NCBI GenBank assembly: GCA_041645165.1
Contig: JBAZQN010000012.1
Coordinates: forward strand, 636-64,635
From: Patescibacteria group bacterium
GTDB taxonomy: Bacteria; Patescibacteriota; Patescibacteriia; 2-02-FULL-49-11
Reading direction: 5' to 3'
Length of the DNA stretch: 64,000 nucleotides
How positions within the stretch are numbered: position 1 is the stretch's first letter; the number at the start of each line of letters is the position of its first letter. Shown here one piece after another: positions 1 through 64,000 of the stretch. The notes beneath the pieces are model-generated. The model had not been told where the DNA came from. It worked only from the letters and a program-made list of their open reading frames with translations, and did no database searches. The translations under genes were made by a program, and so were the position numbers.

Positions 1-2
1 AA

Positions 3-3000
3 GCCCCCTTAAGAGTGCAGACGCAGCTGTTGAATAAGCGGACGGGAGAGAAGCGCGAGCAGGAGATCTACCTCGGCGATTTCCCCATCATGACCGATCG
101 CGGCACCTTTGTGGTGAACGGCATTGAGCGCGTAGTCGTATCCCAGCTCATCCGTTCCGCAGGGGTGTTTTTTACTTCCGAATATTTCCGCGGACGGCGG
201 TGGTACGGCGCGAAAATCATTCCCAACCGCGGCGCGTGGCTTGAAATCGAGACCGCGCCCTCTGGCGTGATTTCCGTCAAGATTGACCGGAAGAGAAAGG
301 TGCCCGTCTCGTCCCTCTTCCGCGCGTTCGGCATGGGCAATGACGAAGAAATTTTGGCGTACTTCAAAGAGGTTGATACTGATCCCGAATTAAGCTACAT
401 GGGCATCACCGTGGCAAAAGATATTGCGCACAGCGAAGGGGAAGGCCTTCGTGAGGTGTATAAGCGCATCCGTCCAGGAGACTTAGCTACCCTTGATAAC
501 GCGAAGTCGCTCATTTACGCCACCTTTTTCAACTTTGAGCGGTATGATTTCGGAAACGTCGGCAGATACAAGCTGAATCAGCGGTTTAAGAGAAATTGGC
601 CCTTGAATAAGGAGCACCGCGTGTTCAAGCGTGAAGACCTCATCGATATCGTGCGTGAGGTGGTGCGCCTCAATGTGAGCCAAGCGGAACCTGATGACAT
701 TGATCACCTTGGCAATCGGCGCGTGCGCGCCATCGGTGAATTGGTGCAAAACCGTTTTCGCGTAGGACTCATGCGGATGGAGCGCATTGTGCGCGACCGC
801 ATGTCTACGCTGGATATCGCCACGATTACGCCAGGGCAGCTCACCAATGCGCGGCCGGTGATCGGCGCCATCAAAGAATTTTTCATGAGTTCGCAGCTTT
901 CGCAGTTCATGGACCAGACCAACCCCTTAGCAGAGCTTGAACACAAGCGCAGGCTGTCTGCGATGGGGCCGGGAGGGCTTTCTCGTGAGCGCGCGGGATT
1001 CGAGGTGCGGGATGTCCATCGCACGCACTACGGCCGCATCTGCCCCATCTCAACTCCTGAAGGGCCGAACATTGGCTTGGTGGGCCACCTTGCGAGCTAT
1101 GCGCGGGTGAATGAGTATGGATTTATTGAGACGCCATTCCTTCGCGTGAAACATGAAGTGGAAAATCGCACGGATGAGACTGATGGGGAGATCGCGCAGG
1201 AAGACTTCATCAACCCTGCTTCCGGTTCCGCGGTGGTATCCAAGGGTGACCAGATTACTCATGAGCGCGCGCTTCAGCTCGCGGGTATTATAGAAATAAA
1301 GAAAGTAAAGATGAAGCCTCGGGTAACCAATCAAATTGTATGGCTTGATGCATTTTCTGAAGAACGGTATATCACCGTCGCGGCCACCGCGCCGCACGAC
1401 GAGCAGGGCTATTTCCTCGCAGAACGCTGCGAAGTGCGCCAAGGAGGGAAGCCTACCATTGAACCAGTCGAGCGGATTAATTATATGGATGTGGCACCGA
1501 ATCAGATCGTCTCCATAGCGACCTCCCTTATACCATTTCTTGAGCATGACGATGCGGTGCGCGCGCTCATGGGCACCAATATGCAGCGCCAATCAGTGCC
1601 GTGCGTCCGCCCTGAATCTCCGCTGGTGGGCACAGGGGTAGAGCGGCGGGCAGCGCAGGATTCAGGCCATGTGATTGTGAGCTCGGTGGAGGGAACGGTA
1701 AAGACAGTGCGGGGAGATTTTGTCGCCATTGAGGGCAAAGACGGGAAACTGTATGAATATCCCTTAAGGAAGTTTGTGCGCTCCAACGCCTCCACCTGCC
1801 TCAATCAGCGCCCTTTGGTGAACCCGGGGGAGACCGTGACGAAGGGGACCGTGATCGCGGACGGCGCCGCGTCTGACCATGGGGATCTGGCGCTTGGGTC
1901 AAACCTTCTTGTCGCATTCATGATTTGGGAAGGCGGAAATTATGAAGATGCCATCCTTATTTCCGAGCGTGTCGTGGAGAAGGACCGTTATACGTCCATT
2001 CATATTGAAGACTATGTCATCGACGTGCGGGAAACGAAACTGGGGCCGGAAGTGGTCACGCGCGATATCCCGAACGTGGGCGAGGAAAAGCTTAAAGATC
2101 TTGATGAACGCGGCATCGTGCGTATAGGCGCCCAGGTGTCATCCGGGGACATCCTCGTGGGGAAAATCACTCCCAAAGGGGAAACGGAGCTCTCGGCGGA
2201 GGAGCGGCTGCTGCGCGCCATATTCGGCGAGAAAGCAAAAGAAGTGAGGGACTCGTCGCTCTATCTGGAGCATGGCGAACACGGCAAGGTGGTGGACGTG
2301 AAGATATTTTCCCGCAACGAAGGCGATAAATTGCCCTCAGGCGTCATTGAGCAGATTCAAGTGTCGGTGGCGCGGTTAAGGAAGGTGCAGGTAGGCGATA
2401 AAATGGCGGGGCGCCACGGCAATAAGGGCGTAATCTCGCGCATCGTGCCCGTGGAAGACATGCCTTACCTTGAGGACGGCACGCCCGTGGACATTATCCT
2501 GAATCCTTTGGGCGTGGCGTCGCGCATGAACATCGGGCAGATTCTCGAGACGCACCTTGGGCTCGCCGCACATGCACTCGGCTACAAGGTGGCGACGCCT
2601 CCGTTCCATGGCGTGCCTGAAGAATATATCAAGGATGAGCTTGAGAAGGCAGGGTACCGGAGAGACGGGAAGATGACGCTCTATGACGGCAGAAGCGGCA
2701 ATCCATTCGACCTTTCGGTCACGGTCGGCTATATCTATATAATGAAGCTTAACCATTTGGTGGAAGACAAAATACACCAGCGCTCCATAGGCCCGTATTC
2801 GCTGGTCACGCAGCAGCCCCTGGGAGGGAAAGCGCAATTCGGCGGCCAGCGATTTGGGGAAATGGAAGTGTGGGCGCTTGAAGCATACGGCGCCGCGCAT
2901 ATGCTCCAGGAGATGCTCACCATTAAATCTGACGACGTGGTGGGCCGCTCGAAAGCGTATGAGTCTATTATCAAGGGCGAGCCTATCAGGCGCCTCAACG

Positions 3001-3116
3001 TGCCGGAGTCATTCAACGTACTCATTAGGGAGCTCAAAGGCCTCTGCTTGGATGTGGAATTATTGAAAGAAGGCAATGTGGTGGCAAACGAGGTGGGAGG
3101 AGAGAAACGGTCATAA
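3..3116 (+). CDS. rpoB: DNA-directed RNA polymerase subunit beta, 5'-truncated at window edge
   Basis: Open frame runs from the window start (track M at 15 is internal); hallmark RpoB segments ([43 protein letters not shown]); rpoC follows 88 bp downstream. Confidence 0.97.
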
Positions 3117-3203
3117 CAAACAACAATCCAAAACCCAAAATGTAAAAACCAAAATGATACGCCAAAATTTTCAATTTTACATTTTCATTTTGGAGTTTGG
3201 ATT

Positions 3204-6200
3204 TTGCATTTTGATTCTCTTATGATGTTTGAAGAACAACACCCCTCTACTGATTTTGACGCGATACGCCTGCGCCTCGCCAGCCCTGAGGTGATGAGGA
3301 AGTGGTCCTATGGAGAGGTGACGAAACCAGAAACCATCAACTACCGCACGCAGAAGCCGGAGAAGGATGGTTTGTTTGACGAGCGCATTTTCGGCCCCAC
3401 GAAAGATTGGGAGTGTTACTGCGGGAAGTACAAACGTATCCGCTACAAGGGCATCGTATGCGATAAGTGCGGCGTCGAGGTGACGCGCGCGGTCGTGCGC
3501 CGGGAGAGGATGGGTCATATAAACCTTGCCGCGCCCGTCACCCATATTTGGTTCTTACGGAGCGTCCCGTCCAATATCGGGCTCATGCTTGACCTCTCGG
3601 TGCAGGAGCTTGAGAAGGTAGTGTACTTTGCAAATTTCATCGTGCTCAAGGTGAATGAGGAGTTGAGGCAGGCAACCCTTCAGCAAGTCCAGGATGAGCA
3701 CAAGACGAGGAAGAAGGAGATTGAGCGGGAGTGGGAACAAACGCACAGCGCTCTCATGGCGGATAAAAACGCGAGCGGCGTCAGCGAGCGTGTGGTCCAG
3801 CTCCAGCGGCAAAAGGAAGAGCGTCTTAAGGAGCTGGAGAGCGCCGTAATACTTGCGCGTAAGGAAATCACCGAATTGAAACCGCTCATGACCATGTCGG
3901 AGTCGCAGTACCAGGATTTGGCGCTGAAGTACGGCCATGTATTTGAAGCGGGGATTGGCGCGGAAGCAGTCTACGAACTACTCAAGAGCATCGACCTTGC
4001 CGCGCTCGTGCGCGAGCTTGAGGATGAAGCGCATGAAGTGGTGGCGTCAAAACAGAAAAGGGTTTTAAAGCGGCTGAAGCTCACGAAAACATTTCTCCTC
4101 AATGGGATACGCCCGGAATGGCTGGTGCTTACCGTCGTGCCTGTAGTACCTCCTGATTTGCGTCCGATGGTGCAGCTTGATGGAGGGCGTTTCGCCGCGT
4201 CCGACTTGAATGACCTCTACCGCCGCGTCATCAACCGCAATAATCGCCTGAAGCGCCTACTGGAACTTAATGCGCCTGAGGTGATTACCAGGAATGAAAA
4301 ACGCATGTTGCAGGAAGCAGTGGACGCTTTGATTGACAACAGCGCGCGCCACGGCAAAACCGTCACCGCGTCCACCGGGCAGAAGAGGATGCTCAAATCC
4401 CTTGCCGATATTTTGAAGGGGAAACAAGGGCGTTTCCGCCAGAACCTGTTGGGGAAGCGCGTGGACTATTCCGGACGTTCGGTCATCGTGGTGGGGCCGC
4501 ATCTTTTACTCCACCAATGCGGGCTCCCTAAGAGAATGGCGCTCGAACTTTTCAAGCCGTTCGTGATTGCGAAGCTCATCGCGGGAGAATACGTCCATAA
4601 CGTGCGTTCTGCCAACCGGTTTATCGAATCCGGGCGGAGCGAAGTGTGGGATATTCTTGAAGAGGTGACGAAAAATTCCCACGTCTTGCTCAACCGCGCG
4701 CCCACCCTGCACCGGTTGGGAATCGAGGCGTTTCAGCCGATCCTTATTGAAGGGAAAGCAATTCAGGTCCACCCTCTGGTGTGCCCTCCTTTCAACGCGG
4801 ATTTCGACGGAGACCAGATGGCGGTGCATGTGCCGCTCACGGAAGAGGCAAAAAAAGAAGCGCGGGAGTTGATGCTCGCGTCCCGTAATATTTTAAAACC
4901 CGCGACAGGCGATCCCGTGATGGCTCCCCAGCAAGATCTCGTCTTGGGCTGTTTCTATCTTTCAACGTTTACGCGCGAGTCCTCTGAACTTCCCCAAACC
5001 GCATTAAAAAAGTTTTTCAATTCGGACGAGGCACTTACCGCATATGAAGTGGGCAGTATCCGTTTGCGCGAGCGGATACTGGTGCGCTACAGAGGCGCGC
5101 TCCTTGATACTTCAGTGGGCCGCATCATATTCAATGAGACGCTTCCCGAACAACTGCGGTTCGTGAACGAGGTGCTGGACAAGTCGAGATTGCGCTCACT
5201 TATCGCAAGGAACGTGGAGCACTTTGGCATTGAACCGACCGCACTGCTGTTAGACGAGATAAAGCGACTTTCTCTTGAGTATCTCACTATGTCAGGCATC
5301 TCTTGGGGCATGGATGACCTGCCGAAACTTCCTGAAAAAGATGCGATTGTTGCGAGCGCGGATAAGGAGGTGGATGAGGTGGAATCCATGTATGAACAAG
5401 GGTTACTTACTGATGACGAGCGCCATACCAAAGTGATTGAGATTTGGGCGCGGGTGAAAGATGAAGTGACGAAAATATCCAAAAAAAGCCTTGACCGCAA
5501 CGGTTCGGTCTATGCGATGATCGAGTCAGGCGCGCGCGGCAGCTGGGCGCAGATTACGCAAATGATGGGTATGAAAGGGAACGTGGCAAACCCCGCCGGT
5601 GATCTCATTGAATTGCCGGTCAAAGCAAGTTTCAAAGAAGGCCTTGAGGTGCTTGAATATTTCATATCCACCCACGGCGCGCGCAAAGGCTTGTCTGATA
5701 CCGCATTAAGGACTGCCAATGCGGGCTATCTGACGCGGCGCTTGATTGATGTGTCCCAGGATGTGGTTATCTTGGAGGAGGACTGTGGCGACACTGAAGG
5801 ACTTGCCATTACCAAGGAAGACAGCGAGGAGATGGGAGAGACTATTGCAGCGCGGGTACGGGGCAGGAAATTAGCTGCGGCGATAAAGGAACCCTCCACC
5901 AAGAAGGTGATTGCCAAAAAAGGGGAGACCGTGACTGATGAGCTTGCGCGGCAGATTGAATCTCTCAACTTGGACTTGGTGAAGATACGGTCCGCGCTCT
6001 CGTGCAAGACGCTTCGGGGTTTATGTGCCGCCTGTTATGGATGGGATTTGGGATACAATAAAGATGTTGCGAAGGGGACTGCCGTGGGTATTATCGCTGC
6101 GCAGTCCATAGGAGAGCCTGGCACCCAGCTCACTATGCGCACGTTCCATACGGGCGGTGTGGCCGGATCAGATATCACTCAAGGTCTCCCTCGTGTGGAG

Positions 6201-7082
6201 GAGCTTTTTGAAGCGCGTCCGGTGAAACGCCCCGCGCTCATGGCGCCCATTGAAGGCACGGTCGCGATTGGAGACGCGGCATCTGTGCCGGGGCAGGGGG
6301 GCAGGCAGCGCATCATTACCATAACCGGCAAGGAACTGCATGAGGAAAAAATTGAAATTGGTCCTGCCGACCTTGACCAGCTTCTCGTGAAGGACGGGGA
6401 GAAGGTGAAGCGCAATGCAGTGCTTCTTGAAACTGCTACCAAGAAGGTCATTGCCCCCATCGCAGGGGTCGTGGAAGTGCGCGAGGGTGAAGGCGGGCGG
6501 CTCTTGCTTATTATCAAGACGGAGCGCGACGCCACTAAAGAGCTTATTGTCCCTGCGGGGATAGGGCTCTGGGTTCGCGAAGGCGACACTGTGGAACGCG
6601 GAGACCAGTTGACGGAAGGGTCGCTTGATTTGCATGAGCTTTTTGCCTTAAAAGGCAAAGAAGCGGTGCAAAAATATGTGATCAAAGAGATTCAGTATAT
6701 CTATTCTTCGCAGGGGCAGAAGCTCAACGATAAACATATCGAGATCATCGTGCGCCAGATATTCTCCCGCGTGTATATTATGAGCGCAGGCGATAGCGAA
6801 TTCCTGCCCGGGGAAGTGGTGGAATTATCGGAGTTTGAGTCAATGAACAGGGATATTATCGCGCGCGGCAAGAAGCCTGCGACCAGCAAACAGCTGCTCT
6901 TAGGCATCACCAAGTCATCGCTCTCGACTTCCTCATTCCTCTCTGCCGCGTCGTTCCAGGAAACCGCGCGCGTGCTCATTGACGCGGCGGTGTCAGGCAA
7001 GGTGGATCACTTGAGGGGCCTCAAAGAAAATGTCATCATCGGCCGGCTCATCCCCGCAGGCACCGGGTTCAGGAAGACGTAG
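3204..7082 (+). CDS. rpoC: DNA-directed RNA polymerase subunit beta'
   Basis: 1292 aa; Zn-binding CYCGKYKRIRYKGIVCDKCGVEV, catalytic NADFDGDQMAVHVPL, C-terminal GRLIPAGTGF; canonical rpoB-rpoC order. Confidence 0.97.
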   Translation: MHFDSLMMFEEQHPSTDFDAIRLRLASPEVMRKWSYGEVTKPETINYRTQKPEKDGLFDERIFGPTKDWECYCGKYKRIRYKGIVCDKCGVEVTRAVVRRERMGHINLAAPVTHIWFLRSVPSNIGLMLDLSVQELEKVVYFANFIVLKVNEELRQATLQQVQDEHKTRKKEIEREWEQTHSALMADKNASGVSERVVQLQRQKEERLKELESAVILARKEITELKPLMTMSESQYQDLALKYGHVFEAGIGAEAVYELLKSIDLAALVRELEDEAHEVVASKQKRVLKRLKLTKTFLLNGIRPEWLVLTVVPVVPPDLRPMVQLDGGRFAASDLNDLYRRVINRNNRLKRLLELNAPEVITRNEKRMLQEAVDALIDNSARHGKTVTASTGQKRMLKSLADILKGKQGRFRQNLLGKRVDYSGRSVIVVGPHLLLHQCGLPKRMALELFKPFVIAKLIAGEYVHNVRSANRFIESGRSEVWDILEEVTKNSHVLLNRAPTLHRLGIEAFQPILIEGKAIQVHPLVCPPFNADFDGDQMAVHVPLTEEAKKEARELMLASRNILKPATGDPVMAPQQDLVLGCFYLSTFTRESSELPQTALKKFFNSDEALTAYEVGSIRLRERILVRYRGALLDTSVGRIIFNETLPEQLRFVNEVLDKSRLRSLIARNVEHFGIEPTALLLDEIKRLSLEYLTMSGISWGMDDLPKLPEKDAIVASADKEVDEVESMYEQGLLTDDERHTKVIEIWARVKDEVTKISKKSLDRNGSVYAMIESGARGSWAQITQMMGMKGNVANPAGDLIELPVKASFKEGLEVLEYFISTHGARKGLSDTALRTANAGYLTRRLIDVSQDVVILEEDCGDTEGLAITKEDSEEMGETIAARVRGRKLAAAIKEPSTKKVIAKKGETVTDELARQIESLNLDLVKIRSALSCKTLRGLCAACYGWDLGYNKDVAKGTAVGIIAAQSIGEPGTQLTMRTFHTGGVAGSDITQGLPRVEELFEARPVKRPALMAPIEGTVAIGDAASVPGQGGRQRIITITGKELHEEKIEIGPADLDQLLVKDGEKVKRNAVLLETATKKVIAPIAGVVEVREGEGGRLLLIIKTERDATKELIVPAGIGLWVREGDTVERGDQLTEGSLDLHELFALKGKEAVQKYVIKEIQYIYSSQGQKLNDKHIEIIVRQIFSRVYIMSAGDSEFLPGEVVELSEFESMNRDIIARGKKPATSKQLLLGITKSSLSTSSFLSAASFQETARVLIDAAVSGKVDHLRGLKENVIIGRLIPAGTGFRKT

Positions 7083-7126
7083 TCAAGATTATTTCAACCT
7101 TACAACATACACTTTACACCAATTTG

Positions 7127-7168
7127 AAAAGCTGTTATCAGGATGTTACCTAATAACAGCTTTTTTGA
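7127..7168. terminator. Bidirectional rho-independent terminator between convergent rpoC and ABC permease
   Basis: aaaagctgttat...ataacagctttt stem (12 bp) followed by TTTTTT; A-run on the other side serves the minus strand. Confidence 0.7.
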
Positions 7169-7174
7169 GTGTCT

Positions 7175-7825
7175 TTAACCTTCGGTTAGTTTCCTCTCGA
7201 TTCGCTTCCCCACTAACTCAAGAGGAAGAATGATAATGAGGTACATTGTGGCAAGCGCCGTATATACCTCCATCGGCCGAAAGGTTTCGGCGTTTATGCT
7301 CGCCGCTCGATTCACCAGCTCTCCCACCCCAATCACCGAGGCGAGCGAGGTGAGTTTGATGGACGTAATCCACTCGCCCATCAAGTTGGGCAACATATTT
7401 CTAACAGCTTGTGGCAAGATAATATGCCACATCGTCTGCCACCACGTCGCCCCTTCCATTGCGGCCGCTTCGATCTGATTCCTCGGGATAGTTTCGATCC
7501 CTGCCCTAATGTTCTCTGCCGCATATGCAGCTAGGTTCAGAGCGAGGGCAATGACGGCAGAGATAAATGCCGTCCAAAACGGGACCTGATAATAAATCCC
7601 AAGGATCAATACTAGTGCAGGTATCGCTCGGAACACCACAATATAGATGCCTGCCAGGGTTCGCAATATGGGATTGCGAGATTTCCTGGCAAGCGCGAGC
7701 GCAGCTCCGAGTATAGTGCCGAATACGACCGTTAAGACAGATAATGCAGCAGTCATGAACGCACCATAGAGAAACGCCTCTCGATACCGCCAGAAAATAC
7801 TCCAATCCCATACCATTACAATCAC
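7175..7825 (-). CDS. Polar amino-acid ABC transporter permease (His/Glu/Gln/Arg/opine family)
   Basis: 216 aa, about 5 TM helices, EAA-like loop (IEAAAMEGATWWQT) typical of HisM/GlnP-type permeases; immediately downstream of the SBP gene. Confidence 0.8.
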   Translation of the reverse strand: MIVMVWDWSIFWRYREAFLYGAFMTAALSVLTVVFGTILGAALALARKSRNPILRTLAGIYIVVFRAIPALVLILGIYYQVPFWTAFISAVIALALNLAAYAAENIRAGIETIPRNQIEAAAMEGATWWQTMWHIILPQAVRNMLPNLMGEWITSIKLTSLASVIGVGELVNRAASINAETFRPMEVYTALATMYLIIILPLELVGKRIERKLTEG

Positions 7826-7830
7826 CTCCT

Positions 7831-8640
7831 TTACTTGTGAACTACACGGATGCCGTATTTTGCTTCAAGCATCCGAACTACTCCCTTCTCAACCAACAAA
7901 TCAATATGAACTTGTAAAAAGCCTCTCCACTCATCATCCCCCTTTCTCACTGCCCAAGCGGCAGCGGTGAGACCGAACGGGTTTTCGGCAAAAGGATTCA
8001 CAACCTCATTGGCGTGGGCTTTAACAAAAAGGTCAATCACGTCTGTCCCCCCAATGGCGACATCAGCTCTTCCCGAAAGAACTTCAAGAGCGAATCGTGT
8101 GACGTCTGCCGACTCCACAGCTATGCGCTTAATTTTGGCATGAGGTAAGTGTTGCGCTACCCACGGATCTGCGGCTTCCCCTGTAGCAACAATAATGTCG
8201 CATTCAGACGTGTCGAAATCAGCAACGTCGGTGATGCCCGCAAATCTCGCATTATCTTTTCTGACGATTGCGCCGTACCCCATATAAAACCAAGGGCTAG
8301 TGAAGTCGACGACCTTAAGACGCGACTCAGTGATGTAGAGCTCCGCCGCGACGACGTCACTCCGATGTGACGTCAGGGTTGTAACGGCAGTCCCCCAAGT
8401 GGCCTCATTCCAATGGACACGAGCTCCTATATGGGAGGCAAGACTGTCCATTAGCTCGATCATGTAGCCCGAACGAATACCCGTGATTGGGTCTTTGATC
8501 GAGAACGGTGGATTGACCACCGTCGTTGCCCTAATAACGCAGGTTCGACGAACCCTTTGTAAGGTAGGTCCTTCCTGCTTCTGGCACGCACTAAAGATAA
8601 GTGTCACGCCAAACAGCATCAAGTAAATATTCCGTTTCAT
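7831..8640 (-). CDS. Amino-acid ABC transporter substrate-binding lipoprotein (family 3 SBP)
   Basis: 269 aa; lipoprotein signal MKRNIYLMLFGVTLIFSAC; SBP_bac_3-like fold; operon with the permease; no ATPase gene adjacent. Confidence 0.75.
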   Translation of the reverse strand: MKRNIYLMLFGVTLIFSACQKQEGPTLQRVRRTCVIRATTVVNPPFSIKDPITGIRSGYMIELMDSLASHIGARVHWNEATWGTAVTTLTSHRSDVVAAELYITESRLKVVDFTSPWFYMGYGAIVRKDNARFAGITDVADFDTSECDIIVATGEAADPWVAQHLPHAKIKRIAVESADVTRFALEVLSGRADVAIGGTDVIDLFVKAHANEVVNPFAENPFGLTAAAWAVRKGDDEWRGFLQVHIDLLVEKGVVRMLEAKYGIRVVHK

Positions 8641-8842
8641 GGTTTACTCCTCTCTAAGTTAGGTTGTCAAAAAGCAATGTAATTTATATTAAACGTGGAA
8701 GTATATAGGAAATAATACGATTTGTCAAGATTGTGTATACACTAATATAATACTTTACAAGGCTTATTTTTTGATATATAATTAAATTGTCGAAGATTAT
8801 TTACAACATGGTTCGACAAATTCACCATGACAATTATGAAAT

Positions 8843-9634
8843 ATGCCTGAAATTAGCCAACTCCTCTCCCAACTCGGCCTTGGAGAAAAAGAAGTGAAGG
8901 TATTCTTAGGTCTCGTTAAGCTTGGTTCCTCAACCGTGAGCGAGATTGCAGACGAAGCGAAAATCACTCGCACCCATGTTTACGAACTGGCGGAGTCTCT
9001 CAAGAAGAAAGGACTCCTCACGCTCTCTGGCACTGCAGGAATCCGTAAATATGAAGCGCTTGATCATGCCGGTCTCTTAGCCTTTATTTCCCATAAACAA
9101 AAAGAGCTCCAAGAGCTCGAAAAATCGCTTGCTCATGCGGCCAATCAGTTTAATTCCTTGCAGAAAGGTGGAAAATTAAAGACCAAAGTCCGTTTCTTTG
9201 AAGGAGTAAAAGGGATTGAAGCGATTTATCATGAAGTAAAACGCGACTGTAACGCCATGGCGCCTGGCTATGACCTTTTGGTGATATTCTCACCCGGACG
9301 AGTGGAAAAGCTTATGCCAGGATGGTTCAAGAAAGAACTTTATTTTGACGAGCCAGGCATGAGAAAACGCGGCATTCTCGCAGACACGGAATTTACGAAA
9401 CATTTCATTGAAAAGTTGAAAACAAGTAAATATGAACAGCACTATAAAATTTGGCCAAAAGAAAGAGGTGAATTTCCTACTGATACTGTCAGTTGGTCAA
9501 ACAAAATGTTCCTCATCGATCTCATCGACTACCCATCCGGCATTATCATAGAAGACGCAGCCATCGTGAAGTCGTTTAAGATGTGGTTCGACCTCATGTG
9601 GGAGCAATTGCCATTAAGCGTGACCATTCCATGA
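8843..9634 (+). CDS. TrmB-family transcriptional regulator (winged HTH, sugar-sensing type)
   Basis: N-terminal LSQLGLGEKEVKVFLGLVKLGSSTVSEIADEAKITRTHVYELAESLKKKGLL matches the TrmB HTH; divergent from the ABC transporter operon across an AT-rich spacer. Confidence 0.7.
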   Translation: MPEISQLLSQLGLGEKEVKVFLGLVKLGSSTVSEIADEAKITRTHVYELAESLKKKGLLTLSGTAGIRKYEALDHAGLLAFISHKQKELQELEKSLAHAANQFNSLQKGGKLKTKVRFFEGVKGIEAIYHEVKRDCNAMAPGYDLLVIFSPGRVEKLMPGWFKKELYFDEPGMRKRGILADTEFTKHFIEKLKTSKYEQHYKIWPKERGEFPTDTVSWSNKMFLIDLIDYPSGIIIEDAAIVKSFKMWFDLMWEQLPLSVTIP

Positions 9635-9731
9635 TTCAGTGTGGAGTTTCATCGCAAGCGTTGGCTTTAGGATGATGTGGTCATATAATAAGCTGTCGGT
9701 GAACGAAGTGAGAACAATTAATATTCAATAT

Positions 9732-9764
9732 AACGCTATTGATAGAATCGATAGCGTTTTTTTC
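9732..9764 (+). terminator. Rho-independent terminator after the trmB-like gene
   Basis: aacgctat...atagcgtt stem followed by a 7-T run. Confidence 0.7.
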
Positions 9765-9842
9765 TGTTTTCACGATCACCGTGCGATAGATAGCAGACCT
9801 CTTTATCCTTGGCATTATTTCCTCTGTTTCCGCAACCCCCTT

Positions 9843-9878
9843 AAACCCGCATTTACCTGGTAGATGCGGGTTTTGTCT
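9843..9878 (+). terminator. Second tandem rho-independent terminator
   Basis: aacccgcat-ttacctggtag-atgcgggtt followed by TTTGTCTT. Confidence 0.6.
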
Positions 9879-10033
9879 TGGGTATTTTACTGAAGTGCCT
9901 GTCTAGAACAACTCCTGCATAAAAATGCGAAATTATGATATACTAACAGCATTCATGTAACAGAATTTCAATCCTTCTGCGTTATTCTGCGTGTAAATCT
10001 GCGTTCTTCCGCTTCTATTGGTATAGAAGCAGA

Positions 10034-10137
10034 CCCGCCTGCCAACGCCTATAGACATAGGCAGAATGCAGTATGATTATAGGCCTAGAGTAACGGTCGT
10101 ATCTCATTTCAGGGAATAGGCAATGGCGGGCGGGTAT
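10034..10137 (+). repeat. Repeat family B copy 1: structured element closed by a GCCCGCC / GGCGGGC long-range stem, upstream of ftsK
   Basis: Shares cccgcctgccaacgcc ... ggc(a/t)atggcgggc(a/g)ggtat ends with copies at 18785-18899 and 20067-20181; preceded by an ATCTGCG cluster and a gcttctattggtatagaagc hairpin. Confidence 0.6.
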
Positions 10138-10193
10138 ACGCTGATGGTGACGCAGATGTACGCAGAAGTAACTGAAGTACTAAGCTGATTATT

Positions 10194-12461
10194 ATGGCTA
10201 GATATTATCGTGAAGAGCGCCCTCGAATTCCGCGCATGCGGGAAAGAGAGCCTATGTCGCCCGAGACAAAGCGCGCGCTTGGTATTATTTTTTTATTTGC
10301 GCTCGGGATCCTTTCCGTGCTCGCTTTTTTTGATCTCGCTGGGCCGGTAGGAAACACCTGGCGGCTATTTTTGGCTACTTTTTTTGGGCGCGTGGATGTG
10401 CTTGTGCCCCTGCTCTTGCTTACGGTTGCCATGCATACGCTCTTTCCGGAAAGATTCGCAGTGAAGCGGGGACAGTGGTGGGGGGTGGCGTTTCTTATGG
10501 TGGCGCTCATCGGATTGTTTCATCTGCGCATATCCCCGGAAGACGCGCTTGCGGTAATAGGCGAGGAGCGCGGCGGTGGATACCTCGGACTCTTGGTGTC
10601 TTATCCTCTGCGGCAGGTCGCGGGCATCTGGGGCGCGTTGGTCATCCTTTTTGCGTTTGGGCTTGCAGGCCTTATCTTAATGTTTGAAACGAGCATCACG
10701 GGCTTGCTTGCGCCGACGCGGTGGGGTATGCGCGTGATTGCGTGGGTGCGGGACAGGATGCGCAAGGTGGCAAACCTTTGGCACGGGCGATTCGGCAGAG
10801 AAGATGAAGAAGAGAACGAGGAAGTAATGTTTCATAGGCAGGATATAGAGGACGGAGAAGAAGAGTTTTCCCACGAGGCGCCAATGTCTCTTAATGCGGA
10901 AGAAGGCGCGGCAATGGGCGCTCTTCCTATGAGAGAGTTTGATGTGCACACGGTACCGCGGCCGCTCTTTCCTGTGCCGCGCCGCAGAAAGAAAGTGGAT
11001 ATTCCCTTCGAACTCTTAACCGGCAAAGCAGGCAAGCCCACATCGGGCGACATTAGCGCGAATCAGGAGACTATTAGGAAGACGTTTGCGAACTTCGGCA
11101 TTGAAGTGGAAATGGGAGAGGTATCCGTGGGACCCACCGTCACGCAGTTTACGCTGCGGCCTGCGGAAGGGGTGAAGGTATCCCAAATCACCAGCCTTTC
11201 CAATGATATAGCCTTGGCGCTCGCTGCCCATCCTATCAGGATTGAAGCGCCTATCCCTGGGAAGTCATTGGTGGGCATTGAGGTGCCTAACCAGCAGGTG
11301 GCTATCGTGCCGCTCCGAGAGGTTCTCTTAAGCGATGAGTTCAGGAAACGCAATAGTTCGCTTACCATAGCAATTGGTAAAGATGTCGCCGGCAAGCCGT
11401 GGCTGGCGGATGTAGGGAGAATGCCGCACTTGCTCATAGCTGGCGCAACCGGATCAGGGAAATCGGTAATGATCAATAGCTGTATCATCAGCCTGCTCTA
11501 TCAGAACCAGCCTGATGACCTTCGGTTTATCTTGGTGGACCCGAAGCGGGTGGAGCTTACGGTGTATAACGGCCTCCCGCATTTGCTCACGCCAGTCGTC
11601 ACTGAAGTGGACCGGACCATCAATGCCCTGCGGTGGGTAGTGGGAGAAATGGACCGCAGGTTCCAGCTGCTTTCGGAAACGGGAAAGAGGAATATTGAAA
11701 TGTACAACAGTAATGGCGGCGAGCGCCTGCCCTACATCGTGGTGGTGATCGATGAATTGGCGGATCTTATGTCAGTGGCGGCGGCTGAAGTGGAAGCGGC
11801 CATTATACGTCTTGCGCAGATGGCGCGCGCGGTCGGCATTCATCTCATCGTCGCGACCCAGCGGCCTTCGGTAGATATCATTACCGGCCTCATTAAGGCG
11901 AATATTACCTCACGGATCGCGTTTGCCGTGGCGTCTGCGGTGGACTCGCGCACTATCCTTGACATAAGCGGCGCGGAGAAACTTCTGGGTAGAGGCGATC
12001 TGCTCTTTACCACCGCCGAGCTTTCAAAGCCGCGCCGTCTGCAAGGCGCCTATGTGTCTGATGAAGAAATAGAGCGGGTGGTCGCGTATTGGAAAGAGAA
12101 AGGTGGAGAGCCTTCTTATGACGAGGAGATTTTAGAGAAGCGCTCTACGGCGCAAGAGTATCTCGAGGGGGAGGGAGAGGGCGATATGCGCTTAGCGGAA
12201 GCCCGGGAGCTGGTAGTGCGCGCGGGAAAAGCGTCCGCGTCATTCCTCCAGCGCAGGATGAGCGTGGGATACGCGCGGGCCGCGAGGCTTCTTGATCTGT
12301 TGGAAGAAGAAGGCGCCATCGGTCCTGGCGACGGGGCAAAACCCAGAGACGTGCTGGTCACGATTGAAGATTTGCATACGCGGGAATTTACCCCTGAACC
12401 AAGGGAGGAAAAAATGGATCAGAATTCCGATAACATTCCTCAAGAAGAAGATGAGGAATAA
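10194..12461 (+). CDS. ftsK: DNA translocase FtsK/SpoIIIE
   Basis: 755 aa; N-terminal TM helices; Walker A LIAGATGSGKS, Walker B VVVIDELADLM, FtsK motor motifs, C-terminal gamma-like winged helix; true start may be the internal Met at about 10254. Confidence 0.93.
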   Translation: MARYYREERPRIPRMREREPMSPETKRALGIIFLFALGILSVLAFFDLAGPVGNTWRLFLATFFGRVDVLVPLLLLTVAMHTLFPERFAVKRGQWWGVAFLMVALIGLFHLRISPEDALAVIGEERGGGYLGLLVSYPLRQVAGIWGALVILFAFGLAGLILMFETSITGLLAPTRWGMRVIAWVRDRMRKVANLWHGRFGREDEEENEEVMFHRQDIEDGEEEFSHEAPMSLNAEEGAAMGALPMREFDVHTVPRPLFPVPRRRKKVDIPFELLTGKAGKPTSGDISANQETIRKTFANFGIEVEMGEVSVGPTVTQFTLRPAEGVKVSQITSLSNDIALALAAHPIRIEAPIPGKSLVGIEVPNQQVAIVPLREVLLSDEFRKRNSSLTIAIGKDVAGKPWLADVGRMPHLLIAGATGSGKSVMINSCIISLLYQNQPDDLRFILVDPKRVELTVYNGLPHLLTPVVTEVDRTINALRWVVGEMDRRFQLLSETGKRNIEMYNSNGGERLPYIVVVIDELADLMSVAAAEVEAAIIRLAQMARAVGIHLIVATQRPSVDIITGLIKANITSRIAFAVASAVDSRTILDISGAEKLLGRGDLLFTTAELSKPRRLQGAYVSDEEIERVVAYWKEKGGEPSYDEEILEKRSTAQEYLEGEGEGDMRLAEARELVVRAGKASASFLQRRMSVGYARAARLLDLLEEEGAIGPGDGAKPRDVLVTIEDLHTREFTPEPREEKMDQNSDNIPQEEDEE

Positions 12462-12677
12462 TACTCTCGCTTTTGAGGTAGTATAACTGTCCATTCAAGT
12501 TCTTTCCCGCTCAGGAATACACAATTTTTCTGCGGACGCGACCTAGCGTCCCTCGCGCCTAAATCCTCGAAAAATTGGTATTCCCTCACTTCTCGGTTTA
12601 AATAAGACAAAGCAGATAAGGTGGGGCATTGACAGTAAGTGTCGCAGTAGGGTATAAGGAGGAGAACTAAGAATACT

Positions 12678-12907
12678 ATGCCCCGCAATACAACATCCAA
12701 GAGGGAGGCAGATATCCCTGTGCAGAGAAAGGGTGTGATATAAGGGAATTCGTATGTGTGCATTGAGAGGCACATTTATAGCCTCCCTCATCAATCGCCA
12801 AACGTTATCTTCAAACTTTGTTATGAATCGCTACTCCAAGGTCGCATTCAATCTAGGTGTTAGTACCATGCCAGACGCGTTTGGCGTGGGATGTTGATAT
12901 ACGGGGT
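12678..12907 (+). repeat. Repeat family C copy 1 (about 230-nt leader-like structured element ending at the start codon of the downstream gene)
   Basis: atgccccgcaatacaacatccaagagggaggcag ... gcctccctcatcaatcgccaaac ... gcgtgggatgttgatatacggggt, immediately followed by ATG at 12908; second copy at 17042-17276. Confidence 0.6.
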
Positions 12908-13606
12908 ATGAAAATATTTCGTGCGAAAGCAATTAAGCAGAAAGAGACGATTGGGGAAATACTTATGCGTGCGCGGGAAAGGGCGCATCTCACGCGCGCG
13001 CAAGCAGCCCTTGCGGTGGGCGTGCAAGAGCATTATCTGGTGGCGCTTGAAGAGAACCGATGGCACGACCTTCCAGGAGTCCTTTATGTGCGGCGTTACC
13101 TTGAGCAATATGCGAAGTATTTAGGGGTGGTACCCAAGACGCTTCTGGCACAATTAAAAACTCAGCTCATCCATGACCATTGGAGCAGTGCGCCCAAACC
13201 TCAAAGCTGTACCCGCGCGCATTTAGTCGTGTGGCCGCAGCGGCTGCGGCGCATCGCTATGGCCGCAGTACTCCTTGCCATAGTCGGGTACCTCGGCATG
13301 CAGTTGATAGCACTCACCAACCCGCCTCCGCTTGCCGTTGATTATCCGCCTGACGGATTCGTCACTCATCTTGAATCCATCACCGTATCAGGCAGCACGG
13401 AACCAGAAGCGCGTCTCATGGTTAATAATGAGGCGGTCACGGTGCGCGCTGACGGGACTTTTTCTGTTTCCCTTACTCTCGCGAAAGGGGTAAACTATAT
13501 ACATCTTTCGGTGGCACGGCGTTTTGGCAGGGAGAGGATTTTGGAACGCCGTGTCGTGCGCGATGGCGCCACAGGAATGAGAGTACGCCAAAGTGCGGCG
13601 CCATAA
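12908..13606 (+). CDS. RodZ-like cytoskeleton protein (XRE-type HTH, single TM, C-terminal beta domain)
   Basis: HTH ETIGEILMRARERAHLTRAQAALAVGV, TM LRRIAMAAVLLAIVGYLGMQLIAL, then a soluble C-terminal domain; track ORF 12857 (GTG) extends into repeat C and the ATG at 12908 sits right after the conserved repeat end. Confidence 0.6.
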   Translation: MKIFRAKAIKQKETIGEILMRARERAHLTRAQAALAVGVQEHYLVALEENRWHDLPGVLYVRRYLEQYAKYLGVVPKTLLAQLKTQLIHDHWSSAPKPQSCTRAHLVVWPQRLRRIAMAAVLLAIVGYLGMQLIALTNPPPLAVDYPPDGFVTHLESITVSGSTEPEARLMVNNEAVTVRADGTFSVSLTLAKGVNYIHLSVARRFGRERILERRVVRDGATGMRVRQSAAP

Positions 13607-13636
13607 TTCTTGAAACATACCTTATTATAATTTTCA

Positions 13637-14716
13637 GTGTCTATGCCTAAAATAAAAACTTCAAGTACTGACCGGTCTAAGGGCGCGGAAGCGGCGATCC
13701 ATGAGATAAAAGAACGGTTTGGCGAGGGTGCGATAATGCGTTTTGGCGAGGCGCGCGCCAAGGAAGTGCCGGCAGTGTCCACCGATTGCCTTTCATTGGA
13801 TATTGCGCTGGGGGTGGGCGGCGTGCCGCGCGGAAGAATTATCGAAATTTTTGGGCCCGAAGCTTCAGGCAAGACGACGCTGGCTCAGCATATCGTGGCA
13901 GAGGTGCAGCGGTTAGGCGGTATTGCCGCTTTTGTGGATGCGGAGCATGCGCTCGACCCAGAATATGCGCGCAAAATCGGAGTAAACGTGGACGAACTCT
14001 TAATTTCCCAGCCTGACACCGGCGAGCAAGCGCTTGATATCGTGGAAACGCTCGTGCGCTCGAATTCCGTGGACATCATAGTGATCGATTCTGTCGCGGC
14101 GCTCACGCCCAAGGCGGAAATCGAAGGAGAGATGGGCCAACAGCATATGGGACTGCAGGCGCGGCTTATGTCCCAGGCTTTGAGGAAGCTCACGGCGATT
14201 GTGTCAAAGTCAAACACGATCGTCATTTTTATCAACCAAATCCGTTTGAAGATAGGCGTATTTTTCGGCAATCCCGAAACCACGACCGGCGGGACTGCGC
14301 TTAAATTTTATTCTTCCGTGCGCATCGAGGTGCGGCGTTCTGCGCAGCTCAAGTCTCAAGAGCGCATCATAGGCCATCGCACGAAAGCGAAGGTGGTGAA
14401 AAATAAAGTGGCTGCCCCTTTCCGAACTTGCGAGTTTGACATCATGTTTAATGAAGGGATTTCGATCGCAGGAGACACGCTCGATACCGGGCTCCAATTC
14501 GGCGTGGTCGAGAAATCAGGCAATTCTTATGTATTCGGAGAAGAAAAGCTGGGGGTCGGTCACGAGGTCGCGCGGAAATTCTTGAAAGACCATCAGGAAA
14601 TCCTGAAAGCGATTAAGGCGCGCGTGTGGGAAAAGGTGCGCGAGAAAGAGGCGGCAGAGGCGCAAGAAGGCATGACCGCAACCCCTGCGGGCGAGGAAGA
14701 GGAGGCGGGGAGGTAG
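13637..14716 (+). CDS. recA: Recombinase RecA
   Basis: 359 aa; Walker [12 protein letters not shown], loop L1/L2 regions, near-full-length conservation with bacterial RecA. Confidence 0.97.
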
Positions 14717-14754
14717 TCGAGTTCAACTGTTTTTCAGTTTATCAGTTTTCAGTT

Positions 14755-14784
14755 AGAAAAAAATCGCCCCGCAAATGCGGGGCG
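14755..14784 (-). terminator. Rho-independent terminator of efp (shared with the recA 3' end)
   Basis: cgccccgc-aaa-gcggggcg stem; on the minus strand it is followed by TTTTTTT. Confidence 0.7.
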
Positions 14785-14807
14785 GTATATATTTGCGCTT
14801 GTAGGGT

Positions 14808-15380
14808 TCAGGTGACCCGTTCGGTGTATTCTCCGGTATCGGTGTTGATGCGGATGAGGTCGCCTTCTTTTACGAAGAGCGGGGTGCGAATGGTGGCGCC
14901 GGTTTCGAGCGTCACTTCTTTGGTGACATTTCCTGACGCGGTGTCCCCTTTAACCGCGGCGTCGGCTTCCGTGACACGGAGGTCGATTTTTTTCGGGAGC
15001 TGGACCGAGATGGGCATTTCATCAAAACGGAGCACTTCCACCTCCTGTCCTTCTTTCAGAAAATTTTTCCCCTCGCCTATTTCTGACGCATTGATAAAAA
15101 ATTGGTCATACGTTTCCTGATCCATGAAGTAGTATTGGCTGTCTTGCGCATAGAGAAAAGTAGCCTTTTTGCGGGTAATGTCAGCTTCTTCCACGCGTTC
15201 GCCGGGCTTGAAGCTGTATTCAATCACTTTGCCGGAGCGGAGATTTTTCAATTTGGTCTGCATGACAGGCTTGCGCTGCTGCATGCGCATGAAAGACGCA
15301 TCCATGACAATGCAGGGCTCGCCTTGATAATTAAGGACTATTCCTTTTTTGATGTCATTGAGGGAGGATAATACTGCCAT
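14808..15380 (-). CDS. efp: Elongation factor P
   Basis: 190 aa; KPGKG-type loop region (FKPGERVEEA), three OB/KOW-like domains; length and conservation typical. Confidence 0.93.
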   Translation of the reverse strand: MAVLSSLNDIKKGIVLNYQGEPCIVMDASFMRMQQRKPVMQTKLKNLRSGKVIEYSFKPGERVEEADITRKKATFLYAQDSQYYFMDQETYDQFFINASEIGEGKNFLKEGQEVEVLRFDEMPISVQLPKKIDLRVTEADAAVKGDTASGNVTKEVTLETGATIRTPLFVKEGDLIRINTDTGEYTERVT

Positions 15381-15485
15381 ATAAAAATTCCGCGTAGATC
15401 AGCGTCATTATCTGTGTTGATCTGCTTCTATTAGTGTAGAAGCGGAAGGACGCAGATAGTAACGCAGAAGAACGCAGAAAGTAAT

Positions 15486-15725
15486 TTACTTAGTAAACGC
15501 AAACAATCCCATGATGCGTGCGCGCTTTATGGCACGCGCTACTTTGCGCTGATGAGTGGCGCACAAGCCCGATTTGCGCTTTGGCACAATCTTCGCAAAG
15601 TGCGACACAAAACGCTGAAGGGTCATTGCATCCTTATAGGATACGCTGTGGAGATTGTTGATGCAGAAGTAGCAGTGTTTCTCTACTGGCTGCGATTGCT
15701 GGCTGGGAGAAGAGGTGAAGGGCAT
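15486..15725 (-). CDS. rpsR: 30S ribosomal protein S18
   Basis: 79 aa; CYFC...SYKDAMTLQRFVSHFAKIVPKRKSGLCATHQRKVARAIKRAR matches S18; downstream of rpsF-ssb on the same strand. Confidence 0.93.
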   Translation of the reverse strand: MPFTSSPSQQSQPVEKHCYFCINNLHSVSYKDAMTLQRFVSHFAKIVPKRKSGLCATHQRKVARAIKRARIMGLFAFTK

Positions 15726-15770
15726 ATCTTAGTGTAAATCCTAAATTCTAAGCTCTAAAGCCTAAACTCA

Positions 15771-15796
15771 CGCCTGAGGCGGATCCGCCTCAGGCG
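15771..15796. promoter_or_regulatory. 26-bp perfect palindrome (cgcctgaggcGGATCCgcctcaggcg) between ssb and rpsR, flanked by an imperfect ctaaa-rich inverted repeat
   Basis: Exact inverted repeat read directly; sits inside the rpsF-ssb-rpsR operon spacer. Confidence 0.5.
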
Positions 15797-15896
15797 GAAA
15801 ATTCAAAATTCAAAATGATCGAAATTTCAAACGTTTTGGATTTTGAACATTTGGATTTGGTATTTGTTTAGGATTTAGGTTTTAAAGTTTATCAAT

Positions 15897-16331
15897 CTAG
15901 AATGGTATTTCTTCAACATTGATCACTGGTTCTTGGGGGGCGGCAGCAGCGGGAGACTGGTCTTCGAGGGGCGATGCGGAGGGTGCCGCATTTGACGGGG
16001 TAGTCTGCCGGTCGAGCATGATAAGGTTTTCCGCAACTATTTCAGTGCGATAGCGTTTCTGTTTTTGCTGATCTTCCCATTGACGCGTCTGTATGCGGCC
16101 TTCCACATACACTTTCGATCCTTTGCGGAGATACTGCCCGCAAATTTCCGCAAGCTTCCTCCATGCGACAATATTATGGTATTCCACTTTTTCTTGGCGG
16201 TTGCCGCTCGGATCAGTCCATCGCAGGTTGGTGGCGACCGAAAAGGTGGTGACCGGCGTGCCATCAGGCGTGGTGCGCGCTTCAGGGTCGCGCGTAAGGT
16301 TGCCGATAAGGAGCGCTTTATTGAGGTTCAT
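15897..16331 (-). CDS. ssb: Single-stranded DNA-binding protein
   Basis: 144 aa; OB fold N-terminus (ALLIGNLTRDPE, NIVAWRKLAE), Pro/Ala-rich linker, acidic C-terminal tail ending EEIPF. Confidence 0.93.
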   Translation of the reverse strand: MNLNKALLIGNLTRDPEARTTPDGTPVTTFSVATNLRWTDPSGNRQEKVEYHNIVAWRKLAEICGQYLRKGSKVYVEGRIQTRQWEDQQKQKRYRTEIVAENLIMLDRQTTPSNAAPSASPLEDQSPAAAAPQEPVINVEEIPF

Positions 16332-16433
16332 ACCCGCTTAAATTTTGCACCTATTACAGTGCATTATATTATGATAAAAAACGCTTAGTTTATTTCATCA
16401 AACCTTTTCATTCTCGCAAAACTTAGGCGGGCA

Positions 16434-16868
16434 TTATGCTATTTCTTCAGAAATGAGTTCTTCTAGTTTCTTGTCAAGTTCTTCAAAGCTCACTTTTTCC
16501 GTGATCTTGGAAGCGGTGGTTGGCACAGGCATAGGAGCAGTGAAGCGGTGAGGCCGCGTCCTCCGTTTCCCTTTCTTACCCATCGTATGCTCTTCTTGCA
16601 CGATTTGGTAACGGGTGATGGCGGTTTCAAGCGAGAGTACCTCCTTCAGTTTTGGCAACACTGATGCTTCTGCCTCGAAAATGATATTACCGTAGTAGCC
16701 ATGGCGCTGGTTTTGGATAGGATACGCGAGTTTCCGCCGCCCCAGATTTTCATCGCGGATAATAGTCGCGTTGATAGATTTGAGATAATCGCTTATTTTA
16801 TTCTTCACTTCATCACTGGGCGTTTCTTCGGTTTGCGAAGGGAGAATATAGAGGAGATCGTAGCGCAT
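16434..16868 (-). CDS. rpsF: 30S ribosomal protein S6 (with C-terminal extension)
   Basis: MRYDLLYIL...NLGRRKLAYPI N-terminal S6 domain; rpsF-ssb-rpsR synteny. Confidence 0.88.
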   Translation of the reverse strand: MRYDLLYILPSQTEETPSDEVKNKISDYLKSINATIIRDENLGRRKLAYPIQNQRHGYYGNIIFEAEASVLPKLKEVLSLETAITRYQIVQEEHTMGKKGKRRTRPHRFTAPMPVPTTASKITEKVSFEELDKKLEELISEEIA

Positions 16869-17041
16869 AGTTTATCTAAAATTTCATAACGGAGACCTCC
16901 CCTCGCGTGTCCCCTCCTTAGTAAGGAGGGGATGGGGTGGTTTCCAAAATTTAAACAATATTCTTTTTTAAGAGGTTCTTTGATTACCCTATCATAATCG
17001 TTAAGATTGGTCAAACGCAATCACTCTGGTATACTTTTAAT

Positions 17042-17276
17042 ATGCCCCGTAATACAACATCCAAGAGGGAGGCAGGAGTCTTAAGAGTATGCAGGTAGGG
17101 TAGTAAGTGTAGCTAATGTCACAAGAAGAAAAGTAGAAAAGTTTATTGCGAGCCTCCCTCACCGATCGCCACACCCACGATAAACCTTGATATGCATTAT
17201 TCTATGCCAGTCGCATTCATTTACCATAATCATCTAACGCCCTCCGTGTGTGGCGTTGGATGTTGATATACGGGGT
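17042..17276 (+). repeat. Repeat family C copy 2 (structured leader-like element)
   Basis: Same atgccccg(c/t)aatacaacatccaagagggaggcag / gcctccctca / gcgttggatgttgatatacggggt blocks as 12678-12907, again ending right before the start codon (GTG 17277) of the downstream gene. Confidence 0.6.
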
Positions 17277-18530
17277 GTGAAATACGCATTTTTTTTAGGA
17301 AATACACCCGCGCTGTCTCTGGCGGAGCTCTTTGCCGTGAGCGCGCGCTTAGGGGTGGATTTAAAAATTGTGCGATGGAGCAAGGAAGTGGCGCTCGGTG
17401 AGACTGCGAGCAATGTGAGTATGGATCAGCTGTTTCACGCGCTTGCGGGTTTGGTCAAAGTAGCAGAAATAACCAAGGCAGTTCCCGGCGCCCTTACGGC
17501 GGAGCAGGTACGATCCATGCTGCCCACTACGGGAAGGAAATTATTTTTTGGCTTATCCGCATACGTGCTCGAGCCTAGCGCCAGAGCAATAGATTGCCGC
17601 AAGCTTGGCCTCGGCGTCAAGCGCCTGCTTAGTGAAGAGGAGCGGAGCGCGCGTTTTGTCACCTCCCGCGAAGATACGCTTTCGTCGGTGGTTATCAATA
17701 CCAATAAATTACTGTCGGAGCGCGGGGCAGAAATTGTGGTGCTGTCTTTGCCCAACGGCGCTTATCTGGGGAGAACGCTCGCGGTGCAGCCGTATGAGGA
17801 ATATGCGCAGCGTGATATGGAAAGGCCGGCACGGGACGCCAAGATAGGAATGCTGCCTCCTAAAATTGCGAGGATGATGGTGAACCTTGCCCGAATGAGC
17901 CCGGGTGAGACACTGCTAGACCCTTTTTGCGGTTCCGGTACGGTGCTGCAAGAGGCGGCGCTTTTGGGGATTGACCGTCTTTTGGGCAGCGATCGTGACA
18001 AGAAAGCAGTTGAACGCACCCGCATAAATCTTGAATGGCTCGGCAATTTTACGTCGCAGATGAAGACCGCGTCATTTTCTATGCAATTAATCGCGTGCAG
18101 CATAGAAGAATTGCCTGCGCATATGCCCCAAGGCGGTATACATGCGATTGTCACCGAGCCTTACCTGGGACCGCCGCGGATAAAGCCATTATCCCCGGAA
18201 GAGGTGCCGCAGATGCGCATGGAGCTTGCGTCCCTGTATCGCCGCGCGTTTGCATCATTTACCCGAGTGCTTGCACCGGGAGGACGCGTGGTGATGATAT
18301 GGCCGGTGTGGAGAGTAGCGGGGAAATCCGTATCAAGAACTGCGGTGGCGTTCCTCGACCTTGAGCGCGCGGCGCAGGAGGCAGGACTCGCTGTCATCGA
18401 TCCGTTTCTTGAACATTTGCGCCCGGTCCCCGGCGCCGAGCACGGGTATCTCAAAGAGCGGCACTCGCTCCTGTATCAGCGCGAGGATCAGCAGGTGATG
18501 AGGGAGATACGGATATTTAAAAAAACATGA
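17277..18530 (+). CDS. Putative RNA (guanine-N2/adenine-N6-type) methyltransferase, UPF0020/Trm11-like with THUMP-like N-terminus
   Basis: SAM motif I LLDPFCGSGTVLQEAALLG, motif IV-like IVTEPYLGPP; track ORF starts at GTG 17250 inside repeat C, the analogous start is GTG 17277. Confidence 0.65.
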   Translation: MKYAFFLGNTPALSLAELFAVSARLGVDLKIVRWSKEVALGETASNVSMDQLFHALAGLVKVAEITKAVPGALTAEQVRSMLPTTGRKLFFGLSAYVLEPSARAIDCRKLGLGVKRLLSEEERSARFVTSREDTLSSVVINTNKLLSERGAEIVVLSLPNGAYLGRTLAVQPYEEYAQRDMERPARDAKIGMLPPKIARMMVNLARMSPGETLLDPFCGSGTVLQEAALLGIDRLLGSDRDKKAVERTRINLEWLGNFTSQMKTASFSMQLIACSIEELPAHMPQGGIHAIVTEPYLGPPRIKPLSPEEVPQMRMELASLYRRAFASFTRVLAPGGRVVMIWPVWRVAGKSVSRTAVAFLDLERAAQEAGLAVIDPFLEHLRPVPGAEHGYLKERHSLLYQREDQQVMREIRIFKKT

Positions 18531-18567
18531 TACAATACTCAATTGCTATTCAAATTCCGATTCCATC

Positions 18568-18687
18568 GTCATTCCCGCCCCGTATCACGGTACGGGGTAA
18601 ACTCCGGCGGGAATCCAGAAAATTAAAGTAAAATCGATGTTTTGTTTGTTTTTTATGTCTGGATTCCAGATCTCGGTCTGGAATGAC
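18568..18687. mobile_element. MITE-like element family A copy 1 (TIRs gtcattcccgcc ... ggaatgac, internal ccccgtatcacggtacgggg hairpin)
   Basis: Terminal inverted repeats and conserved core (ggaatccagaaaa...aaaatcgat...tttgtt...tctggattcc) shared with copies at 35969-36144, 38009-38131 and a partial copy at 47472-47590. Confidence 0.7.
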
Positions 18688-18784
18688 AATCGGAATTAGG
18701 TTAGCAAGTTAGTATAATCTGCAAATAAATACTAATGATACGAATACCTACCAATCCAATATTCAAACACATTCGCAGCCATTA

Positions 18785-18899
18785 GCCCGCCTGCCAACGT
18801 CTGTCATTAATGAATGTGCTACCCTTGGTGTATGCACTAACCTTTCTCATCGCTCCCTACCTAAGGGTAAGGCTATGGCGGGCAGGTATCATTCGCATG
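18785..18899 (+). repeat. Repeat family B copy 2 (downstream of ychF)
   Basis: Near-identical to 20067-20181 (cccgcctgccaacg(t/c)ctgtcattaatgaatgt...ctacctaa(g/a)ggtaaggctatggcgggcaggtatcattcgcatg); similarity extends about 50 bp on each side. Confidence 0.7.
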
Positions 18900-18940
18900 A
18901 ATTCGTATATTGGTATTAGCCTTAGTATATTGATATCAAA

Positions 18941-20002
18941 TTATACACTAAATCTAAAATGGACGACGTCTCCGTCTTGAACCATGTACTCTTTCCCTTC
19001 GAGGCGTAAGGTGCCTTGTTCTTTTGCCTTAGCTTCCCCTCCTGCCTGCACGAAGTTTTCGTAGCCAATCACTTCTGCCGTGATAAATCCGCGCTCGAAA
19101 TCTGAATGGATGACGCCCGCCGCGTGGGGCGCTTTGGACCCCCTGCGCACCGTCCAAGCCCTTGTTTCCTTTGGGCCGGTGGTAAAGAAAGTGATGAGGT
19201 CGAGCGTTTCGTAGGCGGCGTGGATGAGTTTGAAGAGGCCAGTGCGCACAAGGCCGAGCTCTTTGAGGTCATCATCCGAGAGTTCAGCGAGATCTGCCTC
19301 TTTTTTTATATCCATCGTTATGACGCCCTCTCTTTCGTTCTCCACCTTACCAGGGGGAGAGACAGTGGGGGTGTTTTGTTCTGTGATATTAAGCACAAAA
19401 AGGAGCGGCTTTACGGTGAGCAGGTTTAAGTCCTTTATTTTTTCCTGTTCTTCTGCGCTCAAATGCGCTTCATTTACCCAATTGCCTTGGTCGAGCGCGC
19501 GTTTGCATTTTTCGTAAACCGCAAAGAGCTCCCGCGCTTCCTTAATGCCGGCGTGCGCGCTTCCCTCGATTGACGTAATGCGTTTCGCGACGGTGGCAAG
19601 GTCCGCCATGGCAAGCTCAAGGTGGATGGTCTCCTGGTCGCGTGTGGGATCCACCGAGCCTTCTACATGGAGCACATTCGGGTCTGGGAACGCCCGCAGC
19701 ACCTCGCAAATGGCGTCTGTTTCGCGGATATGGGAAAGGAATTGGTTCCCCAAACCCTCTCCTTTATGCGCGTTTTTTACCAACCCTGCGATATCCACGA
19801 ATTCCACGATGGTGGGGATAATCTCCTTTGAATCGCTAAGGCGAGCGAGCATCTCCAGCCTCTCATCCGGCACTTTCACGACGCCCACGTTGGGGTCAAT
19901 GGTGCAAAAAGGGTAATTCGAAGCATCCACTTGCTTTTTCGTAAGTGCGTTAAACAAGGTGGATTTGCCGACGTTCGGGAGGCCGACGATGCCGATTTGC
20001 AT
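18941..20002 (-). CDS. ychF: Ribosome-binding ATPase YchF (Obg family), TGS C-terminal domain
   Basis: MQIGIVGLPNVGKSTLFNALTK...NYPFCTIDPNVGVV N-terminal G domain; TGS domain at the C-terminus; the track ORF (start 20119) is a 39-codon read-through of repeat B, true ATG at 20002. Confidence 0.92.
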   Translation of the reverse strand: MQIGIVGLPNVGKSTLFNALTKKQVDASNYPFCTIDPNVGVVKVPDERLEMLARLSDSKEIIPTIVEFVDIAGLVKNAHKGEGLGNQFLSHIRETDAICEVLRAFPDPNVLHVEGSVDPTRDQETIHLELAMADLATVAKRITSIEGSAHAGIKEARELFAVYEKCKRALDQGNWVNEAHLSAEEQEKIKDLNLLTVKPLLFVLNITEQNTPTVSPPGKVENEREGVITMDIKKEADLAELSDDDLKELGLVRTGLFKLIHAAYETLDLITFFTTGPKETRAWTVRRGSKAPHAAGVIHSDFERGFITAEVIGYENFVQAGGEAKAKEQGTLRLEGKEYMVQDGDVVHFRFSV

Positions 20003-20066
20003 AGATATGATACTAATATACGAATGAATACTAATGATACCAATACCTACGAATTCGAAGTGATTC

Positions 20067-20181
20067 GCCCGCCTGCCAACGCCTGTCATTAATGAATGTA
20101 TTACTCTTGGTGTATGCACTTACTTTTATAATCGTTCTCTACCTAAAGGTAAGGCTATGGCGGGCAGGTATCATTCGCATG
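20067..20181 (+). repeat. Repeat family B copy 3 (immediately upstream of ychF, same orientation as copy 2)
   Basis: See copy 2; the two copies directly flank ychF as direct repeats. Confidence 0.7.
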
Positions 20182-20254
20182 GATTAGTATATTGGTATCT
20201 TATGTATTTTATCAATTCCTTGAATCTTCGTCACCTTTCTCGTAAGATGAAGCT

Positions 20255-20722
20255 ATGTATACTGTCGTGATTGATACCAATATACTTATCGCGGCGACCG
20301 AGGACCTAATGAATGCGGCGCGCGAGGTGATAAACCTCGTCATTAAAGGAGAGATTAAAGCGTTTGCCAGCCGCTCTATTTTAGACGAGAACCGTACTTT
20401 ATTGCAACAGCGCGTCGTGGCGGCAGCAGTGCGCAGGGAGCTGCAGGATTATTTCATGAAGGTGGTGCTCGTGCGGCAGGTGCGCAAGAGTATGCCGATG
20501 CTCTGTGAAGATCCGGAGGATGAAAAGTTCGTGCAATGCGTAAGGGCTGTAGAGCCTGAATATCTCATTACCCAGGATCGCCATTTGCTCGACCTTGAGG
20601 ATATTGGCACGACGCATGTAGTGACTCCGCAAGAATTTCTCTCAAACGTCAAGCGCGCGCAGGATCCTTTTGGGAGAGGCGAGTGGGCGGGGTGGGTGAA
20701 GCAATTATTGAAGAATGGCTAA
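20255..20722 (+). CDS. PIN-domain protein (TIGR00305-like putative toxin), solitary
   Basis: MYTVVIDTNILIAA... with the acidic residues of the PIN fold (D7, E, D); 155 aa; no recognizable antitoxin upstream. Confidence 0.7.
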   Translation: MYTVVIDTNILIAATEDLMNAAREVINLVIKGEIKAFASRSILDENRTLLQQRVVAAAVRRELQDYFMKVVLVRQVRKSMPMLCEDPEDEKFVQCVRAVEPEYLITQDRHLLDLEDIGTTHVVTPQEFLSNVKRAQDPFGRGEWAGWVKQLLKNG

Positions 20723-20772
20723 GTTAAAAAATGGTTAAATGGTTACATTGTTAATTGTTTATTTTTAATGTT

Positions 20773-20913
20773 ATGACGCGAAGAAAGTTACCGAAGAGCA
20801 TACGGAAATACATTCGTCTTGAAAAGGCGCGGCTTCGGCGCGCGATTACAGATTTGCGTGAACGGGAACAGAAGATCAGGGAACTATTAAAACAGTTTGG
20901 CGTTTCACCGTAG
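20773..20913 (+). CDS. Small basic coiled-coil ORF (46 aa) MTRRKLPKSIRKYIRLEKARLRRAITDLREREQKIRELLKQFGVSP
   Basis: Uninterrupted ATG-to-TAG frame below the track length cutoff, in the spacer between PIN and nudix; weak RBS. Confidence 0.3.
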   Translation: MTRRKLPKSIRKYIRLEKARLRRAITDLREREQKIRELLKQFGVSP

Positions 20914-21032
20914 CCCCTGTTTATGTATCAAAATACACATTATCTGCGTAAATCTGCGACCGCGCCGCAGGCGCGCCCCCCGCGAAGCGGGATCTGCGTT
21001 AATCTGCGATATGCGCACAGCGCATATGTTTC

Positions 21033-21539
21033 ATGAAACATACCCCGCCTTATCGTTATTGCATCAAATGCGGAGGGCTTTTCCATCCGCGCCGCGAAGG
21101 CCAGTACGTGCGCTGGGTGTGCACGCGCTGCAGCTACACTTTTTACGGCAATCCTCATCCGACGGTGGGATTGCTTCTTGTCTTCAGGAAAGAATTGTTA
21201 TTCGTGCGGCGCGCGGCGCCGCCTTTCCAAGGGTGGTGGGATTTGCCAGGGGGATTCGTGGAGCGCGGAGAATCGTTTGAAGCCGGGTTGAAGCGCGAAA
21301 TTTATGAGGAATTGGGCATTGCCGTGCCGCGATGTTCCTATTTCGGCAGTTTCGCCGATCTGTATCAAGGCGAGGCGACCTTGGCAGTATTATTCCTCAG
21401 CCGCATCATGCGGAAGCCATCAGTGAAGCCTACTGATGACATACAGGAAGCACAGTGGTTTCCTGTGCACGCGCCTCCTCAACGGTTAGCTTTTACGAAT
21501 AACAGGATTGCGGTGCGCATATTACGCAATGTCGTATGA
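21033..21539 (+). CDS. NUDIX hydrolase with N-terminal zinc-ribbon (NudC-like architecture)
   Basis: CIKCGG...CTRCS Zn-ribbon; Nudix box GGFVERGESFEAGLKREIYEELGI; start codon embedded in a 16-bp perfect palindrome ATGTTTCATGAAACAT. Confidence 0.85.
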   Translation: MKHTPPYRYCIKCGGLFHPRREGQYVRWVCTRCSYTFYGNPHPTVGLLLVFRKELLFVRRAAPPFQGWWDLPGGFVERGESFEAGLKREIYEELGIAVPRCSYFGSFADLYQGEATLAVLFLSRIMRKPSVKPTDDIQEAQWFPVHAPPQRLAFTNNRIAVRILRNVV

Positions 21540-22717
21540 CGAGCCAGCGCATATTATCAGTTACAGAATTCAACCGCATCGTTTCAGACTATCTGGAACA
21601 GGGGTTGGGGGCCGTGACGGTGCAGGGAGAGGTGACGGGGTTCAGGGTCGCGCGGGAGCGGCTGGTGTATTTCGAGCTGAAGGATGAACGCGCGCGGTGT
21701 TTGTGCTTCTCATTGACGCATGAGATGGCCCAGCCTCTCGAGGACGGGATGGAGGTGAAAGTGACGGGGGTGCCGAAAATATTCCAATCAACCGGGGGAT
21801 TCCACTTGCGCGTGCAGGCGGTGGAATTGGTGGGGGAAGGCGCGCTGCAAAAAGCCTTTTTAATGCTCAAGAAAAAACTTGAGGGAGAGGGGTTGTTTGA
21901 AGAGCGATGGAAAGTCTCCCCCCCGCGGTTTCCTGAACGCATCGGCATCATCACCTCTCCCACCGCCGCGGCGTATACTGACATTCTGCGGAGGCTCAAT
22001 GAGCGCTGGGGAGGATTGACCATTACCCTCGCGCCCGTGGCCGTGCAAGGAGCGAGCGCCGTGGGCGAGATTGTAGGCGCGGTCAAATATTTAAACGAAA
22101 GCCATCCGGTCGACATCATTATCCTCACCCGTGGCGGGGGGTCGATGGAAGATTTGCAGGCATTCAACAGCGAGCCGGTCGCCCGCGCGGTGTTTGCCTC
22201 GAAGATTCCCGTTATTTGCGGGGTGGGACATGAGCGCGATGTGACGCTTGCGGATTTTGTTGCAGACGTGCGCGCGTCAACTCCCACGAATGCCGCGGAG
22301 CTGGTGGTGCCTCATCGAAGGGAGATTATACAAGATCTTGCCAATAAAGAAGCGACGCTTGTCGAGGCACTTGAACGCGAACTGCATGAGCGCGCGCACC
22401 AGATTTCACGCATGCTTACGAGCGCTTGGCACGCGATTGAATTCCACATGCAGGAGGTGAAAGGGTTATGCGCACGGTTCCAGCTCTCTTTAAGCCATAT
22501 TGCGCATATCCAGCTGCGTTTTGAAGAGCGGGTGGCGCAGCTGTCGCGCCGACTTCATGCGCTCTCTCCCCAGGAAACCTTAAAACGCGGGTATTCCATC
22601 ACGCGCGTGAAAGGCGCCATCATGCGAGAGGCGACAGGGATTATGGAGGGTGATATAATGGAGACGCAACTCTCTAAGGGTACAGTTTCTTCGCGTGTAG
22701 GGCAGGTTAATAGCTGA
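21536..22717 (+). CDS. xseA: Exodeoxyribonuclease VII large subunit
   Basis: 393 aa; N-terminal OB fold (ILSVTEFNRIVSDYLE...VTVQGEVTGF), catalytic core; 4-bp ATGA overlap with nudix; xseB follows. Confidence 0.92.
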   Translation: MTSQRILSVTEFNRIVSDYLEQGLGAVTVQGEVTGFRVARERLVYFELKDERARCLCFSLTHEMAQPLEDGMEVKVTGVPKIFQSTGGFHLRVQAVELVGEGALQKAFLMLKKKLEGEGLFEERWKVSPPRFPERIGIITSPTAAAYTDILRRLNERWGGLTITLAPVAVQGASAVGEIVGAVKYLNESHPVDIIILTRGGGSMEDLQAFNSEPVARAVFASKIPVICGVGHERDVTLADFVADVRASTPTNAAELVVPHRREIIQDLANKEATLVEALERELHERAHQISRMLTSAWHAIEFHMQEVKGLCARFQLSLSHIAHIQLRFEERVAQLSRRLHALSPQETLKRGYSITRVKGAIMREATGIMEGDIMETQLSKGTVSSRVGQVNS

Positions 22718-22841
22718 ATAAGTATTAAAAATAGTCTTTAATTCAAAACGTAAATCTTATAACTCGAAACCACAACTCGAATCGTAAAGCTATTTAGTTT
22801 TGAGATATGGATTTGACATTTGAGCTTTGAGATTACACATT

Positions 22842-23093
22842 ATGCCGAGACCAAAAGTCAATTTTGTAAAATCATTTGAAGAGTTGGAGAAGATCGTGGC
22901 GAAGTTTGAAGAAGGCCGCATTGATCTGGACGAGGCGCTTGTGGAATTCGAGCGCGGATTGAAGCTGGTGGATGAATTGAAAGGGCGGCTAAAGGAAGTG
23001 GAGAATAAGGTGGTGGTGTTGAAGAAGCAGTTTAAGAACAGTAATGAGGAGACGGAGAAAGAAGAGACGGAAGCGGAAGAAGAATCACAGTAA
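22842..23093 (+). CDS. xseB: Exodeoxyribonuclease VII small subunit
   Basis: MPRPKVNFVKSFEELEKIVAKFEEGRIDLDEALVEFERGLKL matches XseB; acidic tail; track ORF 22827 has a 5-codon upstream extension. Confidence 0.9.
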   Translation: MPRPKVNFVKSFEELEKIVAKFEEGRIDLDEALVEFERGLKLVDELKGRLKEVENKVVVLKKQFKNSNEETEKEETEAEEESQ

Positions 23094-23117
23094 TGCAAAA
23101 CTCAAAATTATTATGGA

Positions 23118-23134
23118 GTCCCGCGGAGCGGGAC
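23118..23134. repeat. Repeat family E minimal unit: gtcccgc-gga-gcgggac hairpin inside a 95-bp module duplicated at 44066-44163
   Basis: Module gcaaaactcaaaattat(t)atggagtcccgc(g/a)gagcgggac...cattttg(g/a)tttttg...aaggtatg appears upstream of both the pilB-like and tlpA-like genes, ending at the start codon. Confidence 0.65.
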
Positions 23135-23188
23135 GAAATACCTTCATTTTGGTTTTTGACTTTTGGTTTTTGACTTTCACATTAAGGT

Positions 23189-24367
23189 ATGCCCAAAGCG
23201 CAGTTTCCCATGAGCGAATCCGCCACGAATGTGGTGAACTCGTATATTGATGAAGCATTGAGGCTCAACGCGTCAGACGTGCATATTGAGCCGGACGCCA
23301 CGCATGTGCGCATTCGGTTCCGTATCGACGGCACCCTGCGCGAAGCAGGGAGCGAGGACACCGATTTCCTTCCGACGCTCGTATCCCGCATCAAGGTGCT
23401 CTCCAACCTCGATATTTCGGAAACGCGCATTCCCCAGGACGGGCGGTTTCAGCTCAAAAAAGGCGGCAAGGAGCTTGATGTGCGCGTGTCCGTGTTTCCC
23501 ACAAGTTATGGCGAGTGCGTGGTCATGCGTCTTTTGGATTTAAGCCGCGCGCTGCTCAGCTTTGACCAATTAGGCGTGCGGGGGAATGATTTAGACAGGC
23601 TCCAGCGCATGGTGAGCAAACCAAACGGCCTTCTCCTGGTGACCGGCCCCACCGGATCGGGGAAAACGACTTCGCTTTTTTCATTTTTAAATACCATCAC
23701 TACGCCGGAGAAATGCGTGGTCACGCTCGAGGACCCTATCGAGTATCGCCTGCCTAACATCCGCCAAACGCAGGTAGATTACGATATCGGGCTTACGTTT
23801 GCGAAAGGATTGAGGGGACTCTTTCGCCAGAATCCCGATATTATCATGGTCGGCGAGATCCGCGACCAGGAAACCGCGCAGATAGCGGTAGAAGCAGCGC
23901 TCACCGGCCACCTCGTGCTCACGACGCTGCATACGAATGACGCTATTGGCGCGGTGGCACGCCTCGTGAATATGGGCACTGAGCCGTTCCTCATCGGTTC
24001 CTCCCTTATCGGCGTGATTGCCCAGCGTTTGGTGCGCAAGGTGTGCGAAGTTTGCGGTAAGGAATTCCATCCGCCGCAAACGCTATTGGAGGATCTGGGA
24101 ATGCACGAAAAAGACGCGGTGTTCCGCAGGGGGGAAAAGTGCGATGCGTGCGCGTTTACCGGATATCGCGGCCGGAGCGGCATCTTTGAGGTTCTTGAGG
24201 TGACCAAGGAGATAGAGACCATGATTATCGCGCGCGAGCCGATCGAACACATTGAAACGAACGCGCGAAGGAGTGGCATGAAGAGCCTTCGAGAAAACGG
24301 GCTCTCGCTCGCACGGGAAGGCTTTACAACTCTGGAGGAAATAGTGCGGCTGACGAGGAAAGGATGA
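23189..24367 (+). CDS. Type IV pilus / type II secretion ATPase, compact GspE/PilB family
   Basis: Walker A LLVTGPTGSGKTTSL, Asp box, Walker B IIMVGEIRD, His box TLHTND, tetracysteine CEVCGKEFHPP...CDAC; 392 aa, lacking the long N-terminal domains. Confidence 0.88.
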   Translation: MPKAQFPMSESATNVVNSYIDEALRLNASDVHIEPDATHVRIRFRIDGTLREAGSEDTDFLPTLVSRIKVLSNLDISETRIPQDGRFQLKKGGKELDVRVSVFPTSYGECVVMRLLDLSRALLSFDQLGVRGNDLDRLQRMVSKPNGLLLVTGPTGSGKTTSLFSFLNTITTPEKCVVTLEDPIEYRLPNIRQTQVDYDIGLTFAKGLRGLFRQNPDIIMVGEIRDQETAQIAVEAALTGHLVLTTLHTNDAIGAVARLVNMGTEPFLIGSSLIGVIAQRLVRKVCEVCGKEFHPPQTLLEDLGMHEKDAVFRRGEKCDACAFTGYRGRSGIFEVLEVTKEIETMIIAREPIEHIETNARRSGMKSLRENGLSLAREGFTTLEEIVRLTRKG

Positions 24368-24577
24368 AGAGAGTGAAGAAGCGAGAATTTAGAATTAAAA
24401 ATTTAGCAGTAACTGCTCACTAACCCTCGACACCCCCACCACACCTCCCCCTTGTTAGGGGGAGGACAATCGTTGTTCTCCCCTGCCTGCGCAGGCAGGC
24501 CTGCCAGGGGGAGATGCAAAAGAGGGGGCTCCACTGCGGGATTGGAGAATGCCCCAGTGAGCAGTTACATTTAGCAC

Positions 24578-25105
<528 letters not shown>

Positions 25106-25200
25106 TGTAAAAATCAAAAGTCATAGTTCGACTCGGCTCACCATGACACAGAACGATTATCATCCTGAGCCGAGTCGATGAGATTACATTTTGAATTATA

Positions 25201-26334
25201 ATGATGCGTTTTTTGCTTTCCGTCGCTACCCTAGTAGGTACCATCGTAGGGGTTGGAATGTTTGGGCTGCCGGCAGTAACCGCGGAAGCGGGGTGGCTCT
25301 CCATCGCCGTGATTGCGCTCATCGTCTTGCCCTTAGTGGTGATCACCCATCTTGCCTACGCCCACGTGGTGGTGCTTACTTCAAGCCGCGCCCGTTTGCC
25401 CGGCTATGCAGGATTATGGCTTGGGAAACCAGCGAAATATGTGGCATTTGTTTCTCAAGCGTTGGGATTGGTAGGCTCTTCTCTGGCGTATCTCATGGTG
25501 GGCGGTTCGTTCCTCGCGCAGTTTATCAGTAGCGTGTTGCCGATACCGTTTTGGGCGGGAGTAGCCATTTTTTTTCTCGCAGGAGCGGTGCTGGTGTGGC
25601 GGGGGACGAAGAGCATCGCACGCGCAGAGCTTGTAATGGTGGGGATCATGTTGTGTGCCATTGTGGTGCTGGGGATCGCGGCCCTGCCCTCGTTTAGAAG
25701 CGCAAATCTTGCCGCTATTCCTTTCACCGGCGCACCATGGCGCGCGTATGGCGTGCTCATTTTTTCTCTGTGGGGAATGTCAGTCATTCCTGAAGTGGCA
25801 GAGGTATCATCGCGCCGGAATTTAGGCGAGGTGGTGGCGGGCGGAGTTATTCTTTCCTTCCTTGCGTCTGCGCTCTTCGTGCTCATTGCCCTGGGGGTGA
25901 GCGACGGCGCCATTTCCGCGGACGCGCTTAGCTCATTAAGCATGCACCTTGGGAAAGGGGTGAGACTGTTCGGATTCGGATTCGGCGTACTCGCCACCTT
26001 TACGTCATACCTCACGCTCACCCGCGTCACCGTGGATATGCTGCGATATGATTTCCGCATTGGCACCGTCGTATCATTTATCTCGGCAACGGTTATCCCC
26101 CTCATACTCCTCCTCATGGGATTCAATGATTTTATCACCGTGCTTGCGATCACCGGCGCCGTCAGCCTTGGTATAGAAGGCATTCTCGTGATGATGATCG
26201 AGGAGCATGCGGTCCGAGAGCGCCCGCAGCAGAAGATATTTCATATGCCGTCCTTCGTGAGAAATACGGTGATTTTATTATTATGCATCGGTATTTCCCT
26301 TGAGCTTCTTGCGACCATAGGGGTATTGAAATAG
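25201..26334 (+). CDS. Amino-acid permease-like membrane transporter (APC/HAAAP superfamily)
   Basis: 377 aa, about 11 TM helices, N-terminal GVGMFGLP motif typical of Tyr/Trp/Ser-type permeases. Confidence 0.6.
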   Translation: MMRFLLSVATLVGTIVGVGMFGLPAVTAEAGWLSIAVIALIVLPLVVITHLAYAHVVVLTSSRARLPGYAGLWLGKPAKYVAFVSQALGLVGSSLAYLMVGGSFLAQFISSVLPIPFWAGVAIFFLAGAVLVWRGTKSIARAELVMVGIMLCAIVVLGIAALPSFRSANLAAIPFTGAPWRAYGVLIFSLWGMSVIPEVAEVSSRRNLGEVVAGGVILSFLASALFVLIALGVSDGAISADALSSLSMHLGKGVRLFGFGFGVLATFTSYLTLTRVTVDMLRYDFRIGTVVSFISATVIPLILLLMGFNDFITVLAITGAVSLGIEGILVMMIEEHAVRERPQQKIFHMPSFVRNTVILLLCIGISLELLATIGVLK

Positions 26335-26375
26335 CAGCTTGCCAATGATCTGCCTGCGATATACACTTTCATTAG

Positions 26376-29300
26376 ATGAACACTTTATTACATAATGAAA
26401 AATTTTCACAGGTTTCAAAACGAAACCTGATACATGAGCACGTTCTCCTCTGCCGGTTTTTGTTGCCTTTAAGCATTCTCCTCTCTTTCATATTTCTCCC
26501 ACCCTCCGCACAATCCGCCTCATGCCTCCCCCTTCCTTCAGACGCCGCACACTGGTGGCGCGCCGAAGGCAATGCGCAGGACAGCCTGGGCTTAAACCAC
26601 GGCGCCTTGGAAGGAGGCACTCTCTATGAAGCCGGTAAAGTAGGTCAGGGATTTAGCTTTGACGGCATTGACGATCTGGTGCAGATACCCACCCAAGGAT
26701 TCCCCGCAGGAGCAAGCGATCGCACCCTGGAAGTATGGGTTAAGATTGACGCCCTGGTTGTCCAGGAGGCGTATTTTGCAGGCTACGGCCTGTTCGGCGC
26801 CACTGGCGCGTCGTACAATATTGGCGCAAGCTTCGGCAGGCTCTATTTCTCCTCATGGGGGCCTGACCTGTTCGGGCCGCAGGTCGAGTTAGGACAGTGG
26901 CACCACGTTGCCGTGACCAATGTCGGCAGCTTCGTCACGCTCTACCTCGATGGCGTGTCCGTGAACAGCGCTTCACTCCCCATCGATGTCCCCCCTGAAG
27001 GCACGCAGTTCTTTATAGGTAAGGTCGGAGGGGAGTACGGCGATATCAGGCGGCTGCAAGGCCAGGTGGATGAGGTGAGCCTCTACACCCGCGCCCTCAC
27101 GGCTGAAGAAATTGCCGCCATCTATCAGGCAGGCTCTTTAGGCAAATGTGCTCCAGGATCACCCGCGAACCACCCTCCCATCCTCTCCTTTTCGCAAGAG
27201 ACCGGCTATGTCACCGACGGCATCAATCCTGACAAGGGCACAGCCAATCTTACTCCACTCGCCTTCAAAGTCATCTACACCGACCACGACAACGACCCGC
27301 CGCAGAGTCTCTTACTCCACATCGATACCGGCACCGTCAATCTTGACCCCATCCCTCTCATTCCCGATACTGGCGACACTGTTCCCTCCATACTCAAAGA
27401 CGGCAACTTTTCCAACGGCGAACAGTACGCTTACACCAGCACCTTCCCCAAGGGAAATTACCAATACCATTTCGAAACCAGCGACGGCGAAACAACCGCG
27501 CGTCTGCCTGCTGCAGGTGAGTTGAACTTTACTGTCGATTACCAGCCAGTCATCCTCATCCATGGGATTGCAGGATCAAGGAACTTGGACGTGATGTTCG
27601 GGGGCATCCTTTCCAATAACTGGAAACTCAACGGCAATGCCTACCTAGATCTTATACACACTCTTACCGATGCGGGATATACACAAGGACAAGATTTATT
27701 CATTGCCTTTTACGACTGGCGCCAAGATAACGCCCAGTCGGCCGCGCAGTACCTTGTTCCTATTATTGACGAAGCAAAGAGCAGGACCGGGCAAAGCAAA
27801 GTGGATATTGTGGCGCATTCAATGGGGGGGCTAGTCGCCCGAAGCTATATCCAAAGCGCCGGGTATCGTAACGACGTGGATCAACTCTTACTCATTGGCA
27901 CCCCGAATCAAGGCTCGAGTGATTCATATCTAATTTGGGAGGGAGGGCAATTGCCGGAGGATTGGAGTTCATCTATGAAATGGATTGTAAGGGCATACGT
28001 CGAGTATCTACGTGACAAATTATTCCCCCCACAAACCACTGTAAGCGCTATTCAAGAAAATATTCCCTCTATTGGCCAACTCCTCCCCACCTACGGTTTT
28101 CTTGTTGAGAATGATACTAACAATGTCATCACGCTCGCGAACCCTTATCTTGACGGCCTGAATGCAGGGATCGGCACGCTTTCTCCGCGCGTAGGCGACC
28201 TCCTCGTAATTGCTGGAGATGAGGTGGCCACGATTGAAAAAATCCTTGTGGAAGATCGAAGTTCTATAGATGCACTCCAAAATCAATGGGAACATGGTAA
28301 GCCGAATCCGAATCCTCCCCTGAAAGACTCCCAAGACGGCGACAACCGTGTCTTGCTTTCCAGCGCTTCAATTCTTAGCGTCACCCGACTGTTATACGGG
28401 AACGGCAGACACGACCGTTTGCCCACACTTGCTCAGCAGGACGTGGTAGAGGCGCTTATGGGTACCCGTCCATCCACTATCTACGATACTCCTGATCCGT
28501 CTCGCATTTTGGGCGTTATGGTGGCCTCTCCTGTGGAAATTGAGATAACGGACAGTGAAGGGAAGATGGTCTCCAGAACACTCTCCGAAATTCCCGGTGC
28601 CGAGTTTGACGCAGAAACCAATCCCATGGGCGTCAAGATGATCATGATTCCTGATCCAGGTGATGGCGTTTACACTATCAAACTCGCCGGCACTGACAAT
28701 GGCACCTATCACCTGATTACTGCTTTCATCGATGAAGACACGGACTCGTCCAAAACGTTCACCGGAGAGGCGCGAATGGACGAAATCATTGAATATCGAA
28801 TCATACTTAATGGTGAGAGCAATGAAATTCCTCTCGTCACAGAGATCATTGACGGAGAGCCGCCCGCGGCGGTCATCACGCAACCTCAAGATAACTCAAC
28901 TCATTCTGACGCCGAGATTCTCCCAATGGAGCTGGTGAGCGCCGATCGCCTCTCGGGGATTAAGGAATCAAGGCTCTTTTTTGACGGCGCCGTCTTTGCC
29001 GCTTCCCCCACGCCCACCACCACCGCATCCGCTGATCTCTCTCTCGTGTCCCTCGGTATGCATACCGTCAGGGGCGAGGCGGATGACCGCGCAGGCAACA
29101 CCACGTCAACGGAAGTCACTATCATCTCCATAACCTCCTTTGACGATACTATCCGGAACATTGAACATTACGAAACGCTTGGTTTGCTCAGCATACAGCC
29201 CAAGGTGAAGCAATTTCTAGTCGTTCAGCTCAAGGCCGCCAAGACGCTGGCTCAGCAGTACGTTAAGCGCCCCCTCCCGAAGTTAAAGATTGCCGTCAAT

Positions 29301-29414
29301 ACCATTCTCTTAACTTTGACTAAAGAAGTTGAGATCCTGGAGCAGATAGGCATGATTGATCCCCGAGCGGCAAGTCATCTCAAGGAAGCCTTTGTGTTTT
29401 TGAAGATTCCTTAA
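26376..29414 (+). CDS. Large secreted multidomain protein: LamG/ConA-like lectin domain, alpha/beta-hydrolase lipase domain (AHSMGG), C-terminal beta-sandwich region
   Basis: Signal-like LLCRFLLPLSILLSFIFLPPSAQSA; LamG_3-type segment (TLEVWVKIDAL...HVAVTNVGSFVTLYLDGVS...DEVSLYTRALTAEEIAAIY); lipase core VILIHGIAGS...DIVAHSMGGLVARSYI; 1012 aa. Confidence 0.8.
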   Translation: MNTLLHNEKFSQVSKRNLIHEHVLLCRFLLPLSILLSFIFLPPSAQSASCLPLPSDAAHWWRAEGNAQDSLGLNHGALEGGTLYEAGKVGQGFSFDGIDDLVQIPTQGFPAGASDRTLEVWVKIDALVVQEAYFAGYGLFGATGASYNIGASFGRLYFSSWGPDLFGPQVELGQWHHVAVTNVGSFVTLYLDGVSVNSASLPIDVPPEGTQFFIGKVGGEYGDIRRLQGQVDEVSLYTRALTAEEIAAIYQAGSLGKCAPGSPANHPPILSFSQETGYVTDGINPDKGTANLTPLAFKVIYTDHDNDPPQSLLLHIDTGTVNLDPIPLIPDTGDTVPSILKDGNFSNGEQYAYTSTFPKGNYQYHFETSDGETTARLPAAGELNFTVDYQPVILIHGIAGSRNLDVMFGGILSNNWKLNGNAYLDLIHTLTDAGYTQGQDLFIAFYDWRQDNAQSAAQYLVPIIDEAKSRTGQSKVDIVAHSMGGLVARSYIQSAGYRNDVDQLLLIGTPNQGSSDSYLIWEGGQLPEDWSSSMKWIVRAYVEYLRDKLFPPQTTVSAIQENIPSIGQLLPTYGFLVENDTNNVITLANPYLDGLNAGIGTLSPRVGDLLVIAGDEVATIEKILVEDRSSIDALQNQWEHGKPNPNPPLKDSQDGDNRVLLSSASILSVTRLLYGNGRHDRLPTLAQQDVVEALMGTRPSTIYDTPDPSRILGVMVASPVEIEITDSEGKMVSRTLSEIPGAEFDAETNPMGVKMIMIPDPGDGVYTIKLAGTDNGTYHLITAFIDEDTDSSKTFTGEARMDEIIEYRIILNGESNEIPLVTEIIDGEPPAAVITQPQDNSTHSDAEILPMELVSADRLSGIKESRLFFDGAVFAASPTPTTTASADLSLVSLGMHTVRGEADDRAGNTTSTEVTIISITSFDDTIRNIEHYETLGLLSIQPKVKQFLVVQLKAAKTLAQQYVKRPLPKLKIAVNTILLTLTKEVEILEQIGMIDPRAASHLKEAFVFLKIP

Positions 29415-29448
29415 GTTCATTAATACCAATAATAATTTTATCTGTCTT

Positions 29449-29820
29449 ATGGAATCGAAACAGTCATTATCGCATCCTACTATACCAACTACGACAGGAA
29501 GGGTAAAAAAAGTATCGTTAAGGTTCATTATAGCCGTAATTTTATTTATTATTTTACTTTTTACTTATTTCATTGCCAAGGATCTTTTTATTAGTATAAC
29601 CGTCGTGCTATTTTGGCCATTTTCAATTTCTCTCTCGCTATTTTTAATTCTTTCCCCTTTTATTTATATTTGGAGGCTAAAGAAGAGCTGGAGCTTTTTA
29701 AATATATGCATTGCGCTCATCAGCGCTGTCATCCTCACTATAGTAGTATATTTTGGTTGGGTCGTTTTTTTAAACTACATGTTTGATGTTATGGGCGAAG
29801 CACTCTTGAGCACATTTTAA
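29449..29820 (+). CDS. Small polytopic membrane protein (123 aa), family 1 of the AT-rich island
   Basis: About 30% GC; 3-4 TM helices; paralog of 31028-31342. Confidence 0.55.
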   Translation: MESKQSLSHPTIPTTTGRVKKVSLRFIIAVILFIILLFTYFIAKDLFISITVVLFWPFSISLSLFLILSPFIYIWRLKKSWSFLNICIALISAVILTIVVYFGWVVFLNYMFDVMGEALLSTF

Positions 29821-29925
29821 AAGTGCCATTTCTGCGGGCTTGTTGGGTCTTTTATATGAAAGTCACTAAACCACAACAGTTGTATATATTAATAATAGTA
29901 TCATTAAGATTTTGGGTTTTAAATA

Positions 29926-30225
29926 ATGGTGTTTTATTCCATGATATTTAAAACAAAACACGCAGTTATAGTATTAATCTCTATTTTTGCATTGGACTTA
30001 GTTTATTTGGTGGGTGTCATTAATCGCATAGATTCTATCATCAATTATTCAATATGGTGGTTTAGCATTGCGTTTATTGGATTCGCCCTTTCTTATATAA
30101 TGAATAAAGCTGATTTTGAAGATAAGACAGCGATTAATATATTTATAACAATCGGTCTTCTCATTAATCTTGTTCTCATAGTGTTTTGGTATCTTTTTAG
30201 AGATTTTGACCCAATATTTCTATAA
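29926..30225 (+). CDS. Small polytopic membrane protein (99 aa), family 2; upstream MKVTKPQQLYILI leader reading frame is frameshifted relative to the paralog at 31413
   Basis: Paralog of 31413-31694 and 30206-30520 (C-terminal FWY(I/L)xKDFGF). Confidence 0.5.
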   Translation: MVFYSMIFKTKHAVIVLISIFALDLVYLVGVINRIDSIINYSIWWFSIAFIGFALSYIMNKADFEDKTAINIFITIGLLINLVLIVFWYLFRDFDPIFL

Positions 30226-30520
30226 ATATACGCATTATTCCCCGAAAGGCATATTAATTCTTGCAGTATCTTCTTTTGGATTGGATGTGTTATTTTACTT
30301 AACCGTAAAAAGTAATAGCACTTTCATTATTCAGAGTAGTATATTGTGTATCATTTTGAGCTTTATAGGATTTGTTTGGCTGTTGATTCTGAATAGAAAA
30401 ACACCTTCATCTAATAAAGATAGCAGATGGACTATATTAGGATTGATTGGTGTTGTGATTAATCTGTATTTCCTCTTTGGATGGTCGTATTGGTTTGTAT
30501 TTAAAGATTTTGGGTTTTAA
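30206..30520 (+). CDS. Small polytopic membrane protein (104 aa), family 2
   Basis: Ends WSYWFVFKDFGF like the other family 2 members; overlaps the preceding gene by 20 nt. Confidence 0.5.
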   Translation: MTQYFYKYTHYSPKGILILAVSSFGLDVLFYLTVKSNSTFIIQSSILCIILSFIGFVWLLILNRKTPSSNKDSRWTILGLIGVVINLYFLFGWSYWFVFKDFGF

Positions 30521-30526
30521 GTTGTT

Positions 30527-31012
30527 ATGAAAAATTTAAGAAAAATAATGGTTTATTTATCAGTCTTTACTGGTTTATTGGGTTTGTGTATTGGGCAATA
30601 TTTTTATTTCGCAGCTAAATCATACCGATTAAGATCCCTTTGTCCCGTGCGTAGTGAAGTCAAATATCAATGTTTAGATAAATATCAAAATTTTGGACTC
30701 TGGCTCTCACTTATCTCTTTCTTTGTTTTGGTTATCTTAGTTATTATGTTTATCGTTAGTGAACCACGGATTCGTGTGGTGTGGAAAAAATTTACATTCT
30801 GGTTCATTCCCCTAGCTATCATAATCACCCTCGTGAGCCCCGGCAGCTGCGGAGGGTCAATTAGTAGTTTACTCTGTTGGAGCCAAGAATGGTCCGTCAT
30901 GTTTTTCTCCGTAGTCTATATCTCCGTATCTATCTTGATACTTATCATCAAGTCGTGGAAATTAAGAAAAGAGAATAAAGCGAATGAGCTTCCTATTAAG
31001 ACACAGGGTTGA
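30527..31012 (+). CDS. Membrane protein (161 aa) with Cys-containing loops
   Basis: 4 TM helices; AT-rich island. Confidence 0.5.
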   Translation: MKNLRKIMVYLSVFTGLLGLCIGQYFYFAAKSYRLRSLCPVRSEVKYQCLDKYQNFGLWLSLISFFVLVILVIMFIVSEPRIRVVWKKFTFWFIPLAIIITLVSPGSCGGSISSLLCWSQEWSVMFFSVVYISVSILILIIKSWKLRKENKANELPIKTQG

Positions 31013-31027
31013 CGACTCATCTGTATT

Positions 31028-31342
31028 ATGGAATCGAAACACTCATTAACAGGAAGGGTTAATAAAGTATCGTTATGGTACAATATAGCCGTAATTTTAA
31101 TTGTTATTTTATTTTTTACTTATTTCATTGCTAAGGATCTTTTTATTGAGATTACATCGTGGGCAATGGTCATTATGCTGCCTCTTTTAAGTCTACTAAT
31201 AATCCTTTCCCCTTTTATTTATATTTGGAAGTTCAAGAAGAGATGGAATTTTTTTAAACGTATGCATTGCGCTCATCAGCACGGCAATCCTCACTATGGC
31301 AGTATATTTTGGTTGGGTCGTTTTTTTAAACTACATGTTTGA
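31028..31342 (+). pseudogene. Frameshifted paralog of 29449-29820 (small membrane protein family 1)
   Basis: DNA 31255-31380 is near-identical to 29695-29820 but the reading frame diverges after ...FKKRWNFFKRM; the original C-terminus (VYFGWVVFLNYMFDVMGEA(L/F)LSTF) is retained in another frame. Confidence 0.5.
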
Positions 31343-31412
31343 TGTCATGGGCGAAGCATTCTTGAGCACGTTTTAAAAAGTCCCATTTCTGCGGGCTTGT
31401 TGGGTCTTTTAT

Positions 31413-31694
31413 ATGAAAGTTACTAAACCACAACAGTTGTATATATTAATAATGGTATCATTTGTTATCGACGCTCTGTACTACTACGGTTATCTAAACC
31501 TAATTGATGTATTTATTGATTACGCGATAGGCTGGTTTGTTCTCGCGCTTATCGGATTCATTGGTTCATATTTCCTGCTATACACAATCGACATCAAACA
31601 CAAGGCAGCTTTGAGCATTGTCATCACAATCGGCGTGCTCATCAATTTAGGATTCACTTTCTTCTGGTATATTCTTAAAGATTTCGGGTTTTAA
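31413..31694 (+). CDS. Small polytopic membrane protein (93 aa), family 2
   Basis: MKVTKPQQLYILIMVSFVIDALYYYGY...; 85-bp upstream region duplicated at 29820-29905. Confidence 0.55.
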   Translation: MKVTKPQQLYILIMVSFVIDALYYYGYLNLIDVFIDYAIGWFVLALIGFIGSYFLLYTIDIKHKAALSIVITIGVLINLGFTFFWYILKDFGF

Positions 31695-31702
31695 TAGGTT
31701 TT

Positions 31703-32152
31703 ATGTACGAAATCAAAGTGCGCATGATGAATGAAGCAATGGCGAGGAAACTCATTGAGCCCCTAGGATTAGGGGAGCCTCACCATGTCGAGACCGCCAC
31801 CCATACGTACCTAGCCGACCCTCATGTGACGAGGAAAATCAAGAATGACCATGGCACGCTTTCCTACACCATTATGCAGCGCCATGGGGCGGGGTTTACC
31901 TCTGCCGTTGAGGAAATTTCTGAAACCCGCGCTGAGGAACTTAAGCGCGAATACCCGCCCCGCGTGAGTCTGGCAATGACGAGAACGGTGTGGCAGGAGG
32001 AGGGAGTTGCCATTGCCCTGAATGTGGTGGACAAATTAGGAGTATTTTTGGAATTCCAAGGTGAGGATTTTGAAACGCTCAAAAGCTGGCCTCGGAAGAT
32101 AGGGTTTTCAGAACACCACTATCTCACCCGGGCTTATGATGAAATTTTATGA
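31703..32152 (+). CDS. CYTH-domain protein (class IV adenylate cyclase / triphosphatase-like)
   Basis: MYEIKVRMMNE (ExExK-type start), 149 aa, eight-strand CYTH pattern; GC returns to genome average. Confidence 0.6.
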   Translation: MYEIKVRMMNEAMARKLIEPLGLGEPHHVETATHTYLADPHVTRKIKNDHGTLSYTIMQRHGAGFTSAVEEISETRAEELKREYPPRVSLAMTRTVWQEEGVAIALNVVDKLGVFLEFQGEDFETLKSWPRKIGFSEHHYLTRAYDEIL

Positions 32153-32212
32153 CCTACGATGAAATAGTGGTAGAATATCTGCGTAATCTGCGTAATAACC
32201 TAGTTTTGTATT

Positions 32213-32611
32213 GTGCAATTTTCTCAGGAAGCATTTGAACAGCTGGTACGAGAGGAGGTGCAGCTTCTGCCAAAACGGTTCCGCCAGAAGATCAAGAATT
32301 GCGCTTTTTTTATCGCACAAGAGCCAACCCGCGAGCAGCTACGCAACGCGCGCGTGCGCGCAGGCTCTACCCTGCTCGCATTATATGAGGGCGTGCCCCA
32401 GCTCCACCGGACCATCGCGACAGGCACCGCGCTTCCGGACCGCATTACGCTTTTTCAGGGTCCTTTAGAAGCGCTCGCCGGAAACCCTGTCAACTCCGAT
32501 CTTCTTCGCAAGGCAGTGCGCGACACCGTGTGGCATGAGATCGCGCATCATTTCGGGTTTGAGGAACACGAAGTGCGCGCCATGGAGCGTACAAGGCGGA
32601 AGAGTGTCTAA
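32213..32611 (+). CDS. Zincin-like metallopeptidase family protein (DUF1025/Zincin_1, HExxH)
   Basis: C-terminal TVWHEIAHHFGFEEHEV; 132 aa. Confidence 0.65.
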   Translation: MQFSQEAFEQLVREEVQLLPKRFRQKIKNCAFFIAQEPTREQLRNARVRAGSTLLALYEGVPQLHRTIATGTALPDRITLFQGPLEALAGNPVNSDLLRKAVRDTVWHEIAHHFGFEEHEVRAMERTRRKSV

Positions 32612-32793
32612 GAGGTGGGCGGGGGGGCGTTCACCTTTTTTTATTTTATATCGGCATTTCAATGGTTCTGTTGTAGCGTGGCCCCGCCTGGGCGTGGCCA
32701 CACGATCGGTTGAGTCGGAGACATCCCAGTCATTCGACGGGATAAAAGCTCCGACGCTACAGAGTTGATAAAAGTGCCCGAAGGGCTTAATTT

Positions 32794-34110
32794 ATGAAAC
32801 TCTACCAGACTCTCCATGCGGTGATACACGGCGTAGATGCGCACGGACGCGGCACGGCGACCGCGGAAGGTAAGCTGCTCGCAGTGCCTTTTGCCTTCCC
32901 CGGCGATGAAGCTGACGTGCGGCCGGCGCATCGCGAGCATGGGATATTGGTGTGTGAGCTCGTGGCGCTTACCCGCCCTTCGCCATGGCGCGTGGCTCCC
33001 CAATGCGACCATGCGGACCGGTCAGGGGGATGCTTCTGGCAGGTTATTGCGTATGAGAAGCAATTGGAATGGAAACGGATGATCACGCAAATGTTTTTCG
33101 ACACGGCAGGAGTGTCATTATCGGTGCCGGAGGTTATTCCCAGCGCCCCGCTTTTCGAGTTTCGGAATAAGATGGAATTCGCAATCGGCGAAGGTCCCGT
33201 AATTGGCACCAAAGCGCCGGGGAAATGGTGGGAGATCGTGGACATGGACGGATGTCTGCTTCTTTCGCGCGAATCGTGCGAGGTGGTGCGCCGCGTGCGC
33301 GCGTTTCTCACGCAGCACCGCGTGCCCTCATGGAACGCGCGGTTGCATCAGGGATATGCGCGGTATCTTGTGATTCGGGAAGGGAAATACACGCATGAGC
33401 GCATGGTAACCTTGATTACCGCGCCCGGGGCATTGCCCGGAGCCGAGGATCTCATCACACTTTTGCATCCGCTCACCACGTCGCTCTACCACGGCATTAA
33501 TTTTTCTTTGAGCGATACTGCACTCGCAGATACGCTCACGCTTCTTGCGGGAGACCCTTATCTTCACGAGCAAGTGGGGGAATTGAGGCTCGCCATCAGC
33601 CCCAATTCGTTTTTTCAGACCAATTCATTTATGATAGAGAAGCTGATGGATGTGGTGGAAGATCTCCTGCAGTTAGCGCCGCGCGAGAAACTTCTCGACC
33701 TCTATTGCGGATTAGGATTATTTTCTTTGAAATATGCGCCTCTGTGCGCGCAGGTGATCGGCATTGAGGCGGCACAAGAAGCGGTGGCGATGGCCATACG
33801 GAATCAGGAGACGAATAAGATCGCCAATGTTGAATTTAAGGCGGGGAAAGTTGAGGATTTATCATGGGTAAGCCCTTGGGCTGATGCGGCTATTGTGGAT
33901 CCGCCGCGGGCAGGGCTTCATCCGGACGTCATAGAGGCATTCATAAAGTGCGGCCCTCAAAGGTTTGTGTATGTCTGCTGCAATCCTAAAGCGTTCGCGC
34001 GGGAACTGGCCGCACTGCAAGCCGCGTATCGCGTCACTGCCATGCGCGCGCTTGACCTCTTCCCCCACTCGCCGCACGTGGAACTGGTGGTGAGGCTTGA
34101 GAGAATATAG
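32794..34110 (+). CDS. 23S rRNA (uracil-C5)-methyltransferase, RumA/RlmD family (TRAM + class I SAM MTase)
   Basis: N-terminal TRAM-like beta-barrel; SAM motif LLDLYCGLGLFSL; motif IV IVDPPRAGL; catalytic Cys region FVYVCCNP. Confidence 0.85.
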   Translation: MKLYQTLHAVIHGVDAHGRGTATAEGKLLAVPFAFPGDEADVRPAHREHGILVCELVALTRPSPWRVAPQCDHADRSGGCFWQVIAYEKQLEWKRMITQMFFDTAGVSLSVPEVIPSAPLFEFRNKMEFAIGEGPVIGTKAPGKWWEIVDMDGCLLLSRESCEVVRRVRAFLTQHRVPSWNARLHQGYARYLVIREGKYTHERMVTLITAPGALPGAEDLITLLHPLTTSLYHGINFSLSDTALADTLTLLAGDPYLHEQVGELRLAISPNSFFQTNSFMIEKLMDVVEDLLQLAPREKLLDLYCGLGLFSLKYAPLCAQVIGIEAAQEAVAMAIRNQETNKIANVEFKAGKVEDLSWVSPWADAAIVDPPRAGLHPDVIEAFIKCGPQRFVYVCCNPKAFARELAALQAAYRVTAMRALDLFPHSPHVELVVRLERI

Positions 34111-34203
34111 AATTTAGAATCAAGAATCTGGAATGAATATCGAATAATGGTATGCAGAATGTGTCAATATCTAGATTCTCATTTCTAGCTTCCAGATTTT
34201 ATC

Positions 34204-35097
34204 ATGGTACAATACATGAGCATGACTGAACCAACCCCCCCACATCCATATAAATGCGGTATCGTCGTCCTTATTGGCCGATCCAACGTCGGCAAATCAA
34301 CGCTCCTCAATGCCTTGGTGGGCGAGAAGGTAGCCCCGGTGTCGCCCCTGCCGCAGACGACGCGGCAGCCGGTGCAGGGCGTCCTCACCACTGATGAGGG
34401 ACAGTTGGTATTCGTGGATACGCCGGGATTGCTCAAGGGTTCGAAAGACAAGATCACGGGACGCATTAACCAGACGATTAAGGAAAGTTTGGAAGGCGTG
34501 GACCTTGTCCTTTATGTGGCAGACCCCACGCGCATGATTGGCGAAGAGGAGCGGGCGCTGCTCGCAATGGTAAGGCCTCTTCCTATTCCGAAATTGCTCG
34601 TGATCAACAAGAGCGAAATCGCGGATGCGCCTTATGGCGAGGATTACAGGGATCTGCGTGAAGATTTTGCCGCGATCATGGAAGTGTCGGCGCTCACTGG
34701 CAGCGGCCTTAAGGTTTTGGTGAATGAGTGCCTCGCGCGCCTCCCGGAGGGGGTCATGCTCTATCCTCCCGAAGAAAAGACGAATATATCTCACACGCGG
34801 TGGATTGAGGAAATGATCCGCGAGAAGCTTTATTATTATCTCCACAAGGAAGTGCCCTATACTGCCACGGTGCGCGTGGAAGAAATAAATGAACGGGCAA
34901 ACAAGGTGCTTTACATACGCGCCGTGGTGGTCACCACGGATGCGCGTTACCGCAAAATGATCATCGGACACGGCGCCCAGCGGATTAAGGAGATAGGCAC
35001 TGCGGCGCGCAAAGAGCTAAGCCTCGCCCTCAACCGGCCGGTGTACCTCGATCTTACCGTGGATGTAGATACGCATTGGATGACGAGGATGGAGTAA
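34204..35097 (+). CDS. era: GTPase Era
   Basis: G1 GRSNVGKSTLLNAL, G2 QTTRQP, G3 DTPG, G4 NKSE; C-terminal KH domain; 297 aa. Confidence 0.93.
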   Translation: MVQYMSMTEPTPPHPYKCGIVVLIGRSNVGKSTLLNALVGEKVAPVSPLPQTTRQPVQGVLTTDEGQLVFVDTPGLLKGSKDKITGRINQTIKESLEGVDLVLYVADPTRMIGEEERALLAMVRPLPIPKLLVINKSEIADAPYGEDYRDLREDFAAIMEVSALTGSGLKVLVNECLARLPEGVMLYPPEEKTNISHTRWIEEMIREKLYYYLHKEVPYTATVRVEEINERANKVLYIRAVVVTTDARYRKMIIGHGAQRIKEIGTAARKELSLALNRPVYLDLTVDVDTHWMTRME

Positions 35098-35104
35098 GGT
35101 TCTA

Positions 35105-35460
35105 TAAGACTAGAAATATGGTTCCATTACGCCGCGGTTGCCGCCTTTCTTGTTGCGGAACTCGGCTAATCGCTCGGATTGCCCGTTGCGCAACACGCGT
35201 CCCCGCCTCCAGCGCGGCGGGGCGCTCCGCCTCGGCAGGGCGACTCCGACGTGACGTCGGAGACCATGCTCGCCCTGCCTGCGGAGGGTAGCGCAAGAGC
35301 AATCCTCGCTTAGGGGAAGAATCGATCACACAGTCCCTGTCTGCCGTAGCCATTTCTACGGGGGTGTTCCCTACGTCAATGAGGATTCTATCATCATGGA
35401 TGTTGCCGTTCATTGTTGACAGGCGATGACAGGCGGGCTCACAGCGAAACGCGGCACCCG
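35105..35460. ncRNA. Candidate structured RNA: GC-rich 350-nt non-coding block with nested helices (class and strand undetermined)
   Basis: Nested pairing GCGCUCCGC/GCGGAG(GG)UAGCGC around GGCAGGGCGA/UCGCCCUGCC around CUCCGAC-GUGAC-GUCGGAG; AAUCCUC/GAGGAUU around UAGGGGAA/UUCCCUA around CCGUAG/CUACGG; only Arg-rich low-complexity ORFs; between era and a minus-strand gene. Confidence 0.3.
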
Positions 35461-35463
35461 CGG

Positions 35464-35973
35464 CTAGTCATACTTTAGAGAAGATTTATCTATAAGGCGA
35501 GGCGTGTGTTCTCGGGTAAAGATAAGTACGCCGATAAAAATAAGCACAATGCTGATAAGTACTGCACCTGCAGTGCTGGGATCATCGCGCGTAGTGGCAA
35601 CACCGGCGACTTGGCCGGTCGAAATAGTGACCGGCAGCTTGATGCCTGAAGCGGCATTTGTGGCTCGAACGGTTAAGGGACGGCCTAGGATGGAAATATT
35701 AGTTTTTGAGTTTATGGGTTGTTGAGTTTGTGAATAGTATTCAATGGTGACTGTGGCGGATTTATTGGGCTCCAAGAGGAATGTGGTGGGAGTAATGATG
35801 AATGGAAAGAGGCTGTCGTTTTCCACTTCGTAAATCACGGTTTCACGGGAGGGATTCATCACGGTAAACGTACCTGTGATTTTTTTATTTGCCGCGCCAT
35901 GGAGGGTCAGTTCTCGGGGCGAGACTGAAATACCTACAGCGAGTACAATAGGAGGAAGCATCCATAACGTCAT
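35464..35973 (-). CDS. Small secreted/anchored surface protein (N-terminal hydrophobic segment, beta-rich domain, C-terminal TM anchor)
   Basis: True start MTLWMLPPIVLAVGISV at 35973, where the ATG lies inside the proximal TIR (ggaATGac) of MITE A; the track N-terminus (…IPACAGM) is MITE read-through; C-terminal AVLISIVLIFIGVLIF anchor. Confidence 0.6.
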   Translation of the reverse strand: MTLWMLPPIVLAVGISVSPRELTLHGAANKKITGTFTVMNPSRETVIYEVENDSLFPFIITPTTFLLEPNKSATVTIEYYSQTQQPINSKTNISILGRPLTVRATNAASGIKLPVTISTGQVAGVATTRDDPSTAGAVLISIVLIFIGVLIFTREHTPRLIDKSSLKYD

Positions 35974-36144
35974 TCCCGCGCAGGCGGGAATCCAGATGAA
36001 AACAAAAAATAAAAATCGTAATGACTGTTTGTTTATCTTTGTTTCCCCGATCAGAGCCTGCCCCGTACTTGATACGGGGTCGGGGGCGGCGTCTGGATCC
36101 CGCATCAAGCCTGCCCCGTACCGCGATACGGGGTGCGGGATGAC
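35969..36144. mobile_element. MITE-like element family A copy 2 (with internal duplication of the ccccgta...tacgggg hairpin)
   Basis: gtcattcccgcgcaggcgggaatccag ... cgggatgac termini; supplies the start codon of 35464-35973. Confidence 0.7.
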
Positions 36145-36216
36145 GTTGAATAGTGTTTGGAAGCTCATACCCCCGGCGTTTAAGTGCGTTGTGAATGCGT
36201 GTGAATGCGATTTGTG

Positions 36217-38013
36217 TTACTGCGCCTGTCCCCAAAAGACGAGCGTACCTTGCGATACGCCTGTTTCGTTCCCGCTGGGCACGGAGAGCGCAACCTCCAC
36301 CGTTTGAGTTGATTGCGCATTAAGCGATGTGTCAAAAGATCTCCATGAAGAGCCCGAAAGCCGCAGGTTGTCGACAAAGAGCTCGTCGCCGCGGACCGCG
36401 CTGGTGAATGAAAGAGGCGCGTCTCCAGTATTGCGCAGGAGGAGCGTGCGGTCTGCGGCCCTGCCTTGCGGTACATTGCCAAAGTCAAGAAGCGAAGGCT
36501 CGACCGTGAACCCTAGGGTTACGCCGTCCGCATTTCCGCCACCGGGCGCGGGAACCACATAAACCAATAAACCCACTGCGTTGCCATCTCCTATCGTGAG
36601 GGTGACCCGATTGGAACGGATTGCGCCGTCAGCCTCCGCCCAAATGGTCCACACGCCATCCGATAATGTAATAGTCGCCTCGCCTTGCGCGTCTGTCTGT
36701 ATTGGTTCAGTCCCCCCATAGAGCGTGGCGGCAATCGGACTCCAACTATTATTGCTGAATTGTTGAATTGTTATATTGGCAGATTGGCCGTTGATCGTGC
36801 GGGTGGTAGATGCTGAAAGGCGCAAGGGACTCCACTCGAATTCCCCATAATACCAGAGCACTTCATCTCCCGGCGCTAATGCATAGTCAGCGGCGCCACG
36901 GTCAGGGAGTGCCCAGTTGACGCGGTAGAGCCACCCCTTTGTCCCTTGCGCCGCATCGTTGTTGATCGTCTTTACATAAGGGCCGAACGAGGTTTGCGGG
37001 ATATCATAGGTGAAGCCGCACGCAGATGCGGCAGCGGGAATGATATCTAAGGCGCTGGCTAGTTGCGGAGCGAGCGCGGCGGTGCCGGTGCAGACTGGGT
37101 TTAACGATCCTTCTATGCGGTAGGACACGGTCGTGGCATGTTCTGGCACAAAGGAGGCGACCGGGAGGCTTTTGCCTGCGAGCGCGATCACGGCATATGC
37201 GGTTGAGATCGGCGTGAACGAGGTTTCATCGGTGAAGGTGGAGGAATGCGCAAAACTGCCATTCGGCTGCTGCAGCGCAAGGAGGTGGTCAAGCGCGTCT
37301 TTGCCATTCTTTTCCCATGCGGAGGAAGCGGGATCCTGGCCTGCTTTTCTCACTGCGTGCGCAACCCAGGCGGAGGACGATGTGTCGGAAGGATCCGGCT
37401 CACTGGTATAGGGATTGGCGGGCCAGAAGTAGGGGAATCCGCCGTCCTCATTTTGCGTGCCCTTCAGCCAGAGAAGCGCTCTTGAAATTGGCTCTTGGGA
37501 TGGGGCGACTCCCGCTTCTATAAGCGCCTGAATGGCCGCTGCGGTGGTGTTGGTATCGCCCCATGACCCGTTCTCCTGCTGTGCATTGAGGAGAGTTGTT
37601 TTTGCGTCTTGGATCGCCGGGTCGTCAGAGGCCTCTCCTGCCGCAGAAAGCGCAAGAATTCCGAAAATATCATCGTTGAGAAGCGCAGGGTCGCCGATTT
37701 GGCCGTTGGTGTGGAACGTGTTGAGCTTCGCGACCAAGTCGATCCCGGTAAAAGTGCGGGGATCGTATCCTGCCGCGACAATCGCGAGTATCGGCGCTTC
37801 CATCGTGATGGCAGAGCTGGTATCTGCCGTTTTTAGGTATTCGGCAGGGACTTCTGTGTCTCCTGCGGCTACAAGCGCCATGGTAGCCCAGGGGGCGGCG
37901 GGTTTGGATTTGAGATAGGTAATGGCGCGGGAGAGAGGGGCGTCTGCTTGCAATGAGAGTGACGGGATAAGGGATGAGGCGATGAGGAGCGCGGTTACGC
38001 ACCTCACTGTCAT
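36217..38013 (-). CDS. Secreted prenyltransferase/squalene-oxidase-repeat (alpha/alpha-toroid) protein with C-terminal beta-sandwich domains
   Basis: Signal MTVRCVTALLIASSLIPSLSLQA; repeated QxxxGxW-like motifs (QQENGSWGD, TQNEDGGFPY, LQQPNGSFAH); true start at 38013 inside the MITE A TIR (gggATGac); the track N-terminal 62 aa are MITE read-through. Confidence 0.7.
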   Translation of the reverse strand: MTVRCVTALLIASSLIPSLSLQADAPLSRAITYLKSKPAAPWATMALVAAGDTEVPAEYLKTADTSSAITMEAPILAIVAAGYDPRTFTGIDLVAKLNTFHTNGQIGDPALLNDDIFGILALSAAGEASDDPAIQDAKTTLLNAQQENGSWGDTNTTAAAIQALIEAGVAPSQEPISRALLWLKGTQNEDGGFPYFWPANPYTSEPDPSDTSSSAWVAHAVRKAGQDPASSAWEKNGKDALDHLLALQQPNGSFAHSSTFTDETSFTPISTAYAVIALAGKSLPVASFVPEHATTVSYRIEGSLNPVCTGTAALAPQLASALDIIPAAASACGFTYDIPQTSFGPYVKTINNDAAQGTKGWLYRVNWALPDRGAADYALAPGDEVLWYYGEFEWSPLRLSASTTRTINGQSANITIQQFSNNSWSPIAATLYGGTEPIQTDAQGEATITLSDGVWTIWAEADGAIRSNRVTLTIGDGNAVGLLVYVVPAPGGGNADGVTLGFTVEPSLLDFGNVPQGRAADRTLLLRNTGDAPLSFTSAVRGDELFVDNLRLSGSSWRSFDTSLNAQSTQTVEVALSVPSGNETGVSQGTLVFWGQAQ

Positions 38014-38131
38014 CCCCGACCAGAACCTGCCCCGTACCGAGATACGGGGTCGGGGATCCAGAAGGGAAAAATAGACAAAAATCGATTTGTTTTTGTTCGT
38101 TTGTCTGGATTCCTGCTTTCGCAGGAATGAC
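38009..38131. mobile_element. MITE-like element family A copy 3
   Basis: gtcatccccgaccagaacctgccccgtaccgagatacggggtcggggatccag...aaaatcgatttgtttttgtt...tctggattcctgctttcgcaggaatgac; supplies the start codon of 36217-38013. Confidence 0.7.
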
Positions 38132-38152
38132 ACCAGCTGTGTGCGCATATAA

Positions 38153-38378
38153 GAAATAAAAAAAATCCACTCGAGGGAGTGGATGGTCTTAAAGCGCAAA
38201 GCATAAAATTGCGCATAAGGACCATGGTATAACTCTGCTCGGAGTCATGTGAGGGGGTTACTTTACTCCAGCGACCGGGCTTGTCCCGCCAAAATTTTGC
38301 TCTGCAAAACTTAGGCGGGCGTTACCGTTGCGGCACAGCGGGGGAATGAAACCCCACTTCCCTGTGAGTAAAGAGTCT
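38153..38378 (-). ncRNA. Candidate small RNA (about 210 nt) on the minus strand, ending in a strong intrinsic terminator
   Basis: Minus-strand hairpin aucCACUCccucGAGUGgau followed by U8 (38153-38184); upstream 190 nt folds into a multi-stem structure (UCUUUACUC/GAGUAAAG closing stem; CACAG..CUGUG; GCCCGCC-UAAG-UUUUGC-AGA-GCAAAA-UUUU-GGCGGGAC); no plausible ORF. Confidence 0.4.
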
Positions 38379-38383
38379 TGTGA

Positions 38384-39199
38384 ATGAGCTTTTCAAGCTT
38401 ATATCGGTTTGAATGGCAGGGCAAGTGGATAACTAGGGATGCGTCTGATATAATGAAGAGAGAATATATTTCTTTTATCAACGTTATAATCATGAATATG
38501 CCGCAGCGCCTCGGTTCATCCTCACCTCGCCGCGTCGTGGTATTTGTGGGTGTTATTGCGCTCATCGGGGTATATGTAGGATACGCGGTGGTTTCTCGTA
38601 CGTTTAAAAATCAGACACGCCAGGGCGCTCCTGCACCATCTGCAACCATGACGCAAGAGCCTACCCCAGATGAGCTGGCAGCGCGGCAGAACGTATGGAC
38701 CAGCGATGATCCGGTACGGGGGAATATTAAAGCCCAGGTGTCCATTGTGGAATTTAGCGATTTCGAGTGCCCTTATTGCCGTGAGGAGTATCCTATAATA
38801 AAGCAGCTCCTCGATACGTATGGAGCCCAGGTCCGGTTCCAGTACCGCGATTTCCCTATTTCTGAACCACACCCCAATGCGCAGAGTGCGGCAGAGGCGG
38901 CAGAGTGCGCGAGCGCCCAGGGCAAGTTTTGGGAATATCATAATATATTATTTGAGCATCAAGACAGCCTTACGCGCGAAGACCTCGGAAGGTATGCGCG
39001 CGAGGTCGGGCTCAATCTCAAACTTTTCAATCAGTGCCTGGACGGCCGTTCTAAAACGAATGAGGTGATTGCGGACTTTAACGATGGGCGCGCGTTAGGA
39101 GTTGGTGGCACGCCGACTTTTTTTATAAACGGAGCAAAGTATGCGGGAGTGTTTACCTATGAAGAATTGAAGGGGATTGTTGAGGAGTTATTAAAGTGA
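38384..39199 (+). CDS. DsbA-family thiol:disulfide oxidoreductase (thioredoxin fold, CPYC), membrane-anchored
   Basis: Active site FECPYCREEYP; TM VVVFVGVIALIGVYVGYAVV; likely true start at Met 38492/38498 (MNMPQRL...). Confidence 0.8.
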   Translation: MSFSSLYRFEWQGKWITRDASDIMKREYISFINVIIMNMPQRLGSSSPRRVVVFVGVIALIGVYVGYAVVSRTFKNQTRQGAPAPSATMTQEPTPDELAARQNVWTSDDPVRGNIKAQVSIVEFSDFECPYCREEYPIIKQLLDTYGAQVRFQYRDFPISEPHPNAQSAAEAAECASAQGKFWEYHNILFEHQDSLTREDLGRYAREVGLNLKLFNQCLDGRSKTNEVIADFNDGRALGVGGTPTFFINGAKYAGVFTYEELKGIVEELLK

Positions 39200-39297
39200 T
39201 AAATTTTCAATTCTCAATTTTACAATTTTCACTAAATGATTCAATGATTCAATTTTCAAACATTGGGAAATTGAAAATCAACTGAAAATTGAACATT

Positions 39298-39351
39298 GTC
39301 CCGCTCTTTGATCATTTTTTTAAATGTTAGCGGGATCCCGCCTAAGCGGGA
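39298..39351. repeat. Repeat family E module (gtcccgc...gcgggatcccgcc-taa-gcgggag) preceded by about 95 bp of ttgaaa/caaaat low-complexity sequence
   Basis: Contains GCGGGATCCCGC 12-bp perfect palindrome; sister modules at 39991-40047, 40820-40875, 42772-42828; the flanking AT-rich part is near-identical to 41900-42030. Confidence 0.7.
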
Positions 39352-39373
39352 GAAATTGATAATTATATTAAGT

Positions 39374-39901
39374 ATGGAAAAAACCCTAAAGACAATCATT
39401 ATCGGTGCTGACCATCGCGGGTGGCAGGCGAAGGAAGACCTTAAGCGTTCCATTGCAGAGTGGGGATATTTAATTGCTGATGAAGGGGCGCATGCGTATG
39501 ACGTGCATGATGATTATCCTGATATCGCCTATGCGGTGGCCTTGAGAGTCGCGCAGGAAGATGACATGCAGGGAGTGCTCCTGTGCGGATCCGGCGTGGG
39601 GATGTCAGTGGTTGCCAATAAAGTGCAAGGGATTCGCGCTTCCTTGTGCTTTTTTCCTGAACAAGCGGCAGCAGCCAAACACGATGATGATGCGAATGTG
39701 CTAGTGCTGTCCGTGGATTATCTGACCGCGGCACAGATGCGCCGCATTCTCAAGAGCTGGCTTGACACCGATTTTGCGCCGAAAGAGAAGTATATGCGGA
39801 GGTTGAGGAAGATTACTTTATTGGAGACACAAGGCTATCTGAAGAATGTCAAAGCTCAAAGTTCAAATGCCATGGTTCGACAGGCTCACCATGACAAATA
39901 A
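39374..39901 (+). CDS. rpiB: Ribose-5-phosphate isomerase B (RpiB/LacAB family)
   Basis: MEKTLKTIIIGADHRGWQAKEDL... CGSGVGMSVVANK; track ORF (TTG 39296) is read-through of repeat E. Confidence 0.88.
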   Translation: MEKTLKTIIIGADHRGWQAKEDLKRSIAEWGYLIADEGAHAYDVHDDYPDIAYAVALRVAQEDDMQGVLLCGSGVGMSVVANKVQGIRASLCFFPEQAAAAKHDDDANVLVLSVDYLTAAQMRRILKSWLDTDFAPKEKYMRRLRKITLLETQGYLKNVKAQSSNAMVRQAHHDK

Positions 39902-39990
39902 GACGTGTCATCCGAGAGCCTAAGTCGAAGGGTTGACACTCATTTGAGCTTTGAAATTTGTCATTGAGATTTTGAAATTCCTTTGAACTT

Positions 39991-40047
39991 TGTCCCGCAC
40001 TTTGAATTATTTTATCTAAGGTATGCGGGATCCCGCCTGAGCGGTGA
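39991..40047. repeat. Repeat family E module (identical 85-bp copy at 42756-42840)
   Basis: tttgaactttgtcccgcactttgaattattttatctaaggtatgcgggatcccgcctgagcggtgagattttgaaatt. Confidence 0.75.
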
Positions 40048-40066
40048 GATTTTGAAATTTGTCATT

Positions 40067-40723
40067 ATGCTAGAAGTTCTTCCTGCCATTATCGAAGATA
40101 CCTACGAGGAGGTGGAGAAAAAGCTAAACCTCGTGGCGCCCTTTGTGGACTGGGTGCAGATCGATGTGGGCGATGGCGCATTTGTGGCGCATAAGACCTG
40201 GAGTAGAATTGAAGACCTGTCATCTCTTTCCCTCGAATTGGCGATTGATTTGCATCTCATGGTACAGGACCCGCTCTCGTATGTGGCGCGCGCGCAGGCA
40301 ATACCGCAGATAAAACGCATCACGTTCCATATTGAATCTGCCGCGGAGGGTGCCGCCGTCTGCCATGCGATCAAGCGTGCAGACAGGGAAGCGGGGGTGG
40401 CGTTGAATCCTGATACATCGTTTTCAACACTTGCCAACTTCCATGGTATACTGGATGCACTTCTGCTCATGGGCGTGCATCCGGGATGGGGCGGGCAAAC
40501 ATTTATCCCTCGGACGCTTGAACGGATACGGGAAGCGCGCACACAATATAAAAAAATAAAGATTGGCGTGGACGGCGGCGTGCATCTTCAAAACGGAAGC
40601 GCGCAAGCTTGTGTGGACGCAGGAGTGGATTACCTTGTGGTTGGAAGCGAGATTTTTAACGCTCAAGAGCCAGCAGTAGTGATTAGAAGATTACAACAAC
40701 TGGTTCCTTCTTTTCGATCATAG
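40067..40723 (+). CDS. rpe: Ribulose-phosphate 3-epimerase
   Basis: IDVGDGAFV, DLHLMV, GVHPGWGGQTFI, VDGGV, GSEIF motifs of Rpe; track ORF start (39983) runs through repeat E; ATG MLEVLPAII follows the repeat. Confidence 0.85.
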   Translation: MLEVLPAIIEDTYEEVEKKLNLVAPFVDWVQIDVGDGAFVAHKTWSRIEDLSSLSLELAIDLHLMVQDPLSYVARAQAIPQIKRITFHIESAAEGAAVCHAIKRADREAGVALNPDTSFSTLANFHGILDALLLMGVHPGWGGQTFIPRTLERIREARTQYKKIKIGVDGGVHLQNGSAQACVDAGVDYLVVGSEIFNAQEPAVVIRRLQQLVPSFRS

Positions 40724-40819
40724 CGATAAATCCCAATGTCAAAATCCAAATATCAAATAAAGCTCAAATGTCCAATGTCCAAGGGTTGGGAATTGGGATT
40801 TTTGATTTTATTGGAAATT

Positions 40820-40875
40820 GTCCCGCACCATTATTTTCTAAATTTAAGGTATGCGGGATCCTGCCTAAGCGGGAG
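40820..40875. repeat. Repeat family E module
   Basis: gtcccgcaccattattttctaaatttaaggtatgcgggatcctgcctaagcgggag. Confidence 0.7.
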
Positions 40876-40901
40876 AAATTGGAAATTGGGATTTACGTCA
40901 T

Positions 40902-41903
40902 ATGTTTGATGTCATCACCATCGGCGCGGCAACCCAGGATGTATTCTTGATGAGCAAGGGTTTTCACCTTATGCGATCTTCTCGCATGAAACGGATATGT
41001 GAGTGTTTCCCTCTGGGCGAAAAAATAAACGTAGAGCGCATTGATTTTGAAACCGGCGGCGGAGCAACAAACGCTGCGGCGACTTTCCGTAATTTGGGAT
41101 TCAGCGCGGGTGTCATTGCCAAAGTAGGGGATGACAGCGCAGGCGCGGCGGTAGTAAATGATTTGCGCGGGAGAGGATTAAAGACTGATTGGGTGCGTCA
41201 CGTGGCGGGGGGCACGACTGGGTTTGCGGCCATACTCCTTACTCCCCACGGCGATCGCACGGCGCTTGTCCATAGGGGCGTGTCCGCCTCGTTTTCCTCT
41301 GCAGATATTCCTTGGCAGAAGCTCAATGCGGCGTGGCTTGTGGTCACTTCGCTTGCGGGAAACATCGCATTGCTCAAGCGCCTTATCAACGCAGCGTGCG
41401 CGCGTGGGGTGCGGGTCGCGTTCAATCCGGGCATGGGAGAATTGCGTTATGGTCTCGAAGTCCTTCGTAAGCATTGCAGCGCCGCGCATGTGCTGCTGCT
41501 CAATCGCGGAGAAGCGAACATGCTCGCCTCGCTGAAGTTCTGGCGAAGCGGGCTCGCGCCAGGCGCGCGTGATATCCGTGCGCTCCGGCGCCGTTTATCT
41601 GCCCGTTTTCAAAATGCCGTCGTGGTCACTGAGGGAGCGCGGGGCGCGTATTATTGGGATCAACGCCAGTTCTTATGGGCGCAGAGCAAAAAAGTGAAGG
41701 TGGTGAATTCTACGGGCGCGGGCGATGCATTTGGCGCCGGATTTATTTCTGGTATACTGCGCTGGCGTGACCCTGCGCGGGCGCTGCAACTGGCGACACT
41801 CAATGCGCTCGGCACGATACAACAGATGGGCGCTAAAAAAGGGTTGCTTACTAAATGGCCTACGCAAGCTATACTGGATGGAATTAAGATAACGTCATTA
41901 TAG
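40902..41903 (+). CDS. PfkB-family carbohydrate kinase (ribokinase-like)
   Basis: N-terminal DVITIGAATQDVF, GGGATNAA, C-terminal GAGDAFGAGFISG anion hole motif. Confidence 0.85.
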   Translation: MFDVITIGAATQDVFLMSKGFHLMRSSRMKRICECFPLGEKINVERIDFETGGGATNAAATFRNLGFSAGVIAKVGDDSAGAAVVNDLRGRGLKTDWVRHVAGGTTGFAAILLTPHGDRTALVHRGVSASFSSADIPWQKLNAAWLVVTSLAGNIALLKRLINAACARGVRVAFNPGMGELRYGLEVLRKHCSAAHVLLLNRGEANMLASLKFWRSGLAPGARDIRALRRRLSARFQNAVVVTEGARGAYYWDQRQFLWAQSKKVKVVNSTGAGDAFGAGFISGILRWRDPARALQLATLNALGTIQQMGAKKGLLTKWPTQAILDGIKITSL

Positions 41904-42032
41904 AATATTCAATTTTTCAATTCTCAATTTTACAATTTTCACTCAATGATTCAATGATCCAATTTTCAAACATTGAAAAATTGAAAATTAATTGAAAATT
42001 GAACATTGAAAATTGGAAATTATTAATAAATT

Positions 42033-42668
42033 ATGAATACACAAAAGGAACAAAAGAAGAATATTGGTTGGCTCAAGTATACGATATGCGTTTCAGGCGC
42101 TGCGGGCGGTCCCGTGGTGACGCAAGCGGCGATGGATAAAGCAAAAGAAATAGGCCGTGAGATCGTGCGGCACGGGTGTGTGCTCGTGACGGGCGCCACC
42201 ACCGGCATCCCCTATGCGGCTGCGCAGGGAGCAAAAGAGTTGGGTGGCATTTCCATAGGCCTGTCCCCCGCCTCCTCCGAGCGGGACCATATACGCCATT
42301 ACCACCTGCCGACCAAGTACTTTGATTTGATCATTTATACAGGATTCGATTATTCAGGAAGGAACCTCCTGCTCACCCGTGCTTCGGATGCGGTGATCGT
42401 CATTAATGGAAGGATAGGGACGCTCAACGAGTTTACCATTGCCTTTGAAGATCGGAAACCCATCGGGGTGCTTATCGAGAGCGGCGGTTCTGCTGATTTG
42501 ATAAAAGGGATTGTGAAGGCGGCGCAGAAAGGCGCGGGGAAAATTATCTATCACAACGAGCCGAAGGTATTGGTGGAAAAAGTGCTTGCACTGGTCAGGA
42601 AAGAAAAATTAATGAAGCCTCCTCTAAGCGAATACTTTTTGAACCACCATTATCATGGAAATGAATAG
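42033..42668 (+). CDS. LOG-family/TIGR00725 Rossmann-fold nucleotide-binding protein
   Basis: CVSGAAGGP...VVTGATTGIPYAAAQGA...GRIGTLNEF pattern of the SLOG/LOG superfamily; 211 aa. Confidence 0.7.
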   Translation: MNTQKEQKKNIGWLKYTICVSGAAGGPVVTQAAMDKAKEIGREIVRHGCVLVTGATTGIPYAAAQGAKELGGISIGLSPASSERDHIRHYHLPTKYFDLIIYTGFDYSGRNLLLTRASDAVIVINGRIGTLNEFTIAFEDRKPIGVLIESGGSADLIKGIVKAAQKGAGKIIYHNEPKVLVEKVLALVRKEKLMKPPLSEYFLNHHYHGNE

Positions 42669-42771
42669 GATGGGAAATCCCAATGACAAATTTCAAATGT
42701 CAAATGAATATCAAAGCTCAAAATCCAAATTTGACATTGGGGTTTTGAATTTTATTTGAACTTTGAACTTT

Positions 42772-42828
42772 GTCCCGCACTTTGAATTATTTTATCTAAG
42801 GTATGCGGGATCCCGCCTGAGCGGTGAG
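42772..42828. repeat. Repeat family E module (identical to 39991-40047)
   Basis: 85-bp exact duplicate. Confidence 0.75.
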
Positions 42829-42864
42829 ATTTTGAAATTATGGTGATGGCTGGTCGCAATAACC

Positions 42865-43827
42865 TTGTTATTTTTTATGAAGAGTCGAAATAAATATGAT
42901 TTGATAATTGTCGGTGGTGGTGCCGCAGGATATGCCGCGGCGCTCTACGCGAAACGGTATGAACTTTCTGTGTTGTTGATAGAAGGAGAAACTCCCGGAG
43001 GAGAAACCGCAAATGCGGGATTAATTGAAAATTATCCCGGTTTTGATGCGATTGACGGGTATGAGCTCTATCAGAAATTCCGCAGCCATGCGCTCAAGTT
43101 CGGCGCTGAAATCCAATCGGGCAGGGTTGAGAAAGTGACACAAGAAGGCCATCAGTTCAAAGTGTCCGTAGGGGGACAAGGCGAGAAGGAAGGCTTATGC
43201 ATTATATTCGCCCATGGTCAGGCGCGCAGGAGATTGGGGCTTCCAAGCGAAGATCGCTTAACCGGCAAAGGGGTATCTTACTGCGTCACCTGCGACGGGC
43301 CATTGTACAAAGGGAAGACCGTGGGGATTGTGGGAGGGGGCGATGCGTCGGTGAAAGGAGTAAATCTGCTTACTGAATTCGTTCATAAAGTTTTCTTAAT
43401 TGTTATGCTGGGGCAAGTGAACGCAGAACCTATTAATTTTCGGCTCATGCAAAGCAAGGGTGACAAGGTTGAAGTGTTATACCATACGCAAGTAAAAGAG
43501 TTATTAGAAGAGAGCGGAAAATTCGCGGGAGTGAAGCTCTCACCGGGTTATCAAGGAAATGACATCCTTAAGCTTGATGGGTTGTTTATAGAAATCGGCG
43601 CAGTGCCGGATCGGGCGCTTCCCGCATCTCTGGGGGTGGCGCTCGCCGAGAGCGGGCATATTCACGTGGACCAATTCATGCGGACGAACATCGCGGGTAT
43701 TTTTGCCGCAGGGGACGTGACGGACGCCACGGGATCATTCCGCCAGATCGTCACCGCGGCCGCGCAAGGGTCCATCGCGGCGACCAGCGCGTATGAGTAT
43801 CTGAAAATCCTAAATCCGAAATCCTAA
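42865..43827 (+). CDS. trxB: Thioredoxin-disulfide reductase (NAD(P)H, FAD)
   Basis: YDLIIVGGGAAGYAAALYA FAD motif, redox CVTCDG, NADPH GIVGGGD, C-terminal FAAGDV; probable start ATG 42877. Confidence 0.9.
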   Translation: MLFFMKSRNKYDLIIVGGGAAGYAAALYAKRYELSVLLIEGETPGGETANAGLIENYPGFDAIDGYELYQKFRSHALKFGAEIQSGRVEKVTQEGHQFKVSVGGQGEKEGLCIIFAHGQARRRLGLPSEDRLTGKGVSYCVTCDGPLYKGKTVGIVGGGDASVKGVNLLTEFVHKVFLIVMLGQVNAEPINFRLMQSKGDKVEVLYHTQVKELLEESGKFAGVKLSPGYQGNDILKLDGLFIEIGAVPDRALPASLGVALAESGHIHVDQFMRTNIAGIFAAGDVTDATGSFRQIVTAAAQGSIAATSAYEYLKILNPKS

Positions 43828-43911
43828 ACAAACTCAAAGCACAAAATTCAAAGGTGAAACAGTTTTGTATTTCGGATTTGTTTAGAGTTTAGTGTTTAGT
43901 ATTTAGAGTTT

Positions 43912-44055
43912 ATGCTATTAAGCGACCTCTGCGAATGCGGCTCTGGTTTAGTCTATGGCGCGTGCCATGGTTCCATGGAGCCGTGCGACTGCGGATCCGG
44001 CGATCCTGCGGGCAGCTGTTGTTATGACGTTGACAATGGCGAGGAGGAAGAATAA
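43912..44055 (+). CDS. Cys-rich 47-aa ORF MLLSDLCECGSGLVYGACHGSMEPCDCGSGDPAGSCCYDVDNGEEEE between trxB and tlpA
   Basis: Uninterrupted ATG-TAA frame (below the track cutoff), 7 Cys in CxC...C...CxC...CC spacing, acidic tail; genome-typical GC. Confidence 0.4.
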   Translation: MLLSDLCECGSGLVYGACHGSMEPCDCGSGDPAGSCCYDVDNGEEEE

Positions 44056-44089
44056 CAAAAAAGCAAAATGCAAAACTCAAAATTATGGA

Positions 44090-44106
44090 GTCCCGCAAAG
44101 CGGGAC
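44090..44106. repeat. Repeat family E minimal hairpin gtcccgc-aaa-gcgggac within the 95-bp module upstream of tlpA
   Basis: Module near-identical to 23095-23190. Confidence 0.65.
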
Positions 44107-44160
44107 AGAATTCTTTCATTTTGATTTTTGGTCTTTGATTTTTGCATTTCACACAAAGGT

Positions 44161-44805
44161 ATGTCCTTTCCCCACCGCGTGAGACCAGGAAGGCGCGCCC
44201 AAGCCCGCCTGTCTGGGCGCAGGACGAAATGGTTCTTAGGAGCCGCGGCGCTGTTGCTTGTGTCAGGCGGCGTTCTTTTTTTATATTTCACCAGAGGGAC
44301 CACCCTTGTGCTAGATAGTGCGGACGTGTCAGGTGAAGCCTCATCCACCGCCCAAGACATCCCTCCTGCCGGAAGCGATGAGTTCATGCCGCCTTTTTCG
44401 GCGGACACGTTCGAAGGGAAACGTTTTTCAGTGGCGGAGTATGAGGATAAAACCGCGGTTATTATTGATTTTTGGGCTTCATGGTGTTCGTTTTGCGTAA
44501 AGGAAATGCCGCTTATACAGCACATGGCGGATTTGTACGGGAAAGACAAGCTTACCGTGGTCGGCATTCATCGCGGCGACTCTGAGCCTGTAGAAAAGGG
44601 AGTAGCGCTCGCGGCGAAGTTAGGGATAAAATATCTCCTGCTCCAGGATCCTGAAGGGAAATATTTCAAGTTGCTCGGGCAGGGGAAACCATTCATGCCG
44701 CTTACCATATTTATAGACCGCGAAGGGCGCATAGTGGAGCGGCGCATCGGCCCCAAAACGGCGGAAGAAATACGGGTGAGCACGGCGAAGATCATAGCCC
44801 CATGA
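44161..44805 (+). CDS. TlpA/ResA-family thiol-disulfide oxidoreductase (thioredoxin-like, membrane-anchored)
   Basis: WASWCSFCVKEMP active site; N-terminal anchor LGAAALLLVSGGVLFLYF; ATG directly after the repeat E module; track ORF 44128 (TTG) is read-through. Confidence 0.85.
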   Translation: MSFPHRVRPGRRAQARLSGRRTKWFLGAAALLLVSGGVLFLYFTRGTTLVLDSADVSGEASSTAQDIPPAGSDEFMPPFSADTFEGKRFSVAEYEDKTAVIIDFWASWCSFCVKEMPLIQHMADLYGKDKLTVVGIHRGDSEPVEKGVALAAKLGIKYLLLQDPEGKYFKLLGQGKPFMPLTIFIDREGRIVERRIGPKTAEEIRVSTAKIIAP

Positions 44806-44974
44806 GGGGAAATTCTAAACTCTCTCGTTACGCGAGATCTGGCGTAGCCAGATAAATTCTAAATACTAAACAAATCCAAAATCCAAATTACCGAAATTCA
44901 AAACGATTTTGGGCATTTGGGTTTTGAGCTTGGAATTTATTTAGGATTTAGGGCTTCGGATTTAGAGCTTCTCA

Positions 44975-45922
44975 ATGTTTTTGCACACTTTCCATCCTTC
45001 TCCCATTCTTTTTTCTTTTGGTCCCTTTTCCGTCCACTGGTACGGTCTTTTCATGCTCGCAGGCGTCGCGGCAGGCTACGCAATTGCGCGGCGCACGTTT
45101 GCGTGGGCGCGCGTTTCCCCCTCGGTCCTTGATCGTCTCGTCACTGCGCTCATTCTGGGCGGCTTCATAGGCGCCCGACTCTATCATGTCCTGAACGTAT
45201 TCGGGTATTATTGGTCGCATCCTTTGGACGTGTTCGCCGTGTGGAAAGGGGGTCTTGCGATCCACGGCGCGCTCTTGGGAGGATTGATTGCATTGTGGTG
45301 GTTTGTCGGCAAGCGTACACACCCTGTCCCGATATGTCGGGACATCCCTCTCAAGAGGGGATTTCGTACGGTCGAGTCCCCTCCTACGGAGGGGTGGCCG
45401 CAGGCCGGGGTGGGTGGTGCCCGCGAAAGGTTGTGCACATGTTTACTGATCACCGACCTCCTTGCGCCTTCCGTCGCGCTCGGCCAGGCGATTGGCCGCT
45501 GGGGAAATTATTTTCGGCAGGAGCTCTATGGCCTGCCGACTGACCTGCCGTGGGGAATTCCCATCGATGCTGCGCATCGGCTCTCTGATTTCACGCAGTA
45601 CAAATATTTTCATCCCGTATTTCTCTATGAGTCAGTGTGGTTAATCATTGTGTGTATTATCCTTCTTGTCATCCTGAGCGGAGTGATGCGGAGCAGAACA
45701 GAGTCGAAGGATCTCCGGCGAATGCCGGTCGGTCGCATCTTCTTCCTCTACCTCATCCTTGCAGGACTCGGGAGATTCTTCATAGAATTTTTACGCATCG
45801 ACCCGATGCCGCTGGTGTACGGCGTGCGCCTGCAGCAGCTCGTGAGTATAATCTTAATAATGGTAGGATTTGGTGGAATTGTTTGGATGCGGCACCTGGC
45901 TCGGGGAGGAGAAGATAATTAA
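44975..45922 (+). CDS. lgt: Phosphatidylglycerol-prolipoprotein diacylglyceryl transferase
   Basis: HWYGLFMLAGV, Lgt signature GQAIGRWGNYFRQELYG; about 35-aa in-frame insertion relative to typical Lgt. Confidence 0.85.
   Translation: MFLHTFHPSPILFSFGPFSVHWYGLFMLAGVAAGYAIARRTFAWARVSPSVLDRLVTALILGGFIGARLYHVLNVFGYYWSHPLDVFAVWKGGLAIHGALLGGLIALWWFVGKRTHPVPICRDIPLKRGFRTVESPPTEGWPQAGVGGARERLCTCLLITDLLAPSVALGQAIGRWGNYFRQELYGLPTDLPWGIPIDAAHRLSDFTQYKYFHPVFLYESVWLIIVCIILLVILSGVMRSRTESKDLRRMPVGRIFFLYLILAGLGRFFIEFLRIDPMPLVYGVRLQQLVSIILIMVGFGGIVWMRHLARGGEDN
45322..45425 (+). repeat. Palindrome-dense in-frame insertion inside lgt (three consecutive hairpins)
   Basis: gtcccgatatgtcgggac, tccctctcaagagggga, cccctcctacggagggg, then ggccgcaggcc; encodes HPVPICRDIPLKRGFRTVESPPTEGWPQAGVGG, directly before the Lgt signature. 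Confidence 0.6.
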
Positions 45923-45927
45923 TTCTA

Positions 45928-46656
45928 TTGCATAAAACAGAAGAAACGTGTACGATAGCCAGTGAAGAAATACTGCATATCATGCCAAAATATAAAGCAA
46001 AAAATGAAAATTTTTTTAAACACTGGTCGCCTTCGATGGCATATACACTTGGTTTTTTCTGCGCAGACGGTTCGATGTTTGTAAATCCACGAGGGAGCAG
46101 GTATGTTGCCTTTTACTCAAATGACAGGAATGTGCTTGAATTTATTCGCAGGGCTATTGGTGCGGCACATAAAATAAGTGTCAAACAAGTAGGGAAATTC
46201 GGAAGGAAATCGCCAGCATATTTTCTTCAGATTGGGAGTAAAGAAATGTTTATTGACTTGTCCCGAATGGGTATCATGATCAATAAGAGTAAACGAATGG
46301 TGCTTCCAGATATTCCTGAGGATTGCTTCTCTCCTTTTGTGAGGGGTTATTTTGACGGAGACGGCAATGTCGTGTATGGTCTATATAAAAGAAAAGCTCG
46401 GCCCCATCCTGCGAGGATATTACGGGTTAGCTTTACTTCAGGGAGCAGGGGGTTTCTTAAATCGTTATCGGAAAGATTATTTAGTACGTTACAGATTGAA
46501 GGTGTTCTAAGTTATTACGGGAGAGCATGGCGCCTTGTGTATAGCAATCGTCCATCATTACACTTATTGGAGTTTATGTATGCGCCTCGCTTAGATCAGC
46601 TTCCCGTGCTACAAAGAAAATTTGAGAGGTTTATAAAAGCGAAAAAATATATGTAG
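45928..46656 (+). CDS. Free-standing LAGLIDADG homing endonuclease (two-motif, monomeric type)
   Basis: LGFFCADGSMF and RGYFDGDGNVV LAGLIDADG motifs; about 40% GC against about 55% flanks; stop codon abuts tRNA-Asp. Confidence 0.85.
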   Translation: MHKTEETCTIASEEILHIMPKYKAKNENFFKHWSPSMAYTLGFFCADGSMFVNPRGSRYVAFYSNDRNVLEFIRRAIGAAHKISVKQVGKFGRKSPAYFLQIGSKEMFIDLSRMGIMINKSKRMVLPDIPEDCFSPFVRGYFDGDGNVVYGLYKRKARPHPARILRVSFTSGSRGFLKSLSERLFSTLQIEGVLSYYGRAWRLVYSNRPSLHLLEFMYAPRLDQLPVLQRKFERFIKAKKYM

Positions 46657-46731
46657 GGGCCGGTGGTGTAGCCTGGTTTGCACACCTCCCTGTCACGGAG
46701 GTAGTCGCGGGTTCAAATCCCGTCCGGCCCG
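46657..46731 (+). tRNA. tRNA-Asp (anticodon GTC)
   Basis: GGGCCGG/CCGGCCC acceptor stem, anticodon arm CCUCC-CUGUCAC-GGAGG, T-arm GUUCAAAUC, discriminator G, no encoded CCA. Confidence 0.9.
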
Positions 46732-46837
46732 TTGTGTTTTTCACCACCTTGATAGAGGGCGGTGATATTATTTTCGATTGACTAAAGTCAATTTTTGCTG
46801 TATAGTAGAAACAGACAGTGCGAAGGAAAAAACAAAA

Positions 46838-47029
46838 ATGCAGTTTCAAATACAAAAAAGCGCGCAGGCCAACCACACGTCTATCGAACAACAAGAGCGG
46901 CCAGAATCCTTGGACCTGGAATCATCGGTCGATGATTTTAGGTTTGAGAAGGAAGTGTCGCAGAGGCACTCTTTATTATTTTCGTCGTTCTTCCGCAAAC
47001 CTCCGCGCCCACTCCTCTGGCCGTATTAA
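46838..47029 (+). CDS. Small hypothetical ORF (63 aa) between tRNA-Asp and a terminator
   Basis: AAGGAAAAAACAAAAATG context; terminator 47064-47085 follows; no homology recognized. Confidence 0.3.
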   Translation: MQFQIQKSAQANHTSIEQQERPESLDLESSVDDFRFEKEVSQRHSLLFSSFFRKPPRPLLWPY

Positions 47030-47063
47030 AAAATGGCAGAAATTGGAATATAAACTTAAATAG

Positions 47064-47085
47064 TCGCCATTATGGCGATTTTTTA
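47064..47085 (+). terminator. Rho-independent terminator
   Basis: tcgccat-t-atggcga followed by TTTTTTAT. Confidence 0.65.
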
Positions 47086-47144
47086 TTTGGCTTCACGCTC
47101 CCAGCTTCTAGATTTTAAATTCCAACTCCTAGATGCCCATACCC

Positions 47145-47173
47145 TTGACATGCGCCGCAGATCGTGTTAATCT
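47145..47173 (+). promoter_or_regulatory. Sigma70-like promoter (TTGACA-17 bp-TAATCT) heading a 540-nt leader
   Basis: Consensus -35, 17-bp spacer, near-consensus -10; the leader contains TTAACAG 8-mer iterons, ATCTGCG tandem motifs and a partial MITE A. Confidence 0.35.
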
Positions 47174-47471
47174 TCCCTGTTTTAGCAATCCCAAACAAAC
47201 CAACAATATATAACAGTGTAACAGTCTAGCAATTCAACAGCATATCGATGTAACAGTTTAACACTGTAACAATTTAACAATTCATCCAACAAGGGCTCTC
47301 CTCTGGTGGTTGGGGTGTATACACCCAGAGTGAGCAATAACTTCTCTATCCAGATCTGCGTTTATCTGCGTGTGATCTGCGAAGATCGGCGTTATTGTAC
47401 TCTTTCCCCCCTAACCTCCAGTTGCGAGTTCTGGTTTCAAGAACTCATTGCGGCTGGAGGTTGGTTGTTTT

Positions 47472-47590
47472 TCATCCCGCACCGAGCCTGCCTGAACTTG
47501 ATTCGGGGATGCGGGATCCAGAGGACACCTCTTTCGTCATTCCGGATTTATTCCGGAATCCAGAAAAAACAAAAATACAATAACGATATT
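47472..47590. mobile_element. MITE-like element family A, partial/rearranged copy
   Basis: tcatcccgcaccgagcctgcc...ggggatgcgggatccag and gtcattccggatttattccggaatccagaaaaaacaaaaa; right TIR missing. Confidence 0.5.
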
Positions 47591-47717
47591 TCATTTCCGT
47601 TGGGATTAAAGCATCTTTTCATGTTTTGCTTTCAAGGGGAATGAATTAGAGATAGCAAATTGAAAATTCAGAAATTCAATGATAGAACAATAAAATAAAA
47701 AGAAAGGTAGGTTTGTT

Positions 47718-48383
47718 ATGGCAGAAGAAGCGGAAAAACAGACAAACGCCGGGCCGATCACGGTCAGCAAGGATGTGCTCGACATCGTGATCAACGAGGC
47801 CATTCGGCCACTTGCGCGGCATCTGGTGATGTCCCTGCCAGATGATGTATTAAAGGATCGTGCAAGATTGTGGTCGATGGCTACTCCGGCGCTCGCGTTT
47901 GCGGTGGCGCGGGCATTGCCGGACAAGGGGGTCTGGAAGACGGTGGACATTTTCCAGAAGGAATTTTTCTCCGAGGTCGGGCAGGCGTTGCGCGACCGTG
48001 CGTCCGGCATGCTTAAAGAAATTGCCACGCACGAACCGAAGATTGCGCACTTGCCGAAGGCCGAGGCGGTTTCTTTTGGATTGGTGTTTACGACCCTCGG
48101 CAGGACATCGCAAGGCGTGGCAGTACTTAAGAGGATCGGATCTTACGGAGGGGACGGCCTTGCATTGTACGCGCATTTTGCTGGCATCCCGGCGGCCCAG
48201 CTTGAACAGCAATTGAGAGGGTTGAAGCCAGAGGCGGTAGACGCCCTAATGCTTACCTTCAAGAAGCCGGAAAAACAACCCAGCGCCCCGATCTTGCCAA
48301 AGATGACAGCTAAACTCGACGGCTGGAAGAGTCGGGCGCGGCAGGCAGCTGACAAATACAATAAAAAGAAAGGATGGTGGTAA
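47718..48383 (+). CDS. Hypothetical protein (221 aa), first gene of the plus-strand hypothetical cluster
   Basis: No recognizable domain; 3-bp gap to the next gene. Confidence 0.5.
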   Translation: MAEEAEKQTNAGPITVSKDVLDIVINEAIRPLARHLVMSLPDDVLKDRARLWSMATPALAFAVARALPDKGVWKTVDIFQKEFFSEVGQALRDRASGMLKEIATHEPKIAHLPKAEAVSFGLVFTTLGRTSQGVAVLKRIGSYGGDGLALYAHFAGIPAAQLEQQLRGLKPEAVDALMLTFKKPEKQPSAPILPKMTAKLDGWKSRARQAADKYNKKKGWW

Positions 48384-48386
48384 GTC

Positions 48387-49628
48387 ATGGAGTTCCTCGA
48401 GCTATTTCATTCCTGGCTGGCCTACCAAGGTCGGCGGATCCAATGGACGGTCAGGTTTCTCGGTGCCACCGTCCTTATCACGGCAGTCCTTATCTCCTGG
48501 GGATTGTTTGTGCAAATGAGCATTGGGCTCATCATCGTAGGCGTACTGTTTTCGTTTGTGGGGTTCGTGCTGTTTGGGATACTCCGCCATTTGATTTTAT
48601 TGGTATTAGCTGAGGCGGCTGGGGAATTGGTGACGAAGACCCGCGAAGCGATTCAGACGTATTTGAAATTCATGGGGGTGGTGGTATTGAGCGAGGCGAT
48701 CGGGCTGAATTATCTGGGGCTCGTTTTTATCTTCGGGACACCGGATAAGATTATCTTCGGTCTGATTTCGCTCGCAGTCCTGATCCTGCTTTTGGGCGGC
48801 GGGATCAAGGGGGAGAAATTTATTCCCACCGTCACCGGACTCGCCTGGGTCGAGTTCGGTCTCGCAACCACATACCTCATCGCGCCGGAGGAGTTAAGGG
48901 CTCTCTTCGGGGAATTGAGACAGCTTCCATTTTTGGGGAATCTTGCATTGGTTGCTCTTGGTTACCTTGTGGTAAGCAAGGTCGCTAGGAAGAGAACTGG
49001 GCAGAGTGCTTCGGGTTTAACCACCGCCACCGTCAGCTCAACTACAACGCCAGCTTCGGGGTACGGTAGTGGTGCCAGCAAGAGCAAGGGGAGCGGGCTG
49101 TTCGGCTTCCTCATTTTTCTCCTTGTTCTTGGGGCGGCTGTCGGTGGCATTCTCTTCTTCACGCTTCCCAAGGAGAAACTGACGCCGGAGTATCGGGCGG
49201 AGGTTTTCGGGGCAGTGAAGGGAGAGGTCGGGAAGGTAACCAGCGAAGTCAAATCTCGCTTGGATACTTTCCGCGGCCCGCAAGCGCAAGCCGCACCCGC
49301 ACCCAAGCCAGCAGCCGCGGCGCCTATGAAGCTCTCCGTCGATCTTTCCGGTGCACGCGTTCTTGTGTATCGGGAGAGTGATGGAAGTGCACAGGGCCAG
49401 TTCATCGGTCCGGTGCTTGCGACGGCTATGACTGGCACGATCTCTCGGGACGCGGGAGGACCCGAGACGATTAGTGTGGCGCTGTGCTTTTCGCGACACG
49501 ATAGTGTCCTTGCTGTCGCCTCCCATCCGTTCAAGGAGAACGAAAGCTACACCTTCAAGTCCTCTGGAGTGCCCTACGTGTGGGCGCCGAAGGGGACGAA
49601 GGGAAAAGTCAATTTGGTTCTAAATTAA
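48387..49628 (+). CDS. Hypothetical polytopic membrane protein (413 aa; 6 TM, Thr/Ser-rich linker, C-terminal soluble domain)
   Basis: TM helices read directly; no known domain. Confidence 0.55.
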   Translation: MEFLELFHSWLAYQGRRIQWTVRFLGATVLITAVLISWGLFVQMSIGLIIVGVLFSFVGFVLFGILRHLILLVLAEAAGELVTKTREAIQTYLKFMGVVVLSEAIGLNYLGLVFIFGTPDKIIFGLISLAVLILLLGGGIKGEKFIPTVTGLAWVEFGLATTYLIAPEELRALFGELRQLPFLGNLALVALGYLVVSKVARKRTGQSASGLTTATVSSTTTPASGYGSGASKSKGSGLFGFLIFLLVLGAAVGGILFFTLPKEKLTPEYRAEVFGAVKGEVGKVTSEVKSRLDTFRGPQAQAAPAPKPAAAAPMKLSVDLSGARVLVYRESDGSAQGQFIGPVLATAMTGTISRDAGGPETISVALCFSRHDSVLAVASHPFKENESYTFKSSGVPYVWAPKGTKGKVNLVLN

Positions 49629-49650
49629 AGCTCGCGTTGAGGACGTGAGA

Positions 49651-49690
49651 AAGGCCGGATAGATCTTTTATCCGGCCTTGATTTTTTTAT
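49651..49690 (+). terminator. Rho-independent terminator
   Basis: aaggccggata-gatcttt-tatccggcctt followed by GATTTTTTTATTTATTT. Confidence 0.75.
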
Positions 49691-49742
49691 TTATTTCTGT
49701 TATGATATAAGTGTTTTATACCCAATCTTTAACTAAAAAAGT

Positions 49743-50069
49743 ATGCTTACCTCTGCGATTCAGCAGTTTGTAGCCCAGCTCATGACGGATGCCGGGCTCG
49801 ATGCCCTTGCGCCAGAGTTCAAAGAGGATTATGCTGAACAGCTTGCTGCACAAGTAGAACGTCGCATTGGGATAAAAGCCGTGGGGATGCTTGATTTCAA
49901 AGGTAAGCAAGAATACCTCAAATTTATCGAAAAATTCGAAAATAAAGTGCCAAATCCCGAGGAGGCGCATAAATTTTTCCAGCAGCATGTGACGGATTTT
50001 GACACGAAAATGCAGACCGTACTCGACGATTTTTCAAAAGAATTCTTATCATCTATTAAGAAAGATTAA
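49743..50069 (+). CDS. Small helical protein (108 aa), paralog of 51660-51992
   Basis: About 35% identity to the 51660 protein over the core; precedes the large paralog by 11 nt. Confidence 0.6.
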   Translation: MLTSAIQQFVAQLMTDAGLDALAPEFKEDYAEQLAAQVERRIGIKAVGMLDFKGKQEYLKFIEKFENKVPNPEEAHKFFQQHVTDFDTKMQTVLDDFSKEFLSSIKKD

Positions 50070-50079
50070 TATTGTTTAT

Positions 50080-51636
50080 ATGTCTGAACATCCACAGCAA
50101 CGACAGGAGGCAGAGGGAGGAATACATCAATTCATTGACACGAGCGGAGCGACTATCGGACCTACTGTTGATCAGAATTTTAACGGCGCGCATATCGGTC
50201 CCCATACCGAAGAGAATTTTAGCGGCGCGCGCATTGGCGGCATGCACGCAGAACACGTCGATGGCGGTATCAATGTCACTATCGGCTCGCCACGAGATGT
50301 AACGGCAGAAAAAGAGAAGACAGCTGCGCGTGAGGAGACGACCACAAAGAAGGCTGCAACTCATGAGGAAAAGCCAGCGAGCGAAGAAAAGGGTAAGGGG
50401 ACAAATCAGGAAGCAAAGGAGCAAAAAGATGTAACGTATAAACTTACCCAGGGTGAATTTGATATGTTAGTATTGGCGACAAAGGTGAAATTACGCAGGA
50501 AAGAAGTTACACCAGAAGAATTGGGAAAAGTATTAGAGCAGGCGGTAAAGGATGTGATTGGCGTTGCCGCAAAGGAGAAACGGGCAAGAAAAGACGTAAA
50601 GGTTTATTCTCTCGAAGACTTCAAGACGGCACTTGGCATAGGTAAAAAGAAAGAAGAAGAACCAAAGGAGGAATATGCACTGACTGATGCTGAATTGGCA
50701 AGTGCGGTGCGGAGGCTGAAAAAAGCATTTCCTCTTGAGGGAAACAAAGAGCCGCCTGATGAAGGTATTATGTTTATAGTGAAAGACGAAATGTTGAAAC
50801 GCGGCGAAAAGGCTGAAACACCGAAAGACGCAAAGGTCTTGACAATCGCGCAGATCAGGGATGCATATAAGAGACCAGAGAAGAAGGAACAGAAAGAAGA
50901 AGCGTCCTTTCAGATGACTCCTTTTGAGTTTAAATATGTAGTCAAACGGCTTTTGGAATGGAAAGTGACGGCGGACAAACTTTCTGTGATAGATGTACAG
51001 AGAATTAAGCTTGACCCCGCCAGGAGAAGAGGGGGGGAACAGCCGCGTACGTACACCTTGGATGATATAAGGAAGGCTTTAGGATCCGAAGGGGCGGGCG
51101 GTCAGACAGACAAGAGTGCGAGGAAAGATGATAAAGATGGCAATGCACCACCACCTGAGAAGGAAGCGCCTGACGGTGGATACCAGTATAGTAAGGCTGA
51201 AATGGCGTCTGTTGTGAAATCACTTGCTGACCAGATGATTGATCCCCAGAATTTAACGGCTGAAGATATTCGCGCAATATCATATCCTGTTGAGGAACAT
51301 GCAGAGCGGGGTGCGGTTACTTTGGAGGATCTAAAACAGGCCTTGGCTGAAGAGTTGGGGAAGAGGGCGGGAGGAGAACATGAGGGTTTTAAGCCAAAAA
51401 CCAAGGAGGAGCTTGAGGCGATTGCCCCCGAGCCTTATAAGGTTACTTATAACGGAGCTACCTATGATATCCGACAGGTAATGGATAATGCTGATAAGCT
51501 TGCGCGAGTGAGGGATGCGTTTGGCATTGAAGGGAAAGAGAGAACTTCTACACAGAAGGGGATTGTGGGTGATTTAGCGATAGCGTTAGATATAGCAATT
51601 AGAAATGGACTCCAGCCAATCGAGGAAAAGAAGTAA
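50080..51636 (+). CDS. Large K/E-rich hypothetical protein (519 aa) with conserved Gly/His-rich N-terminal domain and internal LEDxKxALG repeats
   Basis: N-terminal GIHQFIDTSGATIGPTVDQNFNGAHIGPHTEENFSGARIGGMHAEHVDGGINV shared with the 51996 protein; track start 49999 overlaps the upstream gene and ATG 50080 follows its stop. Confidence 0.6.
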   Translation: MSEHPQQRQEAEGGIHQFIDTSGATIGPTVDQNFNGAHIGPHTEENFSGARIGGMHAEHVDGGINVTIGSPRDVTAEKEKTAAREETTTKKAATHEEKPASEEKGKGTNQEAKEQKDVTYKLTQGEFDMLVLATKVKLRRKEVTPEELGKVLEQAVKDVIGVAAKEKRARKDVKVYSLEDFKTALGIGKKKEEEPKEEYALTDAELASAVRRLKKAFPLEGNKEPPDEGIMFIVKDEMLKRGEKAETPKDAKVLTIAQIRDAYKRPEKKEQKEEASFQMTPFEFKYVVKRLLEWKVTADKLSVIDVQRIKLDPARRRGGEQPRTYTLDDIRKALGSEGAGGQTDKSARKDDKDGNAPPPEKEAPDGGYQYSKAEMASVVKSLADQMIDPQNLTAEDIRAISYPVEEHAERGAVTLEDLKQALAEELGKRAGGEHEGFKPKTKEELEAIAPEPYKVTYNGATYDIRQVMDNADKLARVRDAFGIEGKERTSTQKGIVGDLAIALDIAIRNGLQPIEEKK

Positions 51637-51659
51637 GTCACACGGATTTGATTTAGTGT

Positions 51660-51992
51660 ATGTCACACGCACCTGCACGTCACTTCGCCCACCACCTTAT
51701 ACATCACGGAGGGCTTCACGTACTCGGTCATACGTATACGCATGAATATAAAGAGAAACTCGCCGATCAGCTATCCCGTAGGGTGGGCCTGAAAGCGATA
51801 CAAATGCTCGACGATAATGGGCGGGAGGAGTATATGAAATTCAGTTCCAAATTTGCACGCAAGGATCCGACGCCTAAGCAGGCGTTTGATTTTTTTCGAA
51901 AGCGCATTCCCGACTTTGAGAAGAAACTCGGGCAGGTAGTGAGCGATATTATACGCGATTTTTTCGAATCCCATGCGAAGTTTGTAGGATAA
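51660..51992 (+). CDS. Small helical protein (110 aa), paralog of 49743-50069
   Basis: HEYKEKLADQLSRRVGLKAIQMLDDNGREEYMKFSSKFARKDPTPKQAFDFFRK aligns with the 49743 protein. Confidence 0.6.
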   Translation: MSHAPARHFAHHLIHHGGLHVLGHTYTHEYKEKLADQLSRRVGLKAIQMLDDNGREEYMKFSSKFARKDPTPKQAFDFFRKRIPDFEKKLGQVVSDIIRDFFESHAKFVG

Positions 51993-51995
51993 TAT

Positions 51996-54900
51996 ATGGA
52001 AGATCCCAAAGAACAAAGTACATCCACTCATACCGAGCTCACGCGCGAGCGCGGAGTGACCAGCGAGGAGCGTGCAAAGCACGTACTGCTTGAAAAAGAG
52101 CTCACTGCGTTGATGCGCAAACGTAAAAAAGGCGAAGCGCCGTCACCTGATGAAAAAAGGCTTATCGGCGACGTCCTCGCGCACCCTTATCGGATCGAGC
52201 AGGTAACCGTGTTCCTGTATGGGCCGCGAAGTACAAAAATATCTCCTGAAATTAAAGCAAAGTTACTTGAATTCTGCACATTAAGAGATAGGATCGAGTT
52301 AGGGAGTCATGGTGCAGGGGGATCTATAATAATTAATCAGAACGTTGAAGGAGTTCATCAAACCATTGATAATAGCGGCGCTCAAATAGGACCTCAAGTA
52401 AAGCAAGACTTTACCGGTGCACATATTGGACCTCATGTGGAAGAGGATTTTACCGGTGCACGTGTTGGCGGCATGCATGCGGATAATGTACAGGGCGGCA
52501 TAACGGTTGACGTTGCGGGAGGGGTGGCATCTGTTCCTGTGGCGCCTCCCTCGCATGAAGAACCACGGAGGGAGAGACCAGAGGAAGAGGAGGAAGCTGA
52601 ACAAGAACCAGAAGAAGAAGAAGAAGAAGTTGAAGAGGAGCCAGAAGAGGAGGAAGCTGAGTTAGTACCAGAGGAAGAAGTTGAAGAGGAAGAGGAACTA
52701 GAGCCGGAGAGAGAATGGAATCTCCTACGCAGGCTGAATACGGCAAAACGGGAGGAGGCACTGCGTCAGGGGGTGGAGGGACCGAAGACCGAGGAAGACA
52801 TTGAGATTGATTTGGAAAAAGTAAAATACGCAGAACGTGATGAGGTGGCAGATGACCAAGAGCTCAATGAGAAGATCCAGGAGCTTTTAGAAGCTATGGC
52901 AAAGGCTGAGGATGTGCTTGAGGGTGTGAAACCGGAGACCTTGCAGTTTATCAACGAGCGGACGGGACTTCCTGAAGATCAGGTTTTAGAAATAGCCAAA
53001 CAACAGCTAACGCGTTTGCAAGAGGAAGCCGAGAAAAATGTGAAGGGCAAGAAGAGCAAATCAGGCTGGTTTAAGACGCTCGCAAAAAATATCCTTCCCT
53101 ATGCCGCTTTTGCGAGCTTGGGTTTTTTTGCGCTACTTCCCGGTTCGCTTGCCGCGCTCACGTTTGCGGCGTACCGCGGCGGGCAGATGCTCTATAAGAA
53201 GCATAAGGAGAAGAAGGCGATTACCGAAGAGACAGAACGCATACAGGGCCAGTTGGTCGTAAACGGTTCTCAAGAACAGCGGCAATATAAGGAGCAGTAT
53301 AACGCATCCATTGCCACGGCCAAGCAGGAGCAGATCGACGGAGAGTCAGTGGAAAAGAGGATGCTTGATACTGATGCAGCGCGGGATGCGCATCTTAATA
53401 CATGGAGAGCAGAAGAGTTGTGGAGCAAATCAGCGGCAGATCAAGAAAGCGCCCGACAGGAATATTTGGATGAACTTACTAATACCAGGGAAGCGTATGA
53501 ACAAAGGATTCTCACGTATTTGGAAAACCACGAATACTGGAGAGAGCGTCCCGAAGAAGAGCGTGTGCTCTACGCCAAGGCGTGCAGTGATTTATATGAG
53601 CGAAATGAACGGGAGTCATTGAGCGAGGCGGAGCTGCAGGCGGAATTTGTAAAGGTAGATGAGGGAAAGATTACGAAGTTCCTACGGCGCAAGCGGCACG
53701 AGCTCGAAGAAGTAAAGTTCTTCAAGGGGCTTTCTGAAAAGATGAAGGATAAGGTAAATACCGGCCTCATCTTTATTGCCGCTCGGCAAGTGGCGCATGC
53801 CAGCAGCGTTCTGGGACCTGCGATGGATTTCTGGGGCGGCATGCGGCTCGGCGGCGCATTGGGGGATTTGATGCTGCGAAAGAAATATGGCGAACTCCAG
53901 GATGTGACGGTAGATGATCTCACGCGGTGCCAGTCGCTCTCAAGACTCACTCCTGATCAACGAAGCAAAGCTAACTTACCGGACGATGCCCAGCTTACAG
54001 AATGGAAGAAAGCGCTCTATGATAAGGCGCAGCGGCAGATATTGAATACAGATTTCAGGCTCAAACATCCCACGGAATATGCACAGTTAAAGGAGTATCT
54101 CCACGGAGAAGCGCTGAAAGACATGTCCACCCGTTATCTCATGCGACTGGAACAGATGAACAGTGATGACGAGCAAGTCATGGCGCTCTCTTTAGGTCTT
54201 GCGGTCAGTGAGGAACAGAAAGTGAGCCGCACCCAGGAAGCTGCTGTTACGGGAGGGGCACGAGAGGCGCAGGCACGGAAGGAAAAGATAGAAAAGGAAG
54301 TGCAGTGGAAGAGGGTAGCCTATAAGATGGGCGGTGCATTGATTACCTCGGTGGTTGGTGAAGTGGTGTCTAAAGAGATTCAGGAGGCGGTGGAGGCGAA
54401 GGTTGCCGCAGGGGAAGTATCGGAAGGTGCATTGGCAGTCGCGGCACGGGTGACGACTTGGTTTGAAGAGTTGCAGCGGGGCGCGCAGGGCGAGCGGTGG
54501 TGGGAAAAACTCCCGCCTGAGTGGGCAGGGGAGAAGGTCAATTTGCTCGGCGTCGAAATGACGAAATTAGAATGGCTGAGGAAGTTCGTGCCAGAATTCG
54601 AAATAGCCACTGAACATTTACCGCCCGTTGAGTTTGATGATGGAGGGGGCGAGGGGGCATTGCCCGCACCAGGTTCTGCCGGGGAAGAACATGTACCAGG
54701 AGAATTTGAGGATGGTGGAGATAAAGGAGGGGGAGAAGCGATAGTTCCGCCACCAGTCGAAACCGTTCCCTTGCCGGCCCATATTGGATATCAAGGCGGT
54801 GGGGACTTGTGGCATGAGCTTATCAAGCAAGCTAATGTCCGTGCTGACTTCACCCAACTTGTGGGCCATCAAATTCCGGAATCAAGCTTGCAACTTTCCG

Positions 54901-56873
54901 GGGATGATACTTGGACGATTGACGCTTTGAAAGACGAAGTTTTGCGTAATCCGGCAGCATATAATTTGCCTGCTAATGTTGATATTGACCATTTGACTGC
55001 GGAACAGTTAAAGAATTTTGATTATGATAAACTGTTTAATCAATGGACGATAACTCATCAGGCTGACGTGATTCATCATGTCAGCGCTTCGGAAGACGCC
55101 CAGAATAAGGAACACAATCGCCTACTTGCTAAGTGGCAGGCGGAGCATCCGCACGAGACGATTGAATCCACGCCGGGTGAGAAGAATTTTGCGGATGATA
55201 TTATTAGAGAAATGCGGGCGGAAGAGGTGTTCGCAGAGGGAACCACAGCAGGTGGCAGTGCAGCGCCGGTGGTGCCTGAAACGGCAGGAACCGGCAGGAC
55301 TGTGGTGATCAATGAAGCGGGCGCAGAGTATGAGCAGCCCGCGGAGCTCGTATATCCGCAGGCAGGCAAGGGTGCGCAGGTTGAAGCGCCGCCTGCTGCG
55401 GCGAAGGTATCCGGAGGCGTGATATTGGAAACGCCTGTGCCAGAGAGCAGCGCCGGCGGGCAGGAATATTTCTATGATGAGAATTCTCATATGGAGTACC
55501 GCCATGTGCCCGGGACGAAAAATATTTATGAATTCAATAAGATAGAAGAAGGAGCGACTGGCGGAGGAAAGGGATCATTTAAAGATCATGGGTTGCCGGA
55601 GGGCGCCGTGGAAGTAGATGCCAAGGGAGTCCAGCAAGTTGTTGCCGAATACGCCAAACTGGATAAACAATTATTGAATGATGAGAAGGTGCTCCCAGAG
55701 GGAGCAAAGCGTTTGTTTTATACACCGGAGAGCCAACGCGACTTCGCGTATTATCAGCAGTTGGACCAGGCTTTGCGCGAGATTGATCGGGTGCACATTG
55801 AGCAAGACGGCAGGATGATGAACTGCATCATCGGCGGCAAGGATTACCGTATAGCGATACCCGAAGGATGGCGTGTAGGAGACGATGCGCAGGGCAGCCT
55901 AGAGCCGCGGATTTCTGTGAATAGTCCTGAAGGCATAAATACAATAGGTGTGCTCACGGTGAAGGACAATAAACTTATAATTGATTCATTAGGTAATCAG
56001 CAGGAAGTGGGCGGGGCCTTTGGAGGCAAGCAGTTGAAAGGAGAGGGATTGAGGATAATTGCTATTGATAAAAGTCCATTGCCGACGGGTATCGCAGGTA
56101 TTGATCCAAAGATACCGGGACTGGATGCTCAACGTACTCAACCATTGGAGGGCAAAGAATCTACTGGGATCCCTGCAGTTGATCGTTTGCATCAGGAAGT
56201 TGCAGAGATGCATAAATACACAGATGCATGGGATACACTTATGTCTGATAAGGCCACAGGCGAACAAAAGGTTGAAGCTTTTAAAGCGGTCATCCCTGAC
56301 AAGCAAGCGGTGGAAATGAATATCTTTACCTTCGCGCGCGATGGCGACAAATTGTATCTTATAGAAGGCGGCAAACAGATAGAGGTTACGCCCAATAATG
56401 TCAATAAATTGCAAGAGATTTATCAGCAGGCATGGGATCAGCTTCATGGTAAACATATGGCTCCGGTGACAGAGCGGGCGGCAGCGCACGCGGCGGAAGC
56501 TGTGTCCCCGTCTTCGGGACCAGAGGTGAAATATGATTTTGGCAAAGCATTCACATCATTAAATACTGACGATCTCTATTTGGTGAAAGGAAATGCGCAA
56601 GATATGATTAACCTGTCTGGCACGGAATTTGGCAAGATTGCGGCAAATTTAGGCATGTCAGAGGCTAATTTTCGCAGGGGACTTGAGCTTATCGTAAAGG
56701 GAGTTGATGCGAATGGCGGGAACTTTATCATGGACAATGCGCAGGATATAAAAGACGTTGAGGGCGCGCTCGATGCCATTATTACCGCGTACGGGGAAAC
56801 GAGCAGCATCGGACAGTATCTTAAGCACTTACAGGAATCAGTTGAGCAAAGCCTCAAGAAACCCGACACATAA
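51996..56873 (+). CDS. Giant hypothetical protein (1625 aa): shared N-terminal Gly/His-rich domain, poly-Glu acidic tract, single TM segment, long C-terminal region
   Basis: GVHQTIDNSGAQIGPQVKQDFTGAHIGPHVEEDFTGARVGGMHADNVQGGITV paralogous to the 50080 protein; EEEEAEQEPEEEEEEVEEEPEEEE tract; TM ILPYAAFASLGFFALLPGSLAALTFAAY; starts 4 nt after the small paralog. Confidence 0.65.
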   Translation: MEDPKEQSTSTHTELTRERGVTSEERAKHVLLEKELTALMRKRKKGEAPSPDEKRLIGDVLAHPYRIEQVTVFLYGPRSTKISPEIKAKLLEFCTLRDRIELGSHGAGGSIIINQNVEGVHQTIDNSGAQIGPQVKQDFTGAHIGPHVEEDFTGARVGGMHADNVQGGITVDVAGGVASVPVAPPSHEEPRRERPEEEEEAEQEPEEEEEEVEEEPEEEEAELVPEEEVEEEEELEPEREWNLLRRLNTAKREEALRQGVEGPKTEEDIEIDLEKVKYAERDEVADDQELNEKIQELLEAMAKAEDVLEGVKPETLQFINERTGLPEDQVLEIAKQQLTRLQEEAEKNVKGKKSKSGWFKTLAKNILPYAAFASLGFFALLPGSLAALTFAAYRGGQMLYKKHKEKKAITEETERIQGQLVVNGSQEQRQYKEQYNASIATAKQEQIDGESVEKRMLDTDAARDAHLNTWRAEELWSKSAADQESARQEYLDELTNTREAYEQRILTYLENHEYWRERPEEERVLYAKACSDLYERNERESLSEAELQAEFVKVDEGKITKFLRRKRHELEEVKFFKGLSEKMKDKVNTGLIFIAARQVAHASSVLGPAMDFWGGMRLGGALGDLMLRKKYGELQDVTVDDLTRCQSLSRLTPDQRSKANLPDDAQLTEWKKALYDKAQRQILNTDFRLKHPTEYAQLKEYLHGEALKDMSTRYLMRLEQMNSDDEQVMALSLGLAVSEEQKVSRTQEAAVTGGAREAQARKEKIEKEVQWKRVAYKMGGALITSVVGEVVSKEIQEAVEAKVAAGEVSEGALAVAARVTTWFEELQRGAQGERWWEKLPPEWAGEKVNLLGVEMTKLEWLRKFVPEFEIATEHLPPVEFDDGGGEGALPAPGSAGEEHVPGEFEDGGDKGGGEAIVPPPVETVPLPAHIGYQGGGDLWHELIKQANVRADFTQLVGHQIPESSLQLSGDDTWTIDALKDEVLRNPAAYNLPANVDIDHLTAEQLKNFDYDKLFNQWTITHQADVIHHVSASEDAQNKEHNRLLAKWQAEHPHETIESTPGEKNFADDIIREMRAEEVFAEGTTAGGSAAPVVPETAGTGRTVVINEAGAEYEQPAELVYPQAGKGAQVEAPPAAAKVSGGVILETPVPESSAGGQEYFYDENSHMEYRHVPGTKNIYEFNKIEEGATGGGKGSFKDHGLPEGAVEVDAKGVQQVVAEYAKLDKQLLNDEKVLPEGAKRLFYTPESQRDFAYYQQLDQALREIDRVHIEQDGRMMNCIIGGKDYRIAIPEGWRVGDDAQGSLEPRISVNSPEGINTIGVLTVKDNKLIIDSLGNQQEVGGAFGGKQLKGEGLRIIAIDKSPLPTGIAGIDPKIPGLDAQRTQPLEGKESTGIPAVDRLHQEVAEMHKYTDAWDTLMSDKATGEQKVEAFKAVIPDKQAVEMNIFTFARDGDKLYLIEGGKQIEVTPNNVNKLQEIYQQAWDQLHGKHMAPVTERAAAHAAEAVSPSSGPEVKYDFGKAFTSLNTDDLYLVKGNAQDMINLSGTEFGKIAANLGMSEANFRRGLELIVKGVDANGGNFIMDNAQDIKDVEGALDAIITAYGETSSIGQYLKHLQESVEQSLKKPDT

Positions 56874-56903
56874 TCTTTTCTCCGAAAAAGAGAATCATCA
56901 TAC

Positions 56904-56928
56904 GGGCGCGCGGCAACGCGCCTTTTGT
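56904..56928 (+). terminator. Rho-independent terminator after the giant gene
   Basis: ggcgcg-cggcaa-cgcgcc followed by TTTTGTAATT. Confidence 0.55.
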
Positions 56929-57134
56929 AATTCATCCCGCCCGCGATCACGCGCACCGCATAATCAAAATGTAGGGGCGTACGGCTGTACGCCCATAACC
57001 TGAATAAAAAGCAAGAAACCCTCGAGATCTTGCGCGCATTTGAACCATTGACGGTTGCGTGCTGATGATAAATTTGATATAGTAGGGTCGTATGGTAATT
57101 GATGTAATGGTTCAAGTAAATTATTGGCGCAAGA

Positions 57135-57509
57135 ATGCAGCAGCGAAATGGAAGACGGCGCAGGGATTATATTCCCTTAAGCGGTACGCTGATTGTCTGT
57201 TTTTTTTGTCATCTGGTGTTGGAGTGCCTGCTCAAGGCATTGGTGTGTCAAGCGACTAAAAAGGAGGCTCCCTATATTCACAATCTTGTACGCCTTGCAG
57301 AGTATGCACACCTTGAGCTGTCCGATATCCAAAAGGATACCCTCAAAGTTATCAGTACATTCAACCTCCGGGCGCGCTATGAGGAGTATAAGATGGCATT
57401 CCACAAAAGGGCAACGAGCGCATTCACGGAAGAATATTTTAATCACACGCGCATAATGAAAGTATGGTTATCACGCGAACTACAAAAAAGAGGGCACAGA
57501 GGTATGTAG
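57135..57509 (+). CDS. HEPN-domain protein (toxin-like partner of the downstream nucleotidyltransferase)
   Basis: HEPN helical pattern with Rx4-6H-like RARYEEYKMAFH; overlaps the MNT gene. Confidence 0.65.
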   Translation: MQQRNGRRRRDYIPLSGTLIVCFFCHLVLECLLKALVCQATKKEAPYIHNLVRLAEYAHLELSDIQKDTLKVISTFNLRARYEEYKMAFHKRATSAFTEEYFNHTRIMKVWLSRELQKRGHRGM

Positions 57510-57799
57510 CGGACTTCGTGCGGCACCTCAAGCAACAGGAGAAGCTACCTATACAGGGAGTGTATCTTTTTGGCTCTTACGCGAAGGGGACTCCGCATAA
57601 GTGGAGCGATATTGACGTGGCGGTCGTTTCCCGGAAGTTTACCGGTAAGGTAGATCCTTATGAATATCTGTGGCTGCATTTGCGGGATGAAGATGTGAGG
57701 CGCGGCATTGAGCCGATAGGTTTCCATCCGCGGGATTTTGTGTGGGAGAATCCCCTCGCGGCAGAGGTGAAGCAGCACGGAATTAAGATCAAAGTGTAG
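57464..57799 (+). CDS. Minimal nucleotidyltransferase (MNT) domain protein
   Basis: GVYLFGSYAKGTPHKWSDIDVAVV nucleotidyltransferase signature (GS...DxD). Confidence 0.75.
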   Translation: MVITRTTKKRAQRYVADFVRHLKQQEKLPIQGVYLFGSYAKGTPHKWSDIDVAVVSRKFTGKVDPYEYLWLHLRDEDVRRGIEPIGFHPRDFVWENPLAAEVKQHGIKIKV

Positions 57800-57924
57800 C
57801 CAGGATGCGTCTTTACCCCTAGAAAAAACAAGGAACCCTCGAGATCTTGCGCGCATTTGCATCGGTGCGGCGGGAATCAAAATCATGTTGCTTTTTTGTC
57901 CGCTATGCGCTATAGTCGTTTTAT

Positions 57925-58128
57925 ATGCCGGTACAATATAAAGAGACAATTCGAACTGCAGGCGCTCGCATTATTAATCTTCCCGATTTAAAGCGTCTGC
58001 GCTATTCTCTGCCGGAGAGCTGGGATAACGCCGCGGGTATGTTGCGCCATAAGCGGGCGGCGCTTGAGCGTCATCTTAAGCGCGTGCGTTCGGAGTGGAA
58101 CCGCGCCGGGAGGAGTTATGACGATTGA
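57925..58128 (+). CDS. Putative VapB-type antitoxin (67 aa)
   Basis: Small ORF overlapping the downstream PIN gene by 11 nt. Confidence 0.5.
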   Translation: MPVQYKETIRTAGARIINLPDLKRLRYSLPESWDNAAGMLRHKRAALERHLKRVRSEWNRAGRSYDD

Positions 58129-58489
58129 CGCGAACATTCTCATCGCGTACCTTGCGGGCGACGGAGCGGTAATTCAAGCGTTGACGCGATGGCGGCGCGA
58201 TGGCATGCCGCTCTTCCTTTCTACCGTCGCGGAGGCGGAGGTGTTGTCATTTTCAGAGTGGACCTTGCAGGAGCGTCATGATACGGAGAAGTGGATTGAG
58301 GAAAATTTCACCTCTCTATCTTTCGATCGTCAGGTGGCGCGAGTTGCCGCTGATCTTCGTCGTAACTACAAGATTAAGTTTCCCGATGCCGCGATTGCGG
58401 CTACCGCCTGGTATACGAACTCGCCGCTTGTTACAAGGAATCAAAGAGATTTCAAACACATTGATGGTTTACAGATTATAGCTCTGTAA
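58118..58489 (+). CDS. vapC: VapC-type PIN-domain toxin
   Basis: MTIDANILIAYL... with PIN acidic residues; FPDAAIAATA; RNQRDF C-terminal; track ORF 58064 has an upstream extension. Confidence 0.8.
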   Translation: MTIDANILIAYLAGDGAVIQALTRWRRDGMPLFLSTVAEAEVLSFSEWTLQERHDTEKWIEENFTSLSFDRQVARVAADLRRNYKIKFPDAAIAATAWYTNSPLVTRNQRDFKHIDGLQIIAL

Positions 58490-58653
58490 GCGGGCGGGTA
58501 CAGAAGAGAGAGTATCCCGCATCCGCGTAGATCCGCGTATCCGCTAGCTGGTGGAATCTGCGTAGATCAGCGTCACAGAAAAAGCAGAAGCCTTTACCCC
58601 GTGTTCATCACGGGGCCTCAAGTCTCTGAAAATAATAATCATTATAAATGCAA

Positions 58654-58693
58654 GAGCCCTCAGAGACAGTATTATGTCCTGAGGGCTTTTTAA
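58654..58693 (+). terminator. Rho-independent terminator
   Basis: agccctcag-agacagtattatgtc-ctgagggct followed by TTTTTAAA. Confidence 0.55.
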
Positions 58694-58758
58694 ATCGGTG
58701 GGGTTTTGTCGCAAAAATCACGGGGGCGGGGGACCGCGGGTCGCAATCAGCGAGAGCG

Positions 58759-59379
58759 CTATTGCATCAGTGCTTCAAGCCGTTGCTTCCGCGCCTGGGC
58801 GCGCTGGCGGAGCTCGTCGGCGTTGACGAGGACGGCCCGTAAGGCTGCCTCGCGTTTACCACGGTTTCGCTCCAGGGTTGCGCGGACTGCATCCTGCTGG
58901 ACCGACAAAGTCGAGTCCAGAAGGTCGATGGTGCCGACCATATGCTCGGTCAGCTCGCCAACCGCCAACTCCACGTTATTGATGCGTGTGGAGTCGTCGG
59001 CCAGCCGCGTTGAGTCAGCGGTGAGTCGCTTGGTGATGGTGGTCAGGTCGGCGGCGGCTGGGATGGTCGCCTTTATACTATCCATTTGAGCAATGATCGA
59101 TTGGATAGCTGTCGGCTTTCCATCGCGCCTGTTGATTCCAGGCACCCACATAAATCGGCCGTCGAGAGCGGTTAGACCATTCACCACTCTCATCCAGAAC
59201 TCCCGGAAGACCCGCTCGGTAATGGGGGCATTTGGATCCGGGGGGACCCGTCCGCCAGTGGTGTCCGTGAAAAAAGCGGTCAGAAACGTGCTGTCGGCTG
59301 CGGACAAGGGGGGAAGCTGTGCTTGGGCGGCGGCGGTCAGGATTACGACCGCCAAAATTGTTAATGTGATCGATTTCAT
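58759..59379 (-). CDS. Secreted hypothetical protein (signal peptide, coiled-coil C-terminus)
   Basis: MKSITLTILAVVILTAAAQAQ signal; 206 aa. Confidence 0.55.
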   Translation of the reverse strand: MKSITLTILAVVILTAAAQAQLPPLSAADSTFLTAFFTDTTGGRVPPDPNAPITERVFREFWMRVVNGLTALDGRFMWVPGINRRDGKPTAIQSIIAQMDSIKATIPAAADLTTITKRLTADSTRLADDSTRINNVELAVGELTEHMVGTIDLLDSTLSVQQDAVRATLERNRGKREAALRAVLVNADELRQRAQARKQRLEALMQ

Positions 59380-59451
59380 CAGAAATTCTCCTTCTATTTT
59401 TTTGCCCGTCTATGTTAGCCCGGGCGTGGTTGTTTGTGGTAACTGCGCCAA

Positions 59452-59973
59452 TTACATGATCTTGCTGAAGTCGGTTTTGGATTTGGCAGCTTTCGAAGCT
59501 TCAGCAGGTTTGCCGGGCTCGGCTTTTTTTGCCCCTGTTGCTTTCGCAACCTTGGGGGCGTAGAGGGCGTTGACCGAGTCAACGTAGGTCTGCACAGTGG
59601 GCGGCTGGGGGACCACTAGGACGTTTTCGTCCCAGCTGTAGAGGTCCACCTCCGGCAGTTTGGCGCTATCCGGTACCCATGTGGCGTATTGGGGGACCAA
59701 CCCTGCCGCCACGATCGTAGAATAGAGCCCGCCCTCTACTCTCTCTATTCGCGTCGCAAATTCTTTTTTTTGCGTTTCGAGCCCAGATTTGAGCTCTCCA
59801 CGCAAGGTTTCGGTATTGGCCTGGACCATAGCCAATGCCGAGGCGTCAGCGGCGGTGCGGACGGCAGACAGGTCCGAGTGGGAGGGACTGCAGGGTCCCC
59901 AGAATCCCACTGCGACGGCGGCAATTGCCACCGCTAAGGTCCCGATTGAGAACCAGTTGATTTTTGTTTCCAT
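59452..59973 (-). CDS. Membrane-anchored hypothetical protein (173 aa)
   Basis: N-terminal anchor FSIGTLAVAIAAVAVGFWG; Lys/Ala-rich tail; upstream in the same operon. Confidence 0.5.
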   Translation of the reverse strand: METKINWFSIGTLAVAIAAVAVGFWGPCSPSHSDLSAVRTAADASALAMVQANTETLRGELKSGLETQKKEFATRIERVEGGLYSTIVAAGLVPQYATWVPDSAKLPEVDLYSWDENVLVVPQPPTVQTYVDSVNALYAPKVAKATGAKKAEPGKPAEASKAAKSKTDFSKIM

Positions 59974-60320
59974 TTGTAAATCCTCCTAAAGAGAGTTTTT
60001 TGCCGAGAGTAAGGTCTCGGCGCCTATTCTGAATAGTTGTCTACAACGAGCGGAGAAAGCGAGATGATGAGAAGCTGGAAGTTGGAAGCTGGAATTTAGC
60101 AAATGAAATATTCTAGCTTCTAGATTCTATCTTCTAACTTCTTCCGATCTTGTCCTCTCTGCTCGCTGCGACAATGACGCGGATGTACGCGGAACGTCAC
60201 GCTTGGCTAGATCGCGGATATACGCGGATGTGTATCTGCGTTGATCCGCGTTTTGATCTGCGTTAATCCGCGATTAGTTGGTTGGCGGTCTGTGGGGCTT
60301 TTTGACGGTGGAATATCGCT

Positions 60321-60641
60321 ATGGTACGATATATACATATTATTTATATGTTCCCTATGGCAGATTACGATGAAAAGCCAATAACATATAAGACACTCGA
60401 GGGCTACATGGACAAAGTGGCTTATCCACGCGTGAGGGGGATTATCCGTGAAGAGGTAGGACGGGATACGGATAAGATTCTCACCAGCAATGACCGATTG
60501 GCTAAAAAGCTCGACCGGATTCTCACGGAACAGCAGGCTATTACCGTGAACTACAAACGGGTGGACCAGCGCGTCGAGTACCTAGAATTGTTTTCAGCGC
60601 AGGTCGCGCAGAAGCTCGGGCTTGCGTTTGAGCGGATGTAA
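60321..60641 (+). CDS. Hypothetical protein (about 95-106 aa)
   Basis: Preceded by a dense ATCCGCG/ATCTGCG tandem motif cluster 60170-60295; likely start MADYDEKP. Confidence 0.45.
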   Translation: MVRYIHIIYMFPMADYDEKPITYKTLEGYMDKVAYPRVRGIIREEVGRDTDKILTSNDRLAKKLDRILTEQQAITVNYKRVDQRVEYLELFSAQVAQKLGLAFERM

Positions 60642-61219
60642 TGATTGTCGGAGACCAGCTCCGACGCTACCAATCAATTCCCACAGATCGCCAACCAAGG
60701 TGATCTGTTTATTTTTGAATTTTCAACGAACGTTCCGCTTGGTAACTCCTCCTTGCTTCCTCCTCTTAAGGTAAGAGGAGGTGAGGTGGAGTTATGTGGA
60801 TCGTGATCTCTGATCCGGAGAGAATGAGGGGAGAGACTTCCCGCGAAGCGGGAAACCCGCATCCCATCCGGATCAGAGAGAACGAAGTCCTTTATCTTAA
60901 CAAAAATACCCTCTTTGTCGAGAGGGCCGGCGGTAACAGTTAAACAGTTTAGCAGCCTGACAATTTGTCAGTGTAGCAGTTTAACAGTTCGTGCTGATTC
61001 CGGTCTCTCTCGGAATTGTTTTGGCCAAGTCTCTCGATTGGCGCTTGTATCGCGGACTGACGCGGAACGTCACGCTTGGGCTTCTCGCGGAATTACGCGG
61101 AAAAGTGTCTGCGTGGGTCTGCGTTTAGTCAGCGAATGTCTGCGATTTTTCAAAGTTAACAGGCCATTATAGCGCAGCCGCAGGATTTGTCAAGGGCCTA
61201 AGGGGCATGGTAGGATAAT

Positions 61220-61507
61220 ATGCAGATAACCCTTGATTTTATGGCTATAAAACAAGAACCTATAAATTATCATGTGATTTTTCGCCCTGAATCAGAGGGC
61301 GGATATACGGTTATGGTGCCGGCATTGCCCGGATGCGTCACCTATGGGAAAGACTTGGCGGAAGCGAGAGAAATGGCCCATGATGCCATCAGCGCGTATC
61401 TCGTGAGCCTGCGGAAACACGGTGAAGTAATCCCTACTGATGAGCAGTCATTTATTAGCAATGTGAGGATTCTCAAACCCAGAGTTCGGCAGAAAACCTA
61501 TGCCTAA
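61220..61507 (+). CDS. hicB: HicB-family antitoxin (UPF0150, RNase H-like fold)
   Basis: YHVIFRPESEGGYTVMVPALPGCVTYGKDLAEAREMAHDAISAYL matches the HicB core. Confidence 0.8.
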   Translation: MQITLDFMAIKQEPINYHVIFRPESEGGYTVMVPALPGCVTYGKDLAEAREMAHDAISAYLVSLRKHGEVIPTDEQSFISNVRILKPRVRQKTYA

Positions 61508-61718
61508 ATTTGCCCAAGTAAGACCTCGGGAATTGGTAAGCGCTTTTGAGAAATTGGGCTTTTATGTGGATCATCAGACCGGGTCGCACGCGGTGCTGTA
61601 TAGGGATTCCGACCAGAAAAGAGCGGTCATTCCCCTTCATACGAGAGTAATTCCGCGCGGCACTTTCACGGCAATTCTCCGCGAAGCAGGGGTAAGGAGA
61701 GAAGATATCGTATTATAG
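61500..61718 (+). CDS. hicA: HicA-family mRNA interferase toxin
   Basis: 72 aa, KLGFYVDHQTGSHAVLYR... pattern of HicA/YcfA; 8-bp overlap with hicB. Confidence 0.75.
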   Translation: MPKFAQVRPRELVSAFEKLGFYVDHQTGSHAVLYRDSDQKRAVIPLHTRVIPRGTFTAILREAGVRREDIVL

Positions 61719-62583
61719 GGTATTTGAATAGCACGTCGCAGGCCCGTATGAGGGCTTTTTTATTTTAAGCTCTTGACAACTTCATAATTGATATGTTAGG
61801 GTGCACCTTCCCTTCAATATTAAGATTCACGTATAAATAGTCTGTATAGGTCTGCGATATGCGTGAAATGTAAATTTTGTAGGGGCGTGGAGCACCAACA
61901 GACGAATTGCAGCTTAAAGAACCGGAAGGGCTTGAAAAAGCCCAGAGAGGAAGCACAAGGAGGCATAAGGTATCGCTCCACCACGATTTTGGCAGGAGCG
62001 TTTTTTGTTGTAACTGACTTGGAATTTTCGATGTTTATCCACCCTATCATTTCTATCCGTCTTATTAGTTTTATCCAACTTATCAAAACATAACCATTTA
62101 ACCATGTAGCCATTTAATAACAGTCCGATTCCCGCCGTCTTTCCGGACGGCAATAGGTGACCCGAAGACAATCGCGATCTGCTCCACAGTTGCGGTTTGC
62201 TCGCCGGCAGTATCACCTATTGCTATCTGGGATGACAAAGAGTGTACATTGAAAATTTAAATACCAATACATGCCTCGACTGGCGCGCCTTGGGCAGAAT
62301 CCTCAAAAAGTTCCTCTCCCTAGTAAGGGAGAGGTGTAGGTGAGGGTGTACAACAATTTAACAGTTTAACAGTGTAGCAATTTAACCATGTAGCATTGCA
62401 TCAATGTAGCAGTTTAACAATTCACCAAGGGTTTCCTCCCAGCGTGCGTCAGTCATGAGGCAATTAAAAAACCAAAAATAGCCGGTTGGACTTGCCCCGT
62501 AGTGAAACGAAGTTTCTACTACTGGGGTGTGCAATTCCGGCAGAACTTCCTCCTTCAAAACCAATAGAGGGAAGAAAAACATC

Positions 62584-63726
62584 ATGGAGGTACGCATAAT
62601 GCGAACACTCACATGCGCCACGTTGGCGCTCGTAATCATTGCGTCATTGGCCGCCCCCGCCATGGCGCAACAATCGGCGTGGAAACACGTCGGGGGTGCT
62701 CCCTATACTGGGAAGGATTCGGTGGCAATTTGGTCCGCCCCGAACACCTCTTCCTCAGTGAAGGCCCATCTCTGGGACCAGTGGGCTGCAGGGAGCAAAA
62801 AAAAGATCTCGGTCCCACGGGGTTCTATCCTCGCCGCCGTCAATAATCGAGGCGGCTGGACCCTTCGCAACGTTCGTTGCGAGTGGGAAACCCCGGAACG
62901 TTTTCCTTCTTTGCCGGCCTATGAGGTCAGCTGGCAGGAAGGTGCCGTTCTTTACAAGGTCGGCAAATTTTCCCGCGACCTCAACCGCTTAAATTGCGGG
63001 AACTGGTACGTCATCGTGTCATACCAGCGCCCGCAGCCATCTGCGCAACGCCCTACTCAACCCGTCACAGCCTTACCAACCTACGTCATAAATAATTATG
63101 GTGGGATTGTGGTAACAGGAAATAACAACACCGTGACGGTGTCTGGAAGTCAGCCTTCCTTACTAAACGAGCAACACACCCGCACCACCCAACGCGGGAC
63201 CACAGTCGGTGATGGTAAAAAGAACTGGGGAATTGCCCCCACCCTGACCTACAATCGGATGGGATTTTCCGATGGACGATCGTCCGATTATGTAGGTATC
63301 GGTGGTACTATCTACTACCGCCATCTCTTTGCTTTTGCTAATGGCGGTATTGGTGGGCGGAACACCGGGTATCCCACAACCCAAAACGAGGGCTGGCAAG
63401 CAGGTCTCGGCGTTGAAATCCAACAGCTTTTCGGGCTGGAAGATGATACCGAATCTCGGTTTCCCATCCGTTTTGGTCCCGTTCTCGGATTTACCCATTT
63501 TGGTGAGGCCCTGAAAGAGTCAAGCCAACAGTTGGGTTTTACTCGTGGGCAATATGCGCTTGATTTTGATGCCTTTGCAATGGGGTTACAGGTAGATTTA
63601 TTTAACATAATAACCTTAACTGCAAACTATTGTATTGGTGAACGCGATTTGCCGTTTCAAAATGACTTAAACACTGTTTCCGGCCTACAAGTTACTGTAG
63701 GTTTGAAACACACTTTTCACTTTTAA
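62584..63726 (+). CDS. Secreted protein with C-terminal beta-barrel-like domain ending in an OMP-type aromatic beta-signal (…LQVTVGLKHTFHF)
   Basis: GAGGGAAG RBS, signal MRTLTCATLALVIIASLAAPAMAQQ; C-terminal 180 aa show alternating hydrophobic beta-strand periodicity and a terminal Phe. Confidence 0.6.
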   Translation: MEVRIMRTLTCATLALVIIASLAAPAMAQQSAWKHVGGAPYTGKDSVAIWSAPNTSSSVKAHLWDQWAAGSKKKISVPRGSILAAVNNRGGWTLRNVRCEWETPERFPSLPAYEVSWQEGAVLYKVGKFSRDLNRLNCGNWYVIVSYQRPQPSAQRPTQPVTALPTYVINNYGGIVVTGNNNTVTVSGSQPSLLNEQHTRTTQRGTTVGDGKKNWGIAPTLTYNRMGFSDGRSSDYVGIGGTIYYRHLFAFANGGIGGRNTGYPTTQNEGWQAGLGVEIQQLFGLEDDTESRFPIRFGPVLGFTHFGEALKESSQQLGFTRGQYALDFDAFAMGLQVDLFNIITLTANYCIGERDLPFQNDLNTVSGLQVTVGLKHTFHF

Positions 63727-63742
63727 AAAAGTAGGTGACTAA

Positions 63743-64000
63743 ATGAAAACAAAAATCATTGCAGTCCTCGTACTGCTCGTAATTGCGGCGTTGCTGGGCT
63801 CTTGCACCCGCAACGCCCCGGACTTAATTATGAGTCCAAAAATCCAGACTGTTGATAACATTAATCAGCACCTTAAGTTGGAAGTCTGGGCTCATACCGG
63901 TTCCGGTGTCGTGCAAGATGCTACTGTTTCATTAAATGAGCGGCTAATCGGAAGTAAGCTGCCCGTGAAATTTGATACAACCTCGAGTCCAGGTAAATAT
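63743..64000 (+). CDS. Lipoprotein, 3'-truncated at window end
   Basis: AGGTGA RBS; MKTKIIAVLVLLVIAALLGSC lipobox. Confidence 0.7.
   Translation, partial: MKTKIIAVLVLLVIAALLGSCTRNAPDLIMSPKIQTVDNINQHLKLEVWAHTGSGVVQDATVSLNERLIGSKLPVKFDTTSSPGKY

Follow-up and report, generated by a model that had tools for sequence, protein, structure and literature searches.

Rickettsia palindromic elements (RPE) are repeats of ~100-150 nt that are found in intergenic DNA and also in frame within housekeeping ORFs, where their translation adds peptide segments at places that the protein fold can accommodate (Ogata et al., 2000; PMC10969869). The GTAG and CGTC REPs consist of tagged hairpin monomers and head-to-head dimers and are mostly extragenic (Di Nocera et al., 2013; PMC3733652). 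Their intragenic dimers encode 20-30 residues, often in uvrA and uvrB, and the CGTC REPs are without a dedicated transposase (PMC3733652). Bacterial MITEs are small, non-autonomous, multi-copy elements with terminal inverted repeats (PMC10969869). Finally, Whalefall-1 (RF01762), known from metagenomes only, has been rated a free-standing non-coding RNA (Weinberg et al., 2010; PMC2864571). Only for Rickettsia are in-frame, protein-coding palindromes textbook material; elsewhere, intragenic REPs are reported in scattered cases.

The DNA analysed here is a 64-kb stretch of a Patescibacteria genome, referred to as the window, whose lgt gene contains a palindromic unit (Table 1). With a probability of about 80%, this unit is an intact copy of a dispersed, non-autonomous, REP/MITE-like selfish repeat that is tolerated as a disordered loop of the protein. 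A preliminary description had placed an in-frame, hairpin-rich insertion of ~100 nt and ~35 aa in lgt, immediately before the signature motif GQAIGRWGNYF. Both the insertion and its perfect hairpins are confirmed in the sequence and the size was close, the exact unit comprising 99 nt and 33 aa, but the signature actually begins ~25 residues further downstream. The case is best placed with the in-frame palindromic selfish repeats, a kind already known, of which it is a new form with an unexpectedly broad distribution. Literature searches with sequence strings, and for Patescibacteria together with MITE or palindrome, found nothing relevant to such an element.

Table 1. Features of the lgt element, related units in the window (window positions), and copies in other loci
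Feature	Position or locus	Strand	Details
lgt ORF hosting the element	44975-45922	+	315 aa, from the ORF list
Complete palindromic element	45317-45415	+	99 nt, 33 codons, aa 115-147, peptide THPVPICRDIPLKRGFRTVESPPTEGWPQAGVG
P1 5' strand, C-rich tag ACACACCCT	45317-45325	+	Pairs with 45407-45415 in RNA and DNA folds
Optional hairpin Ha GTCCCGAtatgTCGGGAC	45326-45343	+	Perfect; arms TGTCCCGA/TCGGGACA, 8 bp at 45325-45344
P2 hairpin CCCTCTCAAGAGGG	45346-45359	+	CCCTCT/AGAGGG; translated PLKRG
Linker tttcgtacggtcgag	45362-45376	+	Variable in other copies, A/T-rich, 8-40 nt
P3 hairpin CCCCTCCtacGGAGGGG	45378-45394	+	CCCCTCC/GGAGGGG, 7 bp; translated SPPTEG
Optional hairpin Hb GGCCgcaGGCC	45396-45406	+	
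P1 3' strand, G-rich tag GGGGTGGGT	45407-45415	+	Pairs with 45317-45325
Flanks of the lgt element			5' side ends GGCAAGCGT; 3' side starts GGTGCCCGC
Peptide from the Lgt insert region			GFRTVESPPTEGWPQAGVGGAR
Single-hairpin monomer, intergenic	16893-16943	-	R1 12.7 bits, E 0.17
Related unit, intergenic	24429-24518	-	R1 14.0 bits, E 0.065
Single-hairpin unit, intergenic	60743-60794	-	R1 14.6 bits, E 0.042
Single-hairpin unit, intergenic	62265-62349	+	R1 13.6 bits, E 0.087
Lgt site 2	L001/L003 (P0002/P0003)		CTCCCCCTTacgAAGGGGGAG
Lgt site 2	L002 (P0005)		TCTCCCCCTaataAGGGGGAGA
Lgt site 1	L009 (P0011)		Identical CCCTCTCAAGAGGGGA 16-mer, frame as in the window
Lgt sites 1 and 2	L010, L011		Several such hairpins
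UvrB	L019		Unit between N-terminal helicase region and Helicase_C (Pfam)
UvrA	L051		Pfam-confirmed host ORF
OMP decarboxylase (PyrF)	L049		Pfam domain split into two stretches
Tc-toxin-like protein	L025		Pfam-confirmed host ORF
ThuA-domain protein, 1446 aa	L071		Pfam-confirmed host ORF

The start of the element coincides with a codon boundary. Its general layout is a C-rich 5' tag, ACACACCCC, paired with a G-rich 3' tag, GGGGTGGGT, which together enclose two hairpins (P2 and P3) and up to two extra ones. In P2 and P3 the 5' arms are all pyrimidine and the 3' arms all purine; the window holds six such pyrimidine/purine hairpins, against 0.7 in Markov simulations. The arrangement can be read as a head-to-head dimer in which each monomer comprises a tag and one hairpin. 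The region is more structured than chance: compared with dinucleotide shuffles, the folding energy of the exact 99-nt unit is -56.3 kcal/mol for RNA (z -4.8) and -27.6 kcal/mol for DNA (z -4.2), and 0 of 200 shuffles were equally stable in either case. The three back-to-back hairpins of the preliminary description are present, not as independent structures but as parts of one unit with a closing stem (P1). These three or four hairpins of lgt form one element rather than an accumulation, because the copy matches independent copies at ~70% identity over its full length, optional hairpins included (L034, L021, L025, L019, and L052, which keep the four-hairpin layout). The linker is similar to that of L052, Ha has homologues at the equivalent position in L021 and L052, and a hairpin nearly identical to Hb, GGCTCGCAGAGCC, occupies the equivalent position in L034.

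Copies outside the window were collected with a composite metagenome pattern of CCCTCTCAAGAGGG, 10-40 nt, CCCCTCC, 3-7 nt, and GGAGGGG, i.e., 28 specified bases from P2 and P3. This pattern matches 66 loci with a G+C content of 0.32 to 0.63. Around them, ACACACCCC recurs upstream and (A)GGGGTGGGT downstream, and the tag patterns are matched by 56 of the 66 loci, though absent from the search pattern. Optional hairpins of other copies lie between the tag and P2 or between P3 and the 3' tag. A covariance model (R1) was built from 11 minimal copies, all other than the lgt insert. That insert is the best match of R1 in the window (24.5 bits, E 3e-5), and fetched loci totalling 551 kb yield 160 matches, several to a contig. 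R1 also detects copies independent of the pattern in other lgt genes, at Lgt site 2 in L001/L003 (81 nt) and at Lgt site 1 in L009.

Pairing was assessed on 114 distinct sequences in an alignment fitted to the model, with both strands of quasi-palindromic units included. Paired cells amount to 94%, compared with 84% after shuffling and ~65% when partners are slid, and double changes are present at all 23 pairs. The paired share is 89% for P1, whose nine pairs all carry double changes, 96% for P2, and 99% for P3. In P3, as in the whole unit, base-pair changes are almost only CG<->UA, which keeps the 5' arms pyrimidine and the 3' arms purine. Covariation in this alignment supports all three helices. 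The minimum-energy fold of the single sequence cross-pairs P2 with P3; this alternative is disfavoured, as only 78-80% of its cells are paired, against 96-99% for the local hairpins.

In about one third of the 66 loci the unit lies within a long ORF. All three frames are in use, and P2 is accordingly read as PSQEG, PLSRG or PLKRG. Since three different peptides arise from the same DNA across hosts, it is the nucleic acid that is conserved and not the peptide. In addition to the hosts in Table 1, copies are found near the N-termini of PBP1-, LptD/OstA- and HlyD-family ORFs, and the remainder reside in AT-rich intergenic DNA. No frame-breaking copy was seen among the intragenic ones, and in almost all intergenic loci the upstream ORF stops well before the unit. 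Element length modulo 3 says nothing about selection, as the boundaries can be placed only to within 1-2 nt. Hosts could be resolved for two loci: L019 belongs to Patescibacteria and L051 to Balneolaceae, its UvrA being 85-91% identical to Fodinibius and Balneolaceae proteins. Judging from these assignments, the same unit is present in at least two phyla and in many unrelated loci. The suggestion that a dispersed REP/MITE-type element had landed in a coding region is therefore supported by ~70% identical copies at unrelated loci, both intergenic and in three frames.

Direct evidence from nucleotide comparison points to recent transposition of a sister family that carries the same hairpin cluster. 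Its members (L013, L015, L018, L029, L038, L039, and L041) share 97-100% identity across 140-185 nt, and the DNA around them is unrelated. Terminal inverted repeats of 18 bp delimit these copies, and two of the three complete ones display 3-bp target duplications. In the lgt-type unit the terminal inverted repeat is the imperfect 9-bp pair of tags, 89% paired, and no consistent target-site duplication is visible in the flanks of its copies. In the 146 ORFs that flank 77 loci, no transposase or other family is seen to be enriched, and no RAYT is conspicuous in the 25 commonest Pfam families of these ORFs. No related insertion sequence, autonomous and sharing the ends of the unit, was found in the 77 loci, in plasmids or in viral contigs, and the unit itself has no match in the plasmid collection (blastn) or in the viral contigs (pattern). 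The element may have spread as DNA in a REP- or MITE-like manner, its single-strand hairpins being recognised by a transposase acting in trans. Under selection, only insertions that keep the frame in permissive surface loops would survive.

The resemblance to RPE, compared by description, consists in a palindromic repeat that is both intergenic and in frame in unrelated ORFs, and the insertions in Lgt, UvrB, UvrA and PyrF are in frame at fold-compatible positions. However, the hosts are Patescibacteria and Balneolaceae instead of Rickettsia. The present unit is also shorter (69-99 nt), has pyrimidine/purine hairpins and ACACACCCC/GGGGTGGGT tags, and is used in three frames, so that there is no single conserved peptide. 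With the REPs it shares the tagged hairpin monomer, the dimers and the uvrA/uvrB hosts, as well as short, stable hairpins that are dispersed and multi-copy. By contrast, its tag is a C-rich block of 9-10 nt and pyrimidines alone make up its 5' arms, purines alone its 3' arms. Neither GTAG nor CGTC adjoins P2 or P3, the unit ending in ACACACCCT and GGGGTGGGT. Like MITEs, the element is small, non-autonomous and multi-copy; the closing stem is its sole terminal repeat, and the lgt-type unit has yielded no target duplication or parent insertion sequence.

Only one canonical copy, that in lgt, occurs in the window: blastn gives no second full copy there, and the covariance model adds weak monomer relatives only. 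The dispersed CCCCTCC-loop-GGAGGGG units to which the preliminary description likened the insert are indeed related, but as single-hairpin monomers with weak matches (E 0.04-0.17). The unit at 16893-16943, for example, consists of the tag ACCACCCC followed by the hairpin TCCCCTCCTT..AAGGAGGGGA. Whalefall-1, the closest of the Rfam families although below threshold, resembles such a monomer on the opposite strand in its CUCUCC/GGAGAG-type hairpin, its variable hairpin and its G-rich tail (AGGGUGAGGAC, compared with AGGGUGUGUAC in the present unit). The Rfam model scores 17.2 bits at 45315-45364 on the minus strand and 12.6 bits at 62310-62347, both against a gathering score of 37. Unlike the present unit, it was published as an RNA and not as a dispersed repeat inside ORFs. 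Possibly, although we would not bet on it at even odds, there is a hitherto unrecognised cross-phylum class of tagged palindromic elements that routinely colonises protein-coding genes of the genome-reduced Patescibacteria and of Balneolaceae, with Whalefall-1 as one of its monomer forms. Such a class, which we put forward tentatively, would combine a C-rich tag with a pyrimidine/purine hairpin in monomers, dimers and trimers. If it exists, it would have its own mobilisation machinery or a function at the RNA level, and would generate loop variation quite generally in the conserved proteins of these bacteria.

The unit in the lgt mRNA could instead be functional rather than selfish, a Whalefall-1-like module acting in transcripts on mRNA stability, processing or translational pausing, or as a protein-binding site. 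This is unlikely. It would account for the covarying helices, the strong conservation of the tags across phyla, and the sub-threshold likeness to Whalefall-1 in order and sequence. It would also fit the orientation of the intragenic copies, which are mostly sense (~11 to 1, non-redundant). However, hairpin covariation is equally expected if single-strand DNA is recognised, and the unit scores well on both strands under R1. Searches of the window and of 15 canonical loci against Rfam give no match at the gathering threshold. The copies also show no gene association, as 200 different Pfam families are represented in the 146 neighbouring ORFs, the 25 most frequent being housekeeping ones, and about one third of the copies between genes run antisense to the gene on either side. 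Reverse-strand stop codons account for part of the sense bias: an element has on average 1.6 open frames in the forward direction (1.26 when shuffled) and 0.93 in reverse (1.27 when shuffled). As proof of an RNA function it is marginal once these stops are allowed for. The idea that the element is built to be stop-free in all frames was rejected as a strong claim, since only the hairpin arms are intrinsically so.

The lgt gene, called essential in the preliminary description, is only assumed to be so in the source organism. Its product matches the Pfam family LGT (PF01790) at 3e-65, split over two stretches, with 220 bits against a gathering cut-off of 24.9, and is 100% identical to the Lgt of a Patescibacteria MAG at NCBI. 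The counterparts of E. coli Y26, H103, R143, N146, E151, G154, R239, and E243 are all retained. In the comparison with E. coli Lgt (5AZB), query residues 2-113 correspond to 6-119 and 156-305 to 125-282. Thus, ~42 residues of the window protein stand for 5 in E. coli (between residues 119 and 125), which form a cytoplasmic turn between TM3 and TM4. As H103 is at the periplasmic end of TM3 and the signature motif at the periplasmic end of TM4, the element extends this cytoplasmic turn. No significant part in catalysis falls to the cytosolic face of Lgt (PMC4728403). An AF2 model of the protein has a confident core (pLDDT 84, pTM 0.85) and renders residues ~113-148 as a low-confidence coil (pLDDT 47-72). 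Placed on the membrane topology in this way, a check that the preliminary description had proposed, the insert comes out as a predicted loop, disordered and on the cytoplasmic side, whose peptide has a high content of Pro, Gly and Arg. In lgt the element would merely be translated, as its open frame suggests, and would play no catalytic role.

The lgt genes of relatives bear on whether this is an ordinary, lineage-specific protein loop in which the hairpins are incidental. An alignment of 29 Patescibacteria Lgt proteins reveals two hypervariable sites with unrelated inserts of 0 to ~70 residues. Site 1 is flanked by the HG-containing helix on one side and on the other by the helix that ends in GQAIGRWGNYF, and site 2 follows the YES-W helix. 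Such variation in length at both sites, and the 41-residue loop of the same length in the closest relatives, would suit an ordinary loop. As the preliminary description had anticipated, however, the alignment shows that the loop is not conserved as protein, relatives having unrelated or no sequence there. The same-length loop of the closest relatives is only 47% identical in nucleotides within the alignment block, which is near-random. A phmmer search of 1.84 billion representatives finds no protein relatives of the peptide except one spurious eukaryotic repeat protein. Together with the intergenic copies and those in three frames of unrelated genes, which are not lgt fragments, and the fold z-scores given above, this makes an ordinary loop very improbable. 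Many inserts at the two sites contain SPPxEG, PLKRG or SPLxKGE, which are translated CCCCTCC...GGAGGGG-type hairpins, and the DNA confirms that diverged copies of the element fill two cytoplasmic lgt loops in other Patescibacteria (Table 1). A protein search with Lgt in species-representative contigs gave only 5 loci, the source MAG not being among the representatives.

The nearest relative sampled is Candidatus Uhrbacteria RIFCSPLOWO2_02_FULL_49_11 (L004), which is collinear with positions 34250-45920 of the window and 85-96% identical to it in genes at the nucleotide level. Its Lgt site 1 carries an unrelated AT-rich insert of equal length, and its site 2 another, CGTC-type palindromic element in frame. 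The AT-rich, same-length insert of L001, L003 and L004 was considered as a decayed copy and has no convincing similarity to the element. Relative to L004, lgt is a recombination mosaic, with 97% identity at the 5' end, 47-64% over 45055-45455, and ~90% thereafter. No empty-site allele of the window lgt was found, the nearest relative having its different insert of the same length, so that, with the gene mosaic, the insertion event in lgt itself is one that we infer. It can be dated no further than as not shared with the nearest sampled relative. The highly divergent middle block of the mosaic, and the abundance of nested hairpins in this genome, might also be taken to indicate a local origin without transposition, by template-switching or gene conversion in a fast-evolving loop. 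Such a process would not, however, recreate a 99-nt, four-hairpin layout with tags that is found in other phyla, and a local origin is highly unlikely.

Turnover at a defined position is seen in UvrB of Patescibacteria relatives, where the site between YEL and IVEQLIRPTG is empty in P0127, P0131, and P0134. P0123 and P0125 carry differently framed elements there, and P0126, P0129, and P0130 carry AT-rich inserts. P0125 and P0126 are close relatives, yet unlike at this site.

GC-rich palindromic bypass elements are known from yeast mitochondria. Removal or skipping of the insert, by a mini-intron, RNA excision or translational bypass of the T4 gene 60 or yeast mitochondrial 'byp' type, has this precedent and the very stable RNA (-56 kcal/mol) in its favour and is nevertheless very unlikely. 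Every intragenic copy examined is spanned by one continuous ORF, and in Lgt, UvrB and OMP decarboxylase, where both halves could be assigned to a family, Pfam domains are matched before as well as after the element. Moreover, no split genes were seen (ORF distances at those of the 66 loci classed as intergenic; flanks read for 11 of them), no self-splicing intron or ribozyme family of Rfam is matched even at E up to 10, and preservation of the frame would not be needed. An intein can be rejected, since the insert has 33 aa and the minimum is ~130 aa.

A dispersed selfish repeat of this kind would bring the phenomenon of coding palindromes to Balneolaceae and to Patescibacteria, whose small, gene-dense genomes have little intergenic room. 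It would explain many puzzling, variable-length inserts in conserved Patescibacteria proteins, which affect alignments, phylogenies and structure prediction. Such inserts may also serve as natural maps of insertion-tolerant loops; in the antibiotic target Lgt, for instance, they mark two cytoplasmic turns. Given the likeness to Whalefall-1, one or more of the 'orphan' RNA motifs from metagenomes may be mobile repeats, and the asymmetry of the arms, together with the conserved tags, offers a handle for finding the recognising protein.

Nested hairpins are a common feature of this genome in general. A separate repeat family of the window, GTCATYCC...GGRATCCAGA, looks CGTC-tagged.

The lgt gene displays a recombination-like mosaic when compared with its nearest relative, the Candidatus Uhrbacteria RIFCSPLOWO2_02_FULL_49_11 locus L004 (window 44860-45925 vs. 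L004 9886-11026). The upstream spacer and the first ~190 nt are 97% identical to L004, identity is 47-64% across window 45055-45455 and about 90% across 45455-45660, and the 3' end is divergent. P0005, the protein carried by locus L002, is the nearer match to the window protein across the divergent block. Directly 5' of lgt lies a long, imperfect AT-rich palindrome (aaatccaaaatccaaatt...aatttatttaggattt, window 44855-44970), which shares 97% identity with L004; similar AAATCCAAA-type sequences fill the intergenic regions of loci L002 and L003. A free-standing ORF with a LAGLIDADG domain is located between lgt and tRNA-Asp. At loci L003 and L005, the homologue of window 46828 onward begins within about 200-280 nt after lgt, and judging by this distance the endonuclease gene appears to have been inserted in the window's lineage; it might be related to the mosaic pattern of lgt.

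A sister family of the lgt element, found around the metagenome pattern match at L013, L015, L018, L029, L038, L039 and L041, contains the element in a three-hairpin form, bounded on both sides by terminal inverted repeats that are 18 bp long and perfect (GAGGCTCTTGCAAAAGTC / GACTTTTGCAAGAGCCTC). Target duplications of 3 bp (ATT, CAA) accompany two of the three complete copies, and copies at unrelated loci are 97-100% identical.

The window also contains a second repeat family, in which GTCAT(T/C)CC-hairpin-GG(A/G)ATCCAGA units are arranged as head-to-head dimers with an A-rich/T-rich spacer in the middle. Some units are preceded by a C, generating a CGTC tag (7 matches vs. 0 expected) that resembles the CGTC-REPs of Di Nocera et al. 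The Lgt of L004 has a complete copy, in frame, at its second hypervariable insert site (VIPGLTRDPERKNKNRFSLRFWIPACAGMTV). The loops of other hairpins of this family hold nested CCCCGTA-N6-TACGGGG hairpins, and such palindrome-within-palindrome nesting appears to be common in the source genome of the window. The ATG start codon of a downstream gene comes from the terminal GGGGATGAC of one repeat (MTVRCVTALLIAS / MTWKCVTALLIAS); two genomes share this arrangement at orthologous positions, so the repeat may provide the gene with its 5' UTR and start.

Coordinates of repeats and neighboring features in the window and related loci
Feature	Position	Remark
GTCATYCC-family repeat	window 18568-18687, 35969-36144, 38009-38131, 47536-47564	
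GTCATYCC-family repeat	L004 10709-10797	
Nested CCCCGTA-N6-TACGGGG hairpins	window 36061-36079, 36114-36133, 38030-38049, 18578-18597	
Repeat-derived start codon	window 38005-38135	gene on minus strand, 36217 to about 38007
Repeat-derived start codon	L005 3540-3640	
LAGLIDADG-domain ORF	window 45928-46656	
tRNA-Asp	window 46657-46731	
Third repeat (TCCCGCAC..AAGGTATGCGGGATCCCGCCTAAGCGGGA)	window 40018-40033, 40846-40861, 42798-42813	partial copy near 39329

UvrA of the Balneolaceae locus L051 (3243-6626) measures 1127 aa, compared with 936-938 aa in its relatives, and includes, in addition to the palindromic element, an inserted DUF559 endonuclease-like domain (aa 289-396). The Patescibacteria UvrB proteins P0124, P0128 and P0137 have additional variable inserts at a second site, upstream of LTFIDESH, and one of these, in P0137, includes a hairpin-type string (PPFSSPLRKGGEW). 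Multiple permissive sites per protein seem to be colonized.

A third repeat of the window (TCCCGCAC..AAGGTATGCGGGATCCCGCCTAAGCGGGA) is intergenic, and its units span about 40-55 nt. No copy occurs at the orthologous sites in the close relative L004, making this repeat a presence/absence polymorphism.

Follow-up and report, generated by a model that had tools for sequence, protein, structure and literature searches.

A Patescibacteria family of free-standing LAGLIDADG homing endonuclease genes located at the 5' edge of tRNA-Asp

We analysed a stretch of 64,000 nucleotides from a Patescibacteria contig (the window, throughout the text), in which a gene for a LAGLIDADG homing endonuclease is located between lgt and an intact tRNA-Asp(GTC) gene (Table 1). 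The original prediction, made from the sequence alone, had placed the gene in exactly this position, with lgt upstream and the tRNA downstream, and had stated that gene and tRNA abut each other. Both statements are correct: the TAG stop codon occupies positions 46654-46656 and tRNA nucleotide 1 follows at 46657. According to ARAGORN and Rfam, this tRNA-Asp is the sole tRNA of the window.

Table 1. Features of the lgt/tRNA-Asp locus and the basis of their assignment (positions in the window).
Feature	Position	Strand	Basis or detail
lgt, upstream flanking host gene	44975..45922	+	Pfam PF01790, E=3e-65
Left junction, lgt stop to endonuclease start	45923..45981	+	by-eye comparison with L091
LAGLIDADG homing endonuclease gene	45982..46656	+	224 aa + TAG; PF14528, conserved N-terminus, gene call
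LAGLIDADG motif 1, LGFFCADGS	46048..46074	+	catalytic Asp29 = 46066-46068
LAGLIDADG motif 2, RGYFDGDGN	46342..46368	+	catalytic Asp127 = 46360-46362
tRNA-Asp(GTC), intact, no encoded CCA	46657..46731	+	ARAGORN; Rfam RF00005, 60.8 bits
Right junction, window-specific DNA 3' of tRNA	46732..46773	+	blastn blocks and junction sequences

The ORF listing of the window contains an ORF at 45928..46656 (+), which matches Pfam family LAGLIDADG_3 (PF14528, E=3e-10). It had been described as a two-motif protein of 242 aa; both motifs are confirmed, the length is not. The TTG at 45928 is an in-frame upstream extension of the ORF beginning with ATG at 45982 and is without support as a start codon. Since the N-terminus MPxxKxKNENFFKxW is kept in 33 relatives from the methionine at 45982 onward, and the public gene call also starts there, we assign the start to this ATG, which gives a protein of 224 aa. 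Public records label the gene 'hypothetical' or 'intein-encoded'. The JGI label 'intein-encoded DNA endonuclease-like' merely mirrors the PF14528 match.

The two LAGLIDADG motifs of the protein both terminate with a catalytic acidic residue. In alignment A1 (33 members, window protein included), the catalytic D29 and D127 plus 26 further columns are invariant; residues R121, G122, Y123, D125, G126, D127 and G128 show no variation at all. Degenerate motifs on alignment, named in the original prediction as grounds for refutation, are not what we see: both catalytic aspartates are intact. An AlphaFold model built on the family alignment (pLDDT 93.3, pTM 0.90) consists of two alpha-beta-beta-alpha-beta-beta-alpha repeats and displays the DNA-binding saddle fold. 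When the model was compared with the PDB by Foldseek, the best matches were all homing endonucleases or maturases of the LAGLIDADG kind: I-Tsp061I on top (E=1.7e-10), then I-SmaMI, I-OnuI, E-DreI, I-AniI and the bI3 maturase, with probability 1.00 for the first five. A sequence-based profile search agrees with Foldseek on LAGLIDADG enzymes, and identity to any solved enzyme is about 17%. In the closest family pairs, whose dS is at least about 0.8 even so, dN/dS amounts to 0.06-0.19, from which it follows that the family is under purifying selection. Judged by its sequence and predicted fold, the window protein is an intact two-motif, monomeric-type LAGLIDADG homing endonuclease, and we infer nuclease activity for it.

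The gene lies outside any intron or intein, between lgt and the intact tRNA. Apart from the tRNA, neither a group I intron nor any other Rfam family was found in the 64 kb window, which was also the outcome of the group I intron search proposed earlier. The ORF lies upstream of tRNA nucleotide 1 and is therefore not intron-encoded. No Pfam match to an intein domain or Hint was obtained, no intein blocks are present, and the 224 aa are fully covered by the two LAGLIDADG repeats; an intein-associated enzyme is thus not what we are dealing with. The description of a free-standing LAGLIDADG homing endonuclease, with no intron or intein context in the window, is accordingly borne out by fold, catalytic residues and gene context together.

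The promoter and terminator scan revealed no terminator between lgt and the endonuclease gene (plus strand, 45206-46327), and a weak promoter-like match overlaps the endonuclease start codon, no convincing promoter of its own being seen. In a related genome (L091, see below) the tRNA starts 13 nt past lgt. For these reasons the window tRNA-Asp is probably transcribed through the endonuclease ORF.

With respect to base composition, the ORF has 40% GC, in agreement with the value originally given. Its GC3 of 0.37 is the lowest of the 39 window ORFs of at least 150 aa (mean 0.578, sd 0.074). Low GC was considered as proof of recent transfer and rejected, since endonuclease genes are systematically AT-richer in GC-rich hosts. 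Across 77 loci, endonuclease GC3 correlates with host GC3 (r=0.79, slope 0.47, mean difference -0.10), and the deficit of the window gene (-0.21) is typical for GC-rich hosts.

Next, we compared the locus with those of related genomes. Starting from the nearest lgt homologues, we arrived at three contigs that share the upstream synteny trxB, small SEC-C ORF, redoxin, lgt. One locus (L092) is collinear with window positions 41127-47044 at 78-91% nucleotide identity and is devoid of the endonuclease gene; its tRNA-Asp is inverted. A second one (L091, 70-79% identity) consists of lgt, 13 nt and tRNA-Asp, and the endonuclease gene is likewise absent. The comparison for presence or absence among relatives, which had been suggested along with the prediction, has therefore revealed a polymorphism at one and the same locus. 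On the right side, homology to both relatives resumes about 42 nt past the window tRNA-Asp, at approximately 46774-46794, where the promoter of the next small gene is situated. On the left side, the last ~35 nt before the ATG resemble, by eye, the sequence directly 5' of the L091 tRNA-Asp (gtgtacgatagccagtgaagaaatactgcatatc followed by ATG in the window, ggtacgatagcatgtgatgaaagtgcataa followed by GGGCCC in L091), a stretch too short for a blastn block. These limits of flanking homology delineate a window-specific segment of about 45982-46773, comprising the endonuclease gene, tRNA-Asp and a short tail. As far as the three sequences tell, the window gene is a lineage-specific insertion into the lgt-tRNA-Asp unit.

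The tRNA itself deserves attention. The window tRNA-Asp is 78-79% identical to its counterparts in L091 and L092, the latter two sharing 88% identity; the flanks near the tRNA reach 90.6% identity while the window tRNA-Asp is the outlier of the three genomes. Such divergence, unusual for a tRNA, fits replacement of the tRNA alongside the endonuclease gene, and the window endonuclease was probably acquired with the adjacent tRNA-Asp copy. Since the window contains no remnant, no intron and no TATAAT module of the kind described below, its mode of arrival is rebuilt from three genomes only.

A metagenome scan for tRNA-Asp of the window's sequence type yielded 77 loci, 63 of them with at least 700 nt of upstream sequence. 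No intact endonuclease copy was present at any of these 63 loci, and at one of them (L166) a 40-codon C-terminal endonuclease remnant overlaps the tRNA start. Several endonuclease-free loci are tRNA-Met/tRNA-Asp junctions with spacers of 0-21 nt. We conclude from the absence of intact copies and from the remnant that the endonuclease gene is dispensable, sporadic and able to decay. A tRNA-Asp identical to that of the window also occurs without endonuclease in another genomic context (L142/L169), so the allele is not exclusive to carriers.

The window gene belongs to a large family. A protein search among 90%-identity cluster representatives returned 767 relatives, almost all of about 220 aa and from Patescibacteria/CPR, their sources including Sungbacteria, Azambacteria, Berkelbacteria, Moranbacteria and Minisyncoccales. 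An exhaustive profile search (E<=1e-30) gave 1233 clusters at 50% identity, and in a scan with one genome per species at least 503 species genomes proved to be carriers. The best non-identical match to the window protein among the 767 relatives is only 54% identical, for which reason a recent donor is not identifiable.

In the first three relatives examined, 5-8 nt separate the stop codon from tRNA-Asp(GTC), and upstream there are one or two tRNA-Met genes. We scored this linkage with ARAGORN and custom scripts at 80 species loci whose endonucleases are 40-54% identical to that of the window. An intact tRNA-Asp stands by the stop codon at 49 loci; at 19 the tRNA-Asp is split and both exons were found; at six, a tRNA-Asp 5' exon is followed by the start of an intron. 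The arrangement is different or unresolved at two loci (L046, L076), and at the remaining four the contig ends ahead of the stop codon. In 74 of the 76 evaluable loci, tRNA-Asp begins between -78 and +72 nt from the stop codon, and because the adjacency recurs in this manner, it is far beyond what chance would produce. The stop codon is even inside the tRNA in 48 of 68 fully resolved loci, as a TAG at tRNA positions 8-10 (26 loci) or 13-15 (14 loci). Sixteen loci, with the window among their class, have a gap of 0 to +20 nt. ARAGORN missed tRNA-Asp in about one third of carrier loci, on account of the intron.

We are therefore dealing with a large and apparently undescribed Patescibacteria family, nearly always located directly 5' of tRNA-Asp. 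No prior report of a LAGLIDADG gene tied to tRNA-Asp was found in full-text searches of the openly accessible literature. The nearest published work treats LAGLIDADG genes of CPR rRNA insertions (PMC11270868), free-standing enzymes in tRNA clusters of phages (PMC2330249), collaborative homing (PMC3984707, PMC2790892) and catalogued intron-split tRNAs. Phages were considered as vectors and rejected: the viral relatives are distant (27-37% identical) and not tRNA-linked, any tRNA at all being present within 3 kb in only 2 of 80 cases. The original prediction had named, as grounds for refutation, a gene found in the same context across all relatives with host-like GC. Constancy of context does apply to homologues of the endonuclease, but not to relatives of the host organism, and since the latter are without the gene, the shared context of the homologues does not refute mobility.

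Closer pairs of carriers allow us to trace both movement and residence. In L034 and L036 (77% amino acid identity between the endonucleases), only the block of endonuclease and tRNA-Asp is common, the 3 kb flanks on each side being unrelated. In L028 and L037, the endonucleases are 67% and a flanking host protein 60% identical, a similar divergence that fits vertical descent. Together with the tracking of host GC3, this pair indicates that in many lineages the gene has long been inherited vertically and not often transferred. On these sequence comparisons, the family seems to have lived in the phylum since ancient times, with extended periods of vertical inheritance, losses, and a gain now and then. 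A neighbour-joining tree of the endonucleases was too weak to be reconciled with host taxonomy at such divergence. Clustering of tRNA differences in the anticodon stem, regarded as a possible arms-race signal, was seen only in L034/L036 and is absent in other close pairs, for which reason it was discarded.

An intron interrupts the neighbouring tRNA-Asp at 25 of 74 loci, between U35 and C36 of the anticodon GUC. The introns are 204-260 nt long and ORF-less, being too short for an ORF, and match the group I family Rfam RF00028 with E values of 1e-19 to 1e-21 (class of ~245 nt) or 1e-8 to 1e-13 (class of ~210 nt). Among introns inspected by eye, a conserved GCAG guide can pair with exon CUGU, which places the usual U-G wobble at the 5' splice site, and a G stands immediately ahead of the 3' exon in L084 and L043, the two introns that were read nucleotide by nucleotide. 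At all 19 loci with both exons located, splicing would yield a tRNA whose 5-bp anticodon stem is perfect. Group I introns are also present in neighbouring tRNA-fMet genes at some loci, and intron-split tRNAs in CPR genomes have been noted in passing (PMC8172020; bioRxiv 10.1101/2020.01.27.920355). Since group I introns occur in tRNA genes of CPR bacteria regardless of the endonuclease, the link between the two may be coincidental. The window tRNA-Asp is intronless. The suggestion that the gene might be left over from an intron formerly interrupting a gene next to it finds no support in the window: the ORF is outside an intact tRNA with no detectable intron remnant, and in relatives the introns sit inside tRNA-Asp, ORF-less and apart from the endonuclease gene.

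Further clues concern the target site. Near-perfect 5' fragments of tRNA-Asp are located 9-30 nt upstream of the start codon in three relatives, covering tRNA positions 1-38 (L069), 1-27 (L002) and 1-22 (L078). All three represent a different allele from the functional tRNA-Asp downstream, and in L069 the matching 3' end of the old tRNA-Asp also persists further downstream. Of the 80 loci, 25 have the anticodon-loop motif TGTCA[CT] no more than 45 nt ahead of the start codon (control windows: 1.7%), 14 of them at a distance of exactly 16 nt. At 22 of the 80, the start is preceded by a TATAAT-like box whose end is 4-10 nt away (1.0% in controls), the upstream module of relatives reading CCTGTCAC-N-TATAAT. 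A box at that distance suggests a near-leaderless transcript. Taken together, the comparison suggests that the element may land in or at tRNA-Asp, bring its own tRNA-Asp and leave stumps of the old gene behind. In the window there are neither such stumps nor a TATAAT module upstream of the endonuclease gene; the 150 nt 5' of the start contain no tRNA-Asp or tRNA-Met remnant (alignment score 18 versus a null mean of 18.3), and no copy of the tRNA 3' end was found downstream. A ~170-nt region, at whose end the tRNA-Asp 3' end is repeated, was rejected as a part of the element, since it is also present at 7 of 66 endonuclease-free loci; it has no Rfam match.

We consider it fairly probable that the gene is a selfish, free-standing homing endonuclease which targets the tRNA-Asp locus and travels with a linked copy of tRNA-Asp. 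The fixed genomic home of the family is the 5' edge of the tRNA-Asp(GUC) gene. In tRNA-Asp loci without the endonuclease gene, the enzyme would make a double-strand break, the putative cut lying most probably within tRNA-Asp, near its anticodon or D-arm. With an occupied locus as template, repair would then transfer both the endonuclease gene and its linked tRNA-Asp allele to the site of the break, a mode that amounts to intronless homing with co-conversion of the flanking gene. Because the ORF is placed between promoter and a probably essential tRNA-Asp, often overlapping the 5' end of the latter, it would be transcribed together with the tRNA and would be difficult to switch off or remove; in the window, the RNase P cut would fall directly behind the UAG. 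We infer the position of the target, the mechanism of immunity and co-transcription, as we do the activity of the nuclease. A tRNA-targeting homing site, one of the two origins offered by the original prediction, is supported by the tie to tRNA-Asp across hundreds of species and by absence of the gene in the closest relatives. A home-and-rescue element is conceivable, and we propose it only tentatively: the enzyme would cut the resident single-copy, probably essential tRNA-Asp near the anticodon loop, the element would insert, and the old 5' half would remain as a stump re-used as promoter or operator.

Some of these data could also be read as signs of domestication, i.e. of a host protein that serves the tRNA-Asp operon in some way (controlling its transcription or handling pre-tRNA, for example) and has been passed down vertically from early Patescibacteria, some lineages having lost it. 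The position conserved across many classes, strong purifying selection, GC3 partly adapted to the host, the co-divergence with which L028/L037 are consistent and an upstream module conserved at fixed distance from the start codon would all suit such a protein. We nevertheless find this unlikely, as the gene is absent from the same locus of a relative 78-91% identical and, in intact form, from all 63 loci with a similar tRNA-Asp, one decayed remnant exists, and unrelated flanks surround near-identical modules. Loss of catalytic residues has been described for maturases (bI3, for example) and for WhiA, a domesticated LAGLIDADG protein, whereas both catalytic aspartates are invariant here. Equally improbable in our view is a stranded relic, which arrived once by homing or illegitimate recombination and is now immobile in the window lineage, its enzyme being inactive or without target and the gene being kept only since deletion would endanger the adjacent tRNA. 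This would account for a stop codon abutting the tRNA, for the absence of a promoter module and remnant upstream, for the weak promoter-like match overlapping the start codon and for the lack of an identifiable close donor (best relative 54%). Yet the ORF is full-length, it has the 28 family-invariant residues (by definition, as the alignment includes the window protein), and purifying selection acts on the family at large.

The intron data raise another question, namely whether the protein is a maturase or partner of the tRNA-Asp group I intron, helping to splice or mobilise it by collaborative homing, with the window copy left after loss of the intron. We give this very little credence. Its structural neighbours do include the maturases bI3 and I-AniI, and in phages a free-standing endonuclease has been documented to home collaboratively with an intron that lacks an ORF (PMC3984707), but two thirds of carrier loci, the window included, are intronless, and the window tRNA bears no scar. 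Moreover, intron presence varies among close endonucleases (L030 versus L084, 68% identity), and group I introns are found in neighbouring tRNA-fMet genes without such a gene nearby.

Among known systems, T4 SegB is a close parallel. This free-standing enzyme, encoded in a tRNA gene cluster, cleaves the homologous region of a genome lacking it and drives preferential inheritance of its own gene and the flanking tRNA genes (PMC2330249, PMC2988022). The window gene shares with SegB, a case of Seg/Mob-type intronless homing, the free-standing state, and the co-conversion of linked tRNA-Asp that we propose would match as well. SegB is, in contrast, a GIY-YIG enzyme of a phage and acts during co-infection, whereas the window gene encodes a LAGLIDADG protein and its family resides in cellular chromosomes. 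Unlike SegB, that family is tied to one tRNA, often overlapping it, extends over a phylum and is known from sequence. Collaborative (trans) homing is exemplified by F-CphI with the cyanophage psbA intron and by mobE with the I-TevIII intron. In these pairs the target of the endonuclease lies where the intron is inserted, so that an intron-bearing gene is immune (PMC3984707; PMC2790892). One third of the relatives likewise have an intron in the tRNA-Asp beside the endonuclease (25 of 74); the window, with its intact, intronless tRNA-Asp, does not conform to this arrangement, and the family differs from these pairs by having a tRNA as host gene and a bacterial chromosome as residence.

As for LAGLIDADG enzymes of the same hosts, rRNA insertion sequences and introns of CPR bacteria carry endonucleases such as I-ShaI (PMC11270868), which belongs to the same superfamily and is found in the same host phylum. 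I-Tsp061I, an archaeal rRNA-intron enzyme with the solved structure closest to the window protein, is a member of that superfamily too. Genes of both are embedded in introns or insertions of rRNA genes, whereas the window gene is intergenic and tRNA-linked; I-ShaI furthermore has a single LAGLIDADG domain and the window protein two motifs. A bacterial tRNA gene as target is described, in a citation within PMC3984707, for I-Ssp6803I of the Synechocystis tRNA-fMet intron, which recognizes the anticodon region. The window family, if its target lies where we propose, would resemble it in this respect, and is unlike it in that I-Ssp6803I is encoded inside the intron. I-Ssp6803I is a PD-(D/E)XK enzyme and not a LAGLIDADG one.

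Free-standing homing endonucleases have been studied almost wholly in phages, and the LAGLIDADG enzymes described from cellular genomes come for the most part from introns and inteins or, in CPR bacteria, from insertions in rRNA genes. What is new here is a family tied to a single tRNA gene throughout a phylum and often sharing nucleotides with it. If active, its members would provide a natural system for the persistence of a selfish nuclease beside or within a probably essential single-copy RNA gene, and a cellular test case for collaborative homing as the supposed origin of mobile group I introns. They would also make up a large panel of compact (~220 aa) monomeric meganucleases, whose targets could probably be read from tRNA-Asp alleles. 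Home-and-rescue, if true, would be a third way, besides introns and inteins, for a homing endonuclease to exist inside an essential gene. Synthetic cleave-and-rescue gene drives exist, and the element would be their natural counterpart.

Two minor observations concern neighbouring sequences. An insertion in lgt (approximately aa 117-160) was considered as a mobile insert and dismissed as ordinary, since relatives vary in the same loop. Other ORFs in the tRNA-Met/tRNA-Asp clusters of relatives were considered as endonucleases as well; those of 125 aa and 159 aa remained unmatched, and the sole match to a nuclease family was that of a small GIY-YIG ORF.

Downstream of tRNA-Asp, a region of about 110-185 nt was found at multiple loci, often bounded by two terminator-like hairpins. 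It is terminated by an 18-23 nt duplicate of the tRNA-Asp 3' end, reaching from the T-loop to the discriminator, and the 5' part of the region is complementary to this T-loop copy. The region is found at loci that carry the endonuclease gene as well as at loci that lack it, and a search of Rfam gave no match for it. It may be either an unknown small RNA or a scar left behind by an integrative element that targets tRNAs.

Partial copies of tRNA-Asp were also detected in metagenome loci devoid of the endonuclease gene. Three of them (L134, L148 and L157) carry, downstream of the intact tRNA-Asp, an extra 3' half of the gene starting at the anticodon, and in a fourth (L141) the intact gene is followed by a second, partial tandem copy; the spacing between intact gene and extra copy is 31-61 nt. 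Duplications of half a gene with their breakpoint at the anticodon loop may record earlier breaks or insertions at that site. Two other loci, L142 and L169, hold a tRNA-Asp 100% identical to that of the window over 77 nt, 2 nt of which belong to the 3' flank. There it is preceded by an ABC-ATPase-like gene and has its own upstream promoter, TTGCAG-N17-TATAAT; these loci contain no endonuclease gene and, apart from tRNA-Asp, show no similarity to the window.

Directly 3' of the window's tRNA-Asp lies a small gene without a match in Pfam, with a strong promoter-like site of its own (46778-46806, 10/12 matches) and a terminator-like site (47062-47080). Between the window and L092, a relative syntenic around lgt, the small gene shares 90.6% DNA identity, as against 78-86% for most neighbouring genes. 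Another such relative, L091, holds two copies of it.

The tRNA clusters harbour additional group I introns, with no endonuclease gene adjoining them. The one in L014 interrupts the anticodon loop of a tRNA(CAU) whose acceptor, CGCGGGG, is initiator-like. At two loci, small GIY-YIG ORFs lie beside or overlap the first tRNA-Met gene in the tRNA-Met/tRNA-Met/tRNA-Asp cluster, and ORFs of 125 and 159 aa, for which no family match was found, lie between its two tRNA-Met genes. Some members of the endonuclease family are 290-330 aa long and have a putative extension of about 90 aa at the N-terminus, which may be a genuine domain or the product of a miscalled start. Where the genome is labelled Omnitrophota or Planctomycetia, the family member has tRNA-Val(TAC) rather than tRNA-Met as its upstream neighbour.

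Coordinates and loci of the features described
Feature	Locus or member	Position	Remarks
Region with tRNA-Asp 3'-end copy	L013, L014, L018, L020, L022, L029, L038, L066, L069, L077, L081, L082, L090		110-185 nt after tRNA-Asp
Same, further loci	L119, L122, L127, L131, L140, L147, L149		
Identical tRNA-Asp	L142; L169	157-233; 492-568	
Small gene	window	ATG 46838 to stop 47029	protein MQFQIQKSAQANH...PLLWPY
Small-gene region	window; L092; L091	46778-47080; 5262-5515; 6163-6415 and about 6697-6899	
Group I introns	L014; L041; L067	5197-5407; 2392-2604; 2522-2758	
GIY-YIG ORFs	L003; L008	4015-4284; 224-472 (- strand)	82-89 aa; PF01541, E=1.6e-15
Endonuclease-family subset	P0248, P0253, P0263, P0265, P0270 and others; L046, L053, L089		putative N-terminal extension; tRNA-Val(TAC) neighbour
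161-aa ORF	window	30527-31012	
lgt insertion	window	45320-45450	codons ~117-160

Elsewhere in the window, a 161-aa ORF has a GC content of 0.37 and the second-lowest GC3 (0.40); it has no convincing Pfam match and may be another foreign gene. An insertion within lgt is rich in GC and contains several short hairpins. Since insertions in the same loop of relatives differ in both length and sequence, its interpretation as a mobile insert was rejected, and the stretch looks like a variable loop instead.
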